Origin: a virus
Length of the DNA stretch: 64,000 nt
Direction: 5' to 3' (one strand)
Virus record (IMG/VR): IMGVR_UViG_3300030361_000024
The position numbers were made by a program, and so were the translations under genes. The notes under the pieces were generated by a model that made no database searches, had not been told where the DNA came from, and worked only from the letters and a program-made list of their open reading frames with translations. Of this stretch, positions 1 through 64,000 are shown one piece after another (within the stretch, counting starts at the first letter, position 1; each line of letters opens with the position of its first letter).

Positions 1-58
1 GACATTTTCGGTTGACGCACTCCGCACTGCAAAACGTCTTGTCCAGATAACAGATCAT
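1..58 (-). CDS. partial small Cys-rich protein (first 19 codons; continues past window start), possibly FCS-type zinc finger
   Basis: ATG 58-56 overlaps the TGA (57-55) of the upstream micro-ORF (ATGA coupling). It reads MICYLDKTFCSAECVNRKC... and is truncated by the window edge. Confidence 0.3.
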   Translation of the reverse strand, partial: MICYLDKTFCSAECVNRKC

Positions 59-225
59 TCATTATCCACCCTGTCTAAAATTTCTAGCGCCTGAGATGGG
101 AACACGTTTTCCACCCAGTCCCTGTATTCTTCATGCAACTGCTCTGCGATAGCCCCGCTTTCCTTTACGCCCCAATGGTATAGGACTGACTCAAATCTCT
201 CTTGCAGCGTCAAATCTTTAGCCAT
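55..225 (-). CDS. hypothetical small protein (56 aa)
   Basis: Below the track cutoff. ATG 225-223 overlaps the TAA of the upstream ORF (TAATG). It reads MAKDLTLQERFESVLYHWGVKESGAIAEQLHEEYRDWVENVFPSQALEILDRVDNE, which has protein-like composition. Confidence 0.45.
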   Translation of the reverse strand: MAKDLTLQERFESVLYHWGVKESGAIAEQLHEEYRDWVENVFPSQALEILDRVDNE

Positions 226-362
226 TAGAACACAGGCTCCCCATCCTTAATCCAGTATTGCAGATTGGCAATCACAACCCCGTTTCGGTCATACACATAC
301 GGGGCTTCCTTTGTGGACAACATTCCTTGCGCGTGCAAATCAGCGCTCATGTCTGGTGGCAT
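225..362 (-). CDS. hypothetical small protein (45 aa)
   Basis: Track ORF 225..455 trimmed to Met32 (ATG 362-360), which is preceded by a GAGGAG RBS. The longer version would overlap the 400..675 gene. Confidence 0.45.
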   Translation of the reverse strand: MPPDMSADLHAQGMLSTKEAPYVYDRNGVVIANLQYWIKDGEPVF

Positions 363-399
363 TTTATTATCTCCTCTATGTAAGTGACCTAATTCATTT

Positions 400-675
400 T
401 CACTGGAGCAGGCTAATAACGTAGCCCATGCCAAAGAACATGGTGACTTTAACAACCGTGCTCAAAGTCACCATCCACAGATTGTCATTTTCGTCATCGA
501 CACTTTGGATGACAAGCAAGGTAATAAGAGTAGTGATCCCCCATGAGTATACAAACTCAAGCTGGTGAAAGTTGAACGCCGGGACAACATGCCAGTTGAA
601 TAGCTTCATAACTACAAACGCTTTGTACATCGACAGTGGGAACCAAAGCGCAATCGCGGTCAAAAATTTAAGCAT
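400..675 (-). CDS. small integral membrane protein (91 aa)
   Basis: It has about three hydrophobic segments (LTAIALWFPL, WGITTLITLLVI, VTMFFGMGYVISLL) and lies directly downstream of the RNR gene on the same strand. Confidence 0.6.
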   Translation of the reverse strand: MLKFLTAIALWFPLSMYKAFVVMKLFNWHVVPAFNFHQLEFVYSWGITTLITLLVIQSVDDENDNLWMVTLSTVVKVTMFFGMGYVISLLQ

Positions 676-732
676 CTTTTCTCTCCTAAGTGTTAGACCT
701 ACCCCATTTCTAGAGTAGGTCTGTGTTGCTGT

Positions 733-3585
733 CTAGGTCAAATCTACGATTTCACAAACTCCGGCGCTACAGGCTAGAGTGCTAGACCCTTTGGTCGTGT
801 CTTCGCGCTCGAACTCAGCTAGGCCAGACCAGTCAATCGCGCTGGGCATCTTGGCAAGCATGGCCTCGTATTCCTCGCGTGTGCAGTCCTGATATGGTGC
901 CTGCTGGTACGTGTGATCCGAGTGAGGCAGGAAGCTAATCCCGCTAACCTCATCAAAGTGCTTGTAGACCCAAGCGCCAACTTCAAGCCACTCATGATCT
1001 CGCACAGAAACCGTAACAGACGGCTTATGCTCACACCAGTGACGCTGATATGTCAGCCAGAACTCAAGCTGTTCCAGGGCTGTCATGTCGTTGCGCGTGA
1101 TAGCACCTTCTGGCGACTTCATAGGGAAGCTGAAAACCGTAGTGGTATCAGGCTTCATCACGTCAGGCTCATTGGGAATGCCCTGCGACTTCATGAACTC
1201 CGTCAGCGGATCTTTGTTGTCACCTCGAACAGTTCGGATGTAGTAGTCGCTGTGACGCGCGTGGATGCCGCTTGCGGTATCTGTTAGCTGGCTAACCGTT
1301 CCCGATGGCTTCACACACGTGATAGCTGCCGACTGTGGAATGCCAAGGCGTTCTGCCCATTCCTTGTTGGTGTCGATTGCGGTTTGGCGGAGGGTGTCCA
1401 AAACTCGCGGCAGAGGGGGCTCTGAGTAACCGCACATGCCTACATCATTAAGTACTGAACAATCCATAATACCTGTTAGGCTTACACCAAGAAGGCGCTC
1501 CTCTTCAGTATTCTCACGCCAAATATCGCGCAGATACGGGAAGTGGGTGTAGGTGCTTTGGATGGTGCCAAGGATGGTGGCCAGTTTTACCTTTCGTTTC
1601 AGGTCTTCAAGCGTATCATCTGCACGGCATACTACCTCTGTTAGATTGCAAAAGGAATACGGGCGCAAGATAATTTCACTATTTCCTGTCACAATGCCAT
1701 TAAATGTCCCGCGCGACGTTTCAGGCTCAGTGAAGCAATACGTCATCTCATAGCGGTCAAGAGGCTCAATCGAAGCAACGCGAACAAACCGACGCGCATC
1801 ACGCTGAGGGCTTTTGCCATTGTGATCAAGTCGGCTCAGGTTAAGACCCATTTCCATGAGGTCGTAAGCGTCAGAGCTGTTAATCAGGATGCGCTTTGAC
1901 TCTTTGCAGAAGTACTCCTTCATGCCGCCGCGACCGTCAGGCATTTCACGATAGCCAGCGGGTGCTGCAGCTACAACCTTGGCTCGGACTCCCATAGTGG
2001 TAAGCATGAGGCGAAGGCGGTCCAGAAAATCGTGGTCAACAGACGCCAACTGGAACGAAACGCCATGTGTGCTGCGTAGAATTGTTCCGTCAGCATCAAG
2101 AAGCCCAGCCAGCCAGTTCAAGCGATATTCCAGCGTTGCATCCATAGGCACGAATGACTTGTCCATCATAGGCCCGTGATTCCACACTTTGCGCTCAGTT
2201 TTCGAACCGTCTGGGTAAACTTTGCCAATCAAGCGGTCAATGCATGGATACTTAGGCTCATAGACCCAAGAGCGTGTCATGCCCTTGTTGCCATCCCCGG
2301 AGTAGAAGCCTTGAGAGTAAGCATCAATCTGGGGATCATTGTCACCTTCAACGACAGGCATATCAAACTTTTCAAGCTTGTCGCCAACTTTGATATCGCT
2401 GGTCTCGACAAAACCCTTCCCGTCAATCACCCAGCGGTGATTCCAGGTACAATCAAGATATGATCCATCAGTCAATGTGACGCGAACAAGGTCAGCTTCA
2501 CCGGCAGCATATGGAACTACAGTGGCCCAGTTTTCACCGTTCCAGATTTCAGTTTCCTCGCCAACAGTTTCAACGATTGGCTTGTATCCGCTGGACGTCA
2601 GGATTTCGGTCTCAGGCGAGCAACAGCATGGATTTGTCCCGAAGTCCCAATCAGTATCACGGCGACCATTCTTAGCAGCCTGATTAACGCTTGCTTGCCG
2701 ATTGAAGATGCCGCGCTCACCGGACTTGCTTTCCATCAGGGCCAGCCATTCACGCATAAAGCTTTCCGCGTCGGGCTTGTCGGTGAATGCAACGGAGTTG
2801 TTGGCAAGAGCGCGCTGAGGATCAGTCACCCACCACTGGCCTGACTTGGCATGGCGCATACGGTCATCACTGAGGTTGCTGAGGCTAATCATAGCAGAGC
2901 GACGAACGCCACCCACAACCACAATCTCGCCAATCTTACACATCAGGTCGTGACACTCGATGGATGTCAGCTTGCGGCCCTGTGCTTTCTTGAATACGCC
3001 AATGGTGAAGTTAAACAGATCAACCAGCGGATCAGGGCCAGAAGCGCGACCGCCAAATGTCTTGAGCTTGGCACCTGCGGGGCGGACTGCAGACACGTCC
3101 CACGTGGGGGTATGACCGGACCACAAGTGTTCTAGCAGTTCACGATATGATTTGGCCCATCCCTCCTTACTGTCTTCAACGACAATAACCGGCACATCAC
3201 CATCCATCTTCTCAGGCACTTCTGGAAGCTTGTTTACATACTGCCGCTCAACACTGAAGCCCACGCCAGTGCCACACAGCAGGATAAACATTGCCTCATC
3301 AAACGAGCGCGGATGATCTACTGGCAGGTATGAGCAGTTGTAGATGCAAGTATTGTCTCGATCAGCAGCAGGACCAGCGGTCATCAGTGCGCGCATCGAC
3401 GGGGCAGTTTCCAGACCACGAATAGCTTGGCTCAGTTCTTCAACAGTCTCGGCATCAGCGCCAGACGGAACGACGATATTCTCAATATATCGGTCTACAG
3501 TTTCATCCCAAGTTTCTCGCCGGTTTTCTTCTGGCAGCCATCGTGCATAGCGGCTTACCGCGATAAACTTCTGATAGTCATTCAT
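733..3585 (-). CDS. nrdJ: class II (adenosylcobalamin-type) ribonucleotide reductase, intein-containing
   Basis: 950 aa from ATG 3585; the track start at 3588 is a TTG. The catalytic TNPC-x-EI site is split as FGTNPC | intein | SEIILRPYSFCNL. There is a C-terminal Cys pair (CSAGVCEIV). The host protein is about 635 aa once the insert is removed. Confidence 0.9.
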   Translation of the reverse strand: MNDYQKFIAVSRYARWLPEENRRETWDETVDRYIENIVVPSGADAETVEELSQAIRGLETAPSMRALMTAGPAADRDNTCIYNCSYLPVDHPRSFDEAMFILLCGTGVGFSVERQYVNKLPEVPEKMDGDVPVIVVEDSKEGWAKSYRELLEHLWSGHTPTWDVSAVRPAGAKLKTFGGRASGPDPLVDLFNFTIGVFKKAQGRKLTSIECHDLMCKIGEIVVVGGVRRSAMISLSNLSDDRMRHAKSGQWWVTDPQRALANNSVAFTDKPDAESFMREWLALMESKSGERGIFNRQASVNQAAKNGRRDTDWDFGTNPCCCSPETEILTSSGYKPIVETVGEETEIWNGENWATVVPYAAGEADLVRVTLTDGSYLDCTWNHRWVIDGKGFVETSDIKVGDKLEKFDMPVVEGDNDPQIDAYSQGFYSGDGNKGMTRSWVYEPKYPCIDRLIGKVYPDGSKTERKVWNHGPMMDKSFVPMDATLEYRLNWLAGLLDADGTILRSTHGVSFQLASVDHDFLDRLRLMLTTMGVRAKVVAAAPAGYREMPDGRGGMKEYFCKESKRILINSSDAYDLMEMGLNLSRLDHNGKSPQRDARRFVRVASIEPLDRYEMTYCFTEPETSRGTFNGIVTGNSEIILRPYSFCNLTEVVCRADDTLEDLKRKVKLATILGTIQSTYTHFPYLRDIWRENTEEERLLGVSLTGIMDCSVLNDVGMCGYSEPPLPRVLDTLRQTAIDTNKEWAERLGIPQSAAITCVKPSGTVSQLTDTASGIHARHSDYYIRTVRGDNKDPLTEFMKSQGIPNEPDVMKPDTTTVFSFPMKSPEGAITRNDMTALEQLEFWLTYQRHWCEHKPSVTVSVRDHEWLEVGAWVYKHFDEVSGISFLPHSDHTYQQAPYQDCTREEYEAMLAKMPSAIDWSGLAEFEREDTTKGSSTLACSAGVCEIVDLT
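1681..2625 (-). mobile_element. LAGLIDADG-type intein inside nrdJ (315 aa, aa 322-636)
   Basis: In-frame insert at the active-site Cys. It starts CCSPETEILT (block A, Cys1), carries TWNH (block B TxxH) and an LAGLLDADG endonuclease motif (aa 493-501), and ends FNGIVTGN followed by Ser+1. Confidence 0.85.
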
Positions 3586-3680
3586 CAAAGTTTCAATTCC
3601 TTCTCTATGATGTTCAAGATGGCCTTACGCGCCTGAACTTCGGGCACGACATAGTGTCGCCGTTTCAATTTCTGCGCCAT
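3585..3680 (-). CDS. possible 31-aa basic micro-ORF coupled to nrdJ
   Basis: It reads MAQKLKRRHYVVPEVQARKAILNIIEKELKL. Its TGA (3587-3585) overlaps the nrdJ ATG (TGATG). The RBS is weak and the ORF is very short. Confidence 0.25.
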   Translation of the reverse strand: MAQKLKRRHYVVPEVQARKAILNIIEKELKL

Positions 3681-3684
3681 CACT

Positions 3685-4161
3685 TCACAGCGCCACGAAT
3701 GTTTTGAACATAAGCCACTTAGCACAGTGGTTATATGCGTCAATGCCAATGCCGTGATCTGCGTTTACAAGGAATGCGCGCTTATGATCAATCTTGACAT
3801 CATCCAAAGCGACCCAGAGCATGTTGTCTGTTTTGTTGCGGTCTAGCCACTCATTGATTGCAGTCAGCCTGTCTACATCTGGGTAGACCGTATGCATATC
3901 CTCATGTAGGTCATCACCAAATCCAGCGGCTACAAATTGATTGATCAGCCCTGGAATCCTGCCGTGTTGATGGAGATGCCTATTGTGAGTCGTGTTGAAC
4001 ACAATCTTAGCGCCCGACGCATCAATGATTTTCCGCAAAACAGCGACACACCTATCGTCTAGCTCCTGCTCCCAGGAGGCCATCTTGTTGAACAGAAATG
4101 ACGTGTATGGAATCATAGGTCCATCAATGTCTAGGAATATTACTTTATCCGGCATCTTCAC
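3685..4161 (-). CDS. HAD-superfamily-like hydrolase or phosphatase
   Basis: 158 aa. The N-terminal VIFLDIDGP matches HAD motif I (DxDG). It has a 4-nt overlap with dut and sits in the nucleotide-metabolism operon. Confidence 0.55.
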   Translation of the reverse strand: MKMPDKVIFLDIDGPMIPYTSFLFNKMASWEQELDDRCVAVLRKIIDASGAKIVFNTTHNRHLHQHGRIPGLINQFVAAGFGDDLHEDMHTVYPDVDRLTAINEWLDRNKTDNMLWVALDDVKIDHKRAFLVNADHGIGIDAYNHCAKWLMFKTFVAL

Positions 4162-4592
4162 TCTCCCGTTGACCCGAAACCGCCGGTCCCGCGCTCTGTT
4201 TGTTTTTCAATCTCTTCAACCTCAACAATGTTGGTTTCGACATTCTTGACCAGCATAGCTTGTGCAATCCGCTCGCCTACTTTGGGGAAGTACAAAAAGA
4301 TCCCGGCTGTGCCATCATATGTCAGCTTAACTTTGACCTCGCCAAGGTAATCCGCATCAATCACCCCAACCGCATTAGCAAGACGCATATCGCCCTTAAA
4401 CCCATGCCCGCTGCGGCTGTAGATCTTCACATGGTACCCGTCCGGGATATCCATGATAAGACCGGTTCCGTATGTCGCGGTATTCCCACGGATTTCACGC
4501 GACACTGCCACCAGATCAAAGCAAGCCGCGCCATCAGTCTGGAACGCAGGAATCTCCGCGTCTTCATGAATGCGCTTAATTCGCAGATCCAT
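4158..4592 (-). CDS. dut: dUTP pyrophosphatase
   Basis: Track ORF trimmed to Met34 (ATG 4592) behind an AAGGAG RBS; 144 aa. Motifs present are AACFDL, SRSG, GVIDADYLGEV and a C-terminal RGTGGFGSTG. Confidence 0.9.
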   Translation of the reverse strand: MDLRIKRIHEDAEIPAFQTDGAACFDLVAVSREIRGNTATYGTGLIMDIPDGYHVKIYSRSGHGFKGDMRLANAVGVIDADYLGEVKVKLTYDGTAGIFLYFPKVGERIAQAMLVKNVETNIVEVEEIEKQTERGTGGFGSTGE

Positions 4593-4816
4593 ATATAGTA
4601 CTCCTTTATCAGGGTGAACGCCAAATGTAGCCGAAAACAGCCAAAACGGCAAGTCATCACGCCGCGTAAAACGCACTATTAGACGTGACAAAATGTGACC
4701 TGATTGACTCTCCTCGTGCCATCACCACTACCACCGTAAATAGCGCCGGTCAACGCAAAACCGCTATACTTCCGGTTTATGTCGTGCTATCCATATAGCA
4801 GAGCAATGGAGGTCAC

Positions 4817-5047
4817 ATGACAGAAGAACAGAAGATCAATGTCCGCGTAGGTCAGAACATCCGGAACATCCGCAAGGAGCGCGGATTGAGCCAGGGGCAG
4901 ACGGGCAAGCTAATCGGGGTCAGCTTTCAGCAGATCCAGAAGTATGAGACTGGCACAAACCGTGTGAGCGCGCCGAAGCTGGTTCTACTGGCTAGGGAGT
5001 TGGACGTGTCGCTTATGGACTTGTTTGAAGGCGTGGAGGGTGTGTAA
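4817..5047 (+). CDS. XRE-family helix-turn-helix regulator
   Basis: 76 aa with the HTH_3 pattern IRNIRKERGLSQGQTGKLIGVSFQQIQKYETGTNRVS. It is divergent from the dut operon. Confidence 0.85.
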   Translation: MTEEQKINVRVGQNIRNIRKERGLSQGQTGKLIGVSFQQIQKYETGTNRVSAPKLVLLARELDVSLMDLFEGVEGV

Positions 5048-5346
5048 TGGCTAAGATCTACCTATCAGGCCCAATGACCGGACTGCCTGAACACAACTAC
5101 CCGCGCTTTCATGAGGTGGCGGCTAAACTGCGCGATGAAGGCCATGACGTATACAACCCGGCGGAGTATGCGTGGGAGGGTGAATTTCCCATCCGTACTG
5201 CGTTTGCCGAATATACGTCTGTCATCTGCACGTGGGCGGACACGATTGTATTGCTGGAGGGCTGGCAAGACTCGCGCGGCGTTGCTGTTGAGCTGCTGCT
5301 GGCTGAGATTTGTGGACTAACGGTGAAGGAATGGAGCGATGACTGA
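5047..5346 (+). CDS. DUF4406 / nucleoside 2-deoxyribosyltransferase-like protein
   Basis: 99 aa. KIYLSGPMTGLPEHNYPRF...GHDVYNPA...IVLLEGWQDSRGV fits the N-deoxyribosyltransferase-like fold signature. TAATG overlap with the XRE gene. Confidence 0.65.
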   Translation: MAKIYLSGPMTGLPEHNYPRFHEVAAKLRDEGHDVYNPAEYAWEGEFPIRTAFAEYTSVICTWADTIVLLEGWQDSRGVAVELLLAEICGLTVKEWSDD

Positions 5347-5683
5347 GCAAAATATTTTGGCTGTCCTTTTTGCTTTCTTTTTATGTGCAGCCTACTTTTG
5401 TAGGAAGGAGAGCGAGAAAAGGGCTAGGCGAAGATCAAAAGAGCTGGCTAGAACTATACAAGAAGTTGGGAAACAGGAGATGGAACAGATGAAGACTAAC
5501 AACGGTCACGGGCTTGAATGCCTGCACATGACATACGTACTGCGCGACATGCTTCACACATATGTAGAGGACACTCTGTGGGTCGGGGCGCATCCTGAAC
5601 TGCGAGAAGCCATTGACAATGCGTCTGACGCGCTGGGCGTTCTGTATCAGGAAATCGGCAAGAGTATGCCTGACGATAAGTAA
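5339..5683 (+). CDS. hypothetical membrane-anchored protein (114 aa)
   Basis: It has an N-terminal hydrophobic helix (ILAVLFAFFLCAAYF) followed by a charged region. It overlaps the upstream gene by 8 nt and is followed by a terminator. Confidence 0.55.
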   Translation: MTEQNILAVLFAFFLCAAYFCRKESEKRARRRSKELARTIQEVGKQEMEQMKTNNGHGLECLHMTYVLRDMLHTYVEDTLWVGAHPELREAIDNASDALGVLYQEIGKSMPDDK

Positions 5684-5690
5684 TAAAAAG

Positions 5691-5719
5691 CCCCCGCCGA
5701 TTGAGCGGGGGTTCTTCTT
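5691..5719. terminator. bidirectional intrinsic terminator
   Basis: CCCCCGC (5691-5697) pairs with GCGGGGG (5705-5711) around a 7-nt loop. An A-run lies upstream and TTCTTCTT downstream, between converging transcription units. Confidence 0.75.
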
Positions 5720-5726
5720 ATGCGCC

Positions 5727-5782
5727 TAACGTTCACTCTAGGTTACGCTATCCCGGATTAACGTTCTGTTTAAGTTACGTTA
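5727..5782. promoter_or_regulatory. tandem 24-nt imperfect repeats with GTTC-N7-GTTA cores (alphaproteobacterial LexA-box-like)
   Basis: The repeats are TAACGTTCACTCTAGGTTACGCTA (5727-5750) and TAACGTTCTGTTTAAGTTACGTTA (5759-5782); 19 of 24 positions are identical and the starts are 32 nt apart. Confidence 0.3.
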
Positions 5783-5973
5783 GCCGGAGTATCATGCGCA
5801 TAGATCATACGCATTTGCCTTCTAGCCAAGCGCGACCTTGTTTAGTCAGATATGCAAAGCCTAGCGCCCATCCTGTAAGGCCCTCTTGATTCAATTGGCA
5901 ATACTGTGAATACCATCGCTTGTGGCAAGCATTAGGTGATTTTGCTAGGTACAAAAGTCTACGACGCCTAGTG

Positions 5974-6243
5974 TCATTCACGACTAGCAGCCTCCCCAGC
6001 CAATGCAGCATACGCAGCCCCATCAATAAAGCTGTCCGCCCGATAGCCGCCCTGGTTGGATCGCACCAGCTTCAGCACCTCCATAAACTGCCAGCCCTGT
6101 TGCTCTGTCATGGAAACGCCTGTGATGGCTTGGAACGCTGTGACGGTTGCCGCCATGCTGCGCTCGCCTTCAGGCTTGTCATAAGTCTTGGCTCGGTCTT
6201 CCATTTCCGATGCCGCTTGTTTCAGTACTTCATTTGCCTTCAT
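5974..6243 (-). CDS. DUF6378-like phage protein (89 aa)
   Basis: Track ORF trimmed to Met35 (ATG 6243, GGAG RBS). The pattern is DRAKTYDKPEGERSM...WQFMEVLKLVRS...ADSFIDGAAYAAL. Confidence 0.6.
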   Translation of the reverse strand: MKANEVLKQAASEMEDRAKTYDKPEGERSMAATVTAFQAITGVSMTEQQGWQFMEVLKLVRSNQGGYRADSFIDGAAYAALAGEAASRE

Positions 6244-6424
6244 CTTTGATCTCCGCTTCTGCATGGTATGTTTCTGTGACCCTAAACAGGGAAGACAAGG
6301 GATATTTTTCAACGTATCCATCCATTTGGACGCAATACATCTCACCCTTTGTATAAGTGTTTACGCAAACCCTTTTTATTGGCTGGCTAGTCTCATTTCT
6401 GTGGATGTTCACAATCATTCTCAT
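6230..6424 (-). CDS. hypothetical protein (64 aa)
   Basis: Track ORF 6230..6727 trimmed to Met102 (ATG 6424) behind an AGGAG RBS. The upstream 100 codons overlap the 391-aa gene and look non-coding. Confidence 0.5.
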   Translation of the reverse strand: MRMIVNIHRNETSQPIKRVCVNTYTKGEMYCVQMDGYVEKYPLSSLFRVTETYHAEAEIKDEGK

Positions 6425-6434
6425 GTTTAATCTC

Positions 6435-7610
6435 CTAGAACCACTCTGTAAGTCTGTCTTTTTGCCCCTCGTGCGGGCAGTGAATAAATGCTTCAACCGC
6501 TTGCCGGTTAACGTAGCCCTTCTCCATATGCCAGCTATCAGGCGAACTGGGGGACCGGATGTATTCAGCAACCATACCCTGACCCTCAACGCGCGCCGCC
6601 CCAAAGCTAACTTGAGTGAATGCCGTGTGATCTTTCTCGGACTGAAAAACATCAATGCCACGCAGCTTGCGGATTTTATGGTGAAAATGGTGAAGGTACG
6701 CATAAAGCAAATCACATTGACCCACAAGATTCTTGCCCTGCTTCAGGAATAGGCTAGTAAGGCTTTCCTCTTTTGCCCCGTCACCGTGGGATAGCAGCAA
6801 GCCATTGCGACCGTAGCCGTAAAACTTTAGGTGTTTTTCTGACAGATTGTACGGAGTGGCGCGCACATTATCATGGTTTTTCACAGATGCAGCAATGGTT
6901 TGAGAGAGTGCCCAGCCAGAGCGCCAATCGTGGTTTGACATGCAGTGAAGCAGATCGACTTCAGCAAGTTCAGCACACTGCAGGATGGCATCAATGGAGG
7001 CGTGTTGTGCGGCCCGCCATGCGTTAAAATACGTCCCGTCCGTATCCTGTGGCGTTCCAGACGTGGTGGACTTCCCGTTATCCGTATGCAGGATGTCGTT
7101 CCCCATGACAAACAGAATGCGCCCCACATCGTCAGAACGGCGCAGTAGCTCCCTCGTGCCCTCAATGACGCGGTGTCGGGCTGCCTCTACATTATAGTCA
7201 TACCCTGTCTCTTCCGGCGTACACAGCTTGCCAAAGTGAACGTCTGCCAGATCCAAGACCATCAGCTTATCACCCTTGGCCCCGGTATTGACGCGAGGTG
7301 CGAAAAGCTTTCGGTCTAGCGGCTGGTAATCTTCTAGCGCGCTAATCAGCTTAGCCGCCATATCCTCAAAGTCTTTGCTTTTAGGCCGCAACTGGATGCT
7401 GTAGTTCTCATCCTTAATCCAGATCGTATCAGGCTCCATACCCGTTCCGACATGGTTCATCGCGGCCTGAATAGCAGGATCTTGCGCCGAAGCAGCTAGT
7501 CTCGACTTAACCTGTCGCTTGGTAAGCCCCATTTCTTCGGCAATCTCTGCGCGCGACAAGCCCTCAGCTTTAAGCCGTGCCGCTGTAATCTGTTCTTGTT
7601 TGATATCCAA
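6435..7610 (-). CDS. HTH domain fused to calcineurin-like metallophosphoesterase
   Basis: 391 aa with a TTG start 6 nt after AGGAGG. It has an N-terminal LuxR/sigma-region-4-like HTH (GLSRAEIAEEMGLTKRQVKSRL). Phosphoesterase motifs are LDLADVHFG, GNDILHTD, SNHDW, SHGDG and HHFHH. Confidence 0.75.
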   Translation of the reverse strand: MDIKQEQITAARLKAEGLSRAEIAEEMGLTKRQVKSRLAASAQDPAIQAAMNHVGTGMEPDTIWIKDENYSIQLRPKSKDFEDMAAKLISALEDYQPLDRKLFAPRVNTGAKGDKLMVLDLADVHFGKLCTPEETGYDYNVEAARHRVIEGTRELLRRSDDVGRILFVMGNDILHTDNGKSTTSGTPQDTDGTYFNAWRAAQHASIDAILQCAELAEVDLLHCMSNHDWRSGWALSQTIAASVKNHDNVRATPYNLSEKHLKFYGYGRNGLLLSHGDGAKEESLTSLFLKQGKNLVGQCDLLYAYLHHFHHKIRKLRGIDVFQSEKDHTAFTQVSFGAARVEGQGMVAEYIRSPSSPDSWHMEKGYVNRQAVEAFIHCPHEGQKDRLTEWF

Positions 7611-7670
7611 AGCAAACCTCCTACGTCTACACCAAAGGTTGTAGCACGATTGGCTTGCCCCGTAAACAGA

Positions 7671-7961
7671 TTAGGTCGCTGGTGGACCTACGTATTGGAA
7701 GGTGTCACCGCCGCTAACAATGCAGCTCACCCCATCCTCAACATAGGTGATAAGGACCGCCCAATAGCCGGTGATCTCATTGGCCCACTGTTCAACGTAG
7801 AAGTTCTTTTCCTTGCCAACGGTAACGCGATACATCCCAACGTCCTTCATGGCATTGTAGAACCCAGCGGATGAGCCGCAGTTATCAGGTAGCTCATTAG
7901 CATTGGCTGGGCTTGATACGATGAATAGCGCGATAAGCGCGGGTGCGAAATACTTGAGCAT
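7671..7961 (-). CDS. small secreted protein (96 aa)
   Basis: GGAGGG RBS; signal peptide MLKYFAPALIALFIVSSPANA^NE; two Cys in the mature part. Confidence 0.65.
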   Translation of the reverse strand: MLKYFAPALIALFIVSSPANANELPDNCGSSAGFYNAMKDVGMYRVTVGKEKNFYVEQWANEITGYWAVLITYVEDGVSCIVSGGDTFQYVGPPAT

Positions 7962-8009
7962 AACTGCCCTCCGTGTGTGGATACAGAGCGCAGGATTACG
8001 CCCGATGCC

Positions 8010-8018
8010 ACTATATCA
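8010..8018 (-). promoter_or_regulatory. extended -10 element (TGATATAGT) for the secreted-protein gene
   Basis: The minus strand reads TGATATAGT about 45 nt upstream of ATG 7961. No good -35 element is present. Confidence 0.3.
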
Positions 8019-8054
8019 CAAAAGTGCAATTGTTCATAATCGGACAAGGAAAGT

Positions 8055-8875
8055 AGACCAACCGGGGATTGCAGACCGTGCATTTGACGACTAGGCCAAA
8101 GAGTGGGAACCGTCCTATCTCCGGCAATCTCTTACTTACTTGACGACAGCCGGTTGGTCTTAGTACACGAAACCCGAAGGCTCGGAATCGTCAGGCAAGC
8201 CCGACCAGTTGAGCGTGGCGACCGGCGTATAGCCTAGCCCCGTGCCATTGGCAAAAACCACGCTCATGTGGTGATACAGGTTCGCATATCGGCGGCTTTG
8301 ATGGCATCTCCGCACTATTGCCGATATAGGGGTGGAAACGCGCAACCTAAATGCAACCCCGCTCTGTATCACCACAAAAGAGTGGACATCCCGCTTACCA
8401 GATACGGGGACACTCTTACGCGGTGCCAGTGCTCGTCGCGGTGCATTCAAGGTCGGTCCCGGATATAGGTGTCCGCGCCGCCAATTCATCGCAGAAAAGA
8501 ACACACAAGTTCTGCGATATAGAACGCCGCGAGACAACTGCTGCACGTTCTAACTGTTGATCGTGGCGTAGTTCCGACTTAACGGCTTTGTGGCCTGACC
8601 CACCAGATTTTCGAGTTTGCACCCCGTCACTGGTTTACTACTCACCGCTTTGGCCACGATCATGAGGTGTGACTGCCTTATGCTAGTATTCGGCAATGAC
8701 TTACGATTTCCAACTAGCGATTGGTTCTTGTCGTCTATGTCACACCACAAAATAGCGGTTTAGCGCAGGGATCGCACACTTATGTGACGGCTTTTGCGAC
8801 CCTATCCCGGCCAAGGGAAACACCGCTGCGCTATGTCTTGCCTACCACGCCATTTCAGGTAGCACAATAGGCAAA
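8055..8875. ncRNA. candidate large structured non-coding RNA (class unknown; strand unresolved)
   Basis: An ORF-free stretch of about 0.8 kb packed with nested perfect inverted repeats of 7-12 bp. None has a U-tract. See the finding for coordinates. Confidence 0.4.
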
Positions 8876-8890
8876 TTTCAAAACCCGCGA

Positions 8891-9859
8891 TTACTTTACG
8901 CTCATCAAAACGTCAGTATCTTGACCCATCATAGTCTGGGGCAACTGCCCATTCCAGCGCTGGGCGCGGGTGTACTCAATGAACAGAGGGTTAGCAGCCA
9001 GAGCCTTTTCAACATCACGGATGCCCTGAGCCTCAGCAGCTTTGCGCAATCGTGTTGCGTCAGCTTCTGCTTCAGCCTCTGTTCGCACCTTGTATGCGTT
9101 ACCGTCGGCTTGGGCCTTCAGGGCGTCACGCTGGGCTTCTGCGGTCTGCACGGTTTGCAAGGATTCCAGCCGCTGCCGTTCAAGGTTGTACTGTTCGCGC
9201 GCGGCGTTTTCGCGGGCCTGCTCTTTTTCAAGGACAGACTTCATGTAAACCTCTGGCAGGGCTACATTCTCGATCTGTGGACTGTTGACCGATACAGGAT
9301 ACCCAGCCATCAGATCTGTCAGAATAGCCAGAACCTCAGCCGTTGCTGCCTGTCGATCACGGATCAGCTCATCAGCATTGAACTTGCCGATTGCAGCCTT
9401 TGCAGCTTCACGCAGCTTGGGATCAAGAATGCGCTCCTGAAACTGCCCCAGAGAGCCGTACTTCTTGTAAATATCCATCACCGCATCCGCGCTTGCAGTC
9501 CAGTTGACAGAAACGGTTGCAGTGACAGGAAGTTGGTTCTTGGTTGCTGCCGCCAGATCCTCAACGGTCTTGCGCTCACGGATTTCGATCTTGCGAACCC
9601 CATCAATAAATGGCGCTTTAAAGTGCAGTCCAGGGCCAACCTGATACTGCGCCTCACCGAAGCGTGTAACGACACCTCGCTCACCCTCCCCAACAGTGAA
9701 GAACGAAAACCCTAGAACAACAATACTACCAATACCAATGGCAATATCTCGAATGATTGCCCCTAGCCGAATATCTGATGTCACTTTTACATCGCCATAA
9801 CGATCCTTGCGGGTTTTTTCGTAAGTGTATCGTCCAGTATTCCGAATTTCTACAGCCAT
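8891..9859 (-). CDS. SPFH/Band-7 (prohibitin/HflC-like) membrane protein
   Basis: 322 aa. It has an N-terminal TM helix (AIGIGSIVVLGFSFF), the SPFH core GERGVVTRFGEAQYQVGPGLHFKAPFIDGVRKIEIRE, and a long Ala/Glu/Gln coiled-coil tail. Confidence 0.85.
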   Translation of the reverse strand: MAVEIRNTGRYTYEKTRKDRYGDVKVTSDIRLGAIIRDIAIGIGSIVVLGFSFFTVGEGERGVVTRFGEAQYQVGPGLHFKAPFIDGVRKIEIRERKTVEDLAAATKNQLPVTATVSVNWTASADAVMDIYKKYGSLGQFQERILDPKLREAAKAAIGKFNADELIRDRQAATAEVLAILTDLMAGYPVSVNSPQIENVALPEVYMKSVLEKEQARENAAREQYNLERQRLESLQTVQTAEAQRDALKAQADGNAYKVRTEAEAEADATRLRKAAEAQGIRDVEKALAANPLFIEYTRAQRWNGQLPQTMMGQDTDVLMSVK

Positions 9860-9868
9860 ATTTATCTC

Positions 9869-10018
9869 CTATTGTGTGTAGTAAATAGCCAAAGCCCACA
9901 GGGTAATGACAGCGATAATCCCGCAGACAGCGAACCAGAGACCAACAATCGGTCCGCCTTTGTCGCCATCAAGCCATTCATCAACGGCTTTCAGTTTCTT
10001 GGATAGTGGTGTTTCCAT
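9869..10018 (-). CDS. 49-aa single-pass membrane protein, translationally linked to the SPFH gene
   Basis: Below the track cutoff. ATG 10018 lies behind AGGAGAGG. It reads METPLSKKLKAVDEWLDGDKGGPIVGLWFAVCGIIAVITLWALAIYYTQ. Its TAG lies inside the SPFH RBS. Confidence 0.55.
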   Translation of the reverse strand: METPLSKKLKAVDEWLDGDKGGPIVGLWFAVCGIIAVITLWALAIYYTQ

Positions 10019-10484
10019 ATTTCCTCTCCTTATCCTGCTATCAACATATACGTGTAGCGCATGGTGTCAAGGGGGGATGGTGGGGTCGAGTGGTATAAGA
10101 AAATGTTATATGCCCTAGCCAGAGCTATAAGCTTAACTTATTTGACTTCCGGTTCACTATGCTATAAAAAGAAAAAAGGCCCGCAGCGCTACAACGCTCG
10201 GAAGGTAAAGCGCCAGGATTACAGCCTACGTTGGGATTTGACCTCCAATATGGCGGATTTTGGTTGACCAGCCTAGAAAATGGTCAGGCAGGCGTCAGGA
10301 AACCGGCGGGGCGAGAGCCAAAGGTAAACTAGTACTGGGCGAAAGCTGGGCGTGGTCTGCCCCCCGTGGATAGGATAGGTAGGTATCTCCACGGCAGGAA
10401 AAGGGATCAGTATACCCAGAGTAAGGCTTGACCAATCCTCTGGCATGGTGCAGTTTGCATGAAGTAAAGAATAGGAGAGACCGA

Positions 10485-11783
10485 ATGACTAATGGTGAAA
10501 TTTACGTCGGTGATGAGCTGGTGTCCCATACCGGACGCCGTAAGCTGAGCGATATCGTTGCAGAGTATGAAGAGCGGCTTTCTAGGATTGATGATGAGTT
10601 TGAGGAATTCGAGCGGGCGCAGACAGCACTGAAAGCGGCTTGTTGTGTGTCGGGCGTGTGGCCCTACGGAAACCTTGATGTGGGCCACGTGGGTAAGCGT
10701 CAGATGAAGGAATTTCTTCTGAGGTCCGCTTGGCGTTGCGCATATAAGGAGTACAATCTTGAGTACCTTGCAAGCGCATCCGATAAGAGTAAAATTGAGC
10801 GCATGATGGAAGATCCGCCAGAGTTCAATATGATGAATCTCTATGAGTGGTTTGGTGATCTTGCACAGAACCCTCGTGCGTCAATCTTGCGCGGATTAGC
10901 TGAGGTGTTCGCGGATCTTGACCCGGCATTCAAATCCCATGAAAAAATGAAAGTCGGCGTCAAGGGGCTTCCCAAGCGCGTCATCCTGTCCAATGTCGGA
11001 GATTACGGGTGGGGCCGTGATAGGCTCTTGTCAATCTTGAACTCTATTGCGGCAATCAAGGGAGAGAAGCTGGCGGACTATAAGGAAACAAATGACATTT
11101 TGGATAATGGCGACTGTTTGCGGGATACGCGAGGCGTTTGGCTGAAGCGTTTTGCAAACGGCAATGGGCACTTGTTCTTTTCACCTGATACGCTGAAGGC
11201 TGTGAACTTGGGGCTGGCGGAATATTATGGGGATGTCCTGCCTGATTGCCCTGAGGCGCGCCCTGCCAAGAAGGCCAGCACCGAAGTAGCTAAGGATCTG
11301 CAATATTTCCCAACGCCTAAGGCTGTGATTGATAGCGTTATGAATAACGCCTATTACATGAAAGGGAAGAAGGTTCTTGAGCCATCTTGCGGCTGTGGTC
11401 GTTTTCTTGAGGCGATTGCAGTAGAGGGTGGCGATGTGTTTGGCATTGAGTACGACTCGGGCCGAGCGGCTGAGGCGCGCGCGAAAGGCTTTAAAGTTCT
11501 TCAAGCTAACTTCTTGGAGGTCGCCCCGTCTCCCGACTTTGATATGGTTGTTATGAACCCGCCCTTTTATGGCCGTCACTATGCCAAGCATGTTCGTCAC
11601 GCCCTTGAGTTTCTGAAGCCCGATGGAACGCTTTGGTCTGTGCTTCCGTCTACAGCTCGATATGATCATGGGGAACTTGATGACTTGAAACCATACTGGT
11701 ACGATCTTCCTGTCGGGTCGTTCCGGGAAAGCGGCACTAATATCAGCACGTCGGTTGCAAGGATCCGCAAGAAGCAAACATAA
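10485..11783 (+). CDS. N6-adenine DNA methyltransferase with DUF4942-like N-terminal domain
   Basis: Trimmed to ATG 10485 behind AGGAGAG; 432 aa. Motif I is VLEPSCGCGRF and motif IV is VVMNPPFYG. No restriction partner is adjacent. Confidence 0.85.
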   Translation: MTNGEIYVGDELVSHTGRRKLSDIVAEYEERLSRIDDEFEEFERAQTALKAACCVSGVWPYGNLDVGHVGKRQMKEFLLRSAWRCAYKEYNLEYLASASDKSKIERMMEDPPEFNMMNLYEWFGDLAQNPRASILRGLAEVFADLDPAFKSHEKMKVGVKGLPKRVILSNVGDYGWGRDRLLSILNSIAAIKGEKLADYKETNDILDNGDCLRDTRGVWLKRFANGNGHLFFSPDTLKAVNLGLAEYYGDVLPDCPEARPAKKASTEVAKDLQYFPTPKAVIDSVMNNAYYMKGKKVLEPSCGCGRFLEAIAVEGGDVFGIEYDSGRAAEARAKGFKVLQANFLEVAPSPDFDMVVMNPPFYGRHYAKHVRHALEFLKPDGTLWSVLPSTARYDHGELDDLKPYWYDLPVGSFRESGTNISTSVARIRKKQT

Positions 11784-11793
11784 GGACAGACCC

Positions 11794-12057
11794 ATGGATG
11801 AAGAGTTTAACGATTTCCACCTCACCGATATGGACTACTTTGTTGCTGCTCTGGCTCAAGCACACTTCAGCGGTATGGATCTGATTGACGTGCTAAAAGC
11901 CGCTCAGGACAGCCGTAGCGCGCAGGCGTTTGACGCTAGGATTAACAGCCTGTCAGATCACGTGCCCGACGGTGGTATCCGGTGCGCAGAGGACTTTATT
12001 GCGGTGAAAGAGCTGCTGTCCACAATCCCCGGCCTTCTGCCAGAGGGTTTGGCTTAA
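11794..12057 (+). CDS. hypothetical acidic protein (87 aa)
   Basis: Track ORF trimmed to Met14 (ATG 11794, AAGGA RBS), just after the methyltransferase stop. Confidence 0.5.
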   Translation: MDEEFNDFHLTDMDYFVAALAQAHFSGMDLIDVLKAAQDSRSAQAFDARINSLSDHVPDGGIRCAEDFIAVKELLSTIPGLLPEGLA

Positions 12058-12234
12058 AAATACCGGCGGTGCGACCTTCTACAGTGTTCGCGCCCCATCA
12101 CCCTTACAAACAGCGCCCACAGCGGCCTATGCTGGTTGTGGTAGGCGTGACTGCACCAAGAGACGTTTCGCCCTGTGGCGGCCCTATGTGAGAGCCTGGA
12201 CAGGTTGCAAATCACGTCCACTAGATGGTGCATC

Positions 12235-12621
12235 CTACTTTCTCCATCGTTTGACCGTTAAGGCTCCTGCGTCTGCGATAGTAATGGCTGGCACAAGAAT
12301 CATTGCCATTTCGTTTATATGTGCCGGAACATTGTGAATTGTCAGTGACAGTCCTAGTAGCGGGTTGATAATGCTGACGATGTAGATAGCGGCCCACCAG
12401 ATCCCCCACGGAACCACGATGAGCCACCTGCCAAGGCTTGTGGCTGACCACCTGTCCTGCGCTTCGATCCTCGCAATGTCCTGTGCAGCCTGAAGCGCGG
12501 CAATGCGTTGCTCTGCCTCTAGCTTGGCTTCAGTCGTCTCCGCATTCAGCTTGGCTTGGTACGCCTCTTTAAGCTGTCGGGCGATGGGTCCGCCTAGGAA
12601 ACTGAGGATCGCTTGCAGCAT
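12235..12621 (-). CDS. GTA-type 3-TM holin-like membrane protein
   Basis: 128 aa. An N-terminal coiled segment (KLNAETTEAKLEAEQRIAALQAAQDIARIEAQDRW) is followed by 2-3 TM helices. It is the last gene of the lysis cassette. Confidence 0.5.
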   Translation of the reverse strand: MLQAILSFLGGPIARQLKEAYQAKLNAETTEAKLEAEQRIAALQAAQDIARIEAQDRWSATSLGRWLIVVPWGIWWAAIYIVSIINPLLGLSLTIHNVPAHINEMAMILVPAITIADAGALTVKRWRK

Positions 12622-12833
12622 TACTCTTTCTTCTCTTTAGCGGTCCAGCTTGCCCAGAAGCCCAGCACAGCCATCAGGAGGCCGACTACAGCGGGCCAGT
12701 TCTCAAGGGCGATTAGCGACATCAGCAGGGCTGCAGGATCGTCCACAGCGGCTAGGATCGCCAGCATAGGGCCAAGGGCGGTCAGGAGGTGACGCAGCGC
12801 GCCTTGGACTTTAGGGTTGCGAAGTTTGCTCAT
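12621..12833 (-). CDS. small two-TM holin-like protein (70 aa)
   Basis: Two hydrophobic helices plus a KEKKE tail. It has 4-nt and 1-nt overlaps with the endolysin and the downstream gene. Confidence 0.55.
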   Translation of the reverse strand: MSKLRNPKVQGALRHLLTALGPMLAILAAVDDPAALLMSLIALENWPAVVGLLMAVLGFWASWTAKEKKE

Positions 12834-13570
12834 TTGCTTAGCGCCTCTACAATTGCTTTGACCAGTTTAACCAGCCAGTGGTCATCGGGGTATGTTGTGT
12901 TGGCTAGGGCCTTGTCTGGCTCAGTCTCTGGACCGGGCGACGGTTTGTGCAGCGTGTCAATCGCCTGCCCGCGCTTCCACTCGGTGTCCTTGATCTTGGA
13001 CCACTTGTTGTAAGCCTGCCTTAGCTTCACGTCGTACTTGTTCTTCTTGTATCCAGGGCCATTGTATCCCCGTGCAAAACCTGCCCAGTCGTGGCGGCGC
13101 AACTCATCATCCAGTCCAGCCGCAATGATGAACTTAACCATTGCCTCTAGCTGACTACCTTCGCTCTCAGTGAACGCCAGAACCATTTCCTCTGCCCGGT
13201 TATATTCGCACATCGCAAAGTTCTCGCCCAAGATCTGACCTAGACCCCAAGAGGCAGACCGCAGAGCCGCTTCCTTGTTGATCTTCATAGCTCGCTCCAG
13301 GCGGGGGTAACTGTCTTTCGGGTAGTTCCGTTTCCAATTCCGGTAAGCAAGCCCCTGTGCGACCGCCTTGTCCCGCTCTGCGCCGCTAAGGTTGCGGTAG
13401 AAGACGTGTGGCTCAAACAGCATGGCTGGCCTGCCCTGACTGTCATATCCACTCCCGCGCGCCTCTACATCAAGCACAGCGTGGATTTCATCTTCCCCCA
13501 CGCCAATGGTTGCGCCCAATCGGGGGAGGTCTGTATCTTTCAGCCTGATAGCTGTGCCCTTAAAGTTCAT
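12830..13570 (-). CDS. endolysin, N-acetylmuramidase family
   Basis: Trimmed to the first ATG (13570; the track start is a TTG); 246 aa. Signature motifs are SWGLGQILGENF and FARGYNGPGYKKNKYDVKL. ATGA overlap with the upstream micro-ORF. Confidence 0.85.
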   Translation of the reverse strand: MNFKGTAIRLKDTDLPRLGATIGVGEDEIHAVLDVEARGSGYDSQGRPAMLFEPHVFYRNLSGAERDKAVAQGLAYRNWKRNYPKDSYPRLERAMKINKEAALRSASWGLGQILGENFAMCEYNRAEEMVLAFTESEGSQLEAMVKFIIAAGLDDELRRHDWAGFARGYNGPGYKKNKYDVKLRQAYNKWSKIKDTEWKRGQAIDTLHKPSPGPETEPDKALANTTYPDDHWLVKLVKAIVEALSK

Positions 13571-13704
13571 CGGTGGTCTACCTTCAATGTGCAACTAGGA
13601 GCGCTGCAGTTTTTCCCGTTGTCTTGCGGCGCGAATGATGGGAGCACCCCGTGTGCTACTGCCGCGATTAAGGCTGATGTCATAAGCATTTTCACGGTGT
13701 TCAT
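13567..13704 (-). CDS. 45-aa signal-anchor or secreted micro-protein in lysis cassette
   Basis: This is the internal Met62 of track ORF 13567..13887. It reads MNTVKMLMTSALIAAVAHGVLPSFAPQDNGKNCSAPSCTLKVDHR and has ATGA overlaps at both ends (13701-13704 and 13567-13570). Confidence 0.45.
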   Translation of the reverse strand: MNTVKMLMTSALIAAVAHGVLPSFAPQDNGKNCSAPSCTLKVDHR

Positions 13705-13943
13705 TTCCCAAAACCTGCCCACTTTGAAATTTTCTCTAGAAGGGCGCTCACTTCGGTTGACCGAAAGAGAATAAAGAAGGCTATAATCGCAGCCCATGCC
13801 TTCAGGTTGGATACAAAAGCATGGATTGGCTTTACCAAAGGCCACATGAGATTCACGCGCTGCATATTGCGGTGGTACTCTTGCCATTCTGCCTCACTTT
13901 CTGGAGGCGTCTTCCGGTAGCTATTGAGGTCATTGTCAGCCAT
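13701..13943 (-). CDS. single-TM membrane protein (80 aa), holin or antiholin candidate
   Basis: It has a central hydrophobic helix (AWAAIIAFFILF) and is coupled to its neighbours by overlaps. Confidence 0.55.
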   Translation of the reverse strand: MADNDLNSYRKTPPESEAEWQEYHRNMQRVNLMWPLVKPIHAFVSNLKAWAAIIAFFILFRSTEVSALLEKISKWAGFGK

Positions 13944-14490
13944 TTGACATTACCTCCCGCGCATACTCCGCGCCACTCGTGTTGCTAGTGTTACGATTTT
14001 CTTTGTTAACCACAGATCCACCAGCACGGAAAGCACTATTGCCCACCATGCCACGCCCTCTAGCGCTAAGTTCAGAAAGTCTGCCAATGAATTCATGCCG
14101 CAGCGACCACCCAATGAGAAGCATCGCGGCTATCAGCAGAATGTCGCCTGACATATATGGCAACGAACCAACCACACGCGGTGCATCAGTAACCCGTGCC
14201 CACAAGCCAGTTAATCCGTTCAAGGCCAAAAACGACCGAATAAACAAAATGTGTCGCCAGAACTGACTCTGGGTGGCGGTCACTCGCGGGATTGCGGATG
14301 CCGCCACTATCCAAGTAGCAGAAATTAGAAGGATGAGTAAGTCGCTGGATATGGGGAATGCGTCGTAAAACCTGATGGATACTAGCCCAGCCAGGATGAT
14401 GAGTGCTGATCGAACAAAGTGGCCGTTCCCCAGCCAATAAGACAGAGCAGCCATCGAAACAGCAAGGCCCATGAGGAACGGCCAAACCAT
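13936..14490 (-). CDS. polytopic membrane protein (184 aa)
   Basis: It has 4-5 hydrophobic helices and shares a 1-nt overlap with the upstream gene. Confidence 0.65.
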   Translation of the reverse strand: MVWPFLMGLAVSMAALSYWLGNGHFVRSALIILAGLVSIRFYDAFPISSDLLILLISATWIVAASAIPRVTATQSQFWRHILFIRSFLALNGLTGLWARVTDAPRVVGSLPYMSGDILLIAAMLLIGWSLRHEFIGRLSELSARGRGMVGNSAFRAGGSVVNKENRNTSNTSGAEYAREVMSNG

Positions 14491-14720
14491 TACTTGCCGC
14501 CCCCAGAGCGGGTGGAGATCTGACCGTCATCGCCCCACACTTTCAGAGGACCAGCCACTGATTCAGCAGCAGCCAGATGGCTAAGGACCATACTAGCCGT
14601 GTCACGCGCTTCACATTGGTGTGTTGCGCAGCAGTGGTCACGGATTTGAATAACCGTGTTGATGACGTCCCGCAGTTTCTTCTGTGCGTCATCCATTTTG
14701 GCTTGGGTGATTTTGCTCAT
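14490..14720 (-). CDS. hypothetical protein (76 aa)
   Basis: ATG start about 28 nt downstream of a palindromic motif, with protein-like composition. Confidence 0.55.
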   Translation of the reverse strand: MSKITQAKMDDAQKKLRDVINTVIQIRDHCCATHQCEARDTASMVLSHLAAAESVAGPLKVWGDDGQISTRSGGGK

Positions 14721-14748
14721 CCGAATTCCCTAAGTTCAAAGGTGGTAG

Positions 14749-14760
14749 TTAACAAGTTAA
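14749..14760. promoter_or_regulatory. late-region palindrome copy (TTAACAAGTTAA)
   Basis: 11 of 12 match to TTAACATGTTAA. It lies just downstream (minus sense) of the terminator at 14771-14799. Confidence 0.4.
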
Positions 14761-14770
14761 ACAGTACCAC

Positions 14771-14799
14771 AAAAGAAAAGCCCGATCCAGAGACCGGGC
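14771..14799 (-). terminator. intrinsic terminator
   Basis: The minus strand reads GCCCG-N10-CGGGC followed by TTTTCTTTT, after the Met/Gly-rich gene. Confidence 0.5.
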
Positions 14800-14825
14800 G
14801 ATTCAATAGACAATGCATAGGGGTT

Positions 14826-15038
14826 TTAGCCCTTATTGCGCATCATCATTTCGGAGGGTTGGGTGTACATGCCGCCCTTGTTGGATTCAATGGGGCCGGT
14901 TTTCATGCCCATAGGGGTGCTGTAGCGGGAGCCGTCAGGTGCGCCAGTCATCATGCCGCCCATTTTCATGTCACCGCCTTTGTTACCCATGTCGGACTTC
15001 ATGCCGCCCATCATCTTGTCGCCGTAGTGCTTTGGCAT
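14826..15038 (-). CDS. Met/Gly-rich low-complexity protein (70 aa)
   Basis: Trimmed to Met17 (ATG 15038) behind AAGGA. It reads MPKHYGDKMMGGMKSDMGNKGGDMKMGGMMTGAPDGSRYSTPMGMKTGPIESNKGGMYTQPSEMMMRNKG, with 15 Met and 15 Gly in 70 residues. Confidence 0.5.
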   Translation of the reverse strand: MPKHYGDKMMGGMKSDMGNKGGDMKMGGMMTGAPDGSRYSTPMGMKTGPIESNKGGMYTQPSEMMMRNKG

Positions 15039-15079
15039 CTTGTTGATCCTTTCGTGTGTTGTACAACAATACGAACATC

Positions 15080-15091
15080 TTAACATGTTAA
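15080..15091. promoter_or_regulatory. late-region palindrome copy (TTAACATGTTAA)
   Basis: Perfect 12-nt palindrome 41 nt upstream of ATG 15038. Confidence 0.4.
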
Positions 15092-15112
15092 GCTTTAGGA
15101 ATCTAGTCCGTG

Positions 15113-15265
15113 CTACTTACGCTTCTTAGCAGACTTAGCCGCCTGCTTAAACGCCTTGGCTGTCGGGTATCCCTTTTCGCCCGGTCGTTTGGGACGCTTA
15201 CCTGCTTTGCGCCGAGAATGTATATTTTCGTAAAGCCCCGGCTTCTTCTTCGTGCTTTTAGCCAT
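15113..15265 (-). CDS. 50-aa Lys-rich micro-protein
   Basis: Below the track cutoff. It reads MAKSTKKKPGLYENIHSRRKAGKRPKRPGEKGYPTAKAFKQAAKSAKKRK, with 19 of 50 residues Lys or Arg. Confidence 0.5.
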   Translation of the reverse strand: MAKSTKKKPGLYENIHSRRKAGKRPKRPGEKGYPTAKAFKQAAKSAKKRK

Positions 15266-15285
15266 CTGCTAAGTCCTTGATTTTG

Positions 15286-15597
15286 CTACCATTTCGTGAC
15301 CGAAGACCAGTGCGCCGCGCTCATTTTGCCCTTTGCAATGTTCTTTGCATGGCGCGCTTTGAAGGAAGCCCGTCGCTTTTTAGCTGCTTCGCTCTCGCCT
15401 TTCTTGGGTGGAGACCCTTTGACGTTTTGTTGGCCGAAGCGGATCGTCTTGATTTTTGACCCTTCTTTTGCTACGACAACGTGCGACTTGGTGGGGTGGT
15501 TGGGGGTGCGCTTCGGTTTGTTCACGCCCTTAACCCCCGCCCGTTTAACTGCGGCCTTGGCTTTGGCAGCGACGGATTGCTTGCCCTTCTTAGCCAT
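15286..15597 (-). CDS. 103-aa basic protein (RTP..HP.K...IRFG...RR.SFKARH family; DUF5872-like)
   Basis: KPKRTPNHPTKSHVVVAKEGSKIKTIRFG...KKRRASFKARHAKN...SAAHWSSVTKW resembles a small-protein family I recall from marine phages and giant viruses. Confidence 0.65.
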   Translation of the reverse strand: MAKKGKQSVAAKAKAAVKRAGVKGVNKPKRTPNHPTKSHVVVAKEGSKIKTIRFGQQNVKGSPPKKGESEAAKKRRASFKARHAKNIAKGKMSAAHWSSVTKW

Positions 15598-15722
15598 TAT
15601 TTTTTCTTCTTCATCTTTGGCTTGGCTTTGATCGGGCCTTTGCCTTTGACTGCCGGGGTCTTGCGCTTGACCGGCTTGGTGGTGGATTTGCGGTACTGAA
15701 CGCGCGGGGTCTGGGTTGCCAT
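15597..15722 (-). CDS. 41-aa Lys-rich micro-protein
   Basis: Below the track cutoff. It reads MATQTPRVQYRKSTTKPVKRKTPAVKGKGPIKAKPKMKKKK, with 16 of 41 residues Lys or Arg. Its TAA overlaps the next ATG (TAATG at 15599-15595). Confidence 0.45.
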   Translation of the reverse strand: MATQTPRVQYRKSTTKPVKRKTPAVKGKGPIKAKPKMKKKK

Positions 15723-15723
15723 G

Positions 15724-15897
15724 TTACTTCTTCCTTCTCTTGCGCTTTGCGCCTGCCTCGCTTAGTGCGATGGCCTTGGCCTGCTTTGCGCTTGTGACCT
15801 TTCGGCCTGAACTGGATTTAAGGGTGCCGCTTTTGTACTCGCGCAGCACCTTGCTGACTTTAGCAGACTTGGCGGCTTTTGTCCTTGGCTTGGGCAT
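15724..15897 (-). CDS. 57-aa basic protein, DUF6496-like
   Basis: Trimmed to Met14 (ATG 15897) behind AAGGTGA. VLREYKSGTLKSSSGRKVTSAKQAKAIALSEAG matches the E(F/Y)K.G.LKS...KV.S.KQA.AIALSEA motif. It ends in an RKRRKK tail. Confidence 0.6.
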   Translation of the reverse strand: MPKPRTKAAKSAKVSKVLREYKSGTLKSSSGRKVTSAKQAKAIALSEAGAKRKRRKK

Positions 15898-15947
15898 TAT
15901 TTCACCTTTCTGGCGTTGGGGGCGCATTGGCACCATTTGTATTTAAC

Positions 15948-16805
15948 TCATATGTATGACTTTATTTTAACTCTATAGTTCAACAGGGTTGCACTTGATG
16001 TGAAACCTCCATTTGTAGACGAACTGAATACATCTCCAACCTTTACGTCAAACAAGTATCGCTCGTTACTTCCTTGAATGAAGTTCCCTAATTCTTGCTT
16101 CAGCGCGTGGTTCTTGGTCGTACCATTTATTAGCACCCCGTTTAGAGTGTCTTGGCAGCTAACATTGCTATACGTCCCATCTGTATTTTGCGGGTCTACC
16201 CTGAATTGCGTTGTTACCTCAACTTGACCATTAAAATTGAACGTCAAGTCTCCGGACGACTGCGTAATAAGCCCAGTGAAGTCTGTGCTAGTTATTGAAA
16301 GGTTTATATCTGTTGAGTCTGTGTTTACGGATGAAGTTAAGTCTGCAGATGTAATATACTCAACGCGGCTGCGAACAGACCACGCCGCAACGGTTTGGGA
16401 GTTTACGACATCCTTGTATACGGCGAAGGTGATAGACTTATTCGGCTTGATCCTGATAGTAGATAGCCCCTGAAAAAATGAGCCGCCGCCGGATATTGAT
16501 ACGACAATATCATTATCTGAGTTGCCGCTTGATGACAGGAAATCAGACAGGTTAGCGACCCTGACCTCTTTAACCACACCGTTCTCTGGCACATCAGATG
16601 GGTCTGGCAGAGTCAGTGAGAAATCGCCGGTCCCCGTCCCAGTGTCTATTGCAAGCTCTCTCGGCAAGCTGCTTCCGGAGAGAGCAGTATTGGTCCCGGT
16701 ATTTATATACTGGAGATCGTGGTATCCAGACGATATAAGCTTCCCGTTTCCATCTATCTTAAAGTGGTTTTCGTGGACTCTATCGTCGTGCAAGTGGGTA
16801 GGCAT
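15948..16805 (-). CDS. tail fibre / receptor-binding-like structural protein (285 aa)
   Basis: Ser/Thr/Asn/Gly-rich beta-type composition. TAATG overlap with the upstream 1106-aa tail protein. Confidence 0.65.
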   Translation of the reverse strand: MPTHLHDDRVHENHFKIDGNGKLISSGYHDLQYINTGTNTALSGSSLPRELAIDTGTGTGDFSLTLPDPSDVPENGVVKEVRVANLSDFLSSSGNSDNDIVVSISGGGSFFQGLSTIRIKPNKSITFAVYKDVVNSQTVAAWSVRSRVEYITSADLTSSVNTDSTDINLSITSTDFTGLITQSSGDLTFNFNGQVEVTTQFRVDPQNTDGTYSNVSCQDTLNGVLINGTTKNHALKQELGNFIQGSNERYLFDVKVGDVFSSSTNGGFTSSATLLNYRVKIKSYI

Positions 16806-19800
16806 TATGTCACCTGTGTTGTTATAAGGGTTCCGTCAGTGCCAACGCTGAGACGCCAGCGTGTATTGTCTGAGGCAACTAGAACAAGCTCTTCGCCCAA
16901 GTTTACCGAATCGCCTTGGCTGTTTTCTGCCCTCAAAGCCACGTCAAAGGCCAGCACGGTCTCATGCGTGTAGGTGGTGCTAAACAGACCAAACTGCGGC
17001 AGGGTCGCGTGGTCTTCTAAGTTTTGCACCACGCTTGGGATTGGCTCAAAGTCTTCATAGTTGAAGAACCTCGCATTCTCATCCGCAACGGAGATATGAC
17101 CGCCCAGCCCCGCGCCAAAGTAGGTTTCATATGTCCGGTTGGTGTCGATCTCCGCCCGGTCGCCAGAGATGAACAAGTTGCCATTGCTCCCCGGCTTGAA
17201 AGCGAAGACCTGCCATCCGTCAACATTGGTTCCCTCAATCTCCACCTGCCGGGTTGTTCCTGTGGTTGCGGGAACTGTGCGGGTTTCGGTGTAGCTCAGA
17301 ATAACCTGAATGTCGTTGATGGTAGCCACCCCCCCGTTCACTCGCTCTGTGACGCTTACGCGGATCTCATGCTGCCCGTCTCCATTACGGTTCGGGTAGT
17401 ATCGCGCCTCAACAAACGCCTGCTCACTGCCGTCATTAAGGGTGAAGTTTGCGAAGGTCTCAACCGGTCCACCCACTCCAGTAAGCGTTGCCTGCCCTGC
17501 GCCGAACAGGTTCCCGTTGGCGTGGCCGCGATAGTCAATCGTCACCGTTGTTGATGCCGTCGGAATGTTACGGGTGAAGAACAGCTCATCCGCTTCTGGG
17601 ACAGGAATGCCATTCTGGAAAGTCAGCGTCGGGATCGTCTGCCAAATACCAGGGCCAGAGACTTGAGTCGCAGGCGCAGGATAGATGGTGTCAGTGATGG
17701 TGCTTGCTGGTTGTCCCGGAACTCGAACATTGACCGAGTAAGAGCCATTGACATAGCTGATCAGGTCTCGCCCAGTGGTGCCATCAAATGCTGTGACATA
17801 GCTCGCTTGGTTGGCGGGTTGTCCCGGCGGGATGTACAACAGCTTGCGCCGGACTTGATCTCCTGAAAGCTCAGACAGTGGCCGCGAGTTCTTTAAGCCG
17901 CCGCTTCCCGCGTTTTCATTCGGCTCATAGAACACTGATTGCGTTGTGCTGGTGGATCCGGAAATCTGGTTGTTATAGGTGGTCGGGTTGACTGTTGGGG
18001 TGCTTTCCTCAGTGACGCTGGTGTTGTTGTCCAGAACATCAATAACGGCATCTGGCAAGCTCAGCGCGGCGTGTTCCAGCTCTGCGTCAATCCGGTCAAG
18101 CGCCTCCTGATGGTTTGCAAGCTCATTGGTCCATGCACCCACCTGTTCAACCGTGGTGCGCTCCACCTCAAACACATGGCCAGAAGTGAGGCCCGTCAGC
18201 AGGTAGACGAAGTAGGTAACGCCGCCCTCTGTGAAGCTCTCGATCACGTCAACACCAAGCTGGCCCTGCATCAACGGAGTGACCGTATCAGCCGTGACGT
18301 TCTTCAAGACGTACAGGTGCGGCTGAGCAGTTGCAACGAACATTCCGGTGTTGTTGTTTGTGAACTGCGGGTTGTTCGCCGGAACCTGAGTAAAGTCGCT
18401 AAGCTGGGTCGGGTAAGCCCCGGTGCCGTCATAAGTCGCGAACCGCGCGCTTGGGTCAGGCTCGGAGTGAGTGACGCTGATGATCGGCTCCAAGCGGTCC
18501 TCAATCTCAGCATATGTCACGCCTTGATCGGGGATGGCTCGGTTTAGCTTCTCTTGCACAGATGCAGAGAGGCGCTCCTCTGGCAGGTTTTGCACGTTCT
18601 GCGTGACGTCAACGGTGCTGGGGTCAAGCTGGAAGTGCTGCTGGACCTCAGTCAACCACACCTCAATCGTCGCTAGGAACGGGTAGTTGATCGATTGGGC
18701 GCGCTGATAATGGCGATAGGTGCTGTTTGTGAACGTCGCATCGTCAACAAACGTGAAGTCATTGGCAAGGTTCCAACGCTCTACAATGGCGCCGTCAGTA
18801 TCCCGCAGAATGACGTCAATCGTGCTTTCCGGGTGGCCGGTGATGAAGTTCGGCGAAACGCCAACGGTCATGTAGCTGTTGAACAGGTTATGACCAAGTT
18901 GAAAGCGCAGTTGTGCGTCTCTGTTTTCACGCCCGCCGACATAGCGGTAATTATCGCCTGCGCGTGGGTTGTTTGGATCGGTCGATGGTGTGATGAATGG
19001 GGCGGTCGTAAGTGGGTTCTCAGACAGCCATACAACGCCCTCAGAACCAAGTTGAGAAATCAGGCCCGCATCAACCCGGTTGTCGATCTCTGTGATTTCT
19101 TCATGGAAGTTGGAGGCCGCGCGGCTGGTGCGCTCAAAGCCCGTCCGCTCCCAAACAAACCAGTTGTCGCCGTCCGTCCAGCTCGTGAATGCATCGGCAT
19201 CCCAGACCACGTAGTCGCCATCATTGATAACGCGGTCACTCACGCCAGCGTCAAGCAGGCCCTGCCGCAGGGTTCCATCGTTCGGGTTGGACCCGGCAAC
19301 GCGGAACGCATAGCCTTTCAGTACCTCCCCGGCACCCGGCAGAAGCGATCCGTCCGCGTTATTCCAAGTGCGAGTTTGCAGAACCACCTCGCCAAAGGTG
19401 GCAACCGGATCTGTTGCCTGCTGGACAGAGATCCGCTCAATAGGTTGGATAGACCCACCAATGCGCTCAACCCTATAGGTTACAGACATGCCCTGCCCAA
19501 GCGTGGTGGGGAACGCCCCCTCAGCGAAACCGACACTCACATTTGGCGCGGTGATTGTCAGTCGGTTGCGGGTGATGAACGTGCTGCTACCGCCGTTGTA
19601 CTCAATCGTGCGAGTAAGAACCTCAGCAAGTCCACGGGCCGCAAGATCATCAAACGCCAGCGCCAGCTCTGTTGGGTTAGGGAACTCAAATGTGTAACGC
19701 CCATTTGGTTGTCCGCGCGCGCCAGACAGAGTTAGGCTTTGCCTACCTCCATACCAGATGTCTTGGTTTCCGCCGGGAACAACGTAGTTAGGAAAGAAGC

Positions 19801-20125
19801 TGCCGGTAAACGTGACAGGTTCAGAACCAAGTCCGGTGCCGTCAACGAGATCCAACGCTTCACGAACGGTATCCACAGAGGCGGCGCTAAAGATCCCCCG
19901 TGCATTGGCGTTGTCATACGAAACCATTGCGGCTGACACTGTACCAGGGGTGCCACCGTCTAGCTGGAAGCCATCAATAACAGCCGCCATCGCCTGTACT
20001 GATGCGCCAGAGGACAGACTCGCCAATGTTCCGGTAAGTGAGCCAGTGTCCAGCTGTATTTCGTCTGCATATCCTAACGTACCACTAGAGGACGTAAGCG
20101 TTACGGGAATAGAGCGATCAACCAT
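16805..20125 (-). CDS. large tail fibre / tail-associated structural protein (1106 aa)
   Basis: Trimmed to Met13 (ATG 20125), giving an 8-nt ATG..TGA overlap with the upstream ORF. It has long beta-rich composition and no enzymatic motif that I recognise. Confidence 0.8.
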   Translation of the reverse strand: MVDRSIPVTLTSSSGTLGYADEIQLDTGSLTGTLASLSSGASVQAMAAVIDGFQLDGGTPGTVSAAMVSYDNANARGIFSAASVDTVREALDLVDGTGLGSEPVTFTGSFFPNYVVPGGNQDIWYGGRQSLTLSGARGQPNGRYTFEFPNPTELALAFDDLAARGLAEVLTRTIEYNGGSSTFITRNRLTITAPNVSVGFAEGAFPTTLGQGMSVTYRVERIGGSIQPIERISVQQATDPVATFGEVVLQTRTWNNADGSLLPGAGEVLKGYAFRVAGSNPNDGTLRQGLLDAGVSDRVINDGDYVVWDADAFTSWTDGDNWFVWERTGFERTSRAASNFHEEITEIDNRVDAGLISQLGSEGVVWLSENPLTTAPFITPSTDPNNPRAGDNYRYVGGRENRDAQLRFQLGHNLFNSYMTVGVSPNFITGHPESTIDVILRDTDGAIVERWNLANDFTFVDDATFTNSTYRHYQRAQSINYPFLATIEVWLTEVQQHFQLDPSTVDVTQNVQNLPEERLSASVQEKLNRAIPDQGVTYAEIEDRLEPIISVTHSEPDPSARFATYDGTGAYPTQLSDFTQVPANNPQFTNNNTGMFVATAQPHLYVLKNVTADTVTPLMQGQLGVDVIESFTEGGVTYFVYLLTGLTSGHVFEVERTTVEQVGAWTNELANHQEALDRIDAELEHAALSLPDAVIDVLDNNTSVTEESTPTVNPTTYNNQISGSTSTTQSVFYEPNENAGSGGLKNSRPLSELSGDQVRRKLLYIPPGQPANQASYVTAFDGTTGRDLISYVNGSYSVNVRVPGQPASTITDTIYPAPATQVSGPGIWQTIPTLTFQNGIPVPEADELFFTRNIPTASTTVTIDYRGHANGNLFGAGQATLTGVGGPVETFANFTLNDGSEQAFVEARYYPNRNGDGQHEIRVSVTERVNGGVATINDIQVILSYTETRTVPATTGTTRQVEIEGTNVDGWQVFAFKPGSNGNLFISGDRAEIDTNRTYETYFGAGLGGHISVADENARFFNYEDFEPIPSVVQNLEDHATLPQFGLFSTTYTHETVLAFDVALRAENSQGDSVNLGEELVLVASDNTRWRLSVGTDGTLITTQVT

Positions 20126-20630
20126 GGAACACCTCGTAGTCGATAGGGGCTGTGCGCCCATTGTTGGTTTGCATTAGCAAGTTGTATAGCTGCCCGTTGA
20201 TTGTTCTGGCGCTATTGGTGCGCTGGAATGTGTCTAGGATTGGGATTCCCAAGGTCTTCTCCGTTATCCTCGTGATTGGCCTATCGGCTGGCTCTAGAAT
20301 CCCTAGGATCTCAGTGGCTGGAAAGTTGACAGAAATCTCATAGCTTGACCCCGGCTGTTGGACATCAACGCTTGTCAGGTTGGCTAGGTCCACTGTCGCA
20401 AAGTCATTTGTCGCCCGGATGGCGTAGTATGCCAGCTCGTCGGGCTGCGTAGTCCTGATCTGGGTTGTTAGGGTGTTAGACATGATCGTTTGCCCGCCAG
20501 ATGTTGTGCCGCGAATCTGGAACGTCACCTGACCGTCAGAGCTTGTATCAATGCCCGTCAGAGCGATCTGGACTGTATGCGTCCCGTCAGATGATGGCAC
20601 AGTGATTATCTTGTCATCACCACCTGTCAC
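20118..20630 (-). CDS. tail-fibre-like ORF with no convincing start (the frame stays open and protein-like to at least 20830)
   Basis: The track start is a GTG with no RBS. Upstream in-frame codons (VETGTNLNENAQFTFTTQATDQITALNLV) look coding but contain no ATG, GTG or TTG. The frame is -1 relative to the 397-aa gene. Confidence 0.55.
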   Translation of the reverse strand: MTGGDDKIITVPSSDGTHTVQIALTGIDTSSDGQVTFQIRGTTSGGQTIMSNTLTTQIRTTQPDELAYYAIRATNDFATVDLANLTSVDVQQPGSSYEISVNFPATEILGILEPADRPITRITEKTLGIPILDTFQRTNSARTINGQLYNLLMQTNNGRTAPIDYEVFHG

Positions 20631-20746
20631 GACAAGGTTCAGCGCTGTAATCTGGTCTGTCGCCTGAGTGGTAAATGTGAACTGCGCATTCTCATTCAGG
20701 TTTGTGCCTGTCTCGACGCGGGATGGAACTGTGGAACTCAGCCCGC

Positions 20747-21940
20747 TTACGCCCGGATCTGGAGTGACGGGGGTGTAACGCCAGTCACGTTCAGATTGAT
20801 AACCCCGTTGGTGTCGTCGTACTGAACAGTCAGGCCGTTGTGTGTGCCTCCAGTGAGCATAGCCGCGACAAGATCTTGGGTTTCCTCATCGGTTGGCAGG
20901 TCAGCCTCTGTCAGAATACGCTCATCAACAACAGTCCAGAACCGCGTCCCAAAGTACGGAACATTCTGACCCACAATAGTGAAGCCAAGTGGGTCTGCGT
21001 CTACATCTGTTTGCGTTGTGACCGAGCCAAGGATTGTGAACGGCGTTGCGTCTGGTGACAGGAGGCGAACATAAAGCTCCTGCCCTGTATCCTGAAACGC
21101 TGGCTCCAGAGATGTATCTAGAACAAAGTCAGACGTTCCGGGGTCACCAGTCAAGTCAAATACATCACCGTCTGCAATCTGTGCTGGCGTGTGGCTTCGA
21201 TAGATCACTCGTGCGTTAGCGTCTGTGCCGCCGTGAATCTGGATGTAGAATTTCCCGTTTGTCCCGCGCGTCACCCAATTATCAATGATTGCCTTAGTGA
21301 TGTTGGTGAAGTTAAAGGCAAGCTCTGTGGTCGTATGCGTGGTGTCAGTTCGGCTTTGGAAAACAATCGGGCCTTGACGCGCTGTCGCAAGTTCAATCGA
21401 GAATGTGCCAGTGCCTGCTGCTGTAAGTGGCCTACTGCCAATAAGGGCATAGACCTGATTGAACATGTCATAGGCGATAAACCGCCCCTGAGACGCAGAA
21501 ATCCTCAGGTTAAGGAAGTTCAGGGAGTTGTCAGGAATACCAAGAGACTTGGCGCTTTCGATAAGGTCAGAAACCTCACGCATAGAGGACGCAACAAGAG
21601 CGCCCCCCTGAACCATTGGAATAGTCCCGTCAGGAACTCCGGGAATATTTGCCATCCCGTCACGGCCTGCAACGCCAAGCGCAGAGCTATTATCCAGCCA
21701 AGATGTGCCCGCTGAGTTTCGCACTTGATACTGTGCCACAGCATTCCCGCCATCTGTGTATTGCAGGATGATGTTGAGGCTGGTGTCGTTATTGTAGAAT
21801 GTCAGGTTAGAGGGATTTGCAGAAAAATAAGAATCACGCGCACTTTCTGCCGCCGCGCGATCTGCTCCCTCAAAACGGTTCTGCGCAGGGCCTAGTGTAA
21901 AGCCGCCTCCGCCACCGCCAATCAATCCAGGATATGGCAT
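20747..21940 (-). CDS. tail fibre-like structural protein (397 aa)
   Basis: It has an N-terminal Gly run (GLIGGGGGGFTLG) and beta-rich composition. TAATG overlap with the upstream gene. Confidence 0.75.
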   Translation of the reverse strand: MPYPGLIGGGGGGFTLGPAQNRFEGADRAAAESARDSYFSANPSNLTFYNNDTSLNIILQYTDGGNAVAQYQVRNSAGTSWLDNSSALGVAGRDGMANIPGVPDGTIPMVQGGALVASSMREVSDLIESAKSLGIPDNSLNFLNLRISASQGRFIAYDMFNQVYALIGSRPLTAAGTGTFSIELATARQGPIVFQSRTDTTHTTTELAFNFTNITKAIIDNWVTRGTNGKFYIQIHGGTDANARVIYRSHTPAQIADGDVFDLTGDPGTSDFVLDTSLEPAFQDTGQELYVRLLSPDATPFTILGSVTTQTDVDADPLGFTIVGQNVPYFGTRFWTVVDERILTEADLPTDEETQDLVAAMLTGGTHNGLTVQYDDTNGVINLNVTGVTPPSLQIRA

Positions 21941-22386
21941 TAGCTGATAGACCTCCAGTGATCCGCAACCATGAACGTGACGCCTGTAACGCCGTTCAGG
22001 ATGATGCGACTATACTTGGCTTGGCTATTGAACGAGGGTGGGGTGTAGGTTGCCACTGCGTTAGGGGAGCCAGTCGTTGCGGAGATGATTGTATTGGCTT
22101 GGATGATGTGAGAATTTGTCTCAGATGGCATCAGCCAAAGATTTTCATATGGCCCAGCCTCAACAGTAACCGTGCCAGCAGTGGGTGTGGCTGGTACTGG
22201 ATTGTCTGCCGTGCCAGAGAAAAACTGAATGAAAACATTGCCTATGTTGTAGTTCATAGACATTTCTTCAGTGAAGAACGTACCGTCAGCGACTGGAATT
22301 AGAACGCCGCCATCGGTTGTGATAGCTGTATTGCCATCGGTTCTTTGGAATTGATAGCGCGTGGCGCGCCCTACAACGGAGGTCAT
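21940..22386 (-). CDS. virion structural protein, hypothetical (148 aa)
   Basis: Called on its position in the tail module and its coupling to the downstream gene. Confidence 0.6.
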   Translation of the reverse strand: MTSVVGRATRYQFQRTDGNTAITTDGGVLIPVADGTFFTEEMSMNYNIGNVFIQFFSGTADNPVPATPTAGTVTVEAGPYENLWLMPSETNSHIIQANTIISATTGSPNAVATYTPPSFNSQAKYSRIILNGVTGVTFMVADHWRSIS

Positions 22387-22495
22387 TACTTGTCCCTTTC
22401 CAATTACAAACGCGCGTAATTAAAGAAAAGGACGCCCCTCCCGCGAATATAACATGCATCACGGAATGGGGCAATAGTGCAAGCTGGATGGCAGG

Positions 22496-25171
22496 TTAGC
22501 CCCTGTCGTTTGTCTTCATCCCGACCACCATAGCGGCGACGTGAACCGGGTAAGGTGCCTGCGCCTGAATGCAGACGCGAGAGTCTGTGCGCCAGTCTCC
22601 GTTGAATTGCTGCATATCAACATCGTACTCTGACAAAACCGCGCCATCAGGAATGATCTGCCCGTCAGCGCCGAACCTATTCAGGCCGGTTAGATTGTTA
22701 GCGTCCCTGCCAATGCGAACCCCATCAGGTGCCGTATCCACCATAAACAGGCCAAGGTGATCAACCTTCTTATACTGGTTCAGCGGAGTGCCAAGCGCTG
22801 CCCCGTATGCCAGTTTGGTGGACTTCCAGTTGCCGGTATAAGGTAGTCCAACTGTGACCTCGCTATATGGCGTGGTGTTGGGGATTGCCCCGCCTGATAC
22901 AGTTGCCATATTGCTTTGATCGTGGATAGCCTGTCCGTCAGCCCAGACAATGACCTGTTGGCCTTCAAGGTGGTCCAGCCCGTCAATCGTGGCGCTAGGA
23001 GTGTCGTTGCTGATGTGCACAAAGCTGTCAGCCATCCGGTTCAGTGTGCCGCCGTTTGCGTTTGTGCTTCTGGCTAGGCGCTGGAACTCATACACTGTGT
23101 CATTGTTGAACGTGCGAGCAACGGACAGGTAGACTTCATCCTCAATAGTGGATGGCAGGACTTCCACGTCCTCAATAACCCCGTTGGTAGTCACGCGAGA
23201 CCACGCTACGACATTCTCTGTCGGCTCATATGTCAGAACCCGTGCGGTGCCATCATTGAGGACAAACCAGATACGGGTATCGGGCTGTCGCTGAACCGCG
23301 ATAGACCTAATCCCTGGCTCGCAAACGCGGGTGTGTAGCTCTGTCAGATCTCTAGACGCATAGTCAACCACGCCGCTTTCTAGGGCTAGTTCAAAGACAC
23401 GGGAGCCGGAACGCTGGACAAATACCGCGTTCTTGTCGATCTCAACAGGTGCGATATTGGCGCAGCCGCGAGTAGATGCTTTACGAGGCACGAATGCGTT
23501 AGCGGTCAGAGGCTCATCAAACGAACTGGCTCGGATAGAGATTTCCGAAATGTCCGTTCCGACAACAAGGCGCTGTAGGGATTGAAGCCAGACGATACCG
23601 CGCGCAGTCTCAGCGTTGACAGTCCTAACCACTGGCCCGGAATCCCCGACCTGCGTGTCATCAAAGCTAAAGAACCTATCACTGATAGAGCCAAAAACAG
23701 TATCACCGCGACCCCACCAGATCCTCCCATCATGAAATGCAACAGTGTTAGGCCATCCAAAACGAGCAGACCACTCCCCCCTATCCCACTGAGTAGTTGG
23801 GTTTGTGCTGCCGAAGAACTGCAAAACCTCCATAGTGGCAGAGGTTGGAGACAAAACGCGAAGAATGCGGCAAACCCCAGTTGTAGACCCGCCAGCATAT
23901 CGCAACTCAACTGTTGCTGTCCCCGCCGTGTAGGCAGACACGTTAAGCCTGAAGAAAACAATCTGGTTGTCTAGGTTGTTGGTAATGCTCGCAGTTTCCG
24001 TGCCAGTGAATGTGCGCTGCGTGGTCCAGCTCCCCGGCTCAGCGATGGAACTTTCCAAATCAATGGTTCCGTTCCAGTCTTGCGACGTGTTTACGACAAC
24101 GGTGAAAGTTCTGGACGTTGACCCTACACCAGTAACCCTAATGTTTTCAGTAGTTTGATTCGCACCTGAAAATGTGGATGAGACATTTTGCTCATTGTGA
24201 ATAAGGCGAAGCAAAGACCCAATGTCAGAGTTGTCAAACAGTGGCCTTGATGCAGTCAGTGTGCCGTTGCCATCCGTAACTGAAGGCTGGATTGTGGTTG
24301 TTGTTGGATCTTCCACCCGGAATGGACCGTCATCAACCTGATACCTAACAACAGACCAGGAGGTATCGCCCCTCCGTTCAATCTGCCGCTGCTGAAGCCC
24401 GTCAATCCCAAGGAAGAGAATATCCCTGCTTTGGTCGTGGCTAATCCCCCTGAGATTTTCAGAGGTCCACGGCTGAGAGATAGAGAGAACACCTGCTGGC
24501 GAAACTTCGCAGGACGATAGAACAACAGTCCTGTTTTCAGGTGTTAGTAGGTCAATCCAAAAGCTGGAGGCCCCTGGTACAAATGCAATGCTGTGCTGTC
24601 CGGGTCTCAAAACCTGACTGCTGATAAGATCGGTCCCGCCCGCTGTAGTGCCTACGTTCAGAGTTACGAGGCCACGGTTTACGACAATATCAAGCCCATG
24701 CTCTGTCTGTTGATCTCCTACCGAAACGGAGACCTGCTGCCGTGCTACAGCCTCGCTTGCAGGTGCGCCCTCAAGGACAAGATTCCCAGCGTCAACTCCC
24801 GCAGTTGCCGTGCCAGTGCTTTGATTCGACCAGCCAGTAAATGAGTTGAAATCCCCATTCTGAACCTGTGTCGCAACAGACTCCCTGCGGACAAGCCGCC
24901 CGTTCTGCATAACGCGCAGTTGTCCATCGCTGAGCGCGAGCATATACCGCGTGTCACTATCCACAACAAATGGAATCATAACGGTATTGGCAAGAGAGTC
25001 GTCCAGCCTTTCAAGCCCCGGCCTAAAACTCATTTGCCCAATAACTTCCGGGAACAAGTTTTCCATCCGCTCCGCTGCGAATTGAAGCCTTTGCAGATCA
25101 AATCTGGCTAGGGCTGACGGTCCGACCTCGCCGCCGTTAAGGCTGTATACTGGAGCATTTTGTCTCGGCAT
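22496..25171 (-). CDS. tail tubular protein B / nozzle-like protein (891 aa)
   Basis: The N-terminus YSLNGGEVGPSALARFDLQRLQFAAERMENLFPEVIGQMSFRPG parallels my recollection of the T7 gp12 N-terminus (NLKGGISQQPDILRYPDQ...GLQKRPP). Its size also fits. Confidence 0.5.
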   Translation of the reverse strand: MPRQNAPVYSLNGGEVGPSALARFDLQRLQFAAERMENLFPEVIGQMSFRPGLERLDDSLANTVMIPFVVDSDTRYMLALSDGQLRVMQNGRLVRRESVATQVQNGDFNSFTGWSNQSTGTATAGVDAGNLVLEGAPASEAVARQQVSVSVGDQQTEHGLDIVVNRGLVTLNVGTTAGGTDLISSQVLRPGQHSIAFVPGASSFWIDLLTPENRTVVLSSCEVSPAGVLSISQPWTSENLRGISHDQSRDILFLGIDGLQQRQIERRGDTSWSVVRYQVDDGPFRVEDPTTTTIQPSVTDGNGTLTASRPLFDNSDIGSLLRLIHNEQNVSSTFSGANQTTENIRVTGVGSTSRTFTVVVNTSQDWNGTIDLESSIAEPGSWTTQRTFTGTETASITNNLDNQIVFFRLNVSAYTAGTATVELRYAGGSTTGVCRILRVLSPTSATMEVLQFFGSTNPTTQWDRGEWSARFGWPNTVAFHDGRIWWGRGDTVFGSISDRFFSFDDTQVGDSGPVVRTVNAETARGIVWLQSLQRLVVGTDISEISIRASSFDEPLTANAFVPRKASTRGCANIAPVEIDKNAVFVQRSGSRVFELALESGVVDYASRDLTELHTRVCEPGIRSIAVQRQPDTRIWFVLNDGTARVLTYEPTENVVAWSRVTTNGVIEDVEVLPSTIEDEVYLSVARTFNNDTVYEFQRLARSTNANGGTLNRMADSFVHISNDTPSATIDGLDHLEGQQVIVWADGQAIHDQSNMATVSGGAIPNTTPYSEVTVGLPYTGNWKSTKLAYGAALGTPLNQYKKVDHLGLFMVDTAPDGVRIGRDANNLTGLNRFGADGQIIPDGAVLSEYDVDMQQFNGDWRTDSRVCIQAQAPYPVHVAAMVVGMKTNDRG

Positions 25172-25189
25172 ATTACCTTTGACCTTTTG

Positions 25190-25684
25190 TTAGAAGTTGT
25201 TGGCAAACTCAATTACAGCTTCTGGGCATTCAGGCCAGTTTGCATCGTCATAAACGTCTGCGCCCTGCTCAGCCAGATTGTGCCACGTCTGACGCATGGA
25301 GGCGATCCAGAGAAGACCCTGAGTGTACAACCCCTTACCTGTGTCATCCAGCAGCCCAGCGGCAACCGCAGCAGCCATGTTGAGCTGTTTCGTGGTGCTT
25401 GCGACTGCGAGAATACGGCGCTTACATTCCCTCTGCGCTTCGTCCGTGCGCTCCTCTAGCGGGATGTCGTATTCAATCCACTCTAGAGCGCCATCAACCG
25501 GCGTGTCTGAAAGCCTGTAGCGTTTGCCGGGTTTTGCCTCTGGCTGGTCTGGCACCGCAACAGGTGTCATCCCGTATTCAGCGCGCAGTTCATCAGTCAG
25601 CAACTTTGGAAAGCTAACCGTTGGATTGTCCGTGCGCAGGTCACGGTCTGTGTATGGATATTTGTCGCCGTTCTGGTATGTCAT
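25190..25684 (-). CDS. hypothetical tail-module protein (164 aa)
   Basis: Clean ORF between the fibre-like and nozzle-like genes. Confidence 0.6.
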   Translation of the reverse strand: MTYQNGDKYPYTDRDLRTDNPTVSFPKLLTDELRAEYGMTPVAVPDQPEAKPGKRYRLSDTPVDGALEWIEYDIPLEERTDEAQRECKRRILAVASTTKQLNMAAAVAAGLLDDTGKGLYTQGLLWIASMRQTWHNLAEQGADVYDDANWPECPEAVIEFANNF

Positions 25685-25690
25685 TGTGTT

Positions 25691-26686
25691 TTACTCCGCC
25701 CGAATTGCCATGTAGATGTAATTATCGTTGACGCTGTTTATAACACCGGAGCTGGAGGTTATTTCAAAGCCAGTAGATGTTAGGTCAGCCCAAGTTCGAG
25801 ACGCTTCGCTTGTCACGTCATTAGCCTCTAGCACTGCATCGCTGCCAGAAGTTATGCCCCTAGTGGTATCAAAGATAAACCAGTCGGCGTTAGCCCCCGT
25901 AGCTCGTTTAATCAACAGAAACTGCGGTTGCCACCCTAGGTTAATTATGGGTCCATTGCTGGACCCGTTGCCTGTATAACTTCCGCACTGAATGTTTCCG
26001 GCAGGCTCATGTGCAAAAACGTATGCTACATAGTTTTGTCCGGATGTATTGACGTCAGCGTCAGTGCCTAGGGTAAAGTTGGTTGATGTAGGGGCAGTGT
26101 CGTTAAAAGCCGTCGCGGTATCAATCCTGGCGTTGGCTTCATTGAGAAGAAGTCTGAAATCCTCTGGGGCGGTGGCGTCGACAGCCCGGTGGTATACGCT
26201 CCAGTTCCGGAAATCTAGACGCTTAATCCAGATCATGCCCGGAACAGAACCCAAGTTATGTGTAACTGTCCTACCCGCAGTTCCGTTTCCTGTATAAGTT
26301 ACGACATCAAAGAACTGAGGAGCCTTGCGAAAGGTCCACGTAACTGCACTCCCTACGTTGTCAACGATATTAGCAATGCCCAAAGAGAACCCATTCGAGT
26401 TGAAAGACGTGAGACTTTGACTATTTGTAGATTCGCCGGATGGGGCGTCTGTAGACAAATACCTAGCAGACCCCCGCTCCGTATCAAACACATGGTGGTT
26501 CGAGGAGTTTGACCGGCTCTTAAACCACACCATGCCGCCCTCTCCCGCCAAGTCTATGCCGTTGTTTACAGTGCGGGGTTGACTGTTGGTGGTGAAGATA
26601 TCTGTAGAAAACAGGTCTGCGACTGAAGGTCCGGGCGCACCCCCCGCATTAGCCGCCGCCATCATTAGTAATTCCCAAATCTTCAT
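25691..26686 (-). CDS. structural protein with three internal repeats (331 aa)
   Basis: Recurrent segments are GGMVWFKSRSNSSNHHVFDTERG, PGMIWIKRLDFRNWSVYHRA and PQFLLIKRATGANADWFIFDTTRG. It has a 4-nt overlap with the tailspike gene. Confidence 0.7.
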   Translation of the reverse strand: MKIWELLMMAAANAGGAPGPSVADLFSTDIFTTNSQPRTVNNGIDLAGEGGMVWFKSRSNSSNHHVFDTERGSARYLSTDAPSGESTNSQSLTSFNSNGFSLGIANIVDNVGSAVTWTFRKAPQFFDVVTYTGNGTAGRTVTHNLGSVPGMIWIKRLDFRNWSVYHRAVDATAPEDFRLLLNEANARIDTATAFNDTAPTSTNFTLGTDADVNTSGQNYVAYVFAHEPAGNIQCGSYTGNGSSNGPIINLGWQPQFLLIKRATGANADWFIFDTTRGITSGSDAVLEANDVTSEASRTWADLTSTGFEITSSSGVINSVNDNYIYMAIRAE

Positions 26687-29600
26687 GACAAGTCACTTCC
26701 CGCTTCAAATCCATACCAAGGCGATCCGCCATTTGTGGTAAAGAACACATACGCCGCAGTCTCCCCGCTTGCTGGTGCCGATGGCGCAGTACCTCCAGGC
26801 CAGTCAACACTCGCAGGCCACGTGATAGTGTGAGTGCCACCAGCTTGAATCCTTACAGCGAACCCGTATGCGTGACCTGTTGGCGGGTTCACAAAGGAGA
26901 TTGTTGTGTTTCCGGTTGTGTTAAGGCTGAAAACTTCCGCGTCTTTAAAGTCCAGACTAGGCGTAGTCCCAGTCATGACATTAAGTCTTGCCTGCGGCCC
27001 CATTACGGCATCAAAGCCCTGGCCAGAGCCACGACGATAGTAAAGACCCGGACCTGCATTACCAAGTGTTTCGGTTGTAGCTGTCCCATCAGAAACAACT
27101 AGCGCAGAACCGGGACCAGTTGGAACAGTCGCCTGCGGGATAAATCCAGAAAGACGAATGCTGATGATGTTGTTGGTCTGCATATTGAGGGTGCCGCTCA
27201 TCTGGCCAGCACCGTTGATGGTCATGAACCCGTTGGCAGTAAAGCCCCCCGGAAGCGTCAAGAATCCAGAAGACGAAATAGTTGCCTGCGTCCCGCTAGC
27301 CCCTACTGTCAGGCTATTAAAAGTTGGATCTGTCGGGATAGAACCGCCACCAGTAACAGCCCCCGCCAGAGTCCCGGTATAGCTGCTGCTTACAGTCCCG
27401 GTAGGCGAGGTGGTCACAGACGTGCTGCCCAAGACTTCCATCTCGCCAAGAGTATTGCCTGACAGGTTATTTGGACCCAGCCAGACGTTTGACACGGCGG
27501 AGTTACCTACAGACAGACCATATCGGCTGTGGCCTGTTGATACGTTCCCAGTGACTACAATATCTCTAGTGAAGCCGGTCGCATTGGCCCGGATGTTAAT
27601 GCCTGCTGTGGCGGATTGGAGAACATCATTGTCAGCGACTGTATTGTTGCCAATTATAACCCTCTGAACGTATGTGTTTGGCTGGTTAGCGGCAACCCGG
27701 ATGCCAGACTGCCTAGAGCTGCGCACAACGTTGCCGGTGATTACAATGTCCTCGATAGCGTTTGCTTCGCCAGTCACATCCTGCTGGTTGACATTAATAC
27801 CAATGCCAGAGGAATCCGAAGGTTGCAGACCGGACCAAATGTTTTCGTCACCAGCCCTCAGAGACAAGTTGTCAGAGCAAAGGATTCGTTTCGCAGCTTC
27901 TTCGATAAAGATGTTGTTGCGTCGGTTCTGATCTGTCGTATTGTCAGACACAGTGATGTCAAACGAGAATGCGTCAACATCAATCCCGTCTGTTGTGTTC
28001 TGATTGCAGGTGTTGTTTGTGATCCTTCCGCGCCGTGCGTTAAATGGTCGAATGCCTGGAGCGCGACGATTGTCAGCATCAACACCGTTTTCATTTACGA
28101 TGTTATTGTCAATGGACCAATCAACACCGCTAGTTCCAGCAGATCCTTGAACCCGAATGCCATCAAATGCGCAATCGTGAACGTAGTTCCCCTCTGCCTC
28201 AAAGCCGTTACTGTTGAGGAAGTAAAGGCCGACTGTGCTTGCATCGGAAGTTGTCTGGTTTGCCTTGTTTCCGTTGAAGTTAATGCCACGGACAAAGAAT
28301 CGGCCAGATGTTACGCCGTTGTAGCGGATGATGTTTGCATTCGACGCATTGCGCAGGAAAAGCTCCGCCCCCGGCCTACCTTGAATGGAGACTGGATTAG
28401 TGACAGTAATCCCCGTTGTCTCATAGGTCTCACTGAGCAGAGTTACTGGCTGGTCAATGGAGTTTGCGTAAGTGAACGCGGCATTAAGGGCGGCTGTCAT
28501 GTCAGTGCTTCCACCAACGACATTAGCGGCAAAGTGGTTAGGGGTTACAATGTCATGCGGAATCCACCCCGGCGCGTCAGAGATAGTTGTCGCGCCAGTT
28601 TGATACCGATACAGCACCCTCCTATCTGAGGCGAGTTGACCGTCTGTGGGGCTTAGGTTGCTGAGGTCGTTGATGAAAGCAACCCGGCCCGGATAGGTGT
28701 AAATGTTGGTACTGCCGCTGCCAGCTTGGCCATTAATTGTCACCTCAGTGCCCGACAAGGTGCCAGTGAGCGCTGTGCCAAGGTTCAGAGACGTCACCCC
28801 GGACCCAAGAAGCGTCCCGTTGTTTCTGACAGTAATTCCACCAGACCCGCCAGCTCCAGCAACAGGAGACCAAGTGGAGCCGGTCCCGCGCCAATACAGG
28901 CCGCTGCCAGATCCACCAAATCCATTTGTAGAGGATGTCCCGTCAGACATAGCAACAAGATAATTGCCAGTGCGGGAAGGCTCTGACGTTTGCGCTTCGA
29001 ACTGAGCTGCATCAGCGTCTAGCTGAACCACATCATTAGGAGCGCCCAAGCGTAGGCGATCACCCGCAACCCCAACATACGGCATGGAGGCTTGGGTTGT
29101 CGTCCTATCCATCATGCCAAGGCGCGTCAGTGAGCCATTGGATGCAAACCTAAACTCTCTATTATCGTGGGCTTCCAGAGATACAGCCGCTGGCTTGGGG
29201 GAAACATCAAGAGAGAAGTTTTGCCGATTGCCATCAATAAAGGAGTTCAGGTACGCTTCAATTACATCGTAGGTGGGTGCCCATGTGTTTGATCCAGAGT
29301 TTGCAAATTCAACAAGGCTTGCCCCGGTAGCCCACTGTCGAACCTCAACACCGCGAATGTTTGGCCGTGCCGTTACGCCTACAGCATATGCATTGAACGT
29401 CAGCGCGGTTGCAGGAACCATATCCGCCGCATCTTGAATGAGCGAGATATTGTTGATGTTTACCCGGTCTGTGGCAAATGTCGAAAACCCGTTATCATGA
29501 TACAAGCCACTGATGGTCAGCTCATTCGTCTCACTACCCTGCCAGTCAATGATTTGGTTGTTATTCCTCTGAACAACTCCGACACCGCCGTTATAGAAGT

Positions 29601-30804
29601 GACAGTCGTAAATATCCTGAATGCCAGCGGTTGCCCTGTAGCAGCAGCGCGTCCAGCGAATAGTTGTTTCACTTACCTTACAGTCTGACCTGCGGATCTC
29701 AACGCCCGTGCCTACGTAGTTGGCATTGTCTGCAAACAGCGTCGGGTTGAAGGATACATCAAGCTCACCGATGATACATTGGTTAATCCAGACTTCAGGA
29801 CCGGATGTCGTGTCAACCAGAATCCCGTGGCCAATGTATTCATAGACCTCGGTCTGAAATACTTTGACGCGGCCTGCATCAACCTGAATACCTGAGCAAA
29901 GTCGCTCACAGTGAACCTTTACGTTTTGAATCCGACCATATGCCGACTGCCAGTCGATCACAAAGTCAGAAGCCCCGCTCCAGGATGAGCCAATCGCGAT
30001 AAATGTGCCATTCTTCATGACAGCCGAACGGGCCACATCGAAGGTAACAGTGGAGCTAATCCCGTATCTCTTGCCCGCTAGATCCAGTTCCCAGACAGGG
30101 CCTGTAAATCCAGCGTTAGAGCTAACTTGCGAGTTCAGGTAGTTTTTCCACGCGACAATTGCCGCCGTGTCATCTGTTACCCCATCACCAACTGCGCCGA
30201 AATGCAAAGGTGTGCAAGTGTTAATGCAGTCAAGCCCATTTAGCGATGGAAGGTGTGTAGAAACCCCATCATAGACGTACAAACTTTCTCCGGCGATGAT
30301 AAGATCACCAACCGATAGGGTCAGCCCCGGAAGTCCTGTGACAAGCTCTGCGCGCGTGGCGTAGAAGAAGTTCCCCCCGCTACCGCCTGTCTGCCCGTTA
30401 ATAGTGACTTCGTTTCCAGACAGAACCCCGGTAAGTGCGGTGCCAAGGTTAAGGGAGCGAACTTCTGTGCTAAGCGTAACGCCGTTGTTTCTAACGGTAA
30501 TATCGCCACTGCCACCGCCAGAGAACAGGTCTGTGAAGGTAATAGGATTCCATTGCTGAGTGGAGCCTTCAAAGATGCGCAAGACAGACGGATCATCAGG
30601 ATGCGGCCTAGTGTCGAGCCAAAGCCTGCTTGTGTCTGTTGGCGGGGTGTCTTGGATCTCGATATTATCAAAGACACCCACGTCCTTTAGCGCTGACAGG
30701 ATAAGGTCAGACCACTTTTCAGAGAAATTCCGGCCATTAGTTACATCACTACCCTCGAAAAAGAGCGCGTTGTGAATCCTGTTATCAAATGTCTCAGTCG
30801 TCAT
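26683..30804 (-). CDS. tailspike / tail fibre with two tandem right-handed beta-helix (pectate-lyase-like) modules (1373 aa)
   Basis: Module 1 begins LHFGAVGDGVTDDTAAIVAW. Module 2 has repeated rungs (IDNNIVNEN, ITNNTCNQN, VSDNTTDQN, ITGNVVRSS, IGNNTVADN, VTGNVSTGH). Each module is preceded by a duplicated 50-aa segment. Confidence 0.85.
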   Translation of the reverse strand: MTTETFDNRIHNALFFEGSDVTNGRNFSEKWSDLILSALKDVGVFDNIEIQDTPPTDTSRLWLDTRPHPDDPSVLRIFEGSTQQWNPITFTDLFSGGGSGDITVRNNGVTLSTEVRSLNLGTALTGVLSGNEVTINGQTGGSGGNFFYATRAELVTGLPGLTLSVGDLIIAGESLYVYDGVSTHLPSLNGLDCINTCTPLHFGAVGDGVTDDTAAIVAWKNYLNSQVSSNAGFTGPVWELDLAGKRYGISSTVTFDVARSAVMKNGTFIAIGSSWSGASDFVIDWQSAYGRIQNVKVHCERLCSGIQVDAGRVKVFQTEVYEYIGHGILVDTTSGPEVWINQCIIGELDVSFNPTLFADNANYVGTGVEIRRSDCKVSETTIRWTRCCYRATAGIQDIYDCHFYNGGVGVVQRNNNQIIDWQGSETNELTISGLYHDNGFSTFATDRVNINNISLIQDAADMVPATALTFNAYAVGVTARPNIRGVEVRQWATGASLVEFANSGSNTWAPTYDVIEAYLNSFIDGNRQNFSLDVSPKPAAVSLEAHDNREFRFASNGSLTRLGMMDRTTTQASMPYVGVAGDRLRLGAPNDVVQLDADAAQFEAQTSEPSRTGNYLVAMSDGTSSTNGFGGSGSGLYWRGTGSTWSPVAGAGGSGGITVRNNGTLLGSGVTSLNLGTALTGTLSGTEVTINGQAGSGSTNIYTYPGRVAFINDLSNLSPTDGQLASDRRVLYRYQTGATTISDAPGWIPHDIVTPNHFAANVVGGSTDMTAALNAAFTYANSIDQPVTLLSETYETTGITVTNPVSIQGRPGAELFLRNASNANIIRYNGVTSGRFFVRGINFNGNKANQTTSDASTVGLYFLNSNGFEAEGNYVHDCAFDGIRVQGSAGTSGVDWSIDNNIVNENGVDADNRRAPGIRPFNARRGRITNNTCNQNTTDGIDVDAFSFDITVSDNTTDQNRRNNIFIEEAAKRILCSDNLSLRAGDENIWSGLQPSDSSGIGINVNQQDVTGEANAIEDIVITGNVVRSSRQSGIRVAANQPNTYVQRVIIGNNTVADNDVLQSATAGINIRANATGFTRDIVVTGNVSTGHSRYGLSVGNSAVSNVWLGPNNLSGNTLGEMEVLGSTSVTTSPTGTVSSSYTGTLAGAVTGGGSIPTDPTFNSLTVGASGTQATISSSGFLTLPGGFTANGFMTINGAGQMSGTLNMQTNNIISIRLSGFIPQATVPTGPGSALVVSDGTATTETLGNAGPGLYYRRGSGQGFDAVMGPQARLNVMTGTTPSLDFKDAEVFSLNTTGNTTISFVNPPTGHAYGFAVRIQAGGTHTITWPASVDWPGGTAPSAPASGETAAYVFFTTNGGSPWYGFEAGSDLS
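28705..28854 (-). repeat. intragenic 50-aa repeat, copy 2 (aa 651-700)
   Basis: It reads AGGSGGITVRNNGTLLGSGVTSLNLGTALTGTLSGTEVTINGQAGSGSTN. Confidence 0.85.
30370..30519 (-). repeat. intragenic 50-aa repeat, copy 1 (aa 96-145)
   Basis: It reads GGGSGDITVRNNGVTLSTEVRSLNLGTALTGVLSGNEVTINGQTGGSGGN. Confidence 0.85.
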
Positions 30805-30837
30805 CAGCCTGTATCCGCATCCTGTTTGCGGAAAAGC

Positions 30838-30849
30838 TTAACATGTTTA
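30838..30849. promoter_or_regulatory. late-region palindrome copy (TTAACATGTTTA)
   Basis: 11 of 12 match, 33 nt upstream of the tailspike ATG at 30804. Confidence 0.4.
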
Positions 30850-30863
30850 GCAATTGAATGCTA

Positions 30864-33368
30864 TCACCTAAACCCGCCGCCGGTCGCAACAATGCTAGAT
30901 GGTGGGAGCCAGTACTCCTGATTATTTTCACGGCGAACCCGTTTTTCTGCGCGGCGCAGGTAGCCTGGATTAATTGTCTCTTGAAGTTGGAACCAGACAA
31001 GATAATCCATCGCTGACTTGGCATAGAACAGGTTGGCAAATGGCGTGTTGCTTTTGACAAGCCGTAGAAGATCACCGCTAATGTCGTCCTCTGCCCCGGT
31101 CACAATTCCTCGCGCGCGCTGCAAAAGGTCAATGGCCTCTGTTGCTGTGCCGATTGTTGGGCCAGCCAGAGTGTCCAGTGTGCCGCCACCGAAACGGTTA
31201 GCCTCACCGAACAAGAAGTCACCGTAGATCCCAAGTCCGCCACCCTGCAACAGAGCAGCCACGAATGTCTCTGCGCTCATCTCGCGCGTCTCTCGCCCCT
31301 TTAGGATCTCTTTCGTTTGCATGACGAAATAGCCGAGAACGGTTGTGCCTACAATAGCATTGGCTAGGCCAGCATTGGCTCCGATTCCCTTGCCAAGTTG
31401 TTCACGAAACGTCCGCGACCCTGTTCCGTAAACCTGACGTCCGACAACTTTTGTAAGGCCAGTGATGCCAAAGCTTTTGAATTGCGTCGCAAACCTGATT
31501 GCTTCTCCAGCCACAGTGCCGGGCCTGTAGCCCTGACGCAGGATTGCCCTTTCCCGCGCGCCCGCAGATGGAACCGCAAAGTCTGCCTCAGCCGACATAA
31601 GCGTAAAGAAGTTGTCAGATGCAGCATCTAGAACACGTTGATTTACCCCAGACCCTTCTAGCTGCCGGATATCACCGGGCATAATGTAGGAACGACCGTC
31701 CTCAGCCTCTCGTGTAGATTGGCGAATTACGTTCCACTGCGCCTCATCAATGCCGTAGATTCGCAGGAGGCGCTGCATGTCCTCTGGCAATTCATTAACC
31801 GTCCTGCCTGCGTTCATCGCGAAGTCACGGCTAATCATAAACGTAACGCCGCGTTTGTTTGCGTCGGACCAAGGCCCCAGAAGGTTCATCTTGAAGAAAA
31901 ACGCCATCGCCTTCGAGGTGGCTCCTGGAAGATCATCAGACGCATTGGCGCGACTCATAAAATCGCCAAGCTGCCCCTCAAGACCTGCTCCAAGAAGATC
32001 TGCAAACTCGCGCTTTTCTCCCCCTTGAAGGCCCTCAATAGATGCTGTAAACGCATCCTGCCAAGCATCACCGAGACTGCGACCCTGATAAATTCGGTTA
32101 GTCGCCGTGAATGCAATATCTGATGTGGCGGAGATTACAGCGCCACCAAGTTTTGCCATCGTCTGGATAGCGCGAATTGCAGAAGAAACGCGAGCGACCG
32201 TCGTGCCAGCGCCAAGATTGATATCCCCTGTCACTTCGTCCATTCGGTTTTGAATGTATCGGGGAACGCCCTTGCCAGCCTCAAGCTCGAACTTTTCCAG
32301 CTTTGCTTCATTGCCACGGTATTTCTCACGCGCAATTTTGACAACCCTTTCAAGCATTGCCTGCGGGTTAGTGCCGAAGTTTGAAATAATCGCAGTAGAC
32401 CTAGCGTTTCGGTTCAAGTCTTGATGGAACGCCTCACGCAGAGAGCCGGTCCCAAACTGGCGGTCATAGTCAAACCAGTCGTCAACGGTCTTAAACTCCA
32501 GAACCCGCGCCGCTGCATCTTTCTTGGCTAGGTTGCCCGGACCCTTAAACGCGCGCTCAATATCAGACACGTCTTTGTCTAGGCGAATGCCAGTCTTTAG
32601 AGAGATGTAAGTCTCTGACAGGAATTTCTCAATTTGCTCAGGGCGAACACCCATCGCTTCATAATCAAGCTTTTGACGGACTGCATCTTTCCATTCTTTC
32701 TCCCCCGCAACAGCCATTTTTGCAGGATCGTGGCTTTGACGAACAACCCTGCCGGACTTTTCACGAATATGCCCGCCTTCTCGGTTGAGCCGCCGCACAG
32801 ATGTGACCTGATACTTCTGCATGATCTTGGCAATTTCCATAGCCTCCCGGCTGACGTTAACGCCGCGCGGTTCTCGCCTATTTAGATCACCCAAAGCGTT
32901 AGCAACCTCCCGCTCGAAGTCGCCACTCATTTTGTTGTATTGCGTGTGCAGATTGGCTTTCTTCAGGTCATGAATAAGACCACCAGCATAAGAGTTCATC
33001 AAGCCATTGGTGATTGCATCAACTGACCTCTGCGCCCCCTCAAACGGAGCATTGACGCCACTGATAGCAGCTTCCAAGCCAAGAGCAGGATTGTCCGTCA
33101 TCTGGTCTGCGCGATTCATCAGGTCCAGAAGCTTATTTTCAATGACGATGTTTTTCAGCCGATTGCGGCGTTCAATCAGCGCGGCCTCTTCAGCTTGGCT
33201 GGCAATGATCTCCCCCTCTCGCAACAGGGCGGACTCAACGCTTTCCAGATTATCACTGGATTGGGCACGTTGCTTCCTGTTGTTGAGGTCTGCAAAGATA
33301 TCCTCAATCTCATCATCATCTAGCCGACCATTGTTAACTTGGTCAGCAATATTCAAACAATCAGCCAT
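30864..33368 (-). CDS. internal virion / ejection protein candidate (834 aa)
   Basis: Large alpha-helical-type composition. It is one of three consecutive giant genes between the adaptor side and the tailspike. Confidence 0.65.
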   Translation of the reverse strand: MADCLNIADQVNNGRLDDDEIEDIFADLNNRKQRAQSSDNLESVESALLREGEIIASQAEEAALIERRNRLKNIVIENKLLDLMNRADQMTDNPALGLEAAISGVNAPFEGAQRSVDAITNGLMNSYAGGLIHDLKKANLHTQYNKMSGDFEREVANALGDLNRREPRGVNVSREAMEIAKIMQKYQVTSVRRLNREGGHIREKSGRVVRQSHDPAKMAVAGEKEWKDAVRQKLDYEAMGVRPEQIEKFLSETYISLKTGIRLDKDVSDIERAFKGPGNLAKKDAAARVLEFKTVDDWFDYDRQFGTGSLREAFHQDLNRNARSTAIISNFGTNPQAMLERVVKIAREKYRGNEAKLEKFELEAGKGVPRYIQNRMDEVTGDINLGAGTTVARVSSAIRAIQTMAKLGGAVISATSDIAFTATNRIYQGRSLGDAWQDAFTASIEGLQGGEKREFADLLGAGLEGQLGDFMSRANASDDLPGATSKAMAFFFKMNLLGPWSDANKRGVTFMISRDFAMNAGRTVNELPEDMQRLLRIYGIDEAQWNVIRQSTREAEDGRSYIMPGDIRQLEGSGVNQRVLDAASDNFFTLMSAEADFAVPSAGARERAILRQGYRPGTVAGEAIRFATQFKSFGITGLTKVVGRQVYGTGSRTFREQLGKGIGANAGLANAIVGTTVLGYFVMQTKEILKGRETREMSAETFVAALLQGGGLGIYGDFLFGEANRFGGGTLDTLAGPTIGTATEAIDLLQRARGIVTGAEDDISGDLLRLVKSNTPFANLFYAKSAMDYLVWFQLQETINPGYLRRAEKRVRRENNQEYWLPPSSIVATGGGFR

Positions 33369-33370
33369 GT

Positions 33371-36310
33371 TTAGCTCCTAGTTAGGCAGACTGCCGCAGC
33401 CTCTGCAACTTCACGGTAAGCCCGCGCCTTTTCGTCAATCTGGTTCAGCTCGTCCAGTAATACCCTTGACTCTTCAGAAATACCGCTGGAAACATCTTTT
33501 GAAAAAGTTATTTCTGTAATCTTATTTCCAGCGTGCATACCTCTATATCCCTCATATCCTTGCGGAATATCAGTAGCTGGCTTCCAAAGTTCAAGGGGGT
33601 ACAAGCCTTCTCTTGGCTCATCGAAAACAGGAACATCTGTTCCGGATGGAGACCTTCCCCATTTACCAGATACGTCATTAAATGTCAGGAGACTAGCTTT
33701 CCCATTCTTGATAATAACCCTTGCCCCTTTTGCCCCAAGACCCTGTAAGCCTGCGGCGCTCAAGACCGCCGCATTTTCCTCAACATAAACTGTCTTTGAG
33801 CTTCTTTTTTTCTCACCAAAATCACCCTCATGACCGGCATCTTGCCTTGCAGCCTTGTCTCTCTGAGTGGTTCCGTCTCCAAACAATTTATATTTAGACC
33901 CTTTTGCTGTAGTGTATGTTGCTGCAATTTTATTTTTACCAACCGTAATGTCATTCTCAATCTGGTCAACGATCCTTTGAAGATAGTCGATATCCTCGCG
34001 CGCGCTAGCCTGAAGATCCGCATTGCCCCTACTTATTTCAGCCGCCCTTTGTGCCGCGCCAACGTCCGCGTATGGGTCTGAGGCAACGTCAGCAGATCTT
34101 GCAGCCAACTCTGATGCAACTTGCTTTTGCGCCGCAGGACCAGTTAGAGCCTCGCTAATAGGATCACTTGGGCTTGATAGTATCGATTCTTTCCTGGTGT
34201 CAATGCCACGTGGTATTTCAACCAGATCAGGATTCCTCTCAATCGAGCGAATATCAGCATCTGACATGTTGTGCGCGATAAGATATCTATTTTCACCAAT
34301 CTTAACTACTTTAGAACCAGTAGGGGCAGATGTTTTTTCTTTAACGAAATCGTCCCTTGCTGGCGCGAAACTATCAACAATTGCCTCGACGTCACCGCCT
34401 TTTTCTTGAAGTTCTTCGAGAGCAATTTTAAAGTCCTCATCAGACAAGAATTCGATTTGATTTCTCTCAATGTATCCCCTTAGATCTTTTTCAATTTCAA
34501 TATTAGAAAGGTTTCCGTGAACAAACTCGTATTCATCAGGGTCTATAAACAGCCTATCTTTGCGTTTGAAGTCTGCCAGATAACCACTTTTGGGCTCCAA
34601 GTCCACGTTATACAAAAGGTTTTCTGCGTCTCTTATGATCGCACTTACTTTTTCTCGACTATTTAACCAATTACTATCGCCCTCAACATCCCTCTTAATC
34701 AGGTCGATGAAGCCATCTGGATCTAAATAGAATTCTGACCTAGACGTACCTGTGGCTTCTATGATTCCCGGAAACTCTTTTTCAAACTCGTTGGCGACAA
34801 GGTTGTCAAAGTCTTTTCTTCCACGCCTAGAAAAGAGGCCCGGCGCTGACCTTGGGGTAATTCCTTTAGATCGCAGCTCATCTGCCGCCCTACCTTCTGG
34901 GTGGACCTGCAATGTCGCCCCGTCAACTTCAGGGCTCCTCCTAATAAATTCAACAAGCGGCTTCACAAAACGTGAATCGTCTTTTTGAGCCTGCTCTAAG
35001 CTATCTAAAATTGCGGCGCTTAGATCAATTCCTTCACTCTCTACGCCTGTTAGCCTTGAAGAATTTACAAAATCATCCGCCCTGCCAAGCTCCGAGAACT
35101 CAACTGGCTTTCCTGACGGCGTCCTAATGAAGTCGCCATCAGATGTAATCCTTACTGCAAATCCATCACGAATATGAACAACAGTTCCGCCGTTTTTATT
35201 CGCAAAATCATTAGCTTTTTGCTGTGAGTCAAACGCTAGTGGGGTTCCACTATCATCTCCTGCGAGATATGACGGTCTAGAGATGTATCCCACCCTATCT
35301 TGAACTGGCTCCTGGAATTCGACTCCAGAGGACCGGAATATAGGCGCTTGACTGCGCACATCGCGACCATCAAAAAATCTTGTTACATCAACAGACTGAT
35401 CTGTGGCGAATTGCCTGAATGAAATTTCAGCGGCGTCTTTTTCTAGCTTTGGGTCAAGTCGCGCTCTTTGCGCCCTGCGACCGAGAACTCCAGCCACCGC
35501 GCCAACGCCGCCACCGAACAACAGGCCAAATCCAACATTGGTAAGGGCATCGGCCATTGTGTAATCAAGCTGCTGCTGCTTGGATAGCCCGTAGTAGATA
35601 GGCTCCACAAGCGCTTGCCCTACAGCGCCTTCTGTTGCACCGATAGCAACCCTGCCACCTACCTGACCCAATCGGGATACAGCCCGCGCCTTCAATGCTG
35701 GACCGGCAACAGGAATGAATGTGGTTGCGACCTCAAGAGGGTCTGTTGCCATAGCCGCAAGTCCCGCGCCGAACTTCAGAAGACCCGCGCCAAGTCCTTG
35801 CGGGCTTTTCTCAATCAGAGCATTTCTGATAATTTCCGCACGTTTGTTGTCTGCAAGAATGCGAGCCTGTTCATTCGTCATTGGACGATCAAACGTCAGG
35901 CCAAGCTCCCCGTATTCCTCAGTTAGCGCTTCAGGTGGTTGCAGCCTGCCTTGCTCAATCGCATCTTGTGTGAGCGCGTTGATTTGTGTTTGCTTTTCAC
36001 TTTGCAGCGCTTGGATCTCAGCCAGTGCGTCATCGCGCTCCTGGCCGTCTTGCAGAAATTCAACATTTGCTTCAAGCGCACGAATGCGACGTTGCCGCTC
36101 AAATTCAGCTTCCCTGACGCGGTTCTTTTCTTCCTCAGTGAATGCGTCAGTAGTATTGCCAAGCTCCCAGCTTTTAGCCGCAAGCTCGCCCATGGTTGGG
36201 GTTTCATAGACTGCCCGCAGACCTGTGCCTAGTGAGACAGTAAGGTCTGGGCCACTGACTTCACGCAAAAGCCGGTGATTTGCAAGTGGCCTGTTTAGTG
36301 GTTCTGCCAT
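33371..36310 (-). CDS. internal virion / ejection protein candidate (979 aa)
   Basis: It has a Gly-zipper hydrophobic segment (GFGLLFGGGVGAVAGVLG). Its position is analogous to podovirus core proteins. Confidence 0.65.
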   Translation of the reverse strand: MAEPLNRPLANHRLLREVSGPDLTVSLGTGLRAVYETPTMGELAAKSWELGNTTDAFTEEEKNRVREAEFERQRRIRALEANVEFLQDGQERDDALAEIQALQSEKQTQINALTQDAIEQGRLQPPEALTEEYGELGLTFDRPMTNEQARILADNKRAEIIRNALIEKSPQGLGAGLLKFGAGLAAMATDPLEVATTFIPVAGPALKARAVSRLGQVGGRVAIGATEGAVGQALVEPIYYGLSKQQQLDYTMADALTNVGFGLLFGGGVGAVAGVLGRRAQRARLDPKLEKDAAEISFRQFATDQSVDVTRFFDGRDVRSQAPIFRSSGVEFQEPVQDRVGYISRPSYLAGDDSGTPLAFDSQQKANDFANKNGGTVVHIRDGFAVRITSDGDFIRTPSGKPVEFSELGRADDFVNSSRLTGVESEGIDLSAAILDSLEQAQKDDSRFVKPLVEFIRRSPEVDGATLQVHPEGRAADELRSKGITPRSAPGLFSRRGRKDFDNLVANEFEKEFPGIIEATGTSRSEFYLDPDGFIDLIKRDVEGDSNWLNSREKVSAIIRDAENLLYNVDLEPKSGYLADFKRKDRLFIDPDEYEFVHGNLSNIEIEKDLRGYIERNQIEFLSDEDFKIALEELQEKGGDVEAIVDSFAPARDDFVKEKTSAPTGSKVVKIGENRYLIAHNMSDADIRSIERNPDLVEIPRGIDTRKESILSSPSDPISEALTGPAAQKQVASELAARSADVASDPYADVGAAQRAAEISRGNADLQASAREDIDYLQRIVDQIENDITVGKNKIAATYTTAKGSKYKLFGDGTTQRDKAARQDAGHEGDFGEKKRSSKTVYVEENAAVLSAAGLQGLGAKGARVIIKNGKASLLTFNDVSGKWGRSPSGTDVPVFDEPREGLYPLELWKPATDIPQGYEGYRGMHAGNKITEITFSKDVSSGISEESRVLLDELNQIDEKARAYREVAEAAAVCLTRS

Positions 36311-36313
36311 GTA

Positions 36314-39300
36314 TTATCCCCCAAATAGGCCGCTAAAGAATCCACCTGATGTGGCTGGTCGCGTTGCGGCCCGCGAATCCCTGACAGCCCCGCCGCCGTA
36401 TTGCTCAAATGCTGCTGGCGCTTCAGTGCGAACATCGGTGATGTCGCCAAACAAGACCTCGTATTCATCGCCGTCTTTGTTTGTGACAGGCAAGAAAAAG
36501 CCACCAACTTCAATATTGAGAACAGCACCGTCACCAGTTGAATTATTTAACCAGATACCATCTTTTGCAGCCTGGATAAACACTTCAAGGTCTGCAAATT
36601 CAGGAAGTCTTGGATCATCCAGAGGAGCAGGGTCAAAGTCTCGCAAGGCTTGCTCTGCTGTTGCCGCTTCTAAGCCAAGTGACACTTGCGTTTCCGTGAA
36701 CTCATTGGGAACAATCACCTTTACATTCGGCTCATCAACCACGACTTCGGGGAAGATCTGTTCAAACGCACGTGCTGATGCGGCGCTAGCGTCCTCGCCA
36801 CGTCGAATGTATGTCATGGCTAGGCGTTGTGCGACATCAAAATTCCTGTTGAAAGTCTGAGCGGCCTGACCTGACAAGTCGCCAATCTCGAACACTTGGC
36901 GGTATTCCTGCGCTTCATCAAAGATTGCCTCATTCATCTCTGTATAGGAGATAGTCGGAACAGACTTCTTGAGGTCAGAAAGCTTTTCCCCGCGCAGTCC
37001 AAGGATCTCGGTCGCTAGGGCTGGATTGTCAGCATGGCGCAGTGCCACGGTGTATTCTGGGTCAAGGCCCGCTCGCTCAAGGTCTTGGATTACTTGCCCA
37101 CGACGATTACCCCACGGGGCAAGCAAGGATTGAAGCTGTTGAGCCGTAACATCCTGCTCACCTTCTTCAAGTGATCCAACAATCTGTGTCGCAACGCCAG
37201 CGGGCAACACTTTGCGCAACGGGCCACGAACTCCGATACTGTCATAGATCTCATTCTGGCGCTGAGTATATGCGCTTGCAGCCGCAATAGCCTCTTGCGG
37301 GCTTATCGCCCCAGCCACGCGGGAATACAACCCCTCAAGATCTTGGTTGGTCCTCTGGATGTATCCAGCCGCATCTTCGCGCAGCGCTTCATTGCGAGCG
37401 TTCACGGCCCCTACATAGTTCGCATATTTCTGCTGATCCCTGACGGTATTGCCGGGACGCTGCACAGCCTCTGCTAGTTGAGTGACCGTAGATTCAATCT
37501 CATCTGGCGTTTGCGTCCGAACCCTATTGGTTAGCTCTGCATCCTCTAGCGCCTGTCGGAACTGGCGTTGGAGTTGCTCGCCTGCCTTTTGATCTGTTTG
37601 ATACAGGTCTGCAATCTGACGCTCAATCTCTGTCTGATTTTCCAGTCCCTCGCCAGTAGCAGCATAGAACGCAACCGTCTCTGTGATGTTCTCAGCCAGA
37701 ATGCCACGGTCAATCGCAACTTGCTCTTTGTACTTACGCTCTCCCTCTTTCAGGAGGGTCTGACGGGTGTCATAGTCCAGCACATCATAGCGCGCATCAG
37801 TTGGGCCTTGACGGGCGAATGTAACGCCACGGCTTGCAAGACCTTGGTTGATGCCCTCAGAGAACCACTTCCCGCCCTCAGTGTATGGCTGGTTTTTATT
37901 ATACCACAGAGCCAGACCGCCGGGGCCTTTGCCTCCCTTACTGCGGAAGTCAACGTGAATGGTGCCGTTGTCATAGTGTCCGACACCCCGCGCGCCCGAT
38001 GCAACGAACAGGGAGATAAGCTGCTCTTTCTCAGCGTCATTGTAGCCAGACACATCAATATCAAATGCATCGCCGTGAGTGTGGCGGCTATCGGTCGAGA
38101 AGCTTGTTTTGTTATTGTGGTCCTGACTGCGGAAGCCACTGGTGATCCTCAGTGCGCCCTTGCCAAATGCAGCGGTCACATCATCCAGCACGTTAACTGC
38201 AGCTTGGTCAACCTTCGCATCCTGAAAGCGGTCATTGCGGAAGTCAGCCCAATTGTAGAACTGAGATTCCATATCTTGCGGGCCAACCATCGCCTCGCCA
38301 AACTTGTACTGGTTGACAGCGGTTGTGCCAGAAATCCCGCCAAGGATATTGCGCACATATGGCTCAGTCTCGGAACGCTTAGGCAAGACAGAATAATCGC
38401 GTCCAGCTTCAAGCCATTTTTTAGCATTGGCTGGGCCTGCATTATACGCAATCAGAGCGGCCTCAATATCTCCATCAAACGCATCGAGTTGCTTATTCAT
38501 GTAGTATTGGCCGTACTGGCGACCAATCTCAGGATCTTGCAGATAGGCTTGCTGTTCGGAGATTGACCCGTTTGTCGGATAGTTCGCGTCTCCGATCTCT
38601 TTAGCAATGTCAGCACCAGTGGCAGGTATGACTTGCATAATTCCTGCTGCGCCCTTGGGGGAAATAGCCAACGGATTGCCCCCGCTCTCTTGCTTTTCCA
38701 TAGCAGAGAACAGAGTGCCACGTTGTGCATCAATGCGCTGTTGCTCTGTACCGCCACCAAGGGCAAGCACAGCATTCAGCGGGTTATTGTTAAACTCATT
38801 CCGCCACAGGGCCGCCGCTGCATCCTTACGCCATCCGCGTTCAAGCTGACGTTTCTCTTGACGGGACAAGCCAGATTCAGCAATCAAGGAACGTCCAGTT
38901 GCCAGTGCCTCATCAAAGGATATATCCCCGTCAATGATCCGGGTGCGCAGGTTCTCCGCCTGAGACCCGATTTCATCGCGATAAAACGTGGTCCGGGCTT
39001 TGTACTCAACGTCGTCAGCCGCGCCAAGGAATTGGTTCTCAAACCCAATCAGCTTGGCATTGTACTGCGCCTTTTGTTCCTCTGGAAGTTCGTTAAAGAA
39101 ATTGTCCGCGTTCTGCTTGAAGGTTTTAAGCGCGTTTTCAGTCAGGCCAAATGCTCCAGGCTCTGCATCCCTACTGGCTTGGGTCAGTTGGCGAAGCTGC
39201 TCACCTTTGAAGCGCTCAAAGTCAGCCGCTGTCTTGAACTTCTTGGCCTCATCTTCTTCTTGCTTGATCTGGGCAGAAATACGTTCCGCCCCCTGACTAA

Positions 39301-39418
39301 TGGAAGCAAGACCACGTGCGATAGGCGATGCGTCAACCACGCCGCCACGGAACTGAGAGCCGGGGCTTGCTGGTGCAGGCTGGCGAATTGTTTCTTGTGC
39401 TGTAGGAATTCGAGCCAT
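36314..39418 (-). CDS. internal virion protein with lytic transglycosylase (SLT) and peptidase M15 domains (1034 aa)
   Basis: SLT motifs are EKQESGGNP, GIMQV and AYNAGPANAKKW (aa ~232-345, nt 38384-38725). M15 motifs are SGFRS, SRHTHGDAFDID and GTIHVDF (aa ~398-492, nt 37943-38227). Confidence 0.85.
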   Translation of the reverse strand: MARIPTAQETIRQPAPASPGSQFRGGVVDASPIARGLASISQGAERISAQIKQEEDEAKKFKTAADFERFKGEQLRQLTQASRDAEPGAFGLTENALKTFKQNADNFFNELPEEQKAQYNAKLIGFENQFLGAADDVEYKARTTFYRDEIGSQAENLRTRIIDGDISFDEALATGRSLIAESGLSRQEKRQLERGWRKDAAAALWRNEFNNNPLNAVLALGGGTEQQRIDAQRGTLFSAMEKQESGGNPLAISPKGAAGIMQVIPATGADIAKEIGDANYPTNGSISEQQAYLQDPEIGRQYGQYYMNKQLDAFDGDIEAALIAYNAGPANAKKWLEAGRDYSVLPKRSETEPYVRNILGGISGTTAVNQYKFGEAMVGPQDMESQFYNWADFRNDRFQDAKVDQAAVNVLDDVTAAFGKGALRITSGFRSQDHNNKTSFSTDSRHTHGDAFDIDVSGYNDAEKEQLISLFVASGARGVGHYDNGTIHVDFRSKGGKGPGGLALWYNKNQPYTEGGKWFSEGINQGLASRGVTFARQGPTDARYDVLDYDTRQTLLKEGERKYKEQVAIDRGILAENITETVAFYAATGEGLENQTEIERQIADLYQTDQKAGEQLQRQFRQALEDAELTNRVRTQTPDEIESTVTQLAEAVQRPGNTVRDQQKYANYVGAVNARNEALREDAAGYIQRTNQDLEGLYSRVAGAISPQEAIAAASAYTQRQNEIYDSIGVRGPLRKVLPAGVATQIVGSLEEGEQDVTAQQLQSLLAPWGNRRGQVIQDLERAGLDPEYTVALRHADNPALATEILGLRGEKLSDLKKSVPTISYTEMNEAIFDEAQEYRQVFEIGDLSGQAAQTFNRNFDVAQRLAMTYIRRGEDASAASARAFEQIFPEVVVDEPNVKVIVPNEFTETQVSLGLEAATAEQALRDFDPAPLDDPRLPEFADLEVFIQAAKDGIWLNNSTGDGAVLNIEVGGFFLPVTNKDGDEYEVLFGDITDVRTEAPAAFEQYGGGAVRDSRAATRPATSGGFFSGLFGG

Positions 39419-39422
39419 CTAG

Positions 39423-39920
39423 TTAGCCTCCATACCTGTAAGGGCCGCTAGGCGCTGTTGCCCCGCCACCGCCACTTCCTCCAAATCTCTGAAATGCAGA
39501 CTTAGCGCCTGCACTGCCCGCGATCTCTCCGATACCACCAAGTAAAGACCCAAACGCACTAACCTTGCCCTGCTTTCTAGCCACTTGGCCTCTATACCTT
39601 GCGCCCTGCGCTGCTCCACGCCCAGCCGACAACTCAGTAGCCGCCGCTCGCTCTGTCTCTGCTGCGGTTTCACCGAACAACCTTACAACAGATGGGTCTG
39701 CCGCGCCACCTTGCGCCGCCGCAATAGCCCTTTGTCGGGACTCCAGAAGCGCCCCCTCTTTACGTCGCTCAAGCGCCCTGCGCTGGGACTGTGCCTCAAT
39801 TTCACGGGCCTCAGCTTCAGCCTGTTGCTGCTGTGCCTTGCCAGCACTTAGAGCGCCTGCGGTGCTAACCACCGTACTTGCGAGCGCCGATCCCAGAGCA
39901 ATAGCCTCTAGACCTGTCAT
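39423..39920 (-). CDS. small internal virion protein candidate (165 aa)
   Basis: Ala/Gly/Gln-rich with an N-terminal hydrophobic stretch, immediately upstream of the SLT protein (a gp14-like position). Confidence 0.55.
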   Translation of the reverse strand: MTGLEAIALGSALASTVVSTAGALSAGKAQQQQAEAEAREIEAQSQRRALERRKEGALLESRQRAIAAAQGGAADPSVVRLFGETAAETERAAATELSAGRGAAQGARYRGQVARKQGKVSAFGSLLGGIGEIAGSAGAKSAFQRFGGSGGGGATAPSGPYRYGG

Positions 39921-40309
39921 TGTTTTTCTCCGTGTTTTTCTGCTCGCCAGATCCAGACCTGCCGCCCTGCTTCTTCCCTGTCCGTTGGCTTGAACCCAAG
40001 ACGGGACAGGAACTCACTTGCACGTGGAATGCGTTTGTCGCAGCTTGTCACCACTTCATCACATCCGCGAGATTTCATCTCATTGATTAGCCGAAAGGCG
40101 TATTTGTAAACAGAGGGTTTACGTGCCCATTTGCGCAGATCCAGAAACGCGACAACTTCACCAGCCTCATTTGCATAAACGCCGCCCATGCCAACAATCT
40201 GATTGCCAATCTTTGCAACCAGCCCCTCCCAAGGGTTTTGCAGGCGAGCGCCGTAGAACTGGAACATGTCCCGATCTGTTGCTTCTGATACAGTGAAGTG
40301 CTGCCCCAT
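39917..40309 (-). CDS. GNAT-family N-acetyltransferase-like protein (130 aa)
   Basis: The pattern IVGMGGVYANEAGEVVAFLDL...RGCDEVVTSCDKRIPRASEFLSRLGFKP resembles the GNAT core and its C-terminal LGF motif. It has 4-nt and 1-nt overlaps with structural genes. Confidence 0.55.
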   Translation of the reverse strand: MGQHFTVSEATDRDMFQFYGARLQNPWEGLVAKIGNQIVGMGGVYANEAGEVVAFLDLRKWARKPSVYKYAFRLINEMKSRGCDEVVTSCDKRIPRASEFLSRLGFKPTDREEAGRQVWIWRAEKHGEKQ

Positions 40310-40986
40310 TAGATCCGGCCCTGACGTGTGCTAATAGATCCGCCAAGAGCTGTCCGTTGACGATTCTGACGGACGCCAAACCCACGCTGTGCCCGGTTCC
40401 AACTGCCGCTGCGAACCCGTGCCTCTTTCTCATCACGCGCATCACGGCTCTTAGCCTTGGCTAGGCGCATCCGGGCTTCTCTCTCAATCTTATCCCTGTC
40501 AGTGGATGACTGGTTGAGCCGCTGGACAATATCCAAAGCAAGCGCTGCGCTGATGTATCGGGCGAACAGGTGCGACCATGCTGCAATCCCCGCCTCTTCC
40601 GCAAAGTCAGTGGAGATGTATTCGAGATAGAGCGTATCAGTGTCAGAGTGCAGAAGACCTGCGCTGTCCTTAAACAGATCCTCAAACTCATAGACATAAG
40701 CGTCCCGGATATCAGGATACTCAGACGCCGCAATAGTAGCGATCCAGTCGTCAGGCTTTTGGAATGCGAACTGATACCCAATGGCGGGTGTTGCTGCAGG
40801 GTCAGCGTTGATTTGAACGGTCTTGATTGCAAAGTTCCACGGCGTCAATGAAAGCGCATCCAACACCACATCGGTGAAGGATTCATTCAAAGCCTGTACT
40901 TGCGGAATGTTGTCAGTGAGGGCTGCAATTGGCTGTGATCCAATGAGCCTCAAAGCGTCGTTATATACTGAAAGGCGAGTTGCCAT
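40309..40986 (-). CDS. head-tail adaptor / tail tubular protein A-like (225 aa)
   Basis: The N-terminus MATRLSVYNDALRLIGSQPI resembles gp11-type adaptors. It heads the operon that follows the head genes. Confidence 0.45.
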   Translation of the reverse strand: MATRLSVYNDALRLIGSQPIAALTDNIPQVQALNESFTDVVLDALSLTPWNFAIKTVQINADPAATPAIGYQFAFQKPDDWIATIAASEYPDIRDAYVYEFEDLFKDSAGLLHSDTDTLYLEYISTDFAEEAGIAAWSHLFARYISAALALDIVQRLNQSSTDRDKIEREARMRLAKAKSRDARDEKEARVRSGSWNRAQRGFGVRQNRQRTALGGSISTRQGRI

Positions 40987-41031
40987 GCGTGAACCTCGGA
41001 CGTTTGTTTCCAGTAGTATACACGCAATCAG

Positions 41032-41043
41032 TTAACATGTTAA
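41032..41043. promoter_or_regulatory. late-region palindrome copy (TTAACATGTTAA); possible -35 of a TTAACA-N17-TATACT promoter
   Basis: Perfect palindrome. The minus strand reads TTAACATGTTAACTGATTGCGTGTATACT, 45 nt upstream of ATG 40986, immediately after the hairpin at 41044-41071. Confidence 0.45.
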
Positions 41044-41093
41044 GCGGAAAGGATACAGACACCCTTCCCGCTCATCTCATTGGTCTGCGCTGC

Positions 41094-41579
41094 TTAGAGT
41101 GCTAGTTCTTTGGCGCGTTCTTCAGCCATAGCTTTGGACGTAAAGCCGTATTCCATGACTTCTTTCGACGCCTTATTGACAACGCGCCACTTGTGAGCGC
41201 CACCCCAAGTCACTTCAAGACCTTCGGGAAGCCCATCCTCGCCAATCTCATTGGTCGGGCCGCTGCCTTCTTCCAGCTCATCAAAGTACTCATCAGCATC
41301 CGGCGCAGCATACACGTTTAGAATCCGAATGTGAGCTTGGAAATTGTCAAATGCCAAGACGCGCAGGCGAACATCAAGTTCTTTACAGTCCGACAGAATG
41401 CTAAGTTCCATGCCTTCGCGAAAAGAGTTGAGATAGTTCGCGAAATACTGGGGATGCATGATTTCTTTGAGGGTGGTTCCTGCTTCCGGCCACAGCGCCA
41501 TGCGGGCAATCTTGTAATCTGCTGGTTCGGAGCGTCCGCCGCCAAGTTTGCGGATATGCTTTTTGGCTTGTTCGGTCAT
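41094..41579 (-). CDS. hypothetical head-module protein (161 aa)
   Basis: Clean ORF with an RBS, downstream of the capsid terminator. Confidence 0.6.
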   Translation of the reverse strand: MTEQAKKHIRKLGGGRSEPADYKIARMALWPEAGTTLKEIMHPQYFANYLNSFREGMELSILSDCKELDVRLRVLAFDNFQAHIRILNVYAAPDADEYFDELEEGSGPTNEIGEDGLPEGLEVTWGGAHKWRVVNKASKEVMEYGFTSKAMAEERAKELAL

Positions 41580-41597
41580 TTCTTCGGTTCCCTAAAC

Positions 41598-41635
41598 TAA
41601 ATAAAGGTGGGCAAAGCGGGAGCCGAAGCCCCCGC
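41598..41635 (-). terminator. intrinsic terminator or attenuator after the capsid genes
   Basis: The minus strand reads GCGGGGGC-TTCG-GCTCCCGC (8 bp including one G-U, with a UUCG loop) followed by TTTGCCCACCTTTATTT. Confidence 0.55.
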
Positions 41636-41643
41636 CAAGTATC

Positions 41644-41955
41644 TTAGTCAGTGTCAGTGACGCTGATTGCAGTGCCGTCAGTCAGGTCTGCAGAGCCGTC
41701 GGCGGCGATAGAAGCAACCACCATCAACTGTGCAGCCAGAACCGGGCCGGTGCGGGTATACTGGTCAGTGAACGAGGTCCACTGGCGCAGGGTCACGAGG
41801 TCGCCCACGCGCATACCCTTTTCATCTGCATCGGTGATGTAACCAGCAACGCGAGCGGTTGCCGGAGCATCTTCACCGTCAAGCAGCCAGTGCTGCCAGT
41901 TTTGGCCGCTAAAGCCGCTCTCGATTACCGAAAGACCGTTTGGAATATAAACCAT
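41644..41955 (-). CDS. hypothetical capsid-associated protein (103 aa)
   Basis: Immediately downstream of the major capsid gene and upstream of the terminator. Confidence 0.6.
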   Translation of the reverse strand: MVYIPNGLSVIESGFSGQNWQHWLLDGEDAPATARVAGYITDADEKGMRVGDLVTLRQWTSFTDQYTRTGPVLAAQLMVVASIAADGSADLTDGTAISVTDTD

Positions 41956-41969
41956 AACTTACCCTTTCC

Positions 41970-42818
41970 TTACGCGATGGCCTGAGTGTCATCGTGGATG
42001 ATCTGCAGGACGCCGGGCTGCTGAAGCAGACGTGCACCCTGGAAGATCGTGTGGCGGGCATAGGAGTAGTCCTGCTCACCATCATAACCAACGTTGACGT
42101 GGATCATGTCGTTGTTGACCGCGTGACCAACTGCACCGCGAGCAAACGCATAACACTGAGCGTTGTTGCCGCCGATGTTAGGCAGGCCAGTGTGCGGCAT
42201 GTGAGTTGCGCCAGCCCAGCGAACGGGGCGTTCTTTACCAGCAACACCACCAGCCAGAGGCTTTTCATCCACGTAGTCCGCGCTAGTGAACTCATCAAAG
42301 GTCTTGATGCGCGCCCAAGCTTTCGGTGTCCACAGGATGGTAATGTCGTCCGAAGAGTAGACGTCCTGCTCGTTCAGCTCAGAGATAATGTCAACCACGT
42401 TACCGAAGGTCAGGGTGATTGCGTTACCGTTGTTGAACTGGTTGGTTGCGGTCGAGAGAGCGTCATCAATGATGATCTGGTCAATCTCACGCGCGGCGGT
42501 CAGTGCGCCAGCCTGTTGCATCGCCATACGCAGATCGGACTGCGAGGTGAAGATGTTGAAGCTGGACTGGGTTTCCAGAGAGTGGAATTCTTCCAGAGGC
42601 ACGTTGACCTGCGAGTCGGTACGCTGGCGGGACGGGATAAGGCCGTTAACGCCACGACGGACCATGCGAGGTGCAGAGCCTTGAATCGGGAAGACAGCGG
42701 TGTCGCCTTTAAAGACGAGTTCGCGGGTTACGGCGTCTTTCAGGTAGGTCTCGCCGCGCTGGAACTGCAGAACCCATTCGTCTCGGTACTGCTGTTCTAC
42801 GATCTGATAACCGGACAT
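41970..42818 (-). CDS. major capsid protein (282 aa)
   Basis: Position after the scaffold gene. A terminator-plus-motif junction lies upstream and a strong hairpin follows downstream. Composition is typical of capsid proteins. Confidence 0.7.
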   Translation of the reverse strand: MSGYQIVEQQYRDEWVLQFQRGETYLKDAVTRELVFKGDTAVFPIQGSAPRMVRRGVNGLIPSRQRTDSQVNVPLEEFHSLETQSSFNIFTSQSDLRMAMQQAGALTAAREIDQIIIDDALSTATNQFNNGNAITLTFGNVVDIISELNEQDVYSSDDITILWTPKAWARIKTFDEFTSADYVDEKPLAGGVAGKERPVRWAGATHMPHTGLPNIGGNNAQCYAFARGAVGHAVNNDMIHVNVGYDGEQDYSYARHTIFQGARLLQQPGVLQIIHDDTQAIA

Positions 42819-42952
42819 AGGTTATCCTCCATAGTGTTTGATATAACGATGTGGGGTTGGTCGCAGTTTCTCTTGGGTGGCCGCAGATGCGGGGCAAGAC
42901 AAAGCGAATGCGCGGGGCCGAAAAGACGGGGTAGCCGCGTTATGCAAATAAG

Positions 42953-42964
42953 ATAACATGTTAA
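42953..42964. promoter_or_regulatory. late-region palindrome copy (ATAACATGTTAA)
   Basis: 11 of 12 match. It shares the 15-mer CATGTTAAGTATTAC with the copy at 46592 and lies downstream (minus sense) of the terminator at 43001-43031. Confidence 0.4.
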
Positions 42965-43000
42965 GTATTACGACGCAACCCTATGGGGTGTTAAGATTTC

Positions 43001-43031
43001 ACAAAGAAAAACCCCGACACTTGGCCGGGGT
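43001..43031 (-). terminator. intrinsic terminator after the scaffold gene
   Basis: The minus strand reads ACCCCG-N9-CGGGGT followed by TTTTCTTTGT. Confidence 0.7.
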
Positions 43032-43061
43032 CTTCTTCAATGTTCAGCTATGTAAAGTGGC

Positions 43062-44213
43062 TTAGAGCTTGCCGAGTTTCGCCAGCTTTTCGTTGATTTC
43101 TCGGATCTCCATTTGCACCCGGTCAGACTTGTATTCTTCCTTGTCTGTCAGGATGAGACCCATCAACTCTTTCTTGCGATCCTCAAGACCTCGCATACCA
43201 GCGGCGGTATCGCCAGCATACATTGCCACGCCGCCCAGTTGGTCAACAGCAGGCCCAGCCAGAAGGCGCAACAGGTTAGCGTTGTCCATCAGATAAGACC
43301 CGTCAGCCATACGCGCAGACCGCAGTTCCTTCGCGCCATCACCGCCAATCGTGTTATCCAGCAGCGCCCGGATAGCATTCAGGTTGCCATCGTATTCCTT
43401 GCCCCACTCATTGGTCAGGGATGCGACTGTTTCAGCCTGGGTTTCGTCGGCAGTCTGGTTCATCGCCTGCCGCTGGCTTTCGGCAAAGGACTCGTACCAC
43501 TCAATAGTTTTCTGCGCATACTGAGGCGGCACATGGTTTTCATGCATGAACTCGCGGTAGGTATCCAGAACCGGCGCGTCTGCATCGGAGGATTCAAAGC
43601 TTTCGCCAAACTCTACCTTATAATCAGATACGTCCTCTGGAATGTTCAAGCGCTTGCGATATTCAGCCAGCTCTTCATCCGTGGGATTGTCTGGCAGTTC
43701 AGGTGCCATCTGGTTTTCTTTTTGCAGGCGGCTAATCTCTTGGCGTTGCTTTGCAAATGCATTGGCTAGGGCTTGTGCGGAACGGTAGCGTCCGAGAAGC
43801 TTCTGCAGCATCTCGTTATCACCAGCCATGAAGTCACGAATGTCGGTCCACTCTAGGGACGGCGCTGCTGCCTCTTCAGGTTCAGCTTCTTCCGCCTTTG
43901 ATTCGGCTTCTTCCTCGGATACTTGTTCTTCCGTTTCAGCTTCCGGCTCCTTTTCAGGTTCAGCTTCAGTCGTATCTTCAAGTGTGCCGGTATCGTCGCC
44001 TGTGTCAACAACCTTATCAGCTTCAGCCGCTTCGGATTCTACTGCCTCAGCTTCCGGCTCAGGCTCTGGTGCTTTCTGTGGTTGGTTCAGCAGGGATGCG
44101 CGCTCAGGTGCCGCCTCTGGTGCTGGGGCGGTTTCAGTGGATACAGGTGCTTCTGTCGAAACCTGTGCTTCTGCCTGCGGTGCGTCCGCTACTGCTTGTG
44201 TTGCTTCTGTCAT
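43062..44213 (-). CDS. scaffolding protein (383 aa)
   Basis: Very acidic Glu/Ala/Pro-rich low-complexity N-terminal half and a helical C-terminal half, between portal and capsid. Confidence 0.7.
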   Translation of the reverse strand: MTEATQAVADAPQAEAQVSTEAPVSTETAPAPEAAPERASLLNQPQKAPEPEPEAEAVESEAAEADKVVDTGDDTGTLEDTTEAEPEKEPEAETEEQVSEEEAESKAEEAEPEEAAAPSLEWTDIRDFMAGDNEMLQKLLGRYRSAQALANAFAKQRQEISRLQKENQMAPELPDNPTDEELAEYRKRLNIPEDVSDYKVEFGESFESSDADAPVLDTYREFMHENHVPPQYAQKTIEWYESFAESQRQAMNQTADETQAETVASLTNEWGKEYDGNLNAIRALLDNTIGGDGAKELRSARMADGSYLMDNANLLRLLAGPAVDQLGGVAMYAGDTAAGMRGLEDRKKELMGLILTDKEEYKSDRVQMEIREINEKLAKLGKL

Positions 44214-44238
44214 GTGTCTTACCTCAAACTAAAGAAAC

Positions 44239-44658
44239 TTAGGATTTTGATGATGGGAGTTTGTTGGCGGGTTTACGGCGTGGCCCTTTAATTTCGGGCT
44301 TGGGCGCAACGCTGGATCGTTCAGTTGTGATCCGCTGAATTGTCACGTCCGCAAAGTCGCTGTGGTGTAGGATCTGCGAACCAACATGCCGCATTCCTTG
44401 GCAGAAGTCGGATTCCCTACGTCCATCCTCGCCATCCAAATAAAAGCCATTGTCAGGCAGTCGGGCGATGCTATAAACGATTGCGTCAATAGCTTGCTTC
44501 TGCTGCTCTGGGTTTGCGATGCCCTTCCGACAATTGGCGATTGCCCGAACATCGGAAATGCTGAGTTGCCCCACAACGCGAACACGCACAGGGTCATCAA
44601 CAACCGATACCGGCTCTGAAGGTCGTCTGAGAGTTGGTTTCTGTTTCGTCATATTCAC
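44239..44658 (-). CDS. hypothetical protein (139 aa)
   Basis: Clean ORF between portal and scaffold. Confidence 0.55.
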   Translation of the reverse strand: MNMTKQKPTLRRPSEPVSVVDDPVRVRVVGQLSISDVRAIANCRKGIANPEQQKQAIDAIVYSIARLPDNGFYLDGEDGRRESDFCQGMRHVGSQILHHSDFADVTIQRITTERSSVAPKPEIKGPRRKPANKLPSSKS

Positions 44659-44676
44659 CCCTAAAACAAAATTGGG

Positions 44677-46368
44677 TTACTGGATTCCACCGCCCCCGGT
44701 GACTTGCTGGAGCTGCTGAGCCACGCCAACAGCTTCACTTGCGACTTGCGCGCCTTGCTGGAGCTGCTGAAGGGCCTGCTGCTGTTGTTGCAGTTGCGCT
44801 TCGTCCTGCTTGATCTTGTCCGCTTCCTCTTTGGTGAACAGCCATTCGGGGTTAGCTGTAACCTTGAAGGTGTCACGGAACATCCGGTCAACGTTCACAT
44901 TAGCAACCACGCCAGGGTCAAGCTGTGCCATCGCCCCGATAATCGCCATAGACTCCTCAAACTTGCCAACAACCTGCTGTTCCCGTGCATCCCTCAGAGG
45001 GTTCTGGAACTCAAAGCTGGTATCCATATCCTGCAAGATTTCAGGGAAGCTCTCAGCGGTGCCGTATGCGCCAAGTTTGATCAGGCGATTGACGACAAGA
45101 TCCAGCTCAGGCGCGATGACCTCGTTTTCCAGAGGCTCAAAGATTGGCAGGGTGCTACGGATGAACTCCTGCTGAAGAATCCGAACCTCTGTCGCTGTCC
45201 TGTTGCGGGTGTCAGGAAGGTTGATCTTGTCCAGATAGAAGCTGGATGTCAGATCTGCCACCTTGCGATCCATGAGCGCTTGCCCGACGCCGGGGTTCTT
45301 GCCCAGATCCAGAGGCACAAGAGGCGCGCCAAGTCGCTCATCGTACTGCGCGTCAACGTAAGTGACCCCGCCAGCAGTGACATCAATCGGGCCTTGGATA
45401 GCCTCAGACGTTGCAATCAGCGGCGGCTCAGTTGCCTTTTCCGTTGCCTCAATAATCGAGACAGCCATACGCTGAATGAGACGCGCGTCAGGCAGGGCAG
45501 TCATAGCAGCAGGGGAGTAGCCATAGGACCACCCCTGAACAGTGCGCCAGCGGGAAACGATATAGGGGAATACGGTCTCAGGCTCTTCTTTCAGAACCGT
45601 GCCATCTTCAAACAGATAGACCGATGCGAACTCTGTGCCTTTCGGGAAGCTCTTGCGCATAACCGGCTCATACTGGTCAACAGGCAAGGCCACGTGGCGA
45701 ACATCAAACTTGTCGTTACGGTCTCCCCGCTTCAGCGCGCCCTTAACCGCACTTGGCAGGTTTCTCTCTCCGAATTTCTTCTCAATACCACCCGCTGTCA
45801 TCTTCATCTTGCGGTGCAGGTGGTCAACAATACCCCAGTCATTCTCCATCCAAGCGCAGTCTTTCAGGTGCCACGTCTTGAAGAAAATGCCGTTGTTGTC
45901 TTTGTTATTCGTTACGGATTTGACAGAGCAGCCGAATACCGCAAAGTCAATATCAGCCTCTGAGTTGGCCCGCGTGTATTTAGCGTCTGCCGCATAGATA
46001 GCCGCGCGGGTAATGCGGGTCATCGCGTCAAGTTTACGCCGTGCCTCAGTGTCGTTCTTCACCTCTTCGTCGGGAACGGTGACAGCAAACCAATCCTGGT
46101 CAGCAGGGCGCAACATAGTGTTAAACAGGTTGGCTAGGTCTCGTGCGACCCTGACAGTATCAGCGTCTGACAGGTGGTCTGCAAATTCCTCGCCAAGTGT
46201 GATTTCGTTGGTGAAGTCTGCCTTCTCTGGAGCAAACCAGTATGCCAGTTCTTGATTCAACTGGTCGAAGTTTTGCTTGTCGGAAAACAGCTTGTCGCCG
46301 AGAGCGATCAATTCACTCCCGACCTTGCACGGATAGCCGCGTGTATGGTTCTCGTTATTGTCAGCCAT
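44677..46368 (-). CDS. portal (head-tail connector) protein (563 aa)
   Basis: Size and position upstream of scaffold and capsid, with a C-terminal Gln-rich tail (QLQQQQQALQQLQQ). Confidence 0.8.
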   Translation of the reverse strand: MADNNENHTRGYPCKVGSELIALGDKLFSDKQNFDQLNQELAYWFAPEKADFTNEITLGEEFADHLSDADTVRVARDLANLFNTMLRPADQDWFAVTVPDEEVKNDTEARRKLDAMTRITRAAIYAADAKYTRANSEADIDFAVFGCSVKSVTNNKDNNGIFFKTWHLKDCAWMENDWGIVDHLHRKMKMTAGGIEKKFGERNLPSAVKGALKRGDRNDKFDVRHVALPVDQYEPVMRKSFPKGTEFASVYLFEDGTVLKEEPETVFPYIVSRWRTVQGWSYGYSPAAMTALPDARLIQRMAVSIIEATEKATEPPLIATSEAIQGPIDVTAGGVTYVDAQYDERLGAPLVPLDLGKNPGVGQALMDRKVADLTSSFYLDKINLPDTRNRTATEVRILQQEFIRSTLPIFEPLENEVIAPELDLVVNRLIKLGAYGTAESFPEILQDMDTSFEFQNPLRDAREQQVVGKFEESMAIIGAMAQLDPGVVANVNVDRMFRDTFKVTANPEWLFTKEEADKIKQDEAQLQQQQQALQQLQQGAQVASEAVGVAQQLQQVTGGGGIQ

Positions 46369-46387
46369 TAGCAGCCCCGTGTGTTAA

Positions 46388-46573
46388 TCAGCCGAGAGTG
46401 GTTCGGCTAAACTCTGCGGCACCCTGAGACGGGCGATCTACAAGAGTTGTTTGGCGGGTTCCGCTCTGGGATACTGCCCGCTGTTGCGCGCGACGGCGAA
46501 CCTTCTCAAGCTCTGCCTCATCCGGCAGCGGCGCGGGCTTGGGAGGTGGTGGAGTTTTGAAAAGACCAGACAT
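46388..46573 (-). CDS. hypothetical Pro/Arg-rich small protein (61 aa)
   Basis: ORF immediately upstream of the portal gene. It starts 18 nt after a palindrome copy. Confidence 0.45.
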   Translation of the reverse strand: MSGLFKTPPPPKPAPLPDEAELEKVRRRAQQRAVSQSGTRQTTLVDRPSQGAAEFSRTTLG

Positions 46574-46591
46574 AAGATTTCCCGAATTTAC

Positions 46592-46603
46592 TTGTCATGT
46601 TAA
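46592..46603. promoter_or_regulatory. late-region palindrome copy (TTGTCATGTTAA)
   Basis: 10 of 12 match, directly after the terminator at 46612-46644. Confidence 0.4.
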
Positions 46604-46611
46604 GTATTACC

Positions 46612-46644
46612 ATAAAAAAAGGCCCCAATCCAGTGGAAAGGGGC
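46612..46644 (-). terminator. intrinsic terminator
   Basis: The minus strand reads GCCCC-N13-GGGGC followed by CTTTTTTTAT. Confidence 0.65.
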
Positions 46645-46670
46645 TGTAAGTACATTAGAGGCAGTCAGGC

Positions 46671-47012
46671 TTAGTCGGTATGGCTTTCGTTAAGACCAAG
46701 AGCAGATAGGACGCGACGGGCGTAGTCTTTTTGAGCGGCGGCTTTGGCGGCTTCCTTTGTTTCGTGTTCAGATACTTGCTCCATGCCAACCAATACACCG
46801 CCAAGCATCCATTTGCCGTAGGCATTTTCATACATACGGTATTCTGCATTGGCTGCAGATGTGGGATCTTTTGCGAACGTACCGTATTTGTCGGTGCACC
46901 ATTCTAGATCCATGCTTTCAGCGATAACTGAGAGGATAGCGTCGGCGGCCTCGGATGGGTGATGATTGCGGTATTCTCTAATGGTTTGTTCTATTTTGTC
47001 ACGTAGGTTCAT
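46671..47012 (-). CDS. hypothetical protein (113 aa)
   Basis: Track ORF 46671..47339 trimmed to Met110 (ATG 47012) behind a GGAGG RBS. The upstream part overlaps the SleB-like gene and is Arg/Leu/Ser-rich nonsense. Confidence 0.6.
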   Translation of the reverse strand: MNLRDKIEQTIREYRNHHPSEAADAILSVIAESMDLEWCTDKYGTFAKDPTSAANAEYRMYENAYGKWMLGGVLVGMEQVSEHETKEAAKAAAQKDYARRVLSALGLNESHTD

Positions 47013-47016
47013 TTTG

Positions 47017-47421
47017 TTACCTCCACGGCGTGTCATTAGTGAAGAAGCAGTTGCCGCCGATACATCCGTCAAACTCATACTCACTTTCCCAGAATTGAGG
47101 CTTTCCCTCAGTCCGAAAGTGCGTTGACGTGATCTCCAGCCCATTGCCTGACAGCGCGTCCTCTGCCACGGCAACCGCTGCGTCCCATGCCCATTCGTCA
47201 GGTGCGCCATTAGTCTTTGGCTTGGGCGCAGTCTTGTCAACGATAGAGGCCCAAGGGAACTGATTATCCGCAAACACAACCCCGCAGGCTGTATCCGCAT
47301 AGCGCTCATCCTCAACCCGGTTCTGAACAACAGCGACAACAGCCGCCATTGCGTCAGGGGTTTGGTAGTGTTCGCGTGACTCGAAGAAAGCCGCCAAGGC
47401 CAAACAGGTAAGAGGTGTCAT
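47017..47421 (-). CDS. SleB-like cell-wall hydrolase (134 aa)
   Basis: LALAAFFESREHYQTPDAMAAVVAVVQNRVEDERYADTACGVVFADNQF matches the Hydrolase_2/SleB signature. Confidence 0.7.
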   Translation of the reverse strand: MTPLTCLALAAFFESREHYQTPDAMAAVVAVVQNRVEDERYADTACGVVFADNQFPWASIVDKTAPKPKTNGAPDEWAWDAAVAVAEDALSGNGLEITSTHFRTEGKPQFWESEYEFDGCIGGNCFFTNDTPWR

Positions 47422-47915
47422 GCTCGCTCGCTTTCTCTGTGTGCAGTGCCGCCGAAGTTCATCAGATTGTAATAGTCGCGCAAGTACTGCTCGTTGTCAG
47501 TTTTCGTGATGTAGCAACCAAACCTAGCGCCACTCCGAAAGAAACGTTTATCTACCGTAGTGGTTTCTGACCACTTATAGCCAAACACCTCAAACTTATC
47601 CTCAAGGTACATTTGCACGGCGTTCATTCGCTGCTGACCGTCAATAAGAAGGTTGTTGTACTTGCTGCCGTATAGGCGATTGAAGGTGTAGGTGCCTACT
47701 GGCAATCCAAGCCAGAGGCTTTCAATCAGTCTGACGTTTTGATCTTTTGTCCATACAAGCCCGCGCTGCCAGTCCGGAAGAAAATACCCCATGACGCTTC
47801 GCAGTCCCTGAGTATTTTCCTCTTCTTGATCCTCATAATGCATCATTGCCTCGCCAATACATGCATCAAATCTATGACCTAGATCCATTGTTTTAGGCAT
47901 CACGCGCTTGCTCAT
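47418..47915 (-). CDS. DUF262 / ParB-like nuclease-domain protein (165 aa)
   Basis: Trimmed to Met14 (ATG 47915) behind AAGGAGAG. Motifs FLPDWQRGLVW and LIDGQQRMNAV (DGQQR) are present. It lies directly downstream of terL. Confidence 0.7.
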   Translation of the reverse strand: MSKRVMPKTMDLGHRFDACIGEAMMHYEDQEEENTQGLRSVMGYFLPDWQRGLVWTKDQNVRLIESLWLGLPVGTYTFNRLYGSKYNNLLIDGQQRMNAVQMYLEDKFEVFGYKWSETTTVDKRFFRSGARFGCYITKTDNEQYLRDYYNLMNFGGTAHRESERA

Positions 47916-47970
47916 CTCATCTCTCCTTTTCCTGCATCCAACATACATCCTCAAGTGGTGGCGTCAACAC

Positions 47971-50820
47971 TTATTTGCGACCTTTCCCGCGCAGTCTGTC
48001 CAATCGGTTGTTGCCCTTGCGTAGATTGGACGTGCCACCAAGGATGCGTTGGGGCTGATGTGCCGCCATCTGCTCCCGCATTTGTGCAACCCGTGGCTTC
48101 CTCAGTCCTACCGCGTGTGAGTAGTGCAGCATGATTGTGGTGTCTGCTTTGTCAGGGGACCGGCCAAGGCGTTCCTTGACTTTATCCTTCGGCTCTAGCT
48201 CAACCACCTGCTGCGCCACAGACGATGCGCCAGACTTCCATTCTTTGACACGGAAAGCACACAGTTCAACCAGCAATTCAGGATCTGGGGGGAGGGCAAT
48301 ATCATCGCCATTGTTCGGATCAAGCGCGTCACGCAGCGCCCACAGTGCCTCAGCTTTGAAGTTGCGGAATTTGTACAGCCCGTTGCGAGAGGGTCGCGTT
48401 GACTTGGTGGATGATACAAAGCCGTAGCATTCAATCCCAGCCTCTGCCAGCTTGGTAAGGGCATCACCACCGTAACCGCCACCAGCATCGACAACCACCC
48501 GGCACTGTCCTTTGACCTGCTTCATGATCTCAGAAGCGGCTGTCATTCCGTCTGGGGTTTGCGATCCTGGAACAGTGTGGAAATGTCCGAACCATGCCCC
48601 GTGCCGTGCTTGTACAACAGTCCTATCTGCACCGCCCTGTGCGATGTCAGAGGCAACGGCAGTCATCGGAATATCGTCAGGCGGAGTGTCGATCCACCGG
48701 GCCTGTGCCAAGCGTACCCACTCGGAGGGGATGACTTGTTTCTCATCGTCTTCTTGGTCTGCGGTAAAGTCGCCATACAGCAGCTGGGAACGCAGAGGCT
48801 CAGGCAACGCCATGACGCGCGCCTTGTAGCCCTTGTCATTGGCTAGGTACGGATTGTCAGCAACAAGAGACGGGATGAATGTTCGGCTCATGGCAATATA
48901 CGGCTCACCGTCTACGATATGCTCACCGGGGCCATCAACCCAAACCGTCTTGCCCCTTACGATAATAGACCACCGCAGTTCACCCGGTTGTGCGCGCTGC
49001 GTCCGCTCCGCCTTGATCCACGGGTCAAACTCTTCTAACAGCCATTGCCCGTCACCACCTCGCGGCGGGTTGGTGCCTAGGATAATTCGGCATCGTTGGT
49101 CTGGTCGAGTAGTACGAAGCCAAGCAAACAGGGAGAACACCTGCTCTTTTAGGAACTCGCCAGCCTCATCAAACGCCATATAGTCCCGCGCGTTACCGGC
49201 GTGTTTTCGCCAGTCGTCGGCTTGCTGAAGGCCCGCAAACTTTAGGCTTTTCCCATCCCCCCATGTCCAAAGCTTCTCGACTTTGTTGTAACTTGCATCG
49301 GGAATTTTTTCAAAGACCTCATGAGAGAACGCAATCAGACCATCAAGCTGCGTGGCTTCACGGCGGAAGATGATGCCAGTGTGATGATACAGGGACGGAC
49401 ACCCGACCTCAAGCGCACTATTGTGAGTGACGATGAAGCTATCGCCCAAGCAATAACTGTGATCAGCGTTATCAACTTGGATACACTGCATAGGGACAGG
49501 CTCAACCGGCTGCACGTCTGCGATGTACCGGCGCAAAACGTACTCAGGTTTCGGCGTCAGGTTCTGCAACTTCGCCTTCCTCGGCAGGTTAAAAACCCTC
49601 TTGTCAGTGTTGAATTTCAGTCTGTAGTGATCATTGTGTCTGCTGTTCTTTTTGCTCAGCTCTTTCACTTTGATCGTGCTTTTAATTCCAAGCGTTCCAA
49701 GAAGTCTGTGGACATCCTCAATAAGATCCTTGTCTGAAAAGGACACCTCACAATCACCTCTGCCACGGCAGGCGGTTCCGTCTGTATCCATAAGCCCGCG
49801 AAGCAAGTTGAGCCTCTGCTCATGCGAAGAGCTGAAATATACTTCCGGGATTCTCTTTATGACGAACTCGTTTTCTGACTTACTCCAATCTGTCTCCAGC
49901 AAACGGAACAGATCTTTCCCTAAGTCTTTAGAATGCGCGGCCAGCATTTTCCTTCCTGGACGTTTCATCTCCTTGTATGAAAAGTCATAGACGTCTAGGT
50001 ATGGCTTAAGCACTTGCAAGTCGTCATCCAGCATGGCGATTCTAGAGTGGTATTTATCACCATCTCCGAGCCAGATGCCAAACACATATGGATCAATTGG
50101 CAAGTCAGCGCTTGGAAGCTGAATAGGCTTCATCACTTGAACGCTATGATTTTTCTCACCCCTTTTAGACGTAAGGGTTTCAAAAATCTCTTGCGTGGTT
50201 CGCGCCGATGGCCTTGGAGGCTCACTGTAGTTATATTTCCTCAGTGAGTTATTTTTCTTTGTAGTGTCGCTTTGCAACTTCCCCTTTGATGGGTTGGACT
50301 TCGCACGGCTCGGGCGGCTAGCCTTTCTAGCTTCCCTAAACTCAGGAGTTTTTCTAGATGCGCTTTTGCGCTCTGCGCTGGTCATTGTGATCCACTCGTG
50401 GCGAGCATCACAAATGAAGCTTTCACCCGTGTTGAATGTAACACGATATGCAACGTCTGGGGTGAACACCTCAGATTTAGCAACGACATTTGTTGGAAGC
50501 CCATCCGAGCCAAACACCACGTCACCGACCTTCAAAGTCTCCATGGTTTGCGGGCCTCGATTCGCTGTGTTGATTTTTGTGTTTAAAATCAAGGCCTTGC
50601 CGCCACCACTACCCCCGCCAAAGAGGAGAATATCCGCCTCACTCAGCAACGCATCTGTCTGCGCTCCGGGGTTTGGGATAAACGGCGCTGTTCCGATAGC
50701 TGCGTCTACCGTCTCCTCAAGCTCTTTTCTGGCTTCGGGCGGCATTGCGTCGAGGATTTTCAGGAGTTCATCAATATCCATGTAGGGCCTGCAAACAAAG
50801 AAATAGGTTGCTTGGACCAT
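47971..50820 (-). CDS. terL: terminase large subunit, intein-containing
   Basis: Walker A is split as FGGGSGGGK | intein | S. Walker B is YMAFDEAGEF. The nuclease half is intact. The mature protein is about 557 aa, or about 544 aa if translation starts at Met14 (ATG 50781). Confidence 0.9.
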   Translation of the reverse strand: MVQATYFFVCRPYMDIDELLKILDAMPPEARKELEETVDAAIGTAPFIPNPGAQTDALLSEADILLFGGGSGGGKALILNTKINTANRGPQTMETLKVGDVVFGSDGLPTNVVAKSEVFTPDVAYRVTFNTGESFICDARHEWITMTSAERKSASRKTPEFREARKASRPSRAKSNPSKGKLQSDTTKKNNSLRKYNYSEPPRPSARTTQEIFETLTSKRGEKNHSVQVMKPIQLPSADLPIDPYVFGIWLGDGDKYHSRIAMLDDDLQVLKPYLDVYDFSYKEMKRPGRKMLAAHSKDLGKDLFRLLETDWSKSENEFVIKRIPEVYFSSSHEQRLNLLRGLMDTDGTACRGRGDCEVSFSDKDLIEDVHRLLGTLGIKSTIKVKELSKKNSRHNDHYRLKFNTDKRVFNLPRKAKLQNLTPKPEYVLRRYIADVQPVEPVPMQCIQVDNADHSYCLGDSFIVTHNSALEVGCPSLYHHTGIIFRREATQLDGLIAFSHEVFEKIPDASYNKVEKLWTWGDGKSLKFAGLQQADDWRKHAGNARDYMAFDEAGEFLKEQVFSLFAWLRTTRPDQRCRIILGTNPPRGGDGQWLLEEFDPWIKAERTQRAQPGELRWSIIVRGKTVWVDGPGEHIVDGEPYIAMSRTFIPSLVADNPYLANDKGYKARVMALPEPLRSQLLYGDFTADQEDDEKQVIPSEWVRLAQARWIDTPPDDIPMTAVASDIAQGGADRTVVQARHGAWFGHFHTVPGSQTPDGMTAASEIMKQVKGQCRVVVDAGGGYGGDALTKLAEAGIECYGFVSSTKSTRPSRNGLYKFRNFKAEALWALRDALDPNNGDDIALPPDPELLVELCAFRVKEWKSGASSVAQQVVELEPKDKVKERLGRSPDKADTTIMLHYSHAVGLRKPRVAQMREQMAAHQPQRILGGTSNLRKGNNRLDRLRGKGRK
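49420..50595 (-). mobile_element. class-3-type intein with LAGLIDADG endonuclease inside terL (392 aa, aa 76-467)
   Basis: It starts with Ala (ALILNTKINT) and ends FIVTHN followed by Ser+1. The WCT triad is present: Trp143 two residues after block-B His141, Cys446 in block F (MQCIQV) and Thr465 in block G. Endonuclease motifs are FGIWLGDGD and LLRGLMDTDGT. Confidence 0.85.
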
Positions 50821-50851
50821 ACCAGATATTGTTGTGGATGTTAAGAGAAAG

Positions 50852-50979
50852 CCCGGACCATTAGCCGCCAGGGTCCGGGTACTGGCATCATCAAGCCTGC
50901 GGAGAGGAGAGGAGGAGAGACGCAGGCGATAGCTATGAAGTTACAATAGGTGTTTGTCAGGTCGAGTGCAACACCTATT
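50852..50979. other. cluster of three stem-loops plus a 19-nt all-purine loop upstream of terL
   Basis: Stems are 50852-50859/50872-50879 (8 bp), 50895-50901/50921-50927 (7 bp, loop GAGAGGAGAGGAGGAGAGA) and 50945-50954/50970-50979 (10 bp). Confidence 0.5.
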
Positions 50980-51130
50980 TGATCCGCGCACTTCCCCAAA
51001 CGCTTGCAGCCGTACTGGCTAGGAGGCCGGACTTAACGCTAGGCCATTGCAGCCAGTCTGGCAGCTTCAGGATGAGCGGCTTGGCGTTGGGTTTCATGTG
51101 GTATTTAATTCTGTCTTCTGTCGTAACCAT
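50975..51130 (-). CDS. possible 51-aa micro-ORF between the Dam-like gene and terL
   Basis: GGAG RBS. It reads MVTTEDRIKYHMKPNAKPLILKLPDWLQWPSVKSGLLASTAASVWGSARIK. Its 3' end runs into the 10-bp hairpin. Confidence 0.3.
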   Translation of the reverse strand: MVTTEDRIKYHMKPNAKPLILKLPDWLQWPSVKSGLLASTAASVWGSARIK

Positions 51131-51133
51131 TGA

Positions 51134-51616
51134 TTATTTCTCCAGTGATGTAAAAACTGCGCCTAGACTTTTAGCTTTCATTAGCGCCAATTTCGCTTTG
51201 TATCCCGCTGCTAGTAGTGTTGTTCCCGTTCCAGGTGATTGACCAACAGATCCGTCTGGTCGTTCAAACTTTATCTTTGGAGACATAAACAAGACTGCAT
51301 CTGCCATCGGTGCAAACTCCTGCCACCACGGCGCTGATGTTCGATCAGGGAGCAAGGCAATGCCGTTGCCGTGATCAAAAAACTTGCTCAGCCAAAGCCG
51401 CTTGGTGGACTGGTGTCCAAATGGAGGGTTCATCCAGACAAAGCCGGTCCATTCCCGTTCCAACGATTTCTCCGAATAAAAGGAGTTGGCCGGGACGTAC
51501 CGTGGCCCTTCGGGTGGACTGGCAACATCCAGATCAAAACGCACACCTAGCGCATGAAAGATATATGCCGGGGTGTACCATTCGTCGCTTTCTCCTGCTT
51601 TCTCATATGCTGCCAT
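51134..51616 (-). CDS. phage Dam-type N6-adenine DNA methyltransferase (160 aa)
   Basis: Motifs are DEWYTPAYIF, DLDVASP and WTGFVWMNPPFG, and the protein ends with an ...IKFERPDG-type pattern typical of the small phage N6A methyltransferase family. Confidence 0.8.
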   Translation of the reverse strand: MAAYEKAGESDEWYTPAYIFHALGVRFDLDVASPPEGPRYVPANSFYSEKSLEREWTGFVWMNPPFGHQSTKRLWLSKFFDHGNGIALLPDRTSAPWWQEFAPMADAVLFMSPKIKFERPDGSVGQSPGTGTTLLAAGYKAKLALMKAKSLGAVFTSLEK

Positions 51617-51628
51617 ATTTAAAGACCT

Positions 51629-51892
51629 TCATTCACCCAGCCCCTCTTTAGCAACAGCCACCATCCGTTTCCCGATGTGCGCCATGTTTGGTGTTTCCAT
51701 TGCAACGATCTCGCGCAGTTTATTATGCGCCGCTGCAGCCACTTCCCAGCCCTTAGACGACTCGCGTGCACTTGCCACGTAGTCAGCTTTTGTCTGCAGG
51801 TACAACTTTTGCCACTCTTCGGACAGACGGAAAGCTCGTGACAATTCCCCGCCGCTAATCACGTCCACTAGTTTCTCTCGAAATGTCATCAC
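51629..51892 (-). CDS. hypothetical protein (87 aa)
   Basis: Clean ORF with a 4-nt overlap with the upstream gene. Confidence 0.55.
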   Translation of the reverse strand: MMTFREKLVDVISGGELSRAFRLSEEWQKLYLQTKADYVASARESSKGWEVAAAAHNKLREIVAMETPNMAHIGKRMVAVAKEGLGE

Positions 51893-52608
51893 ACTTCCTC
51901 CATGACAATCACGTCACCGTTTTCGTTGGTGAATGTCCCGGTTGCTGGCTTGCCGTCTGTCCGAGTGTAGCTAATCACCACGTCATCGGTGCCATTCTCT
52001 GACCACATAGCGCCAGTGGTCCTGTCACGCTTCAGCGTTACCGTTTCGCGCACAGGATTAGGCTTGATGCGGTAGGCGAACTCGTCCTTCCACAGGTTTT
52101 CAGGTGAAAGCTCACCCCATCCTGACGGAGCAGGCGGGTACTCCCATTCAATAACTTTACCCTCATGGTGAGCAAACAACAGCTCTCCCTTTTCCTCTTC
52201 GGTCATTTCTCCCCACGTCTTAGTCCCGCCAAGTTCACCCACAACAGATTTAGTTTTCCCGTATTTTTCTGTGTAACTGGAGTAGGGAAAAACAAACGCT
52301 TTAATAGGTCCCGCCACACCCCTCATCTTCACGACAAGGTCGGCAAGCGTTCCGGTTTTAGGTTCACGCACAAAAGGACCGTCTTGACGCTCATCGCAGA
52401 TTGCGTTCAGCTCGTCGTCTTCGATCCACTCGGAGATGAGGTCAGTTTCAGGATGATTAAGATTTTGGCGCTTGCCATATTTAGACCAGTATCCCTTTAT
52501 TACATTGCAAGTAAATGGGTACCCGTCATAGCAGATGCCATCATCTACCATAGGTCCGACTTTTTCCCCACTGCGTGTCCGGTAGCATTTCCCAACTTTA
52601 ATTTCCAT
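51889..52608 (-). CDS. hypothetical protein (239 aa)
   Basis: Clean ORF in the replication block with no motif that I recognise. Confidence 0.65.
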   Translation of the reverse strand: MEIKVGKCYRTRSGEKVGPMVDDGICYDGYPFTCNVIKGYWSKYGKRQNLNHPETDLISEWIEDDELNAICDERQDGPFVREPKTGTLADLVVKMRGVAGPIKAFVFPYSSYTEKYGKTKSVVGELGGTKTWGEMTEEEKGELLFAHHEGKVIEWEYPPAPSGWGELSPENLWKDEFAYRIKPNPVRETVTLKRDRTTGAMWSENGTDDVVISYTRTDGKPATGTFTNENGDVIVMEEV

Positions 52609-52617
52609 AACTTCCTC

Positions 52618-53028
52618 CTATAGCCAAATCGGCTTTTTGCGACCAATCTTTGCCCAACCCTCATCGGTGAGCAGGATGTTTGCGGCTGCATCTTCAGCCT
52701 TTATAACCTGTAATTGCACCAAGCCAATATCAATTAGCCCGCTCAAAATACTTCCGCCCTGATTGCGACTACACGGCATCGGCACTGACTTCTCTAGCCG
52801 GATCATCATATCCAAAGCGCTGCTCATGTGGCTCAGGTTTTCCTGCGACTTTGCAATCAGCTCAAGGATCTGTGTCGCGTGTCCGTCCTCGTTCAGCCGG
52901 TCAAACAGGTCTGGCAGTTCACGGCTGCGGATTTCTGCCCCGCCTAGCCGTTGCCCCTCGAAATAGTCCATGATCTCTCCTTCGTATCTCTCTGAACCTT
53001 GAACCGTGCCAATAGTGTTGTCAACCAT
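52618..53028 (-). CDS. hypothetical protein (136 aa)
   Basis: Clean ORF with an 8-nt overlap with the primase gene. Confidence 0.6.
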   Translation of the reverse strand: MVDNTIGTVQGSERYEGEIMDYFEGQRLGGAEIRSRELPDLFDRLNEDGHATQILELIAKSQENLSHMSSALDMMIRLEKSVPMPCSRNQGGSILSGLIDIGLVQLQVIKAEDAAANILLTDEGWAKIGRKKPIWL

Positions 53029-53974
53029 TATTCACCACCGATAGTCTCGCTTGAGACAAGTGTATGTCATTCCAATCAATACCCACAGTGTCTGGAATGT
53101 GTACGCTTACCTCGTAATCCCTGACTGCCAGCCGGTGCGCCAAGAGAAACGCTGCTGCTTGCCCGCCGTACTTTGGGTCATTGTCTGCAAAGATTGCGAT
53201 CTGCTTGCATCCCTCTGGCGGCAACCATTTCTTGAGTAGCGCCGTATTGATAGCAGACCACACAGGCAGGCCGTACATGGCTGATGCGCTCATTGCAGTC
53301 TCAATCCCTTCGGCAATCCCAAGAGCGCCACCAGGAACGTACTCAGAAAGTCTAACGCATGATCCTTCTGGCAATTCCCCCGGCATGATCTTGCGCGGGC
53401 ATTCCATCTCAGCTTTTGCTCTGCCATCGGGTCGCAAGAATGTCCGGTGCATAGATACTGGCTTTCCTGTTCGATCCACAATCATTGCCACCATCGCGGG
53501 CCTAATGCCCCCGTCACCGTCTCGAATGGATGGCGCAAACCGCAGTGAGTCTGGATAGGTCACTTCACCCACCCCGCGCGCAGTCAAATAACGGTCAACC
53601 AAATCACCGGACTGCAAAGGCTGGGTTGCCTTGTACGTGGCGCGAAGGGCATTGCGCTTTTGCTCTGCTGTCATGCCGGATTGTTCATTCGGCGCGTCGT
53701 ACTTCACATTGCCCACCATGTTGTCAATCTCATTTGCGATTTCATAAAACGGCTTGCCTGTGAACTCCATGGCTAGGTTAATCCCGTCACCTGATCCGCA
53801 TGTGCAGATCCAAGTCCCTCTGCCTTCCTTGTCATCAAATCGAAAGTTCTTATCAGAATTACACAGGGGGCATGGCCCGTGTTTATTTTTCAGGAACTCT
53901 TCTGGCAACCCAAGGGACATTAGGATTCCACGCCACTTGCCCCGTGCAACGTTGGCAGTTCTATCACTCAGCAT
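53021..53974 (-). CDS. DNA primase (zinc-ribbon + Toprim)
   Basis: It has a Zn ribbon (CPLCNSDKNFRFDDKEGRGTWICTCG) and a Toprim segment (GIAEGIETAMS...IAIFADNDPKYGGQAAA). Confidence 0.8.
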   Translation of the reverse strand: MLSDRTANVARGKWRGILMSLGLPEEFLKNKHGPCPLCNSDKNFRFDDKEGRGTWICTCGSGDGINLAMEFTGKPFYEIANEIDNMVGNVKYDAPNEQSGMTAEQKRNALRATYKATQPLQSGDLVDRYLTARGVGEVTYPDSLRFAPSIRDGDGGIRPAMVAMIVDRTGKPVSMHRTFLRPDGRAKAEMECPRKIMPGELPEGSCVRLSEYVPGGALGIAEGIETAMSASAMYGLPVWSAINTALLKKWLPPEGCKQIAIFADNDPKYGGQAAAFLLAHRLAVRDYEVSVHIPDTVGIDWNDIHLSQARLSVVNNG

Positions 53975-55453
53975 TTAGCTTCCTCTCCGTTTGCTGTTTT
54001 TCTTGGCCCAAGCGATCCGGCATGATTTCTCATAGTTCAAGAAACTTTGGTCTCCGGGCTTCATTACTTCTTCTAGGCTACGTGGCCACACTCCGAACTT
54101 CTTGCGATACAGGTTAGCAGCCCATCCGTGCTTATAGCCCCTCTTCATAGCCAGCCAAAGAGCCATGCTGTAGAAGTCCTGCTTCTCCTGTTTGGTCGGA
54201 ACCTTGCGCTCGCCCTCGGTGATTTCAATCAGTTCACCGTCTTCTGTCTCCACCCCCGGAATAGGTTTGCGCTCATGTCCGCAGAACGGGCAGACCAAGC
54301 CAGTAATAAGAGTGCCACAATTTCCACACGCTTTCGGCAGCTTCTCTTTCTTCTCAGCCTTCTGACGTTGCTTCGGCGGGGTCTTGTCCAGCTCTTCGTG
54401 GTGAATATCCGTAACCAAGCCTAGTCGCAAACTATTCCCTGCATGGTCAAAGACTTTCAGGTCTTCTGTGCCAGGATTAACCCTCAATCCTCGCCCGATT
54501 TTTTGCAAGTGTAAAATCTCACTTTGAGTTGGGGCGGCGTCCACGATACAAGACACAGGCCAGTCAACGCCAGTTGTAAGCGTCCGAACAGAGCAGGCAA
54601 CCTTGATTTCACCGGACCTAAACTTGCGCTCAATCTGCTGTCGTTCCACAACATCTGTGAATGCATCAATATATGCAGTGGCTACCCCGGCGCGCTGGAA
54701 GTCCTCAGCGATACTTGCCGCGTGTGCCCTGTTCACTCCGAAGACAAGCGTTGGCCTATTCTCTCCGTTGCGCAGCCAGTTCTCAACGATAGATCCCATG
54801 ATGGATTTACCGCTCATCACCCCTTCCGCCTGCTTGCTGTCGTAGTCGCCAGCAACGGTTTTGACGCCATCAAGATCCGGGATGTCAGGTGCGAACACTT
54901 GGAACTTGGACAAGAATCCCTGCTGGATCAACTCGCTCACAGTACAGGCGCAAATCAAATCATCCCACAGAAGCCCCATGCCCTTAGCCCACGGCGTAGC
55001 GGATAGGCCGATGAAAAAGATATCATCCCGCTGCTGCATCAGGTCTTCAACAACCTTAGCTCTGATATGAGCCTCATCCACAATCACCAGATCCACTGGT
55101 GGCATATCGCGCCGTGCCAATGTCTGTACGGATGCAACCTGAACCCGTGCGTCTGGATTGGTCCGTGGGTGGCTTGCCTGCAAAACGCCGATATCCGTGA
55201 TGCCCTCGTTTTCAAACGCTGACACGCTCTGGTCGATCAAGCTAACGGCAGGTGCGGTGAACATAACCCGCTTGCCCTTTTCCAGCGCACCCTCAATGAA
55301 CCGTGACGCCAGAACAGTTTTGCCTGCTCCTGTTGCCAACTGACATACGATCTTTCGGTTGCCAGCGGCTGCGGAATCGCGAACCATTTTGAGAGCTTTG
55401 ACCTGATGCGGGCGTAGGGTTTTGCGCTGAGGCGTAACCAACATATCCTTCAT
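53975..55453 (-). CDS. SF2 DEAD/DEAH-box helicase (492 aa)
   Basis: Trimmed to Met13 (TGATG overlap at 55453). Motifs are Walker A QLATGAGKT, VIVDEAH, SATP and motif VI QKIGRGLR, plus a C-terminal Zn ribbon (CGNCGTLITGLVCPFCG). Confidence 0.85.
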   Translation of the reverse strand: MKDMLVTPQRKTLRPHQVKALKMVRDSAAAGNRKIVCQLATGAGKTVLASRFIEGALEKGKRVMFTAPAVSLIDQSVSAFENEGITDIGVLQASHPRTNPDARVQVASVQTLARRDMPPVDLVIVDEAHIRAKVVEDLMQQRDDIFFIGLSATPWAKGMGLLWDDLICACTVSELIQQGFLSKFQVFAPDIPDLDGVKTVAGDYDSKQAEGVMSGKSIMGSIVENWLRNGENRPTLVFGVNRAHAASIAEDFQRAGVATAYIDAFTDVVERQQIERKFRSGEIKVACSVRTLTTGVDWPVSCIVDAAPTQSEILHLQKIGRGLRVNPGTEDLKVFDHAGNSLRLGLVTDIHHEELDKTPPKQRQKAEKKEKLPKACGNCGTLITGLVCPFCGHERKPIPGVETEDGELIEITEGERKVPTKQEKQDFYSMALWLAMKRGYKHGWAANLYRKKFGVWPRSLEEVMKPGDQSFLNYEKSCRIAWAKKNSKRRGS

Positions 55454-56319
55454 CACGAATAGCTCCCGGAATATCCCCAGCCAAGGCAAGGATCAACCGG
55501 GTTGTATGTCCCATTGGGGTCTGATTCGACGGGTTCATACTCCATCAGCCAGTCAACAGCTCGTGACATCCAAGAACTCGAACGGTTTTCCTGCTCAGGT
55601 TCGGTGGTTTTGACCATGCCAACGGATTGATCATCACGTGTTTGGTGATTGATTGGTACGTCAGAGGGTTTATCAACCGGGTTTTCCCAGCCAGAAGATG
55701 AAACCTGCGGGTATGTGACCTCAGATTGTTTATGCTTTGGCTTGGGCTTTGCTACCTCAGTGTCTTTCGGTGCGGTCGAAACCTCGTGAGTGCTATGATT
55801 GTTAGTCTTACCCTTGGCTAGGTTATACGAATTATCCTTACAGGTGGACTCCCGTTCCAGCTTTTTGATGAAGCGGCTGGTGAAGCAACCCTCTGAAACT
55901 GCTCGCAAAAACCGTTTTACCCAGCACAATCCGCACATACGGAAAATGGCCTCATGATCCACGCGATATTGGGTGGCGATATTACGCCCGCCGCGCATGT
56001 GAGAGACAGGAATTAGAACGCCAGCTTCACGCAGGATGCTGAAGACTTTGGTAACGGTCCTCTCCGACACCCTTGCCTTGCGAGCAATCAACTTGCGGCT
56101 GGGGTGAATGTAATCTTTGGGGCCAGACTTGTGGTGAAACCAATGATTGACGATTGTCATGATGACATCACGGTGGCATCGGTTATCAATCCCGCTTCTA
56201 ATCGCTTGGCGCGTCAGTCGGCGGAATGCATTTTCCTGGCTGTCTTTAAAGTCTATCAAGGCTCGATCCCTATATACAGTGCCGAGCCAGTTGAACATCA
56301 TAATCTGTTGTGTTACCAC
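55453..56319 (-). CDS. HTH-containing replication-initiation-like protein (288 aa)
   Basis: It has a winged-helix or HTH-like segment (PSRKLIARKARVSERTVTKVFSILREAGVLIP). It is the first gene of the helicase-primase operon, downstream of a terminator-promoter junction. Confidence 0.55.
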   Translation of the reverse strand: MVTQQIMMFNWLGTVYRDRALIDFKDSQENAFRRLTRQAIRSGIDNRCHRDVIMTIVNHWFHHKSGPKDYIHPSRKLIARKARVSERTVTKVFSILREAGVLIPVSHMRGGRNIATQYRVDHEAIFRMCGLCWVKRFLRAVSEGCFTSRFIKKLERESTCKDNSYNLAKGKTNNHSTHEVSTAPKDTEVAKPKPKHKQSEVTYPQVSSSGWENPVDKPSDVPINHQTRDDQSVGMVKTTEPEQENRSSSWMSRAVDWLMEYEPVESDPNGTYNPVDPCLGWGYSGSYS

Positions 56320-56362
56320 TGAACTTGGCTTTTCGCTGATGCCACTTTAGCCTAACCGGCTG

Positions 56363-56389
56363 ATAAATGCAAGGCCCCGCTTGTCTCCT
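56363..56389 (-). terminator. intrinsic terminator followed by a sigma70-like promoter
   Basis: An 8-bp stem GGCCCCGC/GCGGGGCC. The minus strand continues TTGCAT-N17-TAAAGT ahead of ATG 56319. Confidence 0.55.
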
Positions 56390-56407
56390 TGGCGGGGCCT
56401 TCAATAT

Positions 56408-56776
56408 TTAGTCGGGCAGTTTGTACAGGAAAGTGTTTTTCTGCTTCCTTCGGACAACCTCGCCATCTGCAGCCAGTGCCTTTAGCACCTCGCGGCTAAC
56501 TTTCTCGCTCATGTCAGTAAACGTCGAAACGCGCTTGGCACACGCCCAGTCATCAATATTGGCTAGGACACTCTTAACATCATCCCTCCGGAAACGTCGC
56601 AGCCTCGCCTTGGCCTGAGACACGCTCTCATCAATTGGGATATGACCCATTCGCTCTGATGGCTTTTCCTTCGCGTACCCAGACAGGTAGTGGGACACCA
56701 GCGCGTCATTCTCTGCTTGCGTATACCGCGCCAGCCACGGCATGTCTCTGGATGTATTGCTTGTAGGCAGGTTCAT
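56408..56776 (-). CDS. hypothetical protein (122 aa)
   Basis: Trimmed to Met17 (ATG 56776) behind GGAGAG. Confidence 0.55.
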   Translation of the reverse strand: MNLPTSNTSRDMPWLARYTQAENDALVSHYLSGYAKEKPSERMGHIPIDESVSQAKARLRRFRRDDVKSVLANIDDWACAKRVSTFTDMSEKVSREVLKALAADGEVVRRKQKNTFLYKLPD

Positions 56777-56827
56777 GTGTTTCTCTCCATGTTTGATACG
56801 TAACGAATACCACGCCAGATACACGTG

Positions 56828-57148
56828 TCAATTAAAAGTTGATCCGCCCTCGGTGTCTTCATCAATCGCCCCAATGGCTATCAGAGCCTCTGTCACGCTC
56901 TTAACGACGTAGACAGTACCCAGCCAGGCGCAATGCCATGTTTCTTGATCTGGGGTTAGCTTACGCGCGCTAGGCGGCTTCTTTCCGTCCTTCACCTCTA
57001 ACAGATAGTTGCCACCCCTAAACCCTACCAACAGATCGGGACAGCCTTTACCAACAGCGTGTAGGTGTTCGACTGACGCCCCTACCTTGCGCAAGGCTTT
57101 GACGATTTCTTTCTGATTGCGGTCCACCCGCGCGGCGTATTTGGGCAT
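56828..57148 (-). CDS. VRR-NUC / PD-(D/E)xK-type nuclease-like protein (106 aa)
   Basis: Trimmed to Met13 (ATG 57148) behind AGGAG. GCPDLLVGFRGGNYLLEVKDG fits a D...E-x-K nuclease core. Confidence 0.55.
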   Translation of the reverse strand: MPKYAARVDRNQKEIVKALRKVGASVEHLHAVGKGCPDLLVGFRGGNYLLEVKDGKKPPSARKLTPDQETWHCAWLGTVYVVKSVTEALIAIGAIDEDTEGGSTFN

Positions 57149-57291
57149 ATCTATCTCCTGGATTGTTTCCCCACAAGATACCACAGGCCGCCGAAAAAGG
57201 AAAAGGGCCAGCGGTTAAGCCAGCCCAGTTCGGTGTTGCGTGTCAGTGTTAGCCGTGCTATATGTGCATTTGTCAGGCTAAGCCATTGATA

Positions 57292-57765
57292 TTAGAAGAG
57301 AATTTCCGATTCGTCCAGATTATGAGGGACAGCCGCTGGCGCTTGGAAATTCTGCTGGCCCTGGTTGTAGCCGCCTTGTTGCGCTCCATTATTGGCTTGG
57401 GCTTGTCCGCCATTCGGGCCATCGAGCATAACCAGCTGAGAGCCGGGGCCTTGCAGCACCACTTCTGTCGAGTAACGGTCTTGCCCGTTTTGGTCCTGCC
57501 ACTTACGTGTTTGCAGCTTACCCTCGATGTAAACCTTGGATCCTTTACGCAGGTACTGTTGCGCCACTCGAACAAGCCCTTCACCGAAAATGGTGATATT
57601 CACCCATTCTGTTTTCTCTTTGCGCTCTCCGGTGTTTCGATCCTTCCAGCTTTCGGAGCAGGCAATACTAAAACTGCAAGCTTGCCCGCCATTTTGAAAA
57701 CTCCGAACTTCAGGATCTCGGCCAAGGTTGCCGATAAAGATGCACTTATTTACTGATCCGCTCAT
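57292..57765 (-). CDS. ssb: single-stranded DNA-binding protein
   Basis: It has an OB-fold N-terminus ([19 protein letters not shown]...[10 protein letters not shown]...[19 protein letters not shown]), a Gly/Gln-rich linker and an acidic tail (DESEILF). Confidence 0.9.
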
Positions 57766-57767
57766 GT

Positions 57768-57971
57768 TTATTCTCCTGTGTTTACTGTAATCAGGTGGTG
57801 GGTTGTTCCGTACTCATCTACCCGCGCGGCGTTGGCTTCACTTGCCTCAACCTCTTTGCGGATGCAATGGCGCACGGCTTCATTGATGGTTTCGATTCCC
57901 TCGCGCTCCATCATTGCGCGCAGCCTGTCCCACAATACGCGGGGCGCGGCAATCTTTTTCTCTTGGTTCAT
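57768..57971 (-). CDS. small DNA-binding-like protein (67 aa; possible ribbon-helix-helix)
   Basis: Trimmed to Met14 (ATG 57971) behind GGAGAG. It is the first minus-strand gene at the divergent early control region. Confidence 0.45.
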
Positions 57972-58029
57972 GGTGTCTCTCCATCTGCGATAACCTGAAC
58001 CTACCCCCATTGCGGGTTACGATCAAGGG

Positions 58030-58058
58030 TTGACTGCGTTGTTTTTGGTGTTTATTGT
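58030..58058 (+). promoter_or_regulatory. sigma70-like early promoter
   Basis: TTGACT (58030-58035), a 17-nt spacer, then TATTGT (58053-58058), 26 nt upstream of ATG 58085. Confidence 0.5.
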
Positions 58059-58084
58059 GGTTTGCGAGGATAAGGAGAAACGAC

Positions 58085-58408
58085 ATGGACTGCCTGCACT
58101 GCAATGACACTGGACTATTTCTCAACGGATCGGGCCACCGTTCTCGCGGCTATCCGTTTGGGGAGTCATCTTTTGAGGACTACTGCTCCTGCTCGCATGG
58201 TCGAGATCTGAAGCAAGAGGAACTGGCGCACGATACCGCTCCTGCATTCCCGTCTAGTGTTCTTGTCGATGCGTCCATTGATGCACACGACAAAAAGATG
58301 AAAGCGGCAGGCAAACATCAGTGCAAGGGATTTATTGGGGCTGAATGCACGATGTGGATTGATGAGCCTGGTCGGTGCCATGACTGCGAGGCGGAGTACA
58401 ACCGATGA
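58085..58408 (+). CDS. Cys-rich hypothetical protein (107 aa)
   Basis: Trimmed to Met11 (ATG 58085) behind AAGGAG. Cys clusters are CLHC...CSC and C...C...CHDC. Confidence 0.6.
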   Translation: MDCLHCNDTGLFLNGSGHRSRGYPFGESSFEDYCSCSHGRDLKQEELAHDTAPAFPSSVLVDASIDAHDKKMKAAGKHQCKGFIGAECTMWIDEPGRCHDCEAEYNR

Positions 58409-58554
58409 AAGAGAGAAAGTTTATCGAGCGCGAGATTTGGGGTTGGCTTATCGTCGGTTCTATGATCTTGCTGATTGCACTCTGGGCCGTTCCCGCCGCG
58501 TATGGCGTGATTGTAGACCAGATCAACGTAAACCCAATGGAGACTTTTGACTGA
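58405..58554 (+). CDS. 49-aa single-pass membrane micro-protein
   Basis: Below the track cutoff. It reads MKERKFIEREIWGWLIVGSMILLIALWAVPAAYGVIVDQINVNPMETFD, with an ATGA overlap upstream and a TGATG overlap downstream. Confidence 0.5.
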   Translation: MKERKFIEREIWGWLIVGSMILLIALWAVPAAYGVIVDQINVNPMETFD

Positions 58555-58760
58555 TGGCACAGCCGACACCCGCACAAATCAAAGCCGCAATCTACACCGC
58601 CATTCGTGAGCATGAGGCGCGTGTACGAGTAGAGCGCAAAGGTGATCCTTCTGGCTTGGTGGCTGGCCTGTTCCCCGCTACCGCATATTCGATCATTGAA
58701 GACGCAATCACAAAAGCCTGCGACGAACGCGCAGCACAGACAGAGGAAGTTGCAGCATGA
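58554..58760 (+). CDS. hypothetical protein (68 aa)
   Basis: Coupled ORF in the early operon. Confidence 0.55.
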   Translation: MAQPTPAQIKAAIYTAIREHEARVRVERKGDPSGLVAGLFPATAYSIIEDAITKACDERAAQTEEVAA

Positions 58761-59356
58761 ACTGGCAAGACGTAGCGAAGGAACTTGCAAAGCCGCTTAG
58801 CCCCGATGCAATCAAGCCCCCGCCACAGGGCAAGTATGGCGAGTATGTGGAGGCTCTGCATGTTATCCGGGAGGCTAACCGCATCTTTGGATTTGACGGG
58901 TGGAGCTATGATGTGCGCAGCATCAACCTGACTAATGCCACTAGCGACAACGGTAAGCATCGTGTCGGGTATATGGCAGTTGTGTGCGTGACTATTGATG
59001 GCGTCAACCGTACCGACGTTGGGCACGGTCAGGGCTTCGGTAAGAGTGAGGGTGACGCGCATGATAGCGCTGTTAAGGAGGCGGTTACGGATGGCTTGAA
59101 GCGGGCGCTGCGGACATTCGGTAATACCTTTGGTTTGGCTCTGTATGAAAAAGATCTTGCGGCACGTGAGGTCGGGTATTCCCTAAGCCAGGATCAGATC
59201 GACAGCGCGACCAGTGCCCTAGCCAAGTGTGAGACACTCAAGGCTCTGCAGGAAACCTACGTTGACATGTACCGGCGCAACAAGGCACTTGCCGAACATC
59301 AGGATGTTGTGGCTGCGAAGGACAAGCGCAAGGCTGAACTTGAGGCCGCATCATGA
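58757..59356 (+). CDS. Rad52/22-family single-strand annealing protein
   Basis: The pattern is YVEALHVIREANRIFGFDGWSY...GHGQGFGKSEGDAHDSAVKEAVTDGLKRALRTFGNTFGLALY. Confidence 0.85.
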   Translation: MNWQDVAKELAKPLSPDAIKPPPQGKYGEYVEALHVIREANRIFGFDGWSYDVRSINLTNATSDNGKHRVGYMAVVCVTIDGVNRTDVGHGQGFGKSEGDAHDSAVKEAVTDGLKRALRTFGNTFGLALYEKDLAAREVGYSLSQDQIDSATSALAKCETLKALQETYVDMYRRNKALAEHQDVVAAKDKRKAELEAAS

Positions 59357-59490
59357 GTAAGGGACTAACCCCAGTTGAAACGCGGGTGGCGACGTATCTC
59401 AAAGCTATCTTAAAGTCTAACGATATTGAGACTATACATCGCGAAGCCCGTATGGCATTACGTATCTGTGAAGAGGAGAAAGCAAAATGA
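59353..59490 (+). CDS. 45-aa micro-ORF
   Basis: Below the track cutoff. It reads MSKGLTPVETRVATYLKAILKSNDIETIHREARMALRICEEEKAK and has ATGA overlaps at both ends. Confidence 0.45.
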   Translation: MSKGLTPVETRVATYLKAILKSNDIETIHREARMALRICEEEKAK

Positions 59491-59600
59491 CAACCGCTGA
59501 CAAACTGAACAAGCTGGCTGACACCATTGAGCGCCAGCATGGTCGTAAACTAGTAGCTGGCTTACGTGAGCTGGCTGATAAGATGAGCAAGGAGAAGTGA
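59487..59600 (+). CDS. 37-aa micro-ORF
   Basis: Below the track cutoff. It reads MTTADKLNKLADTIERQHGRKLVAGLRELADKMSKEK. Its 3' end supplies the AAGGAG RBS for the next gene. Confidence 0.4.
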   Translation: MTTADKLNKLADTIERQHGRKLVAGLRELADKMSKEK

Positions 59601-59601
59601 G

Positions 59602-59877
59602 ATGAAATTTACCTACGACATCAAGCAAGACGACCGCGAGTGTGTGGCTTACCTGCACAGCTGCGGTGCCTTGTTCTTTAGTGCTAAATCTACGTATTCA
59701 GAACATGGTTTGAAGCAAGGGACTATTAGTCTAGGCGGCAGATACAACTGTACATCAAAGGCATGTCCCAACGGAACTGCAACGCTTTGTGAGGTTATAA
59801 GAAACGATGGTAATAGTGGTACCAAATTCTACCCCGGCGACAGCGTGACTATCACTTTTGAGGAGACCAAACAATGA
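59602..59877 (+). CDS. hypothetical protein (91 aa)
   Basis: Strong AAGGAG RBS and a 4-nt overlap with the next gene. Confidence 0.6.
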   Translation: MKFTYDIKQDDRECVAYLHSCGALFFSAKSTYSEHGLKQGTISLGGRYNCTSKACPNGTATLCEVIRNDGNSGTKFYPGDSVTITFEETKQ

Positions 59878-60128
59878 CTGACCAAACTACCGAAAGCTAC
59901 CGCGTAACAGCAGGCGAACTGCGCCAATTCATCGAGCGTTTCGAGACACTGGACGCTGAGAAGAAAGAGCTGGCCGAACAACAGAAAGAAGTCATGGCGG
60001 AGGCTAAGGCCCGTGGGTATGACACCGCCGTGATGCGCAAGATCATCGCTCTGCGTAAGCGTGACAAGGATGATATCGCTGAGGAAGAGGCCGTTCTGGC
60101 GATGTATCTTGACGCGTTGGGGATGTAA
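59874..60128 (+). CDS. DUF2312 / GapR-like DNA-binding protein (84 aa)
   Basis: ELRQFIERFETLDAEKKELAEQQKEVMAEAKARGYDTAVMRKIIALRKRD matches the GapR/DUF2312 signature. Confidence 0.8.
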   Translation: MTDQTTESYRVTAGELRQFIERFETLDAEKKELAEQQKEVMAEAKARGYDTAVMRKIIALRKRDKDDIAEEEAVLAMYLDALGM

Positions 60129-60158
60129 GTCTTAACCATTGGCTAGGGAGAATCCGTT

Positions 60159-60617
60159 ATGGCAGATGTGCATATGGTCAAAGCCCTTGGCGGGTTCGTC
60201 CCTGCTGATGTAAACGCGCAAGAGTGGATGGATAAAGTCAAGATGGGTCAGGTTGTCAAGGCAGAGATCCGGTTGATGCGCAACGGCGGCTTTCACCGCC
60301 GGTTTTTTTGCATGTTGAACACAGCATACCAGAACCACGAATGGCCGGAGATTGAAACCAAGTGGGGCAAGGGAAAGACATCCTTTGACATGTTCCGCAA
60401 ATGGGTGACGGTTAAAGCTGGTCACTATGAGGTAGACTTTACCCCAGACGGAGAGGTCCGCGTTATCCCTAAGTCTATCTCCTGGGCATCAATGGATCAG
60501 GCAGAGTTTGAGAAGCTATACAGCGACGTGCTGGACGTTATCCTGATGCACTTCCTGACGAACTGGACAACGGGTGACATGGATCACGCGGTTGAGCAGA
60601 TGATGGGGTATTCGTAA
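60159..60617 (+). CDS. DUF1367-like phage protein (152 aa)
   Basis: The pattern is RNGGFHRRFFCMLNTAYQN...KSISWASMDQAEFEKLY. Confidence 0.55.
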   Translation: MADVHMVKALGGFVPADVNAQEWMDKVKMGQVVKAEIRLMRNGGFHRRFFCMLNTAYQNHEWPEIETKWGKGKTSFDMFRKWVTVKAGHYEVDFTPDGEVRVIPKSISWASMDQAEFEKLYSDVLDVILMHFLTNWTTGDMDHAVEQMMGYS

Positions 60618-60685
60618 ACTACGCGCCCGTGGTACACTAGAGAATATTTGCAATGACGCCCGGATGAGGGCAAAGGAGGGAATAA

Positions 60686-61285
60686 ATGACTGACACAAGC
60701 AAAGAAAAGGTGGAGCGGTTTCGTCCTGCCAAAACCGACATGGCGCACTACGAGACAGATGCAGACATGAAGAATGACCCAGATGGCTCTTGGGTTAGAT
60801 ACGAGGATTATGACGCCCTCCGCGCCAAGCTGCAGTCGGCACGGGATGAGGCGCAACACGGCGACGACATTGCGGTTGACCAATTTGCCGCCGCGATGAA
60901 AGCCAAGCTTAAAGACGCACGTGAAAATAAAGGTCGATCAGGCTGGGACGATCCGAAGCGCTGCAGCGACATGTTCTTGGCCTCTGCCCTCCTGCGTCAT
61001 GCTTATAAACACAACGCTGGAACGTTTGAGGACATCGCCAACTTTGCCATGATGCTGCACCAGCGTGGGGTGAGCCCCGCAATTATGAAAGAAGCAAACG
61101 CAGCGTTTGACGCTGAATTCCGAGATGAGGCGCTGGAAGAGGCGGCACAAGCAGTGGAAAGTGTTCGGCATATCGAGAAAGACCACTGGTCCCCAGAGTA
61201 CCGTCAAGGCGGACAGGCTATGAACATCGGTGCGTGTGGTGTAATCCGCGCCCTCAAGTCCACCAGCAATGAGGGGGAAGGGTGA
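60686..61285 (+). CDS. hypothetical protein (199 aa)
   Basis: Clean ORF with a GGAGG RBS. Confidence 0.6.
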   Translation: MTDTSKEKVERFRPAKTDMAHYETDADMKNDPDGSWVRYEDYDALRAKLQSARDEAQHGDDIAVDQFAAAMKAKLKDARENKGRSGWDDPKRCSDMFLASALLRHAYKHNAGTFEDIANFAMMLHQRGVSPAIMKEANAAFDAEFRDEALEEAAQAVESVRHIEKDHWSPEYRQGGQAMNIGACGVIRALKSTSNEGEG

Positions 61286-61491
61286 TGGTCAAACGCAGAA
61301 ACACCGTTGAAAGATGGATCGCAGAAATTTTCCCAACAAAGGAAACCAATCGCAGGGCAGACCTTCGCGACCGAGAAATTGACAAGATGGTTGGCGCTCA
61401 AAAGAGAAAGGCGTCCGACAAAAGCCCTCATACAGATTGGCGATCATTGCTCAAGATTGCACAGGAGACCCCCAATGACCGATCTGATTAA
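61285..61491 (+). CDS. hypothetical protein (68 aa)
   Basis: ATG 61285 overlaps the upstream TGA (TGATG). Confidence 0.5.
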   Translation: MVKRRNTVERWIAEIFPTKETNRRADLRDREIDKMVGAQKRKASDKSPHTDWRSLLKIAQETPNDRSD

Positions 61492-61513
61492 AGCAGCGCT
61501 GGAGTAGCGTCCT

Positions 61514-61906
61514 GTGAAGAGAACAGGGTTTAAGTCACGCGGCAAACCGTTACGCCGAACTGCTCTAGGCAAGAAGCCCAAGCCAATGAAGCAGATCAGC
61601 GACAGCCGCAAGAAGTACCGTAATAGCGCAGAGGGTAAAGCCGCCGCCGAATACATGGCTAAGGTCAAGCAGCTCCCCTGTGCTATTACTGGCAAGGCAG
61701 GCCCGTCAGACGTCCATCACTGTATTAGCGGTAGATACGGCTCACGCAAGGCCAGCGACTGGGACGTTATCCCCCTGTGCGTTGAACTACACCGCCACCC
61801 GTACCCTGACGCCATCCACACGAACAAGCGCGCATGGGAAGAGAAGCACGGGCCGGATACGGATTACATAGAGCAGACACGCAAGCTAGTAGAGGATATG
61901 GATTGA
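61514..61906 (+). CDS. DUF968-like / HNH-related protein (130 aa)
   Basis: GTG start behind GGAG. It has a basic N-terminus, then LPCAITGKAGPSDVHHC...KASDWDVIPLCVELHR. Confidence 0.5.
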   Translation: MKRTGFKSRGKPLRRTALGKKPKPMKQISDSRKKYRNSAEGKAAAEYMAKVKQLPCAITGKAGPSDVHHCISGRYGSRKASDWDVIPLCVELHRHPYPDAIHTNKRAWEEKHGPDTDYIEQTRKLVEDMD

Positions 61907-61907
61907 G

Positions 61908-62156
61908 ATGTTTAAATGGCTGAAGGATCTTTTTGCATCCGCTGAAAGTAGCAAGATCTACACGTGGCGGATTGAGTATGGGAATGATCACTCTGTGACG
62001 GTTAAGAGTTGTCTAGGTGAAGACTTGATGGGGATGTGTTTAGCTAAAGGACATTGGTTTGAATTCTCAGAGGAGGACTACCCTCACAAGACCTTTTTCG
62101 TGTCGCTCAAGGGCGCGCGCATAGTCCGACTGATTAGCGTAGAGGATATGGATTAG
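61908..62156 (+). CDS. hypothetical protein (82 aa)
   Basis: It starts 2 nt after the upstream stop. Confidence 0.55.
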   Translation: MFKWLKDLFASAESSKIYTWRIEYGNDHSVTVKSCLGEDLMGMCLAKGHWFEFSEEDYPHKTFFVSLKGARIVRLISVEDMD

Positions 62157-62224
62157 CATTTGCCCCTTGCGCTTTCTGCCACAGGTGGTATTGATAGGTA
62201 TCCAAGCCAATGAGGAGAAAAGAT

Positions 62225-62620
62225 ATGGTCAACCAAAACAAAGAGGACGTGAATTTCGCCAAAAGTGTTAGCGAAAGCTTTGCCTTGCAACCCAAGCCGC
62301 CGGGACTTAAATTTGAGGAGCTTAGCATTGGTGAGGCAGCTTTCACGATTTACGGAGATGGCCGCATCAAAATCAGCAGTCAATTAACCCCCGACAAAGC
62401 CGCTAAAACAGCGTGGGACGTATTTGTCGGCATGGTTTGCGAACACAATAAAATCGTTGCCGAACGTGAAGCTCTGCGATCTGAACTTAACTCAGTGCGG
62501 AGTAAGGTATTGCAGGAAGTGGCTTCTTGGTATGATAGCAAGGGGTGGCTTCTTGATGAAATGGAAGTGCCCGATGCTATCCGCGCCCTCAAGTCTACCA
62601 ACAAAGGAGAGAACCAATGA
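62225..62620 (+). CDS. hypothetical protein (131 aa)
   Basis: Trimmed to Met6 (ATG 62225) behind AGGAGAA. Confidence 0.55.
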   Translation: MVNQNKEDVNFAKSVSESFALQPKPPGLKFEELSIGEAAFTIYGDGRIKISSQLTPDKAAKTAWDVFVGMVCEHNKIVAEREALRSELNSVRSKVLQEVASWYDSKGWLLDEMEVPDAIRALKSTNKGENQ

Positions 62621-62823
62621 TGACGCATGAGCAGCTTCTAGACAAATGGTCCGACACTATCGACAAGTGGAACACCACCACGGAGAAGCTGGACAAAGCA
62701 TACGACAGGCTTTCATACGCCTATGAGTTGGACCGCATTTTGTCGTGCATGGATCTAGGCGAACATGAGGCAGACATCGCCCGGTGCATGCAGGGTTTGA
62801 TGGGGAGGGGCGGCGATGAATGA
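62617..62823 (+). CDS. hypothetical protein (68 aa)
   Basis: ATGA overlap with the upstream gene. Confidence 0.55.
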   Translation: MMTHEQLLDKWSDTIDKWNTTTEKLDKAYDRLSYAYELDRILSCMDLGEHEADIARCMQGLMGRGGDE

Positions 62824-63148
62824 TTACAGCTTCTCAGTGCCGGATGGCATTAAAGATGAGATGCGTGATATGCGTAGCGCGATTGAACAACTTACTAGCT
62901 CTGCTCTTGATGCTTCTGTTCGCAATAAAGAAAGCCTTATCTTTGGTGAGTTATCAAAGCGTGTTGATGGATTCGATCTGGAAGCGTTTGATAAAAGCCG
63001 CTTGTCGGCCATTCGCCGCACGGGCGGAGATAGGACAGTATATTGCTTAAATGGCAAGCCATTTATGGAGATTGTGGATTTGGACATATCCAATGATGGG
63101 GATCGTATGGTGTTCAATCAGAAGTACAGGGTGATTGACGATGAGTGA
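62816..63148 (+). CDS. hypothetical protein (110 aa)
   Basis: 8-nt overlap with the upstream gene. Confidence 0.6.
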   Translation: MNDYSFSVPDGIKDEMRDMRSAIEQLTSSALDASVRNKESLIFGELSKRVDGFDLEAFDKSRLSAIRRTGGDRTVYCLNGKPFMEIVDLDISNDGDRMVFNQKYRVIDDE

Positions 63149-63362
63149 CGACAAAATCACAGAGTTATTTCCTGGCCAATCCTCTGGCTCGGTTGACGCT
63201 ATCGCAGAGCAGGCAGAGAACGAATGCGAGCGCCTCATGTGCATTGGCTTTACGGAGGACGGGCAACTGGTCATCAAGGCGAGCGGTAACTTCCCTGTGG
63301 CGGAGATGATGTTGGCAATGGAGCTAACCAAACAGATCATCATTGATGACGCGTTGGCGTAG
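63135..63362 (+). CDS. hypothetical acidic protein (75 aa)
   Basis: It overlaps the upstream gene by 14 nt. Confidence 0.55.
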   Translation: MTMSDDKITELFPGQSSGSVDAIAEQAENECERLMCIGFTEDGQLVIKASGNFPVAEMMLAMELTKQIIIDDALA

Positions 63363-63411
63363 GTATGTTTGGTCTATTAGGCATATTCACTGAGCAGTAA
63401 AGGAACACAGT

Positions 63412-63582
63412 GTGGATTTTTTTATCAGCTTCCTATGGGGTGGCGGTGCCGTGGCAGTATGGCGTACAGTGGGCGCGTTTGATGCTATCTTCTGGCCTGT
63501 TTATTTGGGTCGGTATATGGCGAAGATTGCCCTTCGTGACTTTCATGAGAGCAAGTCAAAAGAAAAGCCCCGCCAGTTATGA
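63412..63582 (+). CDS. possible 56-aa membrane micro-protein (GTG start)
   Basis: This is an alternative frame to track ORF 63410..63610. It reads (V/M)DFFISFLWGGGAVAVWRTVGAFDAIFWPVYLGRYMAKIALRDFHESKSKEKPRQL, a TM helix plus a charged tail, which looks more protein-like than the Trp-rich track frame. Confidence 0.35.
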   Translation: MDFFISFLWGGGAVAVWRTVGAFDAIFWPVYLGRYMAKIALRDFHESKSKEKPRQL

Positions 63583-63597
63583 CGGGGTTTATTTGTT
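63565..63597. terminator. bidirectional intrinsic terminator
   Basis: AGCCCCG-N10-CGGGGTT with an A-run upstream and TTTATTTGTT downstream, between converging genes. Confidence 0.6.
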
Positions 63598-63606
63598 AAG
63601 TAAAAG

Positions 63607-63861
63607 TTAGGCTTCAAGTGACGCCATAAAGCATCCGATCAAGCCCAGGCCAATATATTCTTCAACCCGTTTTGCAATGTTTGGGTATCTCATTTCCAGA
63701 ATCTCCACAGCTTTTGCTGTTGTTTGGCCGCCCATTTCCTCCCGGATAAGTTCGGCAACCTTTTCTCTCGCTTCATTAGTTACAAATTCCATAATAATCG
63801 GGTCATTGCGGTAATTAGCGATGTGCTTTGCGGCTACGGTGGCGATCTGTTCGTTTGTCAT
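63607..63861 (-). CDS. hypothetical protein (84 aa)
   Basis: AGGAGA RBS and clean helical composition. Confidence 0.6.
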   Translation of the reverse strand: MTNEQIATVAAKHIANYRNDPIIMEFVTNEAREKVAELIREEMGGQTTAKAVEILEMRYPNIAKRVEEYIGLGLIGCFMASLEA

Positions 63862-64000
63862 GGTGTATCTCCTTCTCTCTGATTACAGGTTTAGCACCTG
63901 TCCAAACGGACGTCAACAGTTTATTTGACAAAAAATCGACGGCGCGTGACAGCCAGTGGGGCTTGTGTTATACTCAGGGCAGACCGCACATGCGGGTATT

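Follow-up and report, generated by a model that had tools for sequence, protein, structure and literature searches.

The 64,000-nt stretch of DNA analysed here (referred to as "the window") comes from a phage, a podovirus with a T7-type portal, in which terminase, portal, helicase and exonuclease genes were confirmed. Between the minus-strand genes for an SPFH protein (8891-9859) and a 96-aa secreted protein (7671-7961) is a gene-free gap of exactly 929 nt (7962-8890), which adjoins the replication module. A preliminary description of the window had found no credible ORF in this gap, and public gene calls and profile searches bear this out. On identical contigs the gap has no gene except one 35-aa call in JGI records, and the six-frame ORFs of the gap, searched together with two others, matched no Pfam or PHROG family at E-values up to 0.1, save one chance-level Pfam line. 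Near-identical metagenome contigs (L002-L006) are uninformative on the gap because they are 100% identical over the 929 nt. A blastn search of 7900-8950 against 50,697 deposited phage genomes returned zero matches, and Pfam searches across the window detected no RNase, ligase, integrase or reverse transcriptase as a partner protein. No stretch longer than 13 nt is shared between the region and the rest of the 64 kb, and thus this phage has neither dispersed copies of it nor an obvious antisense target. Samples that contain the phage are ERZ27296239 and JGI 3300038545/6.

A repeat search of the window located all of the long inverted repeats that had been reported for the gap. The perfect repeats are 8055-8065/8150-8160 (11 bp), 8210-8218/8258-8266 (9 bp), 8267-8279/8364-8376 (13 bp), 8286-8293/8320-8327 (8 bp), 8378-8384/8411-8417 (7 bp), 8488-8496/8510-8518 (9 bp), 8520-8526/8546-8552 (7 bp), 8558-8567/8653-8662 (10 bp), 8666-8673/8739-8746 (8 bp), 8761-8768/8826-8833 (8 bp) and 8838-8844/8868-8874 (7 bp); reading of the sequence revealed the inner helices 8329-8333/8356-8360 and 8682-8687/8713-8718. 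The helix density exceeds chance, as had been claimed: the gap contains eight repeats of at least 8 bp, compared with 1.5 +/- 1.2 in dinucleotide shuffles (none of 500 shuffles reached eight), and five of at least 9 bp, compared with 0.38 expected from such shuffles. The four top-scoring 929-nt frames of the 64 kb for inverted repeats all overlap the gap. Folding of the whole region gave z-scores relative to shuffles of -3.3 for the plus and -3.9 for the minus strand. Two direct repeats are also present (TTGACGAC and CGCGGTGC, two copies each), and the three loops of about 84 nt measure 84-85 nt. This similarity in size is probably a coincidence, given that payloads in the family described below range from 41 to 121 nt.

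Read on the minus strand, the region comprises two modules of a recurring family, along with unit E (the size of a tRNA), M1-M2 (nearly invariant) and unit A (multi-branched). The first hairpin past the SPFH stop codon, H0 (8838-8874), has 15 bp in minus-strand RNA (five of them G-U) and 7 bp in plus-strand RNA, with folding energies of -15.9 kcal/mol (z -2.8) and -9.7 (z -1.6), respectively, and a GC hairpin occupies the equivalent position in relatives. Unit E (8761-8833) is a 73-nt Y-shape closed by UAGCGCAG/CUGCGCUA, for which neither ARAGORN nor Rfam gave a call. At its position relatives have a tRNA or a small closed unit, and the architecture parallels that of L012. By sequence, the closing stem of unit E looks like a diverged copy of the module closing stem.

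Module 1 consists of a leader hairpin (8654-8759) and a closed unit (8558-8662). The former begins with the leader ACCGCUAUUUUGUG (8746-8759), followed by the stem GUGUGAC/GUCACAC around a variable payload (8674-8738) and then CUCAUGAUCGUGG; its payload is homologous to that of L012, with four compensated pairs. In the closed unit, UGAUCGUGGC pairs with GCCACGAUCA over 10 bp, with an AAC tail and an 85-nt payload inside. Where the closing stem departs from the family consensus GAGCGCGG/CCGCGCUC, the changes are compensated, and the payload is homologous to those of L207 and L208, with compensated inner helices. An exact-pattern scan of IMG/VR with the payload loops of module 1 returned no match. 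A putative loop-loop contact, GCUAGU/ACUAGC, lies in the module 1 payload. Module 2 consists of a leader hairpin (8258-8385; fold z -4.1), in which the leader CCACUCUUUUGUG precedes an imperfect stem of 22 bp, a payload of 84 nt and CACAUGAGCGUGG, and of a closed unit (8210-8266; fold z -2.9) formed by pairing of GAGCGUGG and CCACGCUC, with an AAC tail. The latter is a shortened relative of the L012/L101 payload.

Between the modules is M1 (8520-8554), a 35-nt block (GUUAGAACGUGCAGCAGUUGUCUCGCGGCGUUCUA) with its own 7-bp hairpin and a loop complementary to M2. It is identical at 35 of 35 positions in L008 and L100 and at 34 of 34 in L101, in genomes whose neighbouring 391-aa protein is only 61-78% identical. 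M2 (8390-8437), 48 nt long, contains the CGCGGTGC direct repeat together with a small hairpin (CCCG/CGGG), and matches at 48, 47 and 46 of 48 positions in L008, L100 and L101, respectively. Exact-pattern scans of IMG/VR with M1 and M2 matched only already-known contigs. The hairpin between the two blocks (8488-8518, 9-bp stem) is variable: L100 retains it, and L008 and L101 have other hairpins in its place. Unit A (8055-8160) has 106 nt, an 11-bp closing stem and a slightly lower z-score on the minus strand (-2.3) than on the plus (-1.7); it is 85-89% identical in L008 and L100. From sequence comparison, 8390-8554 together with 8055-8160 is a further element, nearly invariant in four divergent phages. 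A 225-nt stretch (8159-8383) that includes the module 2 leader hairpin is absent from L008 and L100, and it ends with a hairpin of the GAGCC-UUCG-GGUUU type (8173-8186). The preliminary description stated that no helix is followed by a U-tract; this hairpin has a weak U-rich tail on the minus strand and was scored as terminator-like, although its fold alone is not significant (z -0.7).

The modules belong to a family with a fixed order of parts: first a conserved leader, then a hairpin whose tip varies, the conserved motif CAUGAGCGYGG and a variable payload, and last the closing CCRCGCUCAAC. A provisional definition of the family requires the leader motif, a GUG-type stem and CUCAUGAGCGYGG in this order, within 73-128 nt of intergenic DNA, and both window modules fit this pattern. 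Phage contigs yielded 42 distinct copies, every one of them in intergenic DNA and many immediately 3' of a tRNA. In 35 of the 42, the complement of GAGCGYG plus an AAC tail closes the payload over 7 bp, at a distance of 41-121 nt downstream except for one outlier at 239 nt. The window closures are CACGATC+AACA and CACGCTC+AACT, at 97 and 49 nt from the start of TGA[G/T]CG[C/T]GG. Many modules also have a conserved hairpin just upstream of the leader.

When half-profile HMMs were trained without the window, the two best matches in the 64 kb were the window modules, correctly ordered on the minus strand. For module 1, the 5' half ranked first (8759-8739, E 0.028) and the 3' half second (8673-8660, E 0.056); for module 2, the 5' half (8385-8367) and the 3' half (8277-8261) were among the top two matches. 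A covariance model built from 48-nt skeletons (R1) missed the window modules, its best matches lying elsewhere with E-values of at least 1.9, which we attribute to inserts of 65-90 nt that exceed the tolerance of the model. Across the window the exact 8-mer shows no enrichment, and the 9-mer TGAGCGYGG with one mismatch was discarded as a marker, being too common to inform. Among 23 matches to the closed-unit pattern in IMG/VR, 13 are chance matches in GC-rich coding DNA. The module is absent from Rfam 15, and exact scans with the M2 and module patterns gave zero matches in one genome for each of 185,579 bacterial and archaeal species; within the collections searched, it is restricted to phage contigs.

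We weighed and set aside several known classes for the module. A kink-turn in the leader stem is contradicted by the lack of conservation of its GA dinucleotides, and an HDV-like ribozyme after the tRNA by the closing motif, which shows no pairing to the leader. ARAGORN finds no permuted tmRNA, a Y RNA-like element gave no Rfam match, and a MITE is at odds with the non-homologous interiors of the copies. Reading of the sequences suggested tRNA-like T-arms in the payloads of L011 and L200, and a looser T-arm scan flagged four of the 42 modules, L200 not among them.

The evidence points to the minus strand as the one that folds as RNA. All 10 sub-units have lower folding energy on this strand and 7 of the 10 have a better z-score. 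G-U pairs far outnumber A-C pairs, with 70 G-U and 22 A-C among the module pair cells, 19 of the latter in two non-pairing columns, in skeleton alignments that were hand-assembled around the proposed helix, with the 3' arm partly fixed by the search pattern, so that pair counts lean towards that helix. In the same alignments, and with the same lean, 81% of the cells of the leader + hairpin helix are paired and 11 of its 22 pairs changed on both sides; none of 500 shuffles reached this, and slid controls were 29-54% paired. In the 16-module set, both-side changes occurred in 14 of 22 leader + hairpin pairs and in 10 of 18 hairpin + closing-stem pairs. Variants within the window are compensated in all three partners (CCGCUA/GAUCGUGG/CCACGAUC compared with CCGCUC/GAGCGCGG/CCGCGCUC). 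The minus strand is also favoured by the tRNA genes, promoter-like start and intrinsic terminators described below, which in relatives lie on the equivalent strand.

Compensatory changes occur in the module stems and payloads, whereas M1 and M2 are near-invariant and the stems of unit A have one compensated pair plus G-U wobbles. The absence of covariation in M1, M2 and unit A follows from their being almost invariant. One-sided changes in M2 preserve minus-strand pairs (G-C to G-U and U-G to C-G), and a long-range pairing of M1 with M2 is predicted by RNAalifold, in columns that do not vary. A sequence-specific or DNA-level role could account for the conservation of these three parts.

Close relatives have a gene-free gap of 600-1150 nt at the same place, within which single pieces of 70-300 nt are kept, lost, swapped or inserted. 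For example, L007 and L008 encode an identical 391-aa neighbour protein, yet of the two only L008 has the M1-M2-A block, and L101 lacks unit A. With the SPFH protein as query, the sole relative was found at 28%. Relatives at 76-79% (L176, L177) and 58-70% (L015, L016, L099, L103) have no gap. The array is confined to a sub-clade and scattered other phages.

No tRNA was detected in the window by ARAGORN or with Rfam RF00005. Equivalent arrays of relatives carry tRNAs on the same strand (Arg in L011; Trp and a second tRNA in L100; Phe in L178; Met in L191 and L197; Asn in L229 and L230). The L178 array as a whole is flipped with respect to the genes around it, and the order of tRNA then module is preserved. 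Among the 10 tRNAs called by ARAGORN in the loci examined, 7 adjoin a module, two of the 10 being one L100 tRNA-Trp read from two loci of one contig. Called tRNAs that adjoin a module are on the strand of the module in six loci, even where the array is inverted.

We identified a promoter-like site (10043-10070, minus strand; TTGACA, 16 nt, TATGTT) upstream of the SPFH gene and a gene for a 49-aa membrane peptide (9869-10018). Judged by its sequence, it is likely the start of a transcript that would read through into the array. In relatives, a conserved TTGACA-N17-TATCTAAT followed by a small hydrophobic ORF precedes the arrays. Intrinsic terminators were detected on the strand that matches the window minus strand in both loci scanned (L012, 2906-2930; L007, 6325-6345).

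The preliminary description proposed a structured phage RNA that recalls the giant GOLLD and ROOL families. The non-coding status and the excess of helices stand, and structured RNA is the best reading, but a single giant RNA is not supported. Such an RNA would have about 0.8 kb and several domains, with a variable 5' half that can hold tRNAs and a conserved 3' M1-M2-A part, and would act as a whole, for example in multimers. The phage RNAs of the GOLLD and ROOL families occur near tRNA islands; in GOLLD the 3' region is conserved and the 5' region less so, tRNAs sometimes sit in the linker, and a marine env-38 copy lies downstream of a Met-tRNA (PMC12286853). The locus resembles them in being phage-borne, near or mixed with tRNAs, several hundred nt long and rich in nested helices, and it resembles GOLLD in its conserved 3' and variable 5' parts: the 3'-most M1-M2-A block is the best conserved, the tRNAs of L100 sit in the 5' part, and RNAalifold proposes the long-range M1-M2 helix. 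However, cmscan against Rfam 15 (families considered include GOLLD, ROOL, OLE, HEARO, raiA, group I/II introns, RNase P and tmRNA) gave zero matches for the window at gathering thresholds and zero for 7800-9050 at E-values up to 10, so that the locus misses both covariance models. In the relatives, Rfam detected only tRNAs and one int-alpA match elsewhere. The pieces behave as independent cassettes, gained and lost separately (L007 lacks M1-M2-A, L101 lacks unit A, and the window block contains the 225-nt insert), and relatives share only individual blocks, without a covarying multi-domain core common to all of them. The conserved block also lacks a thermodynamic signal (its compact version in L100 has z -0.01, no better than shuffles), and the columns of the long-range helix, being invariant, do not covary. 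We therefore consider one large RNA rather improbable. That the gap is a decayed gene or a set of gene remnants is scarcely credible. A 128-aa ORF exists (8160-8546, minus strand), but it is overlapped by other ORFs, and the protein-family searches found nothing among them. An intact ORF in relatives, which the preliminary description took as the sign of a decayed gene, was not found at the locus. The conserved blocks are 96-100% identical without third-position variation, M1-M2 spacers of 82, 83, 63 and 53 nt in the four phages break any reading frame, and the near-identical contigs all match across the gap.

A role at the DNA level, as a replication origin, a packaging site or recombination sites (attC-like hairpins, or linkers that promote cassette exchange), would fit the position beside the replication module, the real shuffling of cassettes between phages and the conservation of M1 and M2 in sequence rather than in pairing. 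We judge it improbable. The origin suggested in the preliminary description is unlikely, with GC of 0.49-0.57, no AT-rich tract, and two-copy short repeats in place of iterons; moreover, L007 lacks M1-M2-A between flanks nearly identical to those of L008, so this block is not an essential origin. On their folding strand, the attC sites of integrons start with RYYYAAC and finish with GTTRRRY, and an integron integrase is nearby. The module is attC-like in its conserved imperfect base with fixed mismatches and unpaired positions, its variable tip, its size (73-128 nt, compared with a 57-141 nt range), its single-strand folding and its arrangement in arrays of interchangeable cassettes, and CGCUCAAC contains RYYYAAC. 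However, the unit starts with CAUGAGC and ends with GCUCAAC, the reverse of the attC order; the window has no integrase, tyrosine recombinase (Pfam calls) or HUH enzyme; and the payloads are non-coding, with embedded tRNAs. The excess of G-U over A-C on one strand, the tRNAs that keep to the strand of the module even in an inverted array, and the promoter-like and terminator signals that bracket the arrays also argue against a DNA element. A further reading, with a low probability, could hold together with our main explanation: a cis-acting leader that keeps RNA polymerase going across a long untranslated stretch, in which a boxA-like Nus-factor site and a GU-rich boxC-like strand lead into a processing stem, as in rRNA leaders and spacers (hairpin, boxA, boxC; tRNA, then boxA). 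The rrn and lambda boxA sequences are UGCUCUUUA and CGCUCUUA (PMC2724277), the gamma-proteobacterial consensus is GYTCTTTAANA (PMC5725501), and rRNA operons have a nut-like order boxB-boxA-boxC with boxC part of the RNase III stem (PMC8632103). PMC7862264, citing Stringer et al. 2020, reports boxA elements ahead of long non-coding arrays such as CRISPR arrays. Some leader copies contain CGCUCUUUU or GCUCUUUGAUG (GCTCTTTGATG in some relatives), many modules have the conserved hairpin immediately ahead of the leader, and some, by reading, lie about 25-30 nt past a promoter-like sequence. The layout may likewise recall rRNA operons, whose RNase III stems enclose the 16S and 23S rRNAs, in its short conserved U-rich leader, followed by the GU-rich 5' strand of a long stem around a structured RNA, and in its repetition after a tRNA. 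On the other hand, most leader copies are off the consensus: the commonest form (GCCGCAUUGAUGUG or GCCGCUUUGAUGUG; GCCGCATTGATG) does not fit it, and the window leaders GCUAUUUUG and ACUCUUUUG each miss one core position (GCTATTTTGTG and ACTCTTTTGTG, 6 of 7 each, without AANA), as measured against a gamma-proteobacterial consensus that may not be that of the host. The payloads (40-120 nt) are not rRNAs, and the leader co-varies with a downstream motif as if paired, which is unexpected for a single-stranded protein site.

Two further systems invite comparison. The tRNA cluster of phage T4 includes two stable RNAs of unknown function. The locus resembles such tRNA islands in its co-oriented small structured RNA genes within a tightly packed genome, in its mosaicism between relatives and in the real tRNAs present at the locus in several of them; processing from a common precursor is presumed. 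In contrast, the window copy has no recognisable tRNA, and we know of no described tRNA island with a leader + closing-stem scaffold framing its units. Transcripts of phage T7 carry RNase III processing hairpins. The modules are similarly repeated intergenic hairpins with upper and lower stems split by conserved mismatches, and the window stems of 20-22 bp with 2-3 mismatches would be long enough for RNase III. They differ from the T7 hairpins in their long, structured and variable tips, and in the re-use of the 3' arm to close a second unit.

Taken with the non-coding status, strand, modular homology, base-pair covariation and tRNA association documented above, 8055-8874 is probably a minus-strand cluster of several small structured non-coding RNA genes, at a type of locus that holds tRNAs in related phages. 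The array is probably co-transcribed with the membrane-peptide and SPFH genes, possibly through to the replication genes, and the transcript would be cut into separate small RNAs. Processing may occur at the conserved stems, as at the RNase III stems around rRNAs and in T7 transcripts, or by tRNA-type end processing, and the payloads may serve as small RNAs or tRNA mimics during infection. Each module would present a conserved single-stranded leader (ACCGCUCUUUUGUG or GCCGCWUUGAUGUG), a hairpin with a conserved base and free tip, then CUCAUGAGCGYGG, a variable payload of about 40-120 nt and the complementary CCRCGCUC + AAC. The middle motif could pair with either of two partners, the leader behind it or the closing motif ahead, so that each module would frame two interchangeable payload RNAs in conserved stems.

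Much more tentatively, the module might be an RNA "display scaffold" of a kind not described before, limited to phages within the collections searched, that combines the leader hairpin with a tRNA-acceptor-like 7-bp stem (GAGCGCG/CGCGYUC, then A and AC[C]); a G3-U70-type wobble occurs in about a third of the module copies. With it, marine podoviruses would express, process and exchange a library of payload RNAs. The payloads could be tRNA mimics or decoys directed against host tRNA-directed defences, tRNA-processing enzymes or synthetases, and in the clade of the window an almost invariant M1-M2-A RNA, with its own function, would be attached to the cassettes. The 35-nt M1 and 48-nt M2 are good candidates for binding a specific partner from host or phage.

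Phage tRNA islands and the large RNAs that neighbour them (GOLLD, ROOL) are known, yet poorly understood. The locus described here represents a third pattern, in which a short conserved scaffold surrounds many small RNAs that are unrelated to one another yet each conserved, and is shuffled among phages with protein identities of only 40-80%. Given its absence from Rfam 15 and from the scans of 185,579 species, the scaffold may be a phage invention. It is easily searched, and thus could help to catalogue the small RNAs of phages in marine viromes and to test whether phages deliver tRNA-like decoys or regulators during infection.

The gene-free region at 7962-8890 (929 nt) lies between an SPFH gene (8891-9859, minus) and a gene for a 96-aa secreted protein (7671-7961, minus). 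On identical public contigs the only gene called there is one of 35 aa, and its overlapping six-frame ORFs matched no Pfam or PHROG family, in agreement with the preliminary description, which had considered it non-coding. All the long inverted repeats listed there were recovered at their coordinates, at a density far above chance. Perfect inverted repeats of 8 bp or longer number 8 in the region, where dinucleotide shuffles average 1.5 ± 1.2 (0/500 reach 8), and those of 9 bp or longer number 5, where such shuffles give 0.38. The four 929-nt frames that score highest for inverted repeats in the 64 kb all overlap the region, and folding of the whole region beats shuffles, with z -3.3 for the plus and -3.9 for the minus strand. 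The phage context is likewise clear, with genes for a terminase, T7-type portal, capsid, helicase and exonuclease. Because repeat density, fold z-scores, lack of genes and phage context all check out, the observation of a helix-dense gene-free region is confirmed. GATATAG (minus-strand CUAUAUC) occurs three times in the region (8323-8333, 8462-8472 and 8516-8526), each time at a hairpin edge (direct repeats D1 and D2).

No part of the window matched Rfam 15 at the curated thresholds, and 7800-9050 had no match even at E-values up to 10. ARAGORN found neither tRNA nor tmRNA in the window, and a DNA-level search of deposited phage genomes returned nothing similar to the region. Since the defining models were tested and did not match, the region does not belong to GOLLD, ROOL or another Rfam family, although it shares with those RNAs a phage setting, a tRNA neighbourhood and a layout with a variable 5′ and a conserved 3′ part.

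The phage, a metagenomic genome of ~80 kb, is present in many samples, but its near-identical copies are uninformative because they are 100% identical over the region. Relatives were fetched using the neighbouring 391-aa exonuclease-like protein as the query. A gene-free gap of 500-1150 nt occurs in the same place in one sub-clade of metagenomic phage contigs (L007/L010/L014, L008, L011, L012/L013, L100, L101 and L178) and is absent from the other relatives fetched with this protein. Homology to the window is piecewise, in three separate blocks: 8384-8581 matches L008, L100 and L101, 8046-8158 matches L008 and L100, and 8639-8856 matches L012. The first two abut in L008 and L100, thus the window, compared with both, has an insertion of 225 nt (8159-8383). 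The 391-aa protein does not differ between L007 and L008, and their flanks hardly do; only L008 has the block comprising the elements M1, M2 and A. Such piecewise gain and loss fits independent cassettes rather than one co-evolving large molecule. The earlier interpretation is partly supported: a structured RNA is upheld, but a single giant RNA of the GOLLD/ROOL type is not supported, given the unmatched models and the independent gain and loss of pieces. Directly past the array terminator and upstream of the secreted-protein gene, all close relatives share a 100% identical block of 28-29 nt, AUGGGGUUUUGGCGGCGUUGUGUCCCCC (L007 and L008, 6370-6397; L011, 6341-6368; L012, 2953-2981; L100, 3905-3933; L101, 4343-4371), which begins a long GGCGGCGUUG...CAACGCCGC hairpin and is absent from the window.

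Aligning the arrays by eye revealed a recurring module, which has no Rfam family. A leader (ACCGCUCUUUUGUG or a variant) comes first, then a hairpin with GUGUGA... at its beginning, ...UCACAC at its end and a tip that is free; these are followed by the motif CUCAUGAGCGYGG, a variable payload and the closing motif CCRCGCUCAAC. The middle motif is complementary to both the leader and the closing motif, so arms are shared among the inverted repeats: 8258-8272 is used twice (repeats I1 and I3), as is 8654-8662 (I2 and I6). The window has two modules, both minus, at 8654-8759 with 8558-8662 (module 1) and 8258-8385 with 8210-8266 (module 2). Half-profile HMMs trained without the window returned exactly these as the two best matches in 64 kb; a covariance model built from module skeletons missed both, probably because it could not span the long payloads.

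In IMG/VR, exact-pattern scans gave 23 stretches with the closed unit, a payload enclosed by its closing stem, and 41 with the hairpin-to-motif junction. After removal of chance matches in coding DNA, 42 distinct modules remained, all of them intergenic, and in 35 of the 42 a 7-bp closure, with AAC or AACC after it, lies 41-121 nt downstream (239 nt in one outlier). Of the 10 tRNAs called by ARAGORN in the examined loci, seven are next to a module; a single L100 tRNA-Trp accounts for two of the 10 calls, as two loci on the same contig both include it. Exact patterns for the module and for M2 had no match in 185,579 bacterial and archaeal species (one genome each). Many IMG/VR contigs also have a conserved hairpin, GUGGUCCGCG-UAUUCCUCCCAGA-GCGCGGACCAC, ~15-60 nt before the leader (L203, L205, L209, L211, L213, L218 and L222, with a diverged copy in L217); its loop includes CCUCC, resembling the 16S rRNA 3′ end. 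The closing strand is CGCGUUC in 11 of 35 closed units (L202, L203, L205, L208, L209, L210, L213, L215, L221, L222 and L225), which places a G-U wobble at the third pair, beneath an unpaired A. In tRNA-Ala and tmRNA this arrangement is the alanine identity element. The third closing pair in the window units is U-A or G-C, not G-U. One phage contig with a module also has, ~3.5 kb away, an above-threshold match to the Rfam int-alpA RNA (L181, 1438-1501; 41.5 bits).

In a 43-module skeleton alignment that excluded the window, 81% of cells in the leader and hairpin helix are paired, against just 29-54% in slid controls, and 11 of 22 pairs show changes on both sides, a number reached in 0/500 shuffles; the skeletons were hand-assembled around the proposed helix, and the search pattern fixed part of the 3′ arm. 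With the window included, a 16-module set has both-side changes in 14 of 22 pairs of this helix and in 10 of 18 pairs of the hairpin and closing stems. The window variant (leader CCGCUA, motif GAUCGUGG, closure CCACGAUC) departs from the consensus (CCGCUC, GAGCGCGG, CCGCGCUC) with compensation in all three partners. The second window module is its own self-consistent variant, and two such variants in one genome argue against one DNA-binding protein as the co-evolving partner. There are 70 G-U cells to 22 A-C cells, 19 of the latter in two non-pairing columns, thus the fold is specific to the tRNA-sense strand.

The payloads appear, from sequence comparison, to be conserved RNAs in their own right. 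The hairpin payload of module 1 is homologous to that of L012, with four compensated pairs and identical loops, GAAUACUAGCAUAA and UCGCUAG, which could join through GCUAGU-ACUAGC pairing. Homologues of the closed payload of module 1 occur in L207 and L208, phages retrieved independently of the neighbour protein, and several inner pairs are compensated. In a few payloads of other phages a canonical T-arm, GGUUCGAUUCC, adjoins the closing strand, and one of these also has an anticodon-loop-like heptamer; the T-arm payloads indicate that at least some closed units are tRNA-derived.

Across four phages, M1 (8520-8554, minus) and M2 (8390-8437, minus) show 96-100% identity, against 61-78% for the neighbouring protein, and are separated by a spacer of variable sequence and length. 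For unit A (8055-8160, minus), identity is 85-89% in two of the four. In the RNAalifold prediction the M1 loop pairs with M2, in columns that never vary, and the few changes in or beside M2 keep the predicted pairs on the minus strand. In its compact form in L100 the block does not exceed shuffles in stability, and it has neither copy nor complement elsewhere in the window. Its conservation may serve the RNA fold, the binding of a partner or recombination among cassettes.

The strand, left open in the preliminary description, is resolved as minus. On the equivalent strand, the gaps of relatives have a conserved TTGACA-N17-TATCTAAT ahead of the array, followed by a ribosome-binding site with a hydrophobic ORF of 22-39 aa, a GC hairpin and the structured units. 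A clear predicted intrinsic terminator closes the array in L012 and L007, on the same strand as the units. This is also the strand of the tRNA genes among the units (Arg in L011; Trp and a second tRNA in L100). L178 has tRNA-Phe among its units, on that strand too, with the whole array inverted relative to its neighbours and its internal order kept. In the window, a promoter-like site (10070-10043, minus) precedes a 49-aa membrane peptide gene and then the SPFH gene, and the array begins directly past the SPFH stop codon. Folding energy is lower on the minus strand for 10/10 sub-units, and the z-score is better for 7/10. The clearest difference is the hairpin at 8838-8874, with 15 bp (five G-U) on the minus strand and just 7 bp on the plus strand.

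The promoter-like site lies within a second gene-free stretch of ~410 nt (10020-10430), between the divergent genes for the 49-aa peptide and a DUF4942 methyltransferase. A possible hairpin with a T-run near 10160-10195 (minus) was read by eye and was not listed by the terminator scan. The very small hydrophobic ORF (22-39 aa, e.g., MGVFAFIWFIAVIDNSLRAAGM) occurs just past the array promoter in L007, L008, L011, L012, L100 and L101; its window counterpart is the 49-aa peptide (9869-10018), then the SPFH gene, which is absent from these six close relatives. Elsewhere in the window, the ribonucleotide reductase (951 aa, 733-3588, minus) and large terminase (949 aa, 47971-50820, minus) probably both contain inteins, as both have LAGLIDADG homing-endonuclease domains. 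The near-identical contig L003/L006 has a split, intein-free reductase.

In combination, the best-supported account is a cluster of small RNAs that are encoded on the minus strand and transcribed together, in the manner of a tRNA island. Each payload is framed by conserved stems, through which it is probably excised. The 7-bp closing stem and its single-stranded tail resemble a tRNA acceptor end, and the 20-22 bp imperfect stems would suit RNase III, by analogy with its sites around rRNAs and in T7 transcripts. The window encodes no enzyme that might act on array RNAs, so host enzymes would have to process them. Antitermination through a boxA-like leader is a possible added role only. The leader CGCUCUUUU loosely resembles boxA (UGCUCUUUA and CGCUCUUA), and the order of hairpin, leader and GU-rich strand, recurring after tRNAs, echoes rRNA leaders and spacers, but most leader copies miss the boxA consensus and the copies co-vary as if paired.

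We class the region as a kind of phage small-RNA cluster associated with tRNA islands. Its scaffold module and M1-M2-A element are covered neither by Rfam 15 nor by the literature found on the topic.
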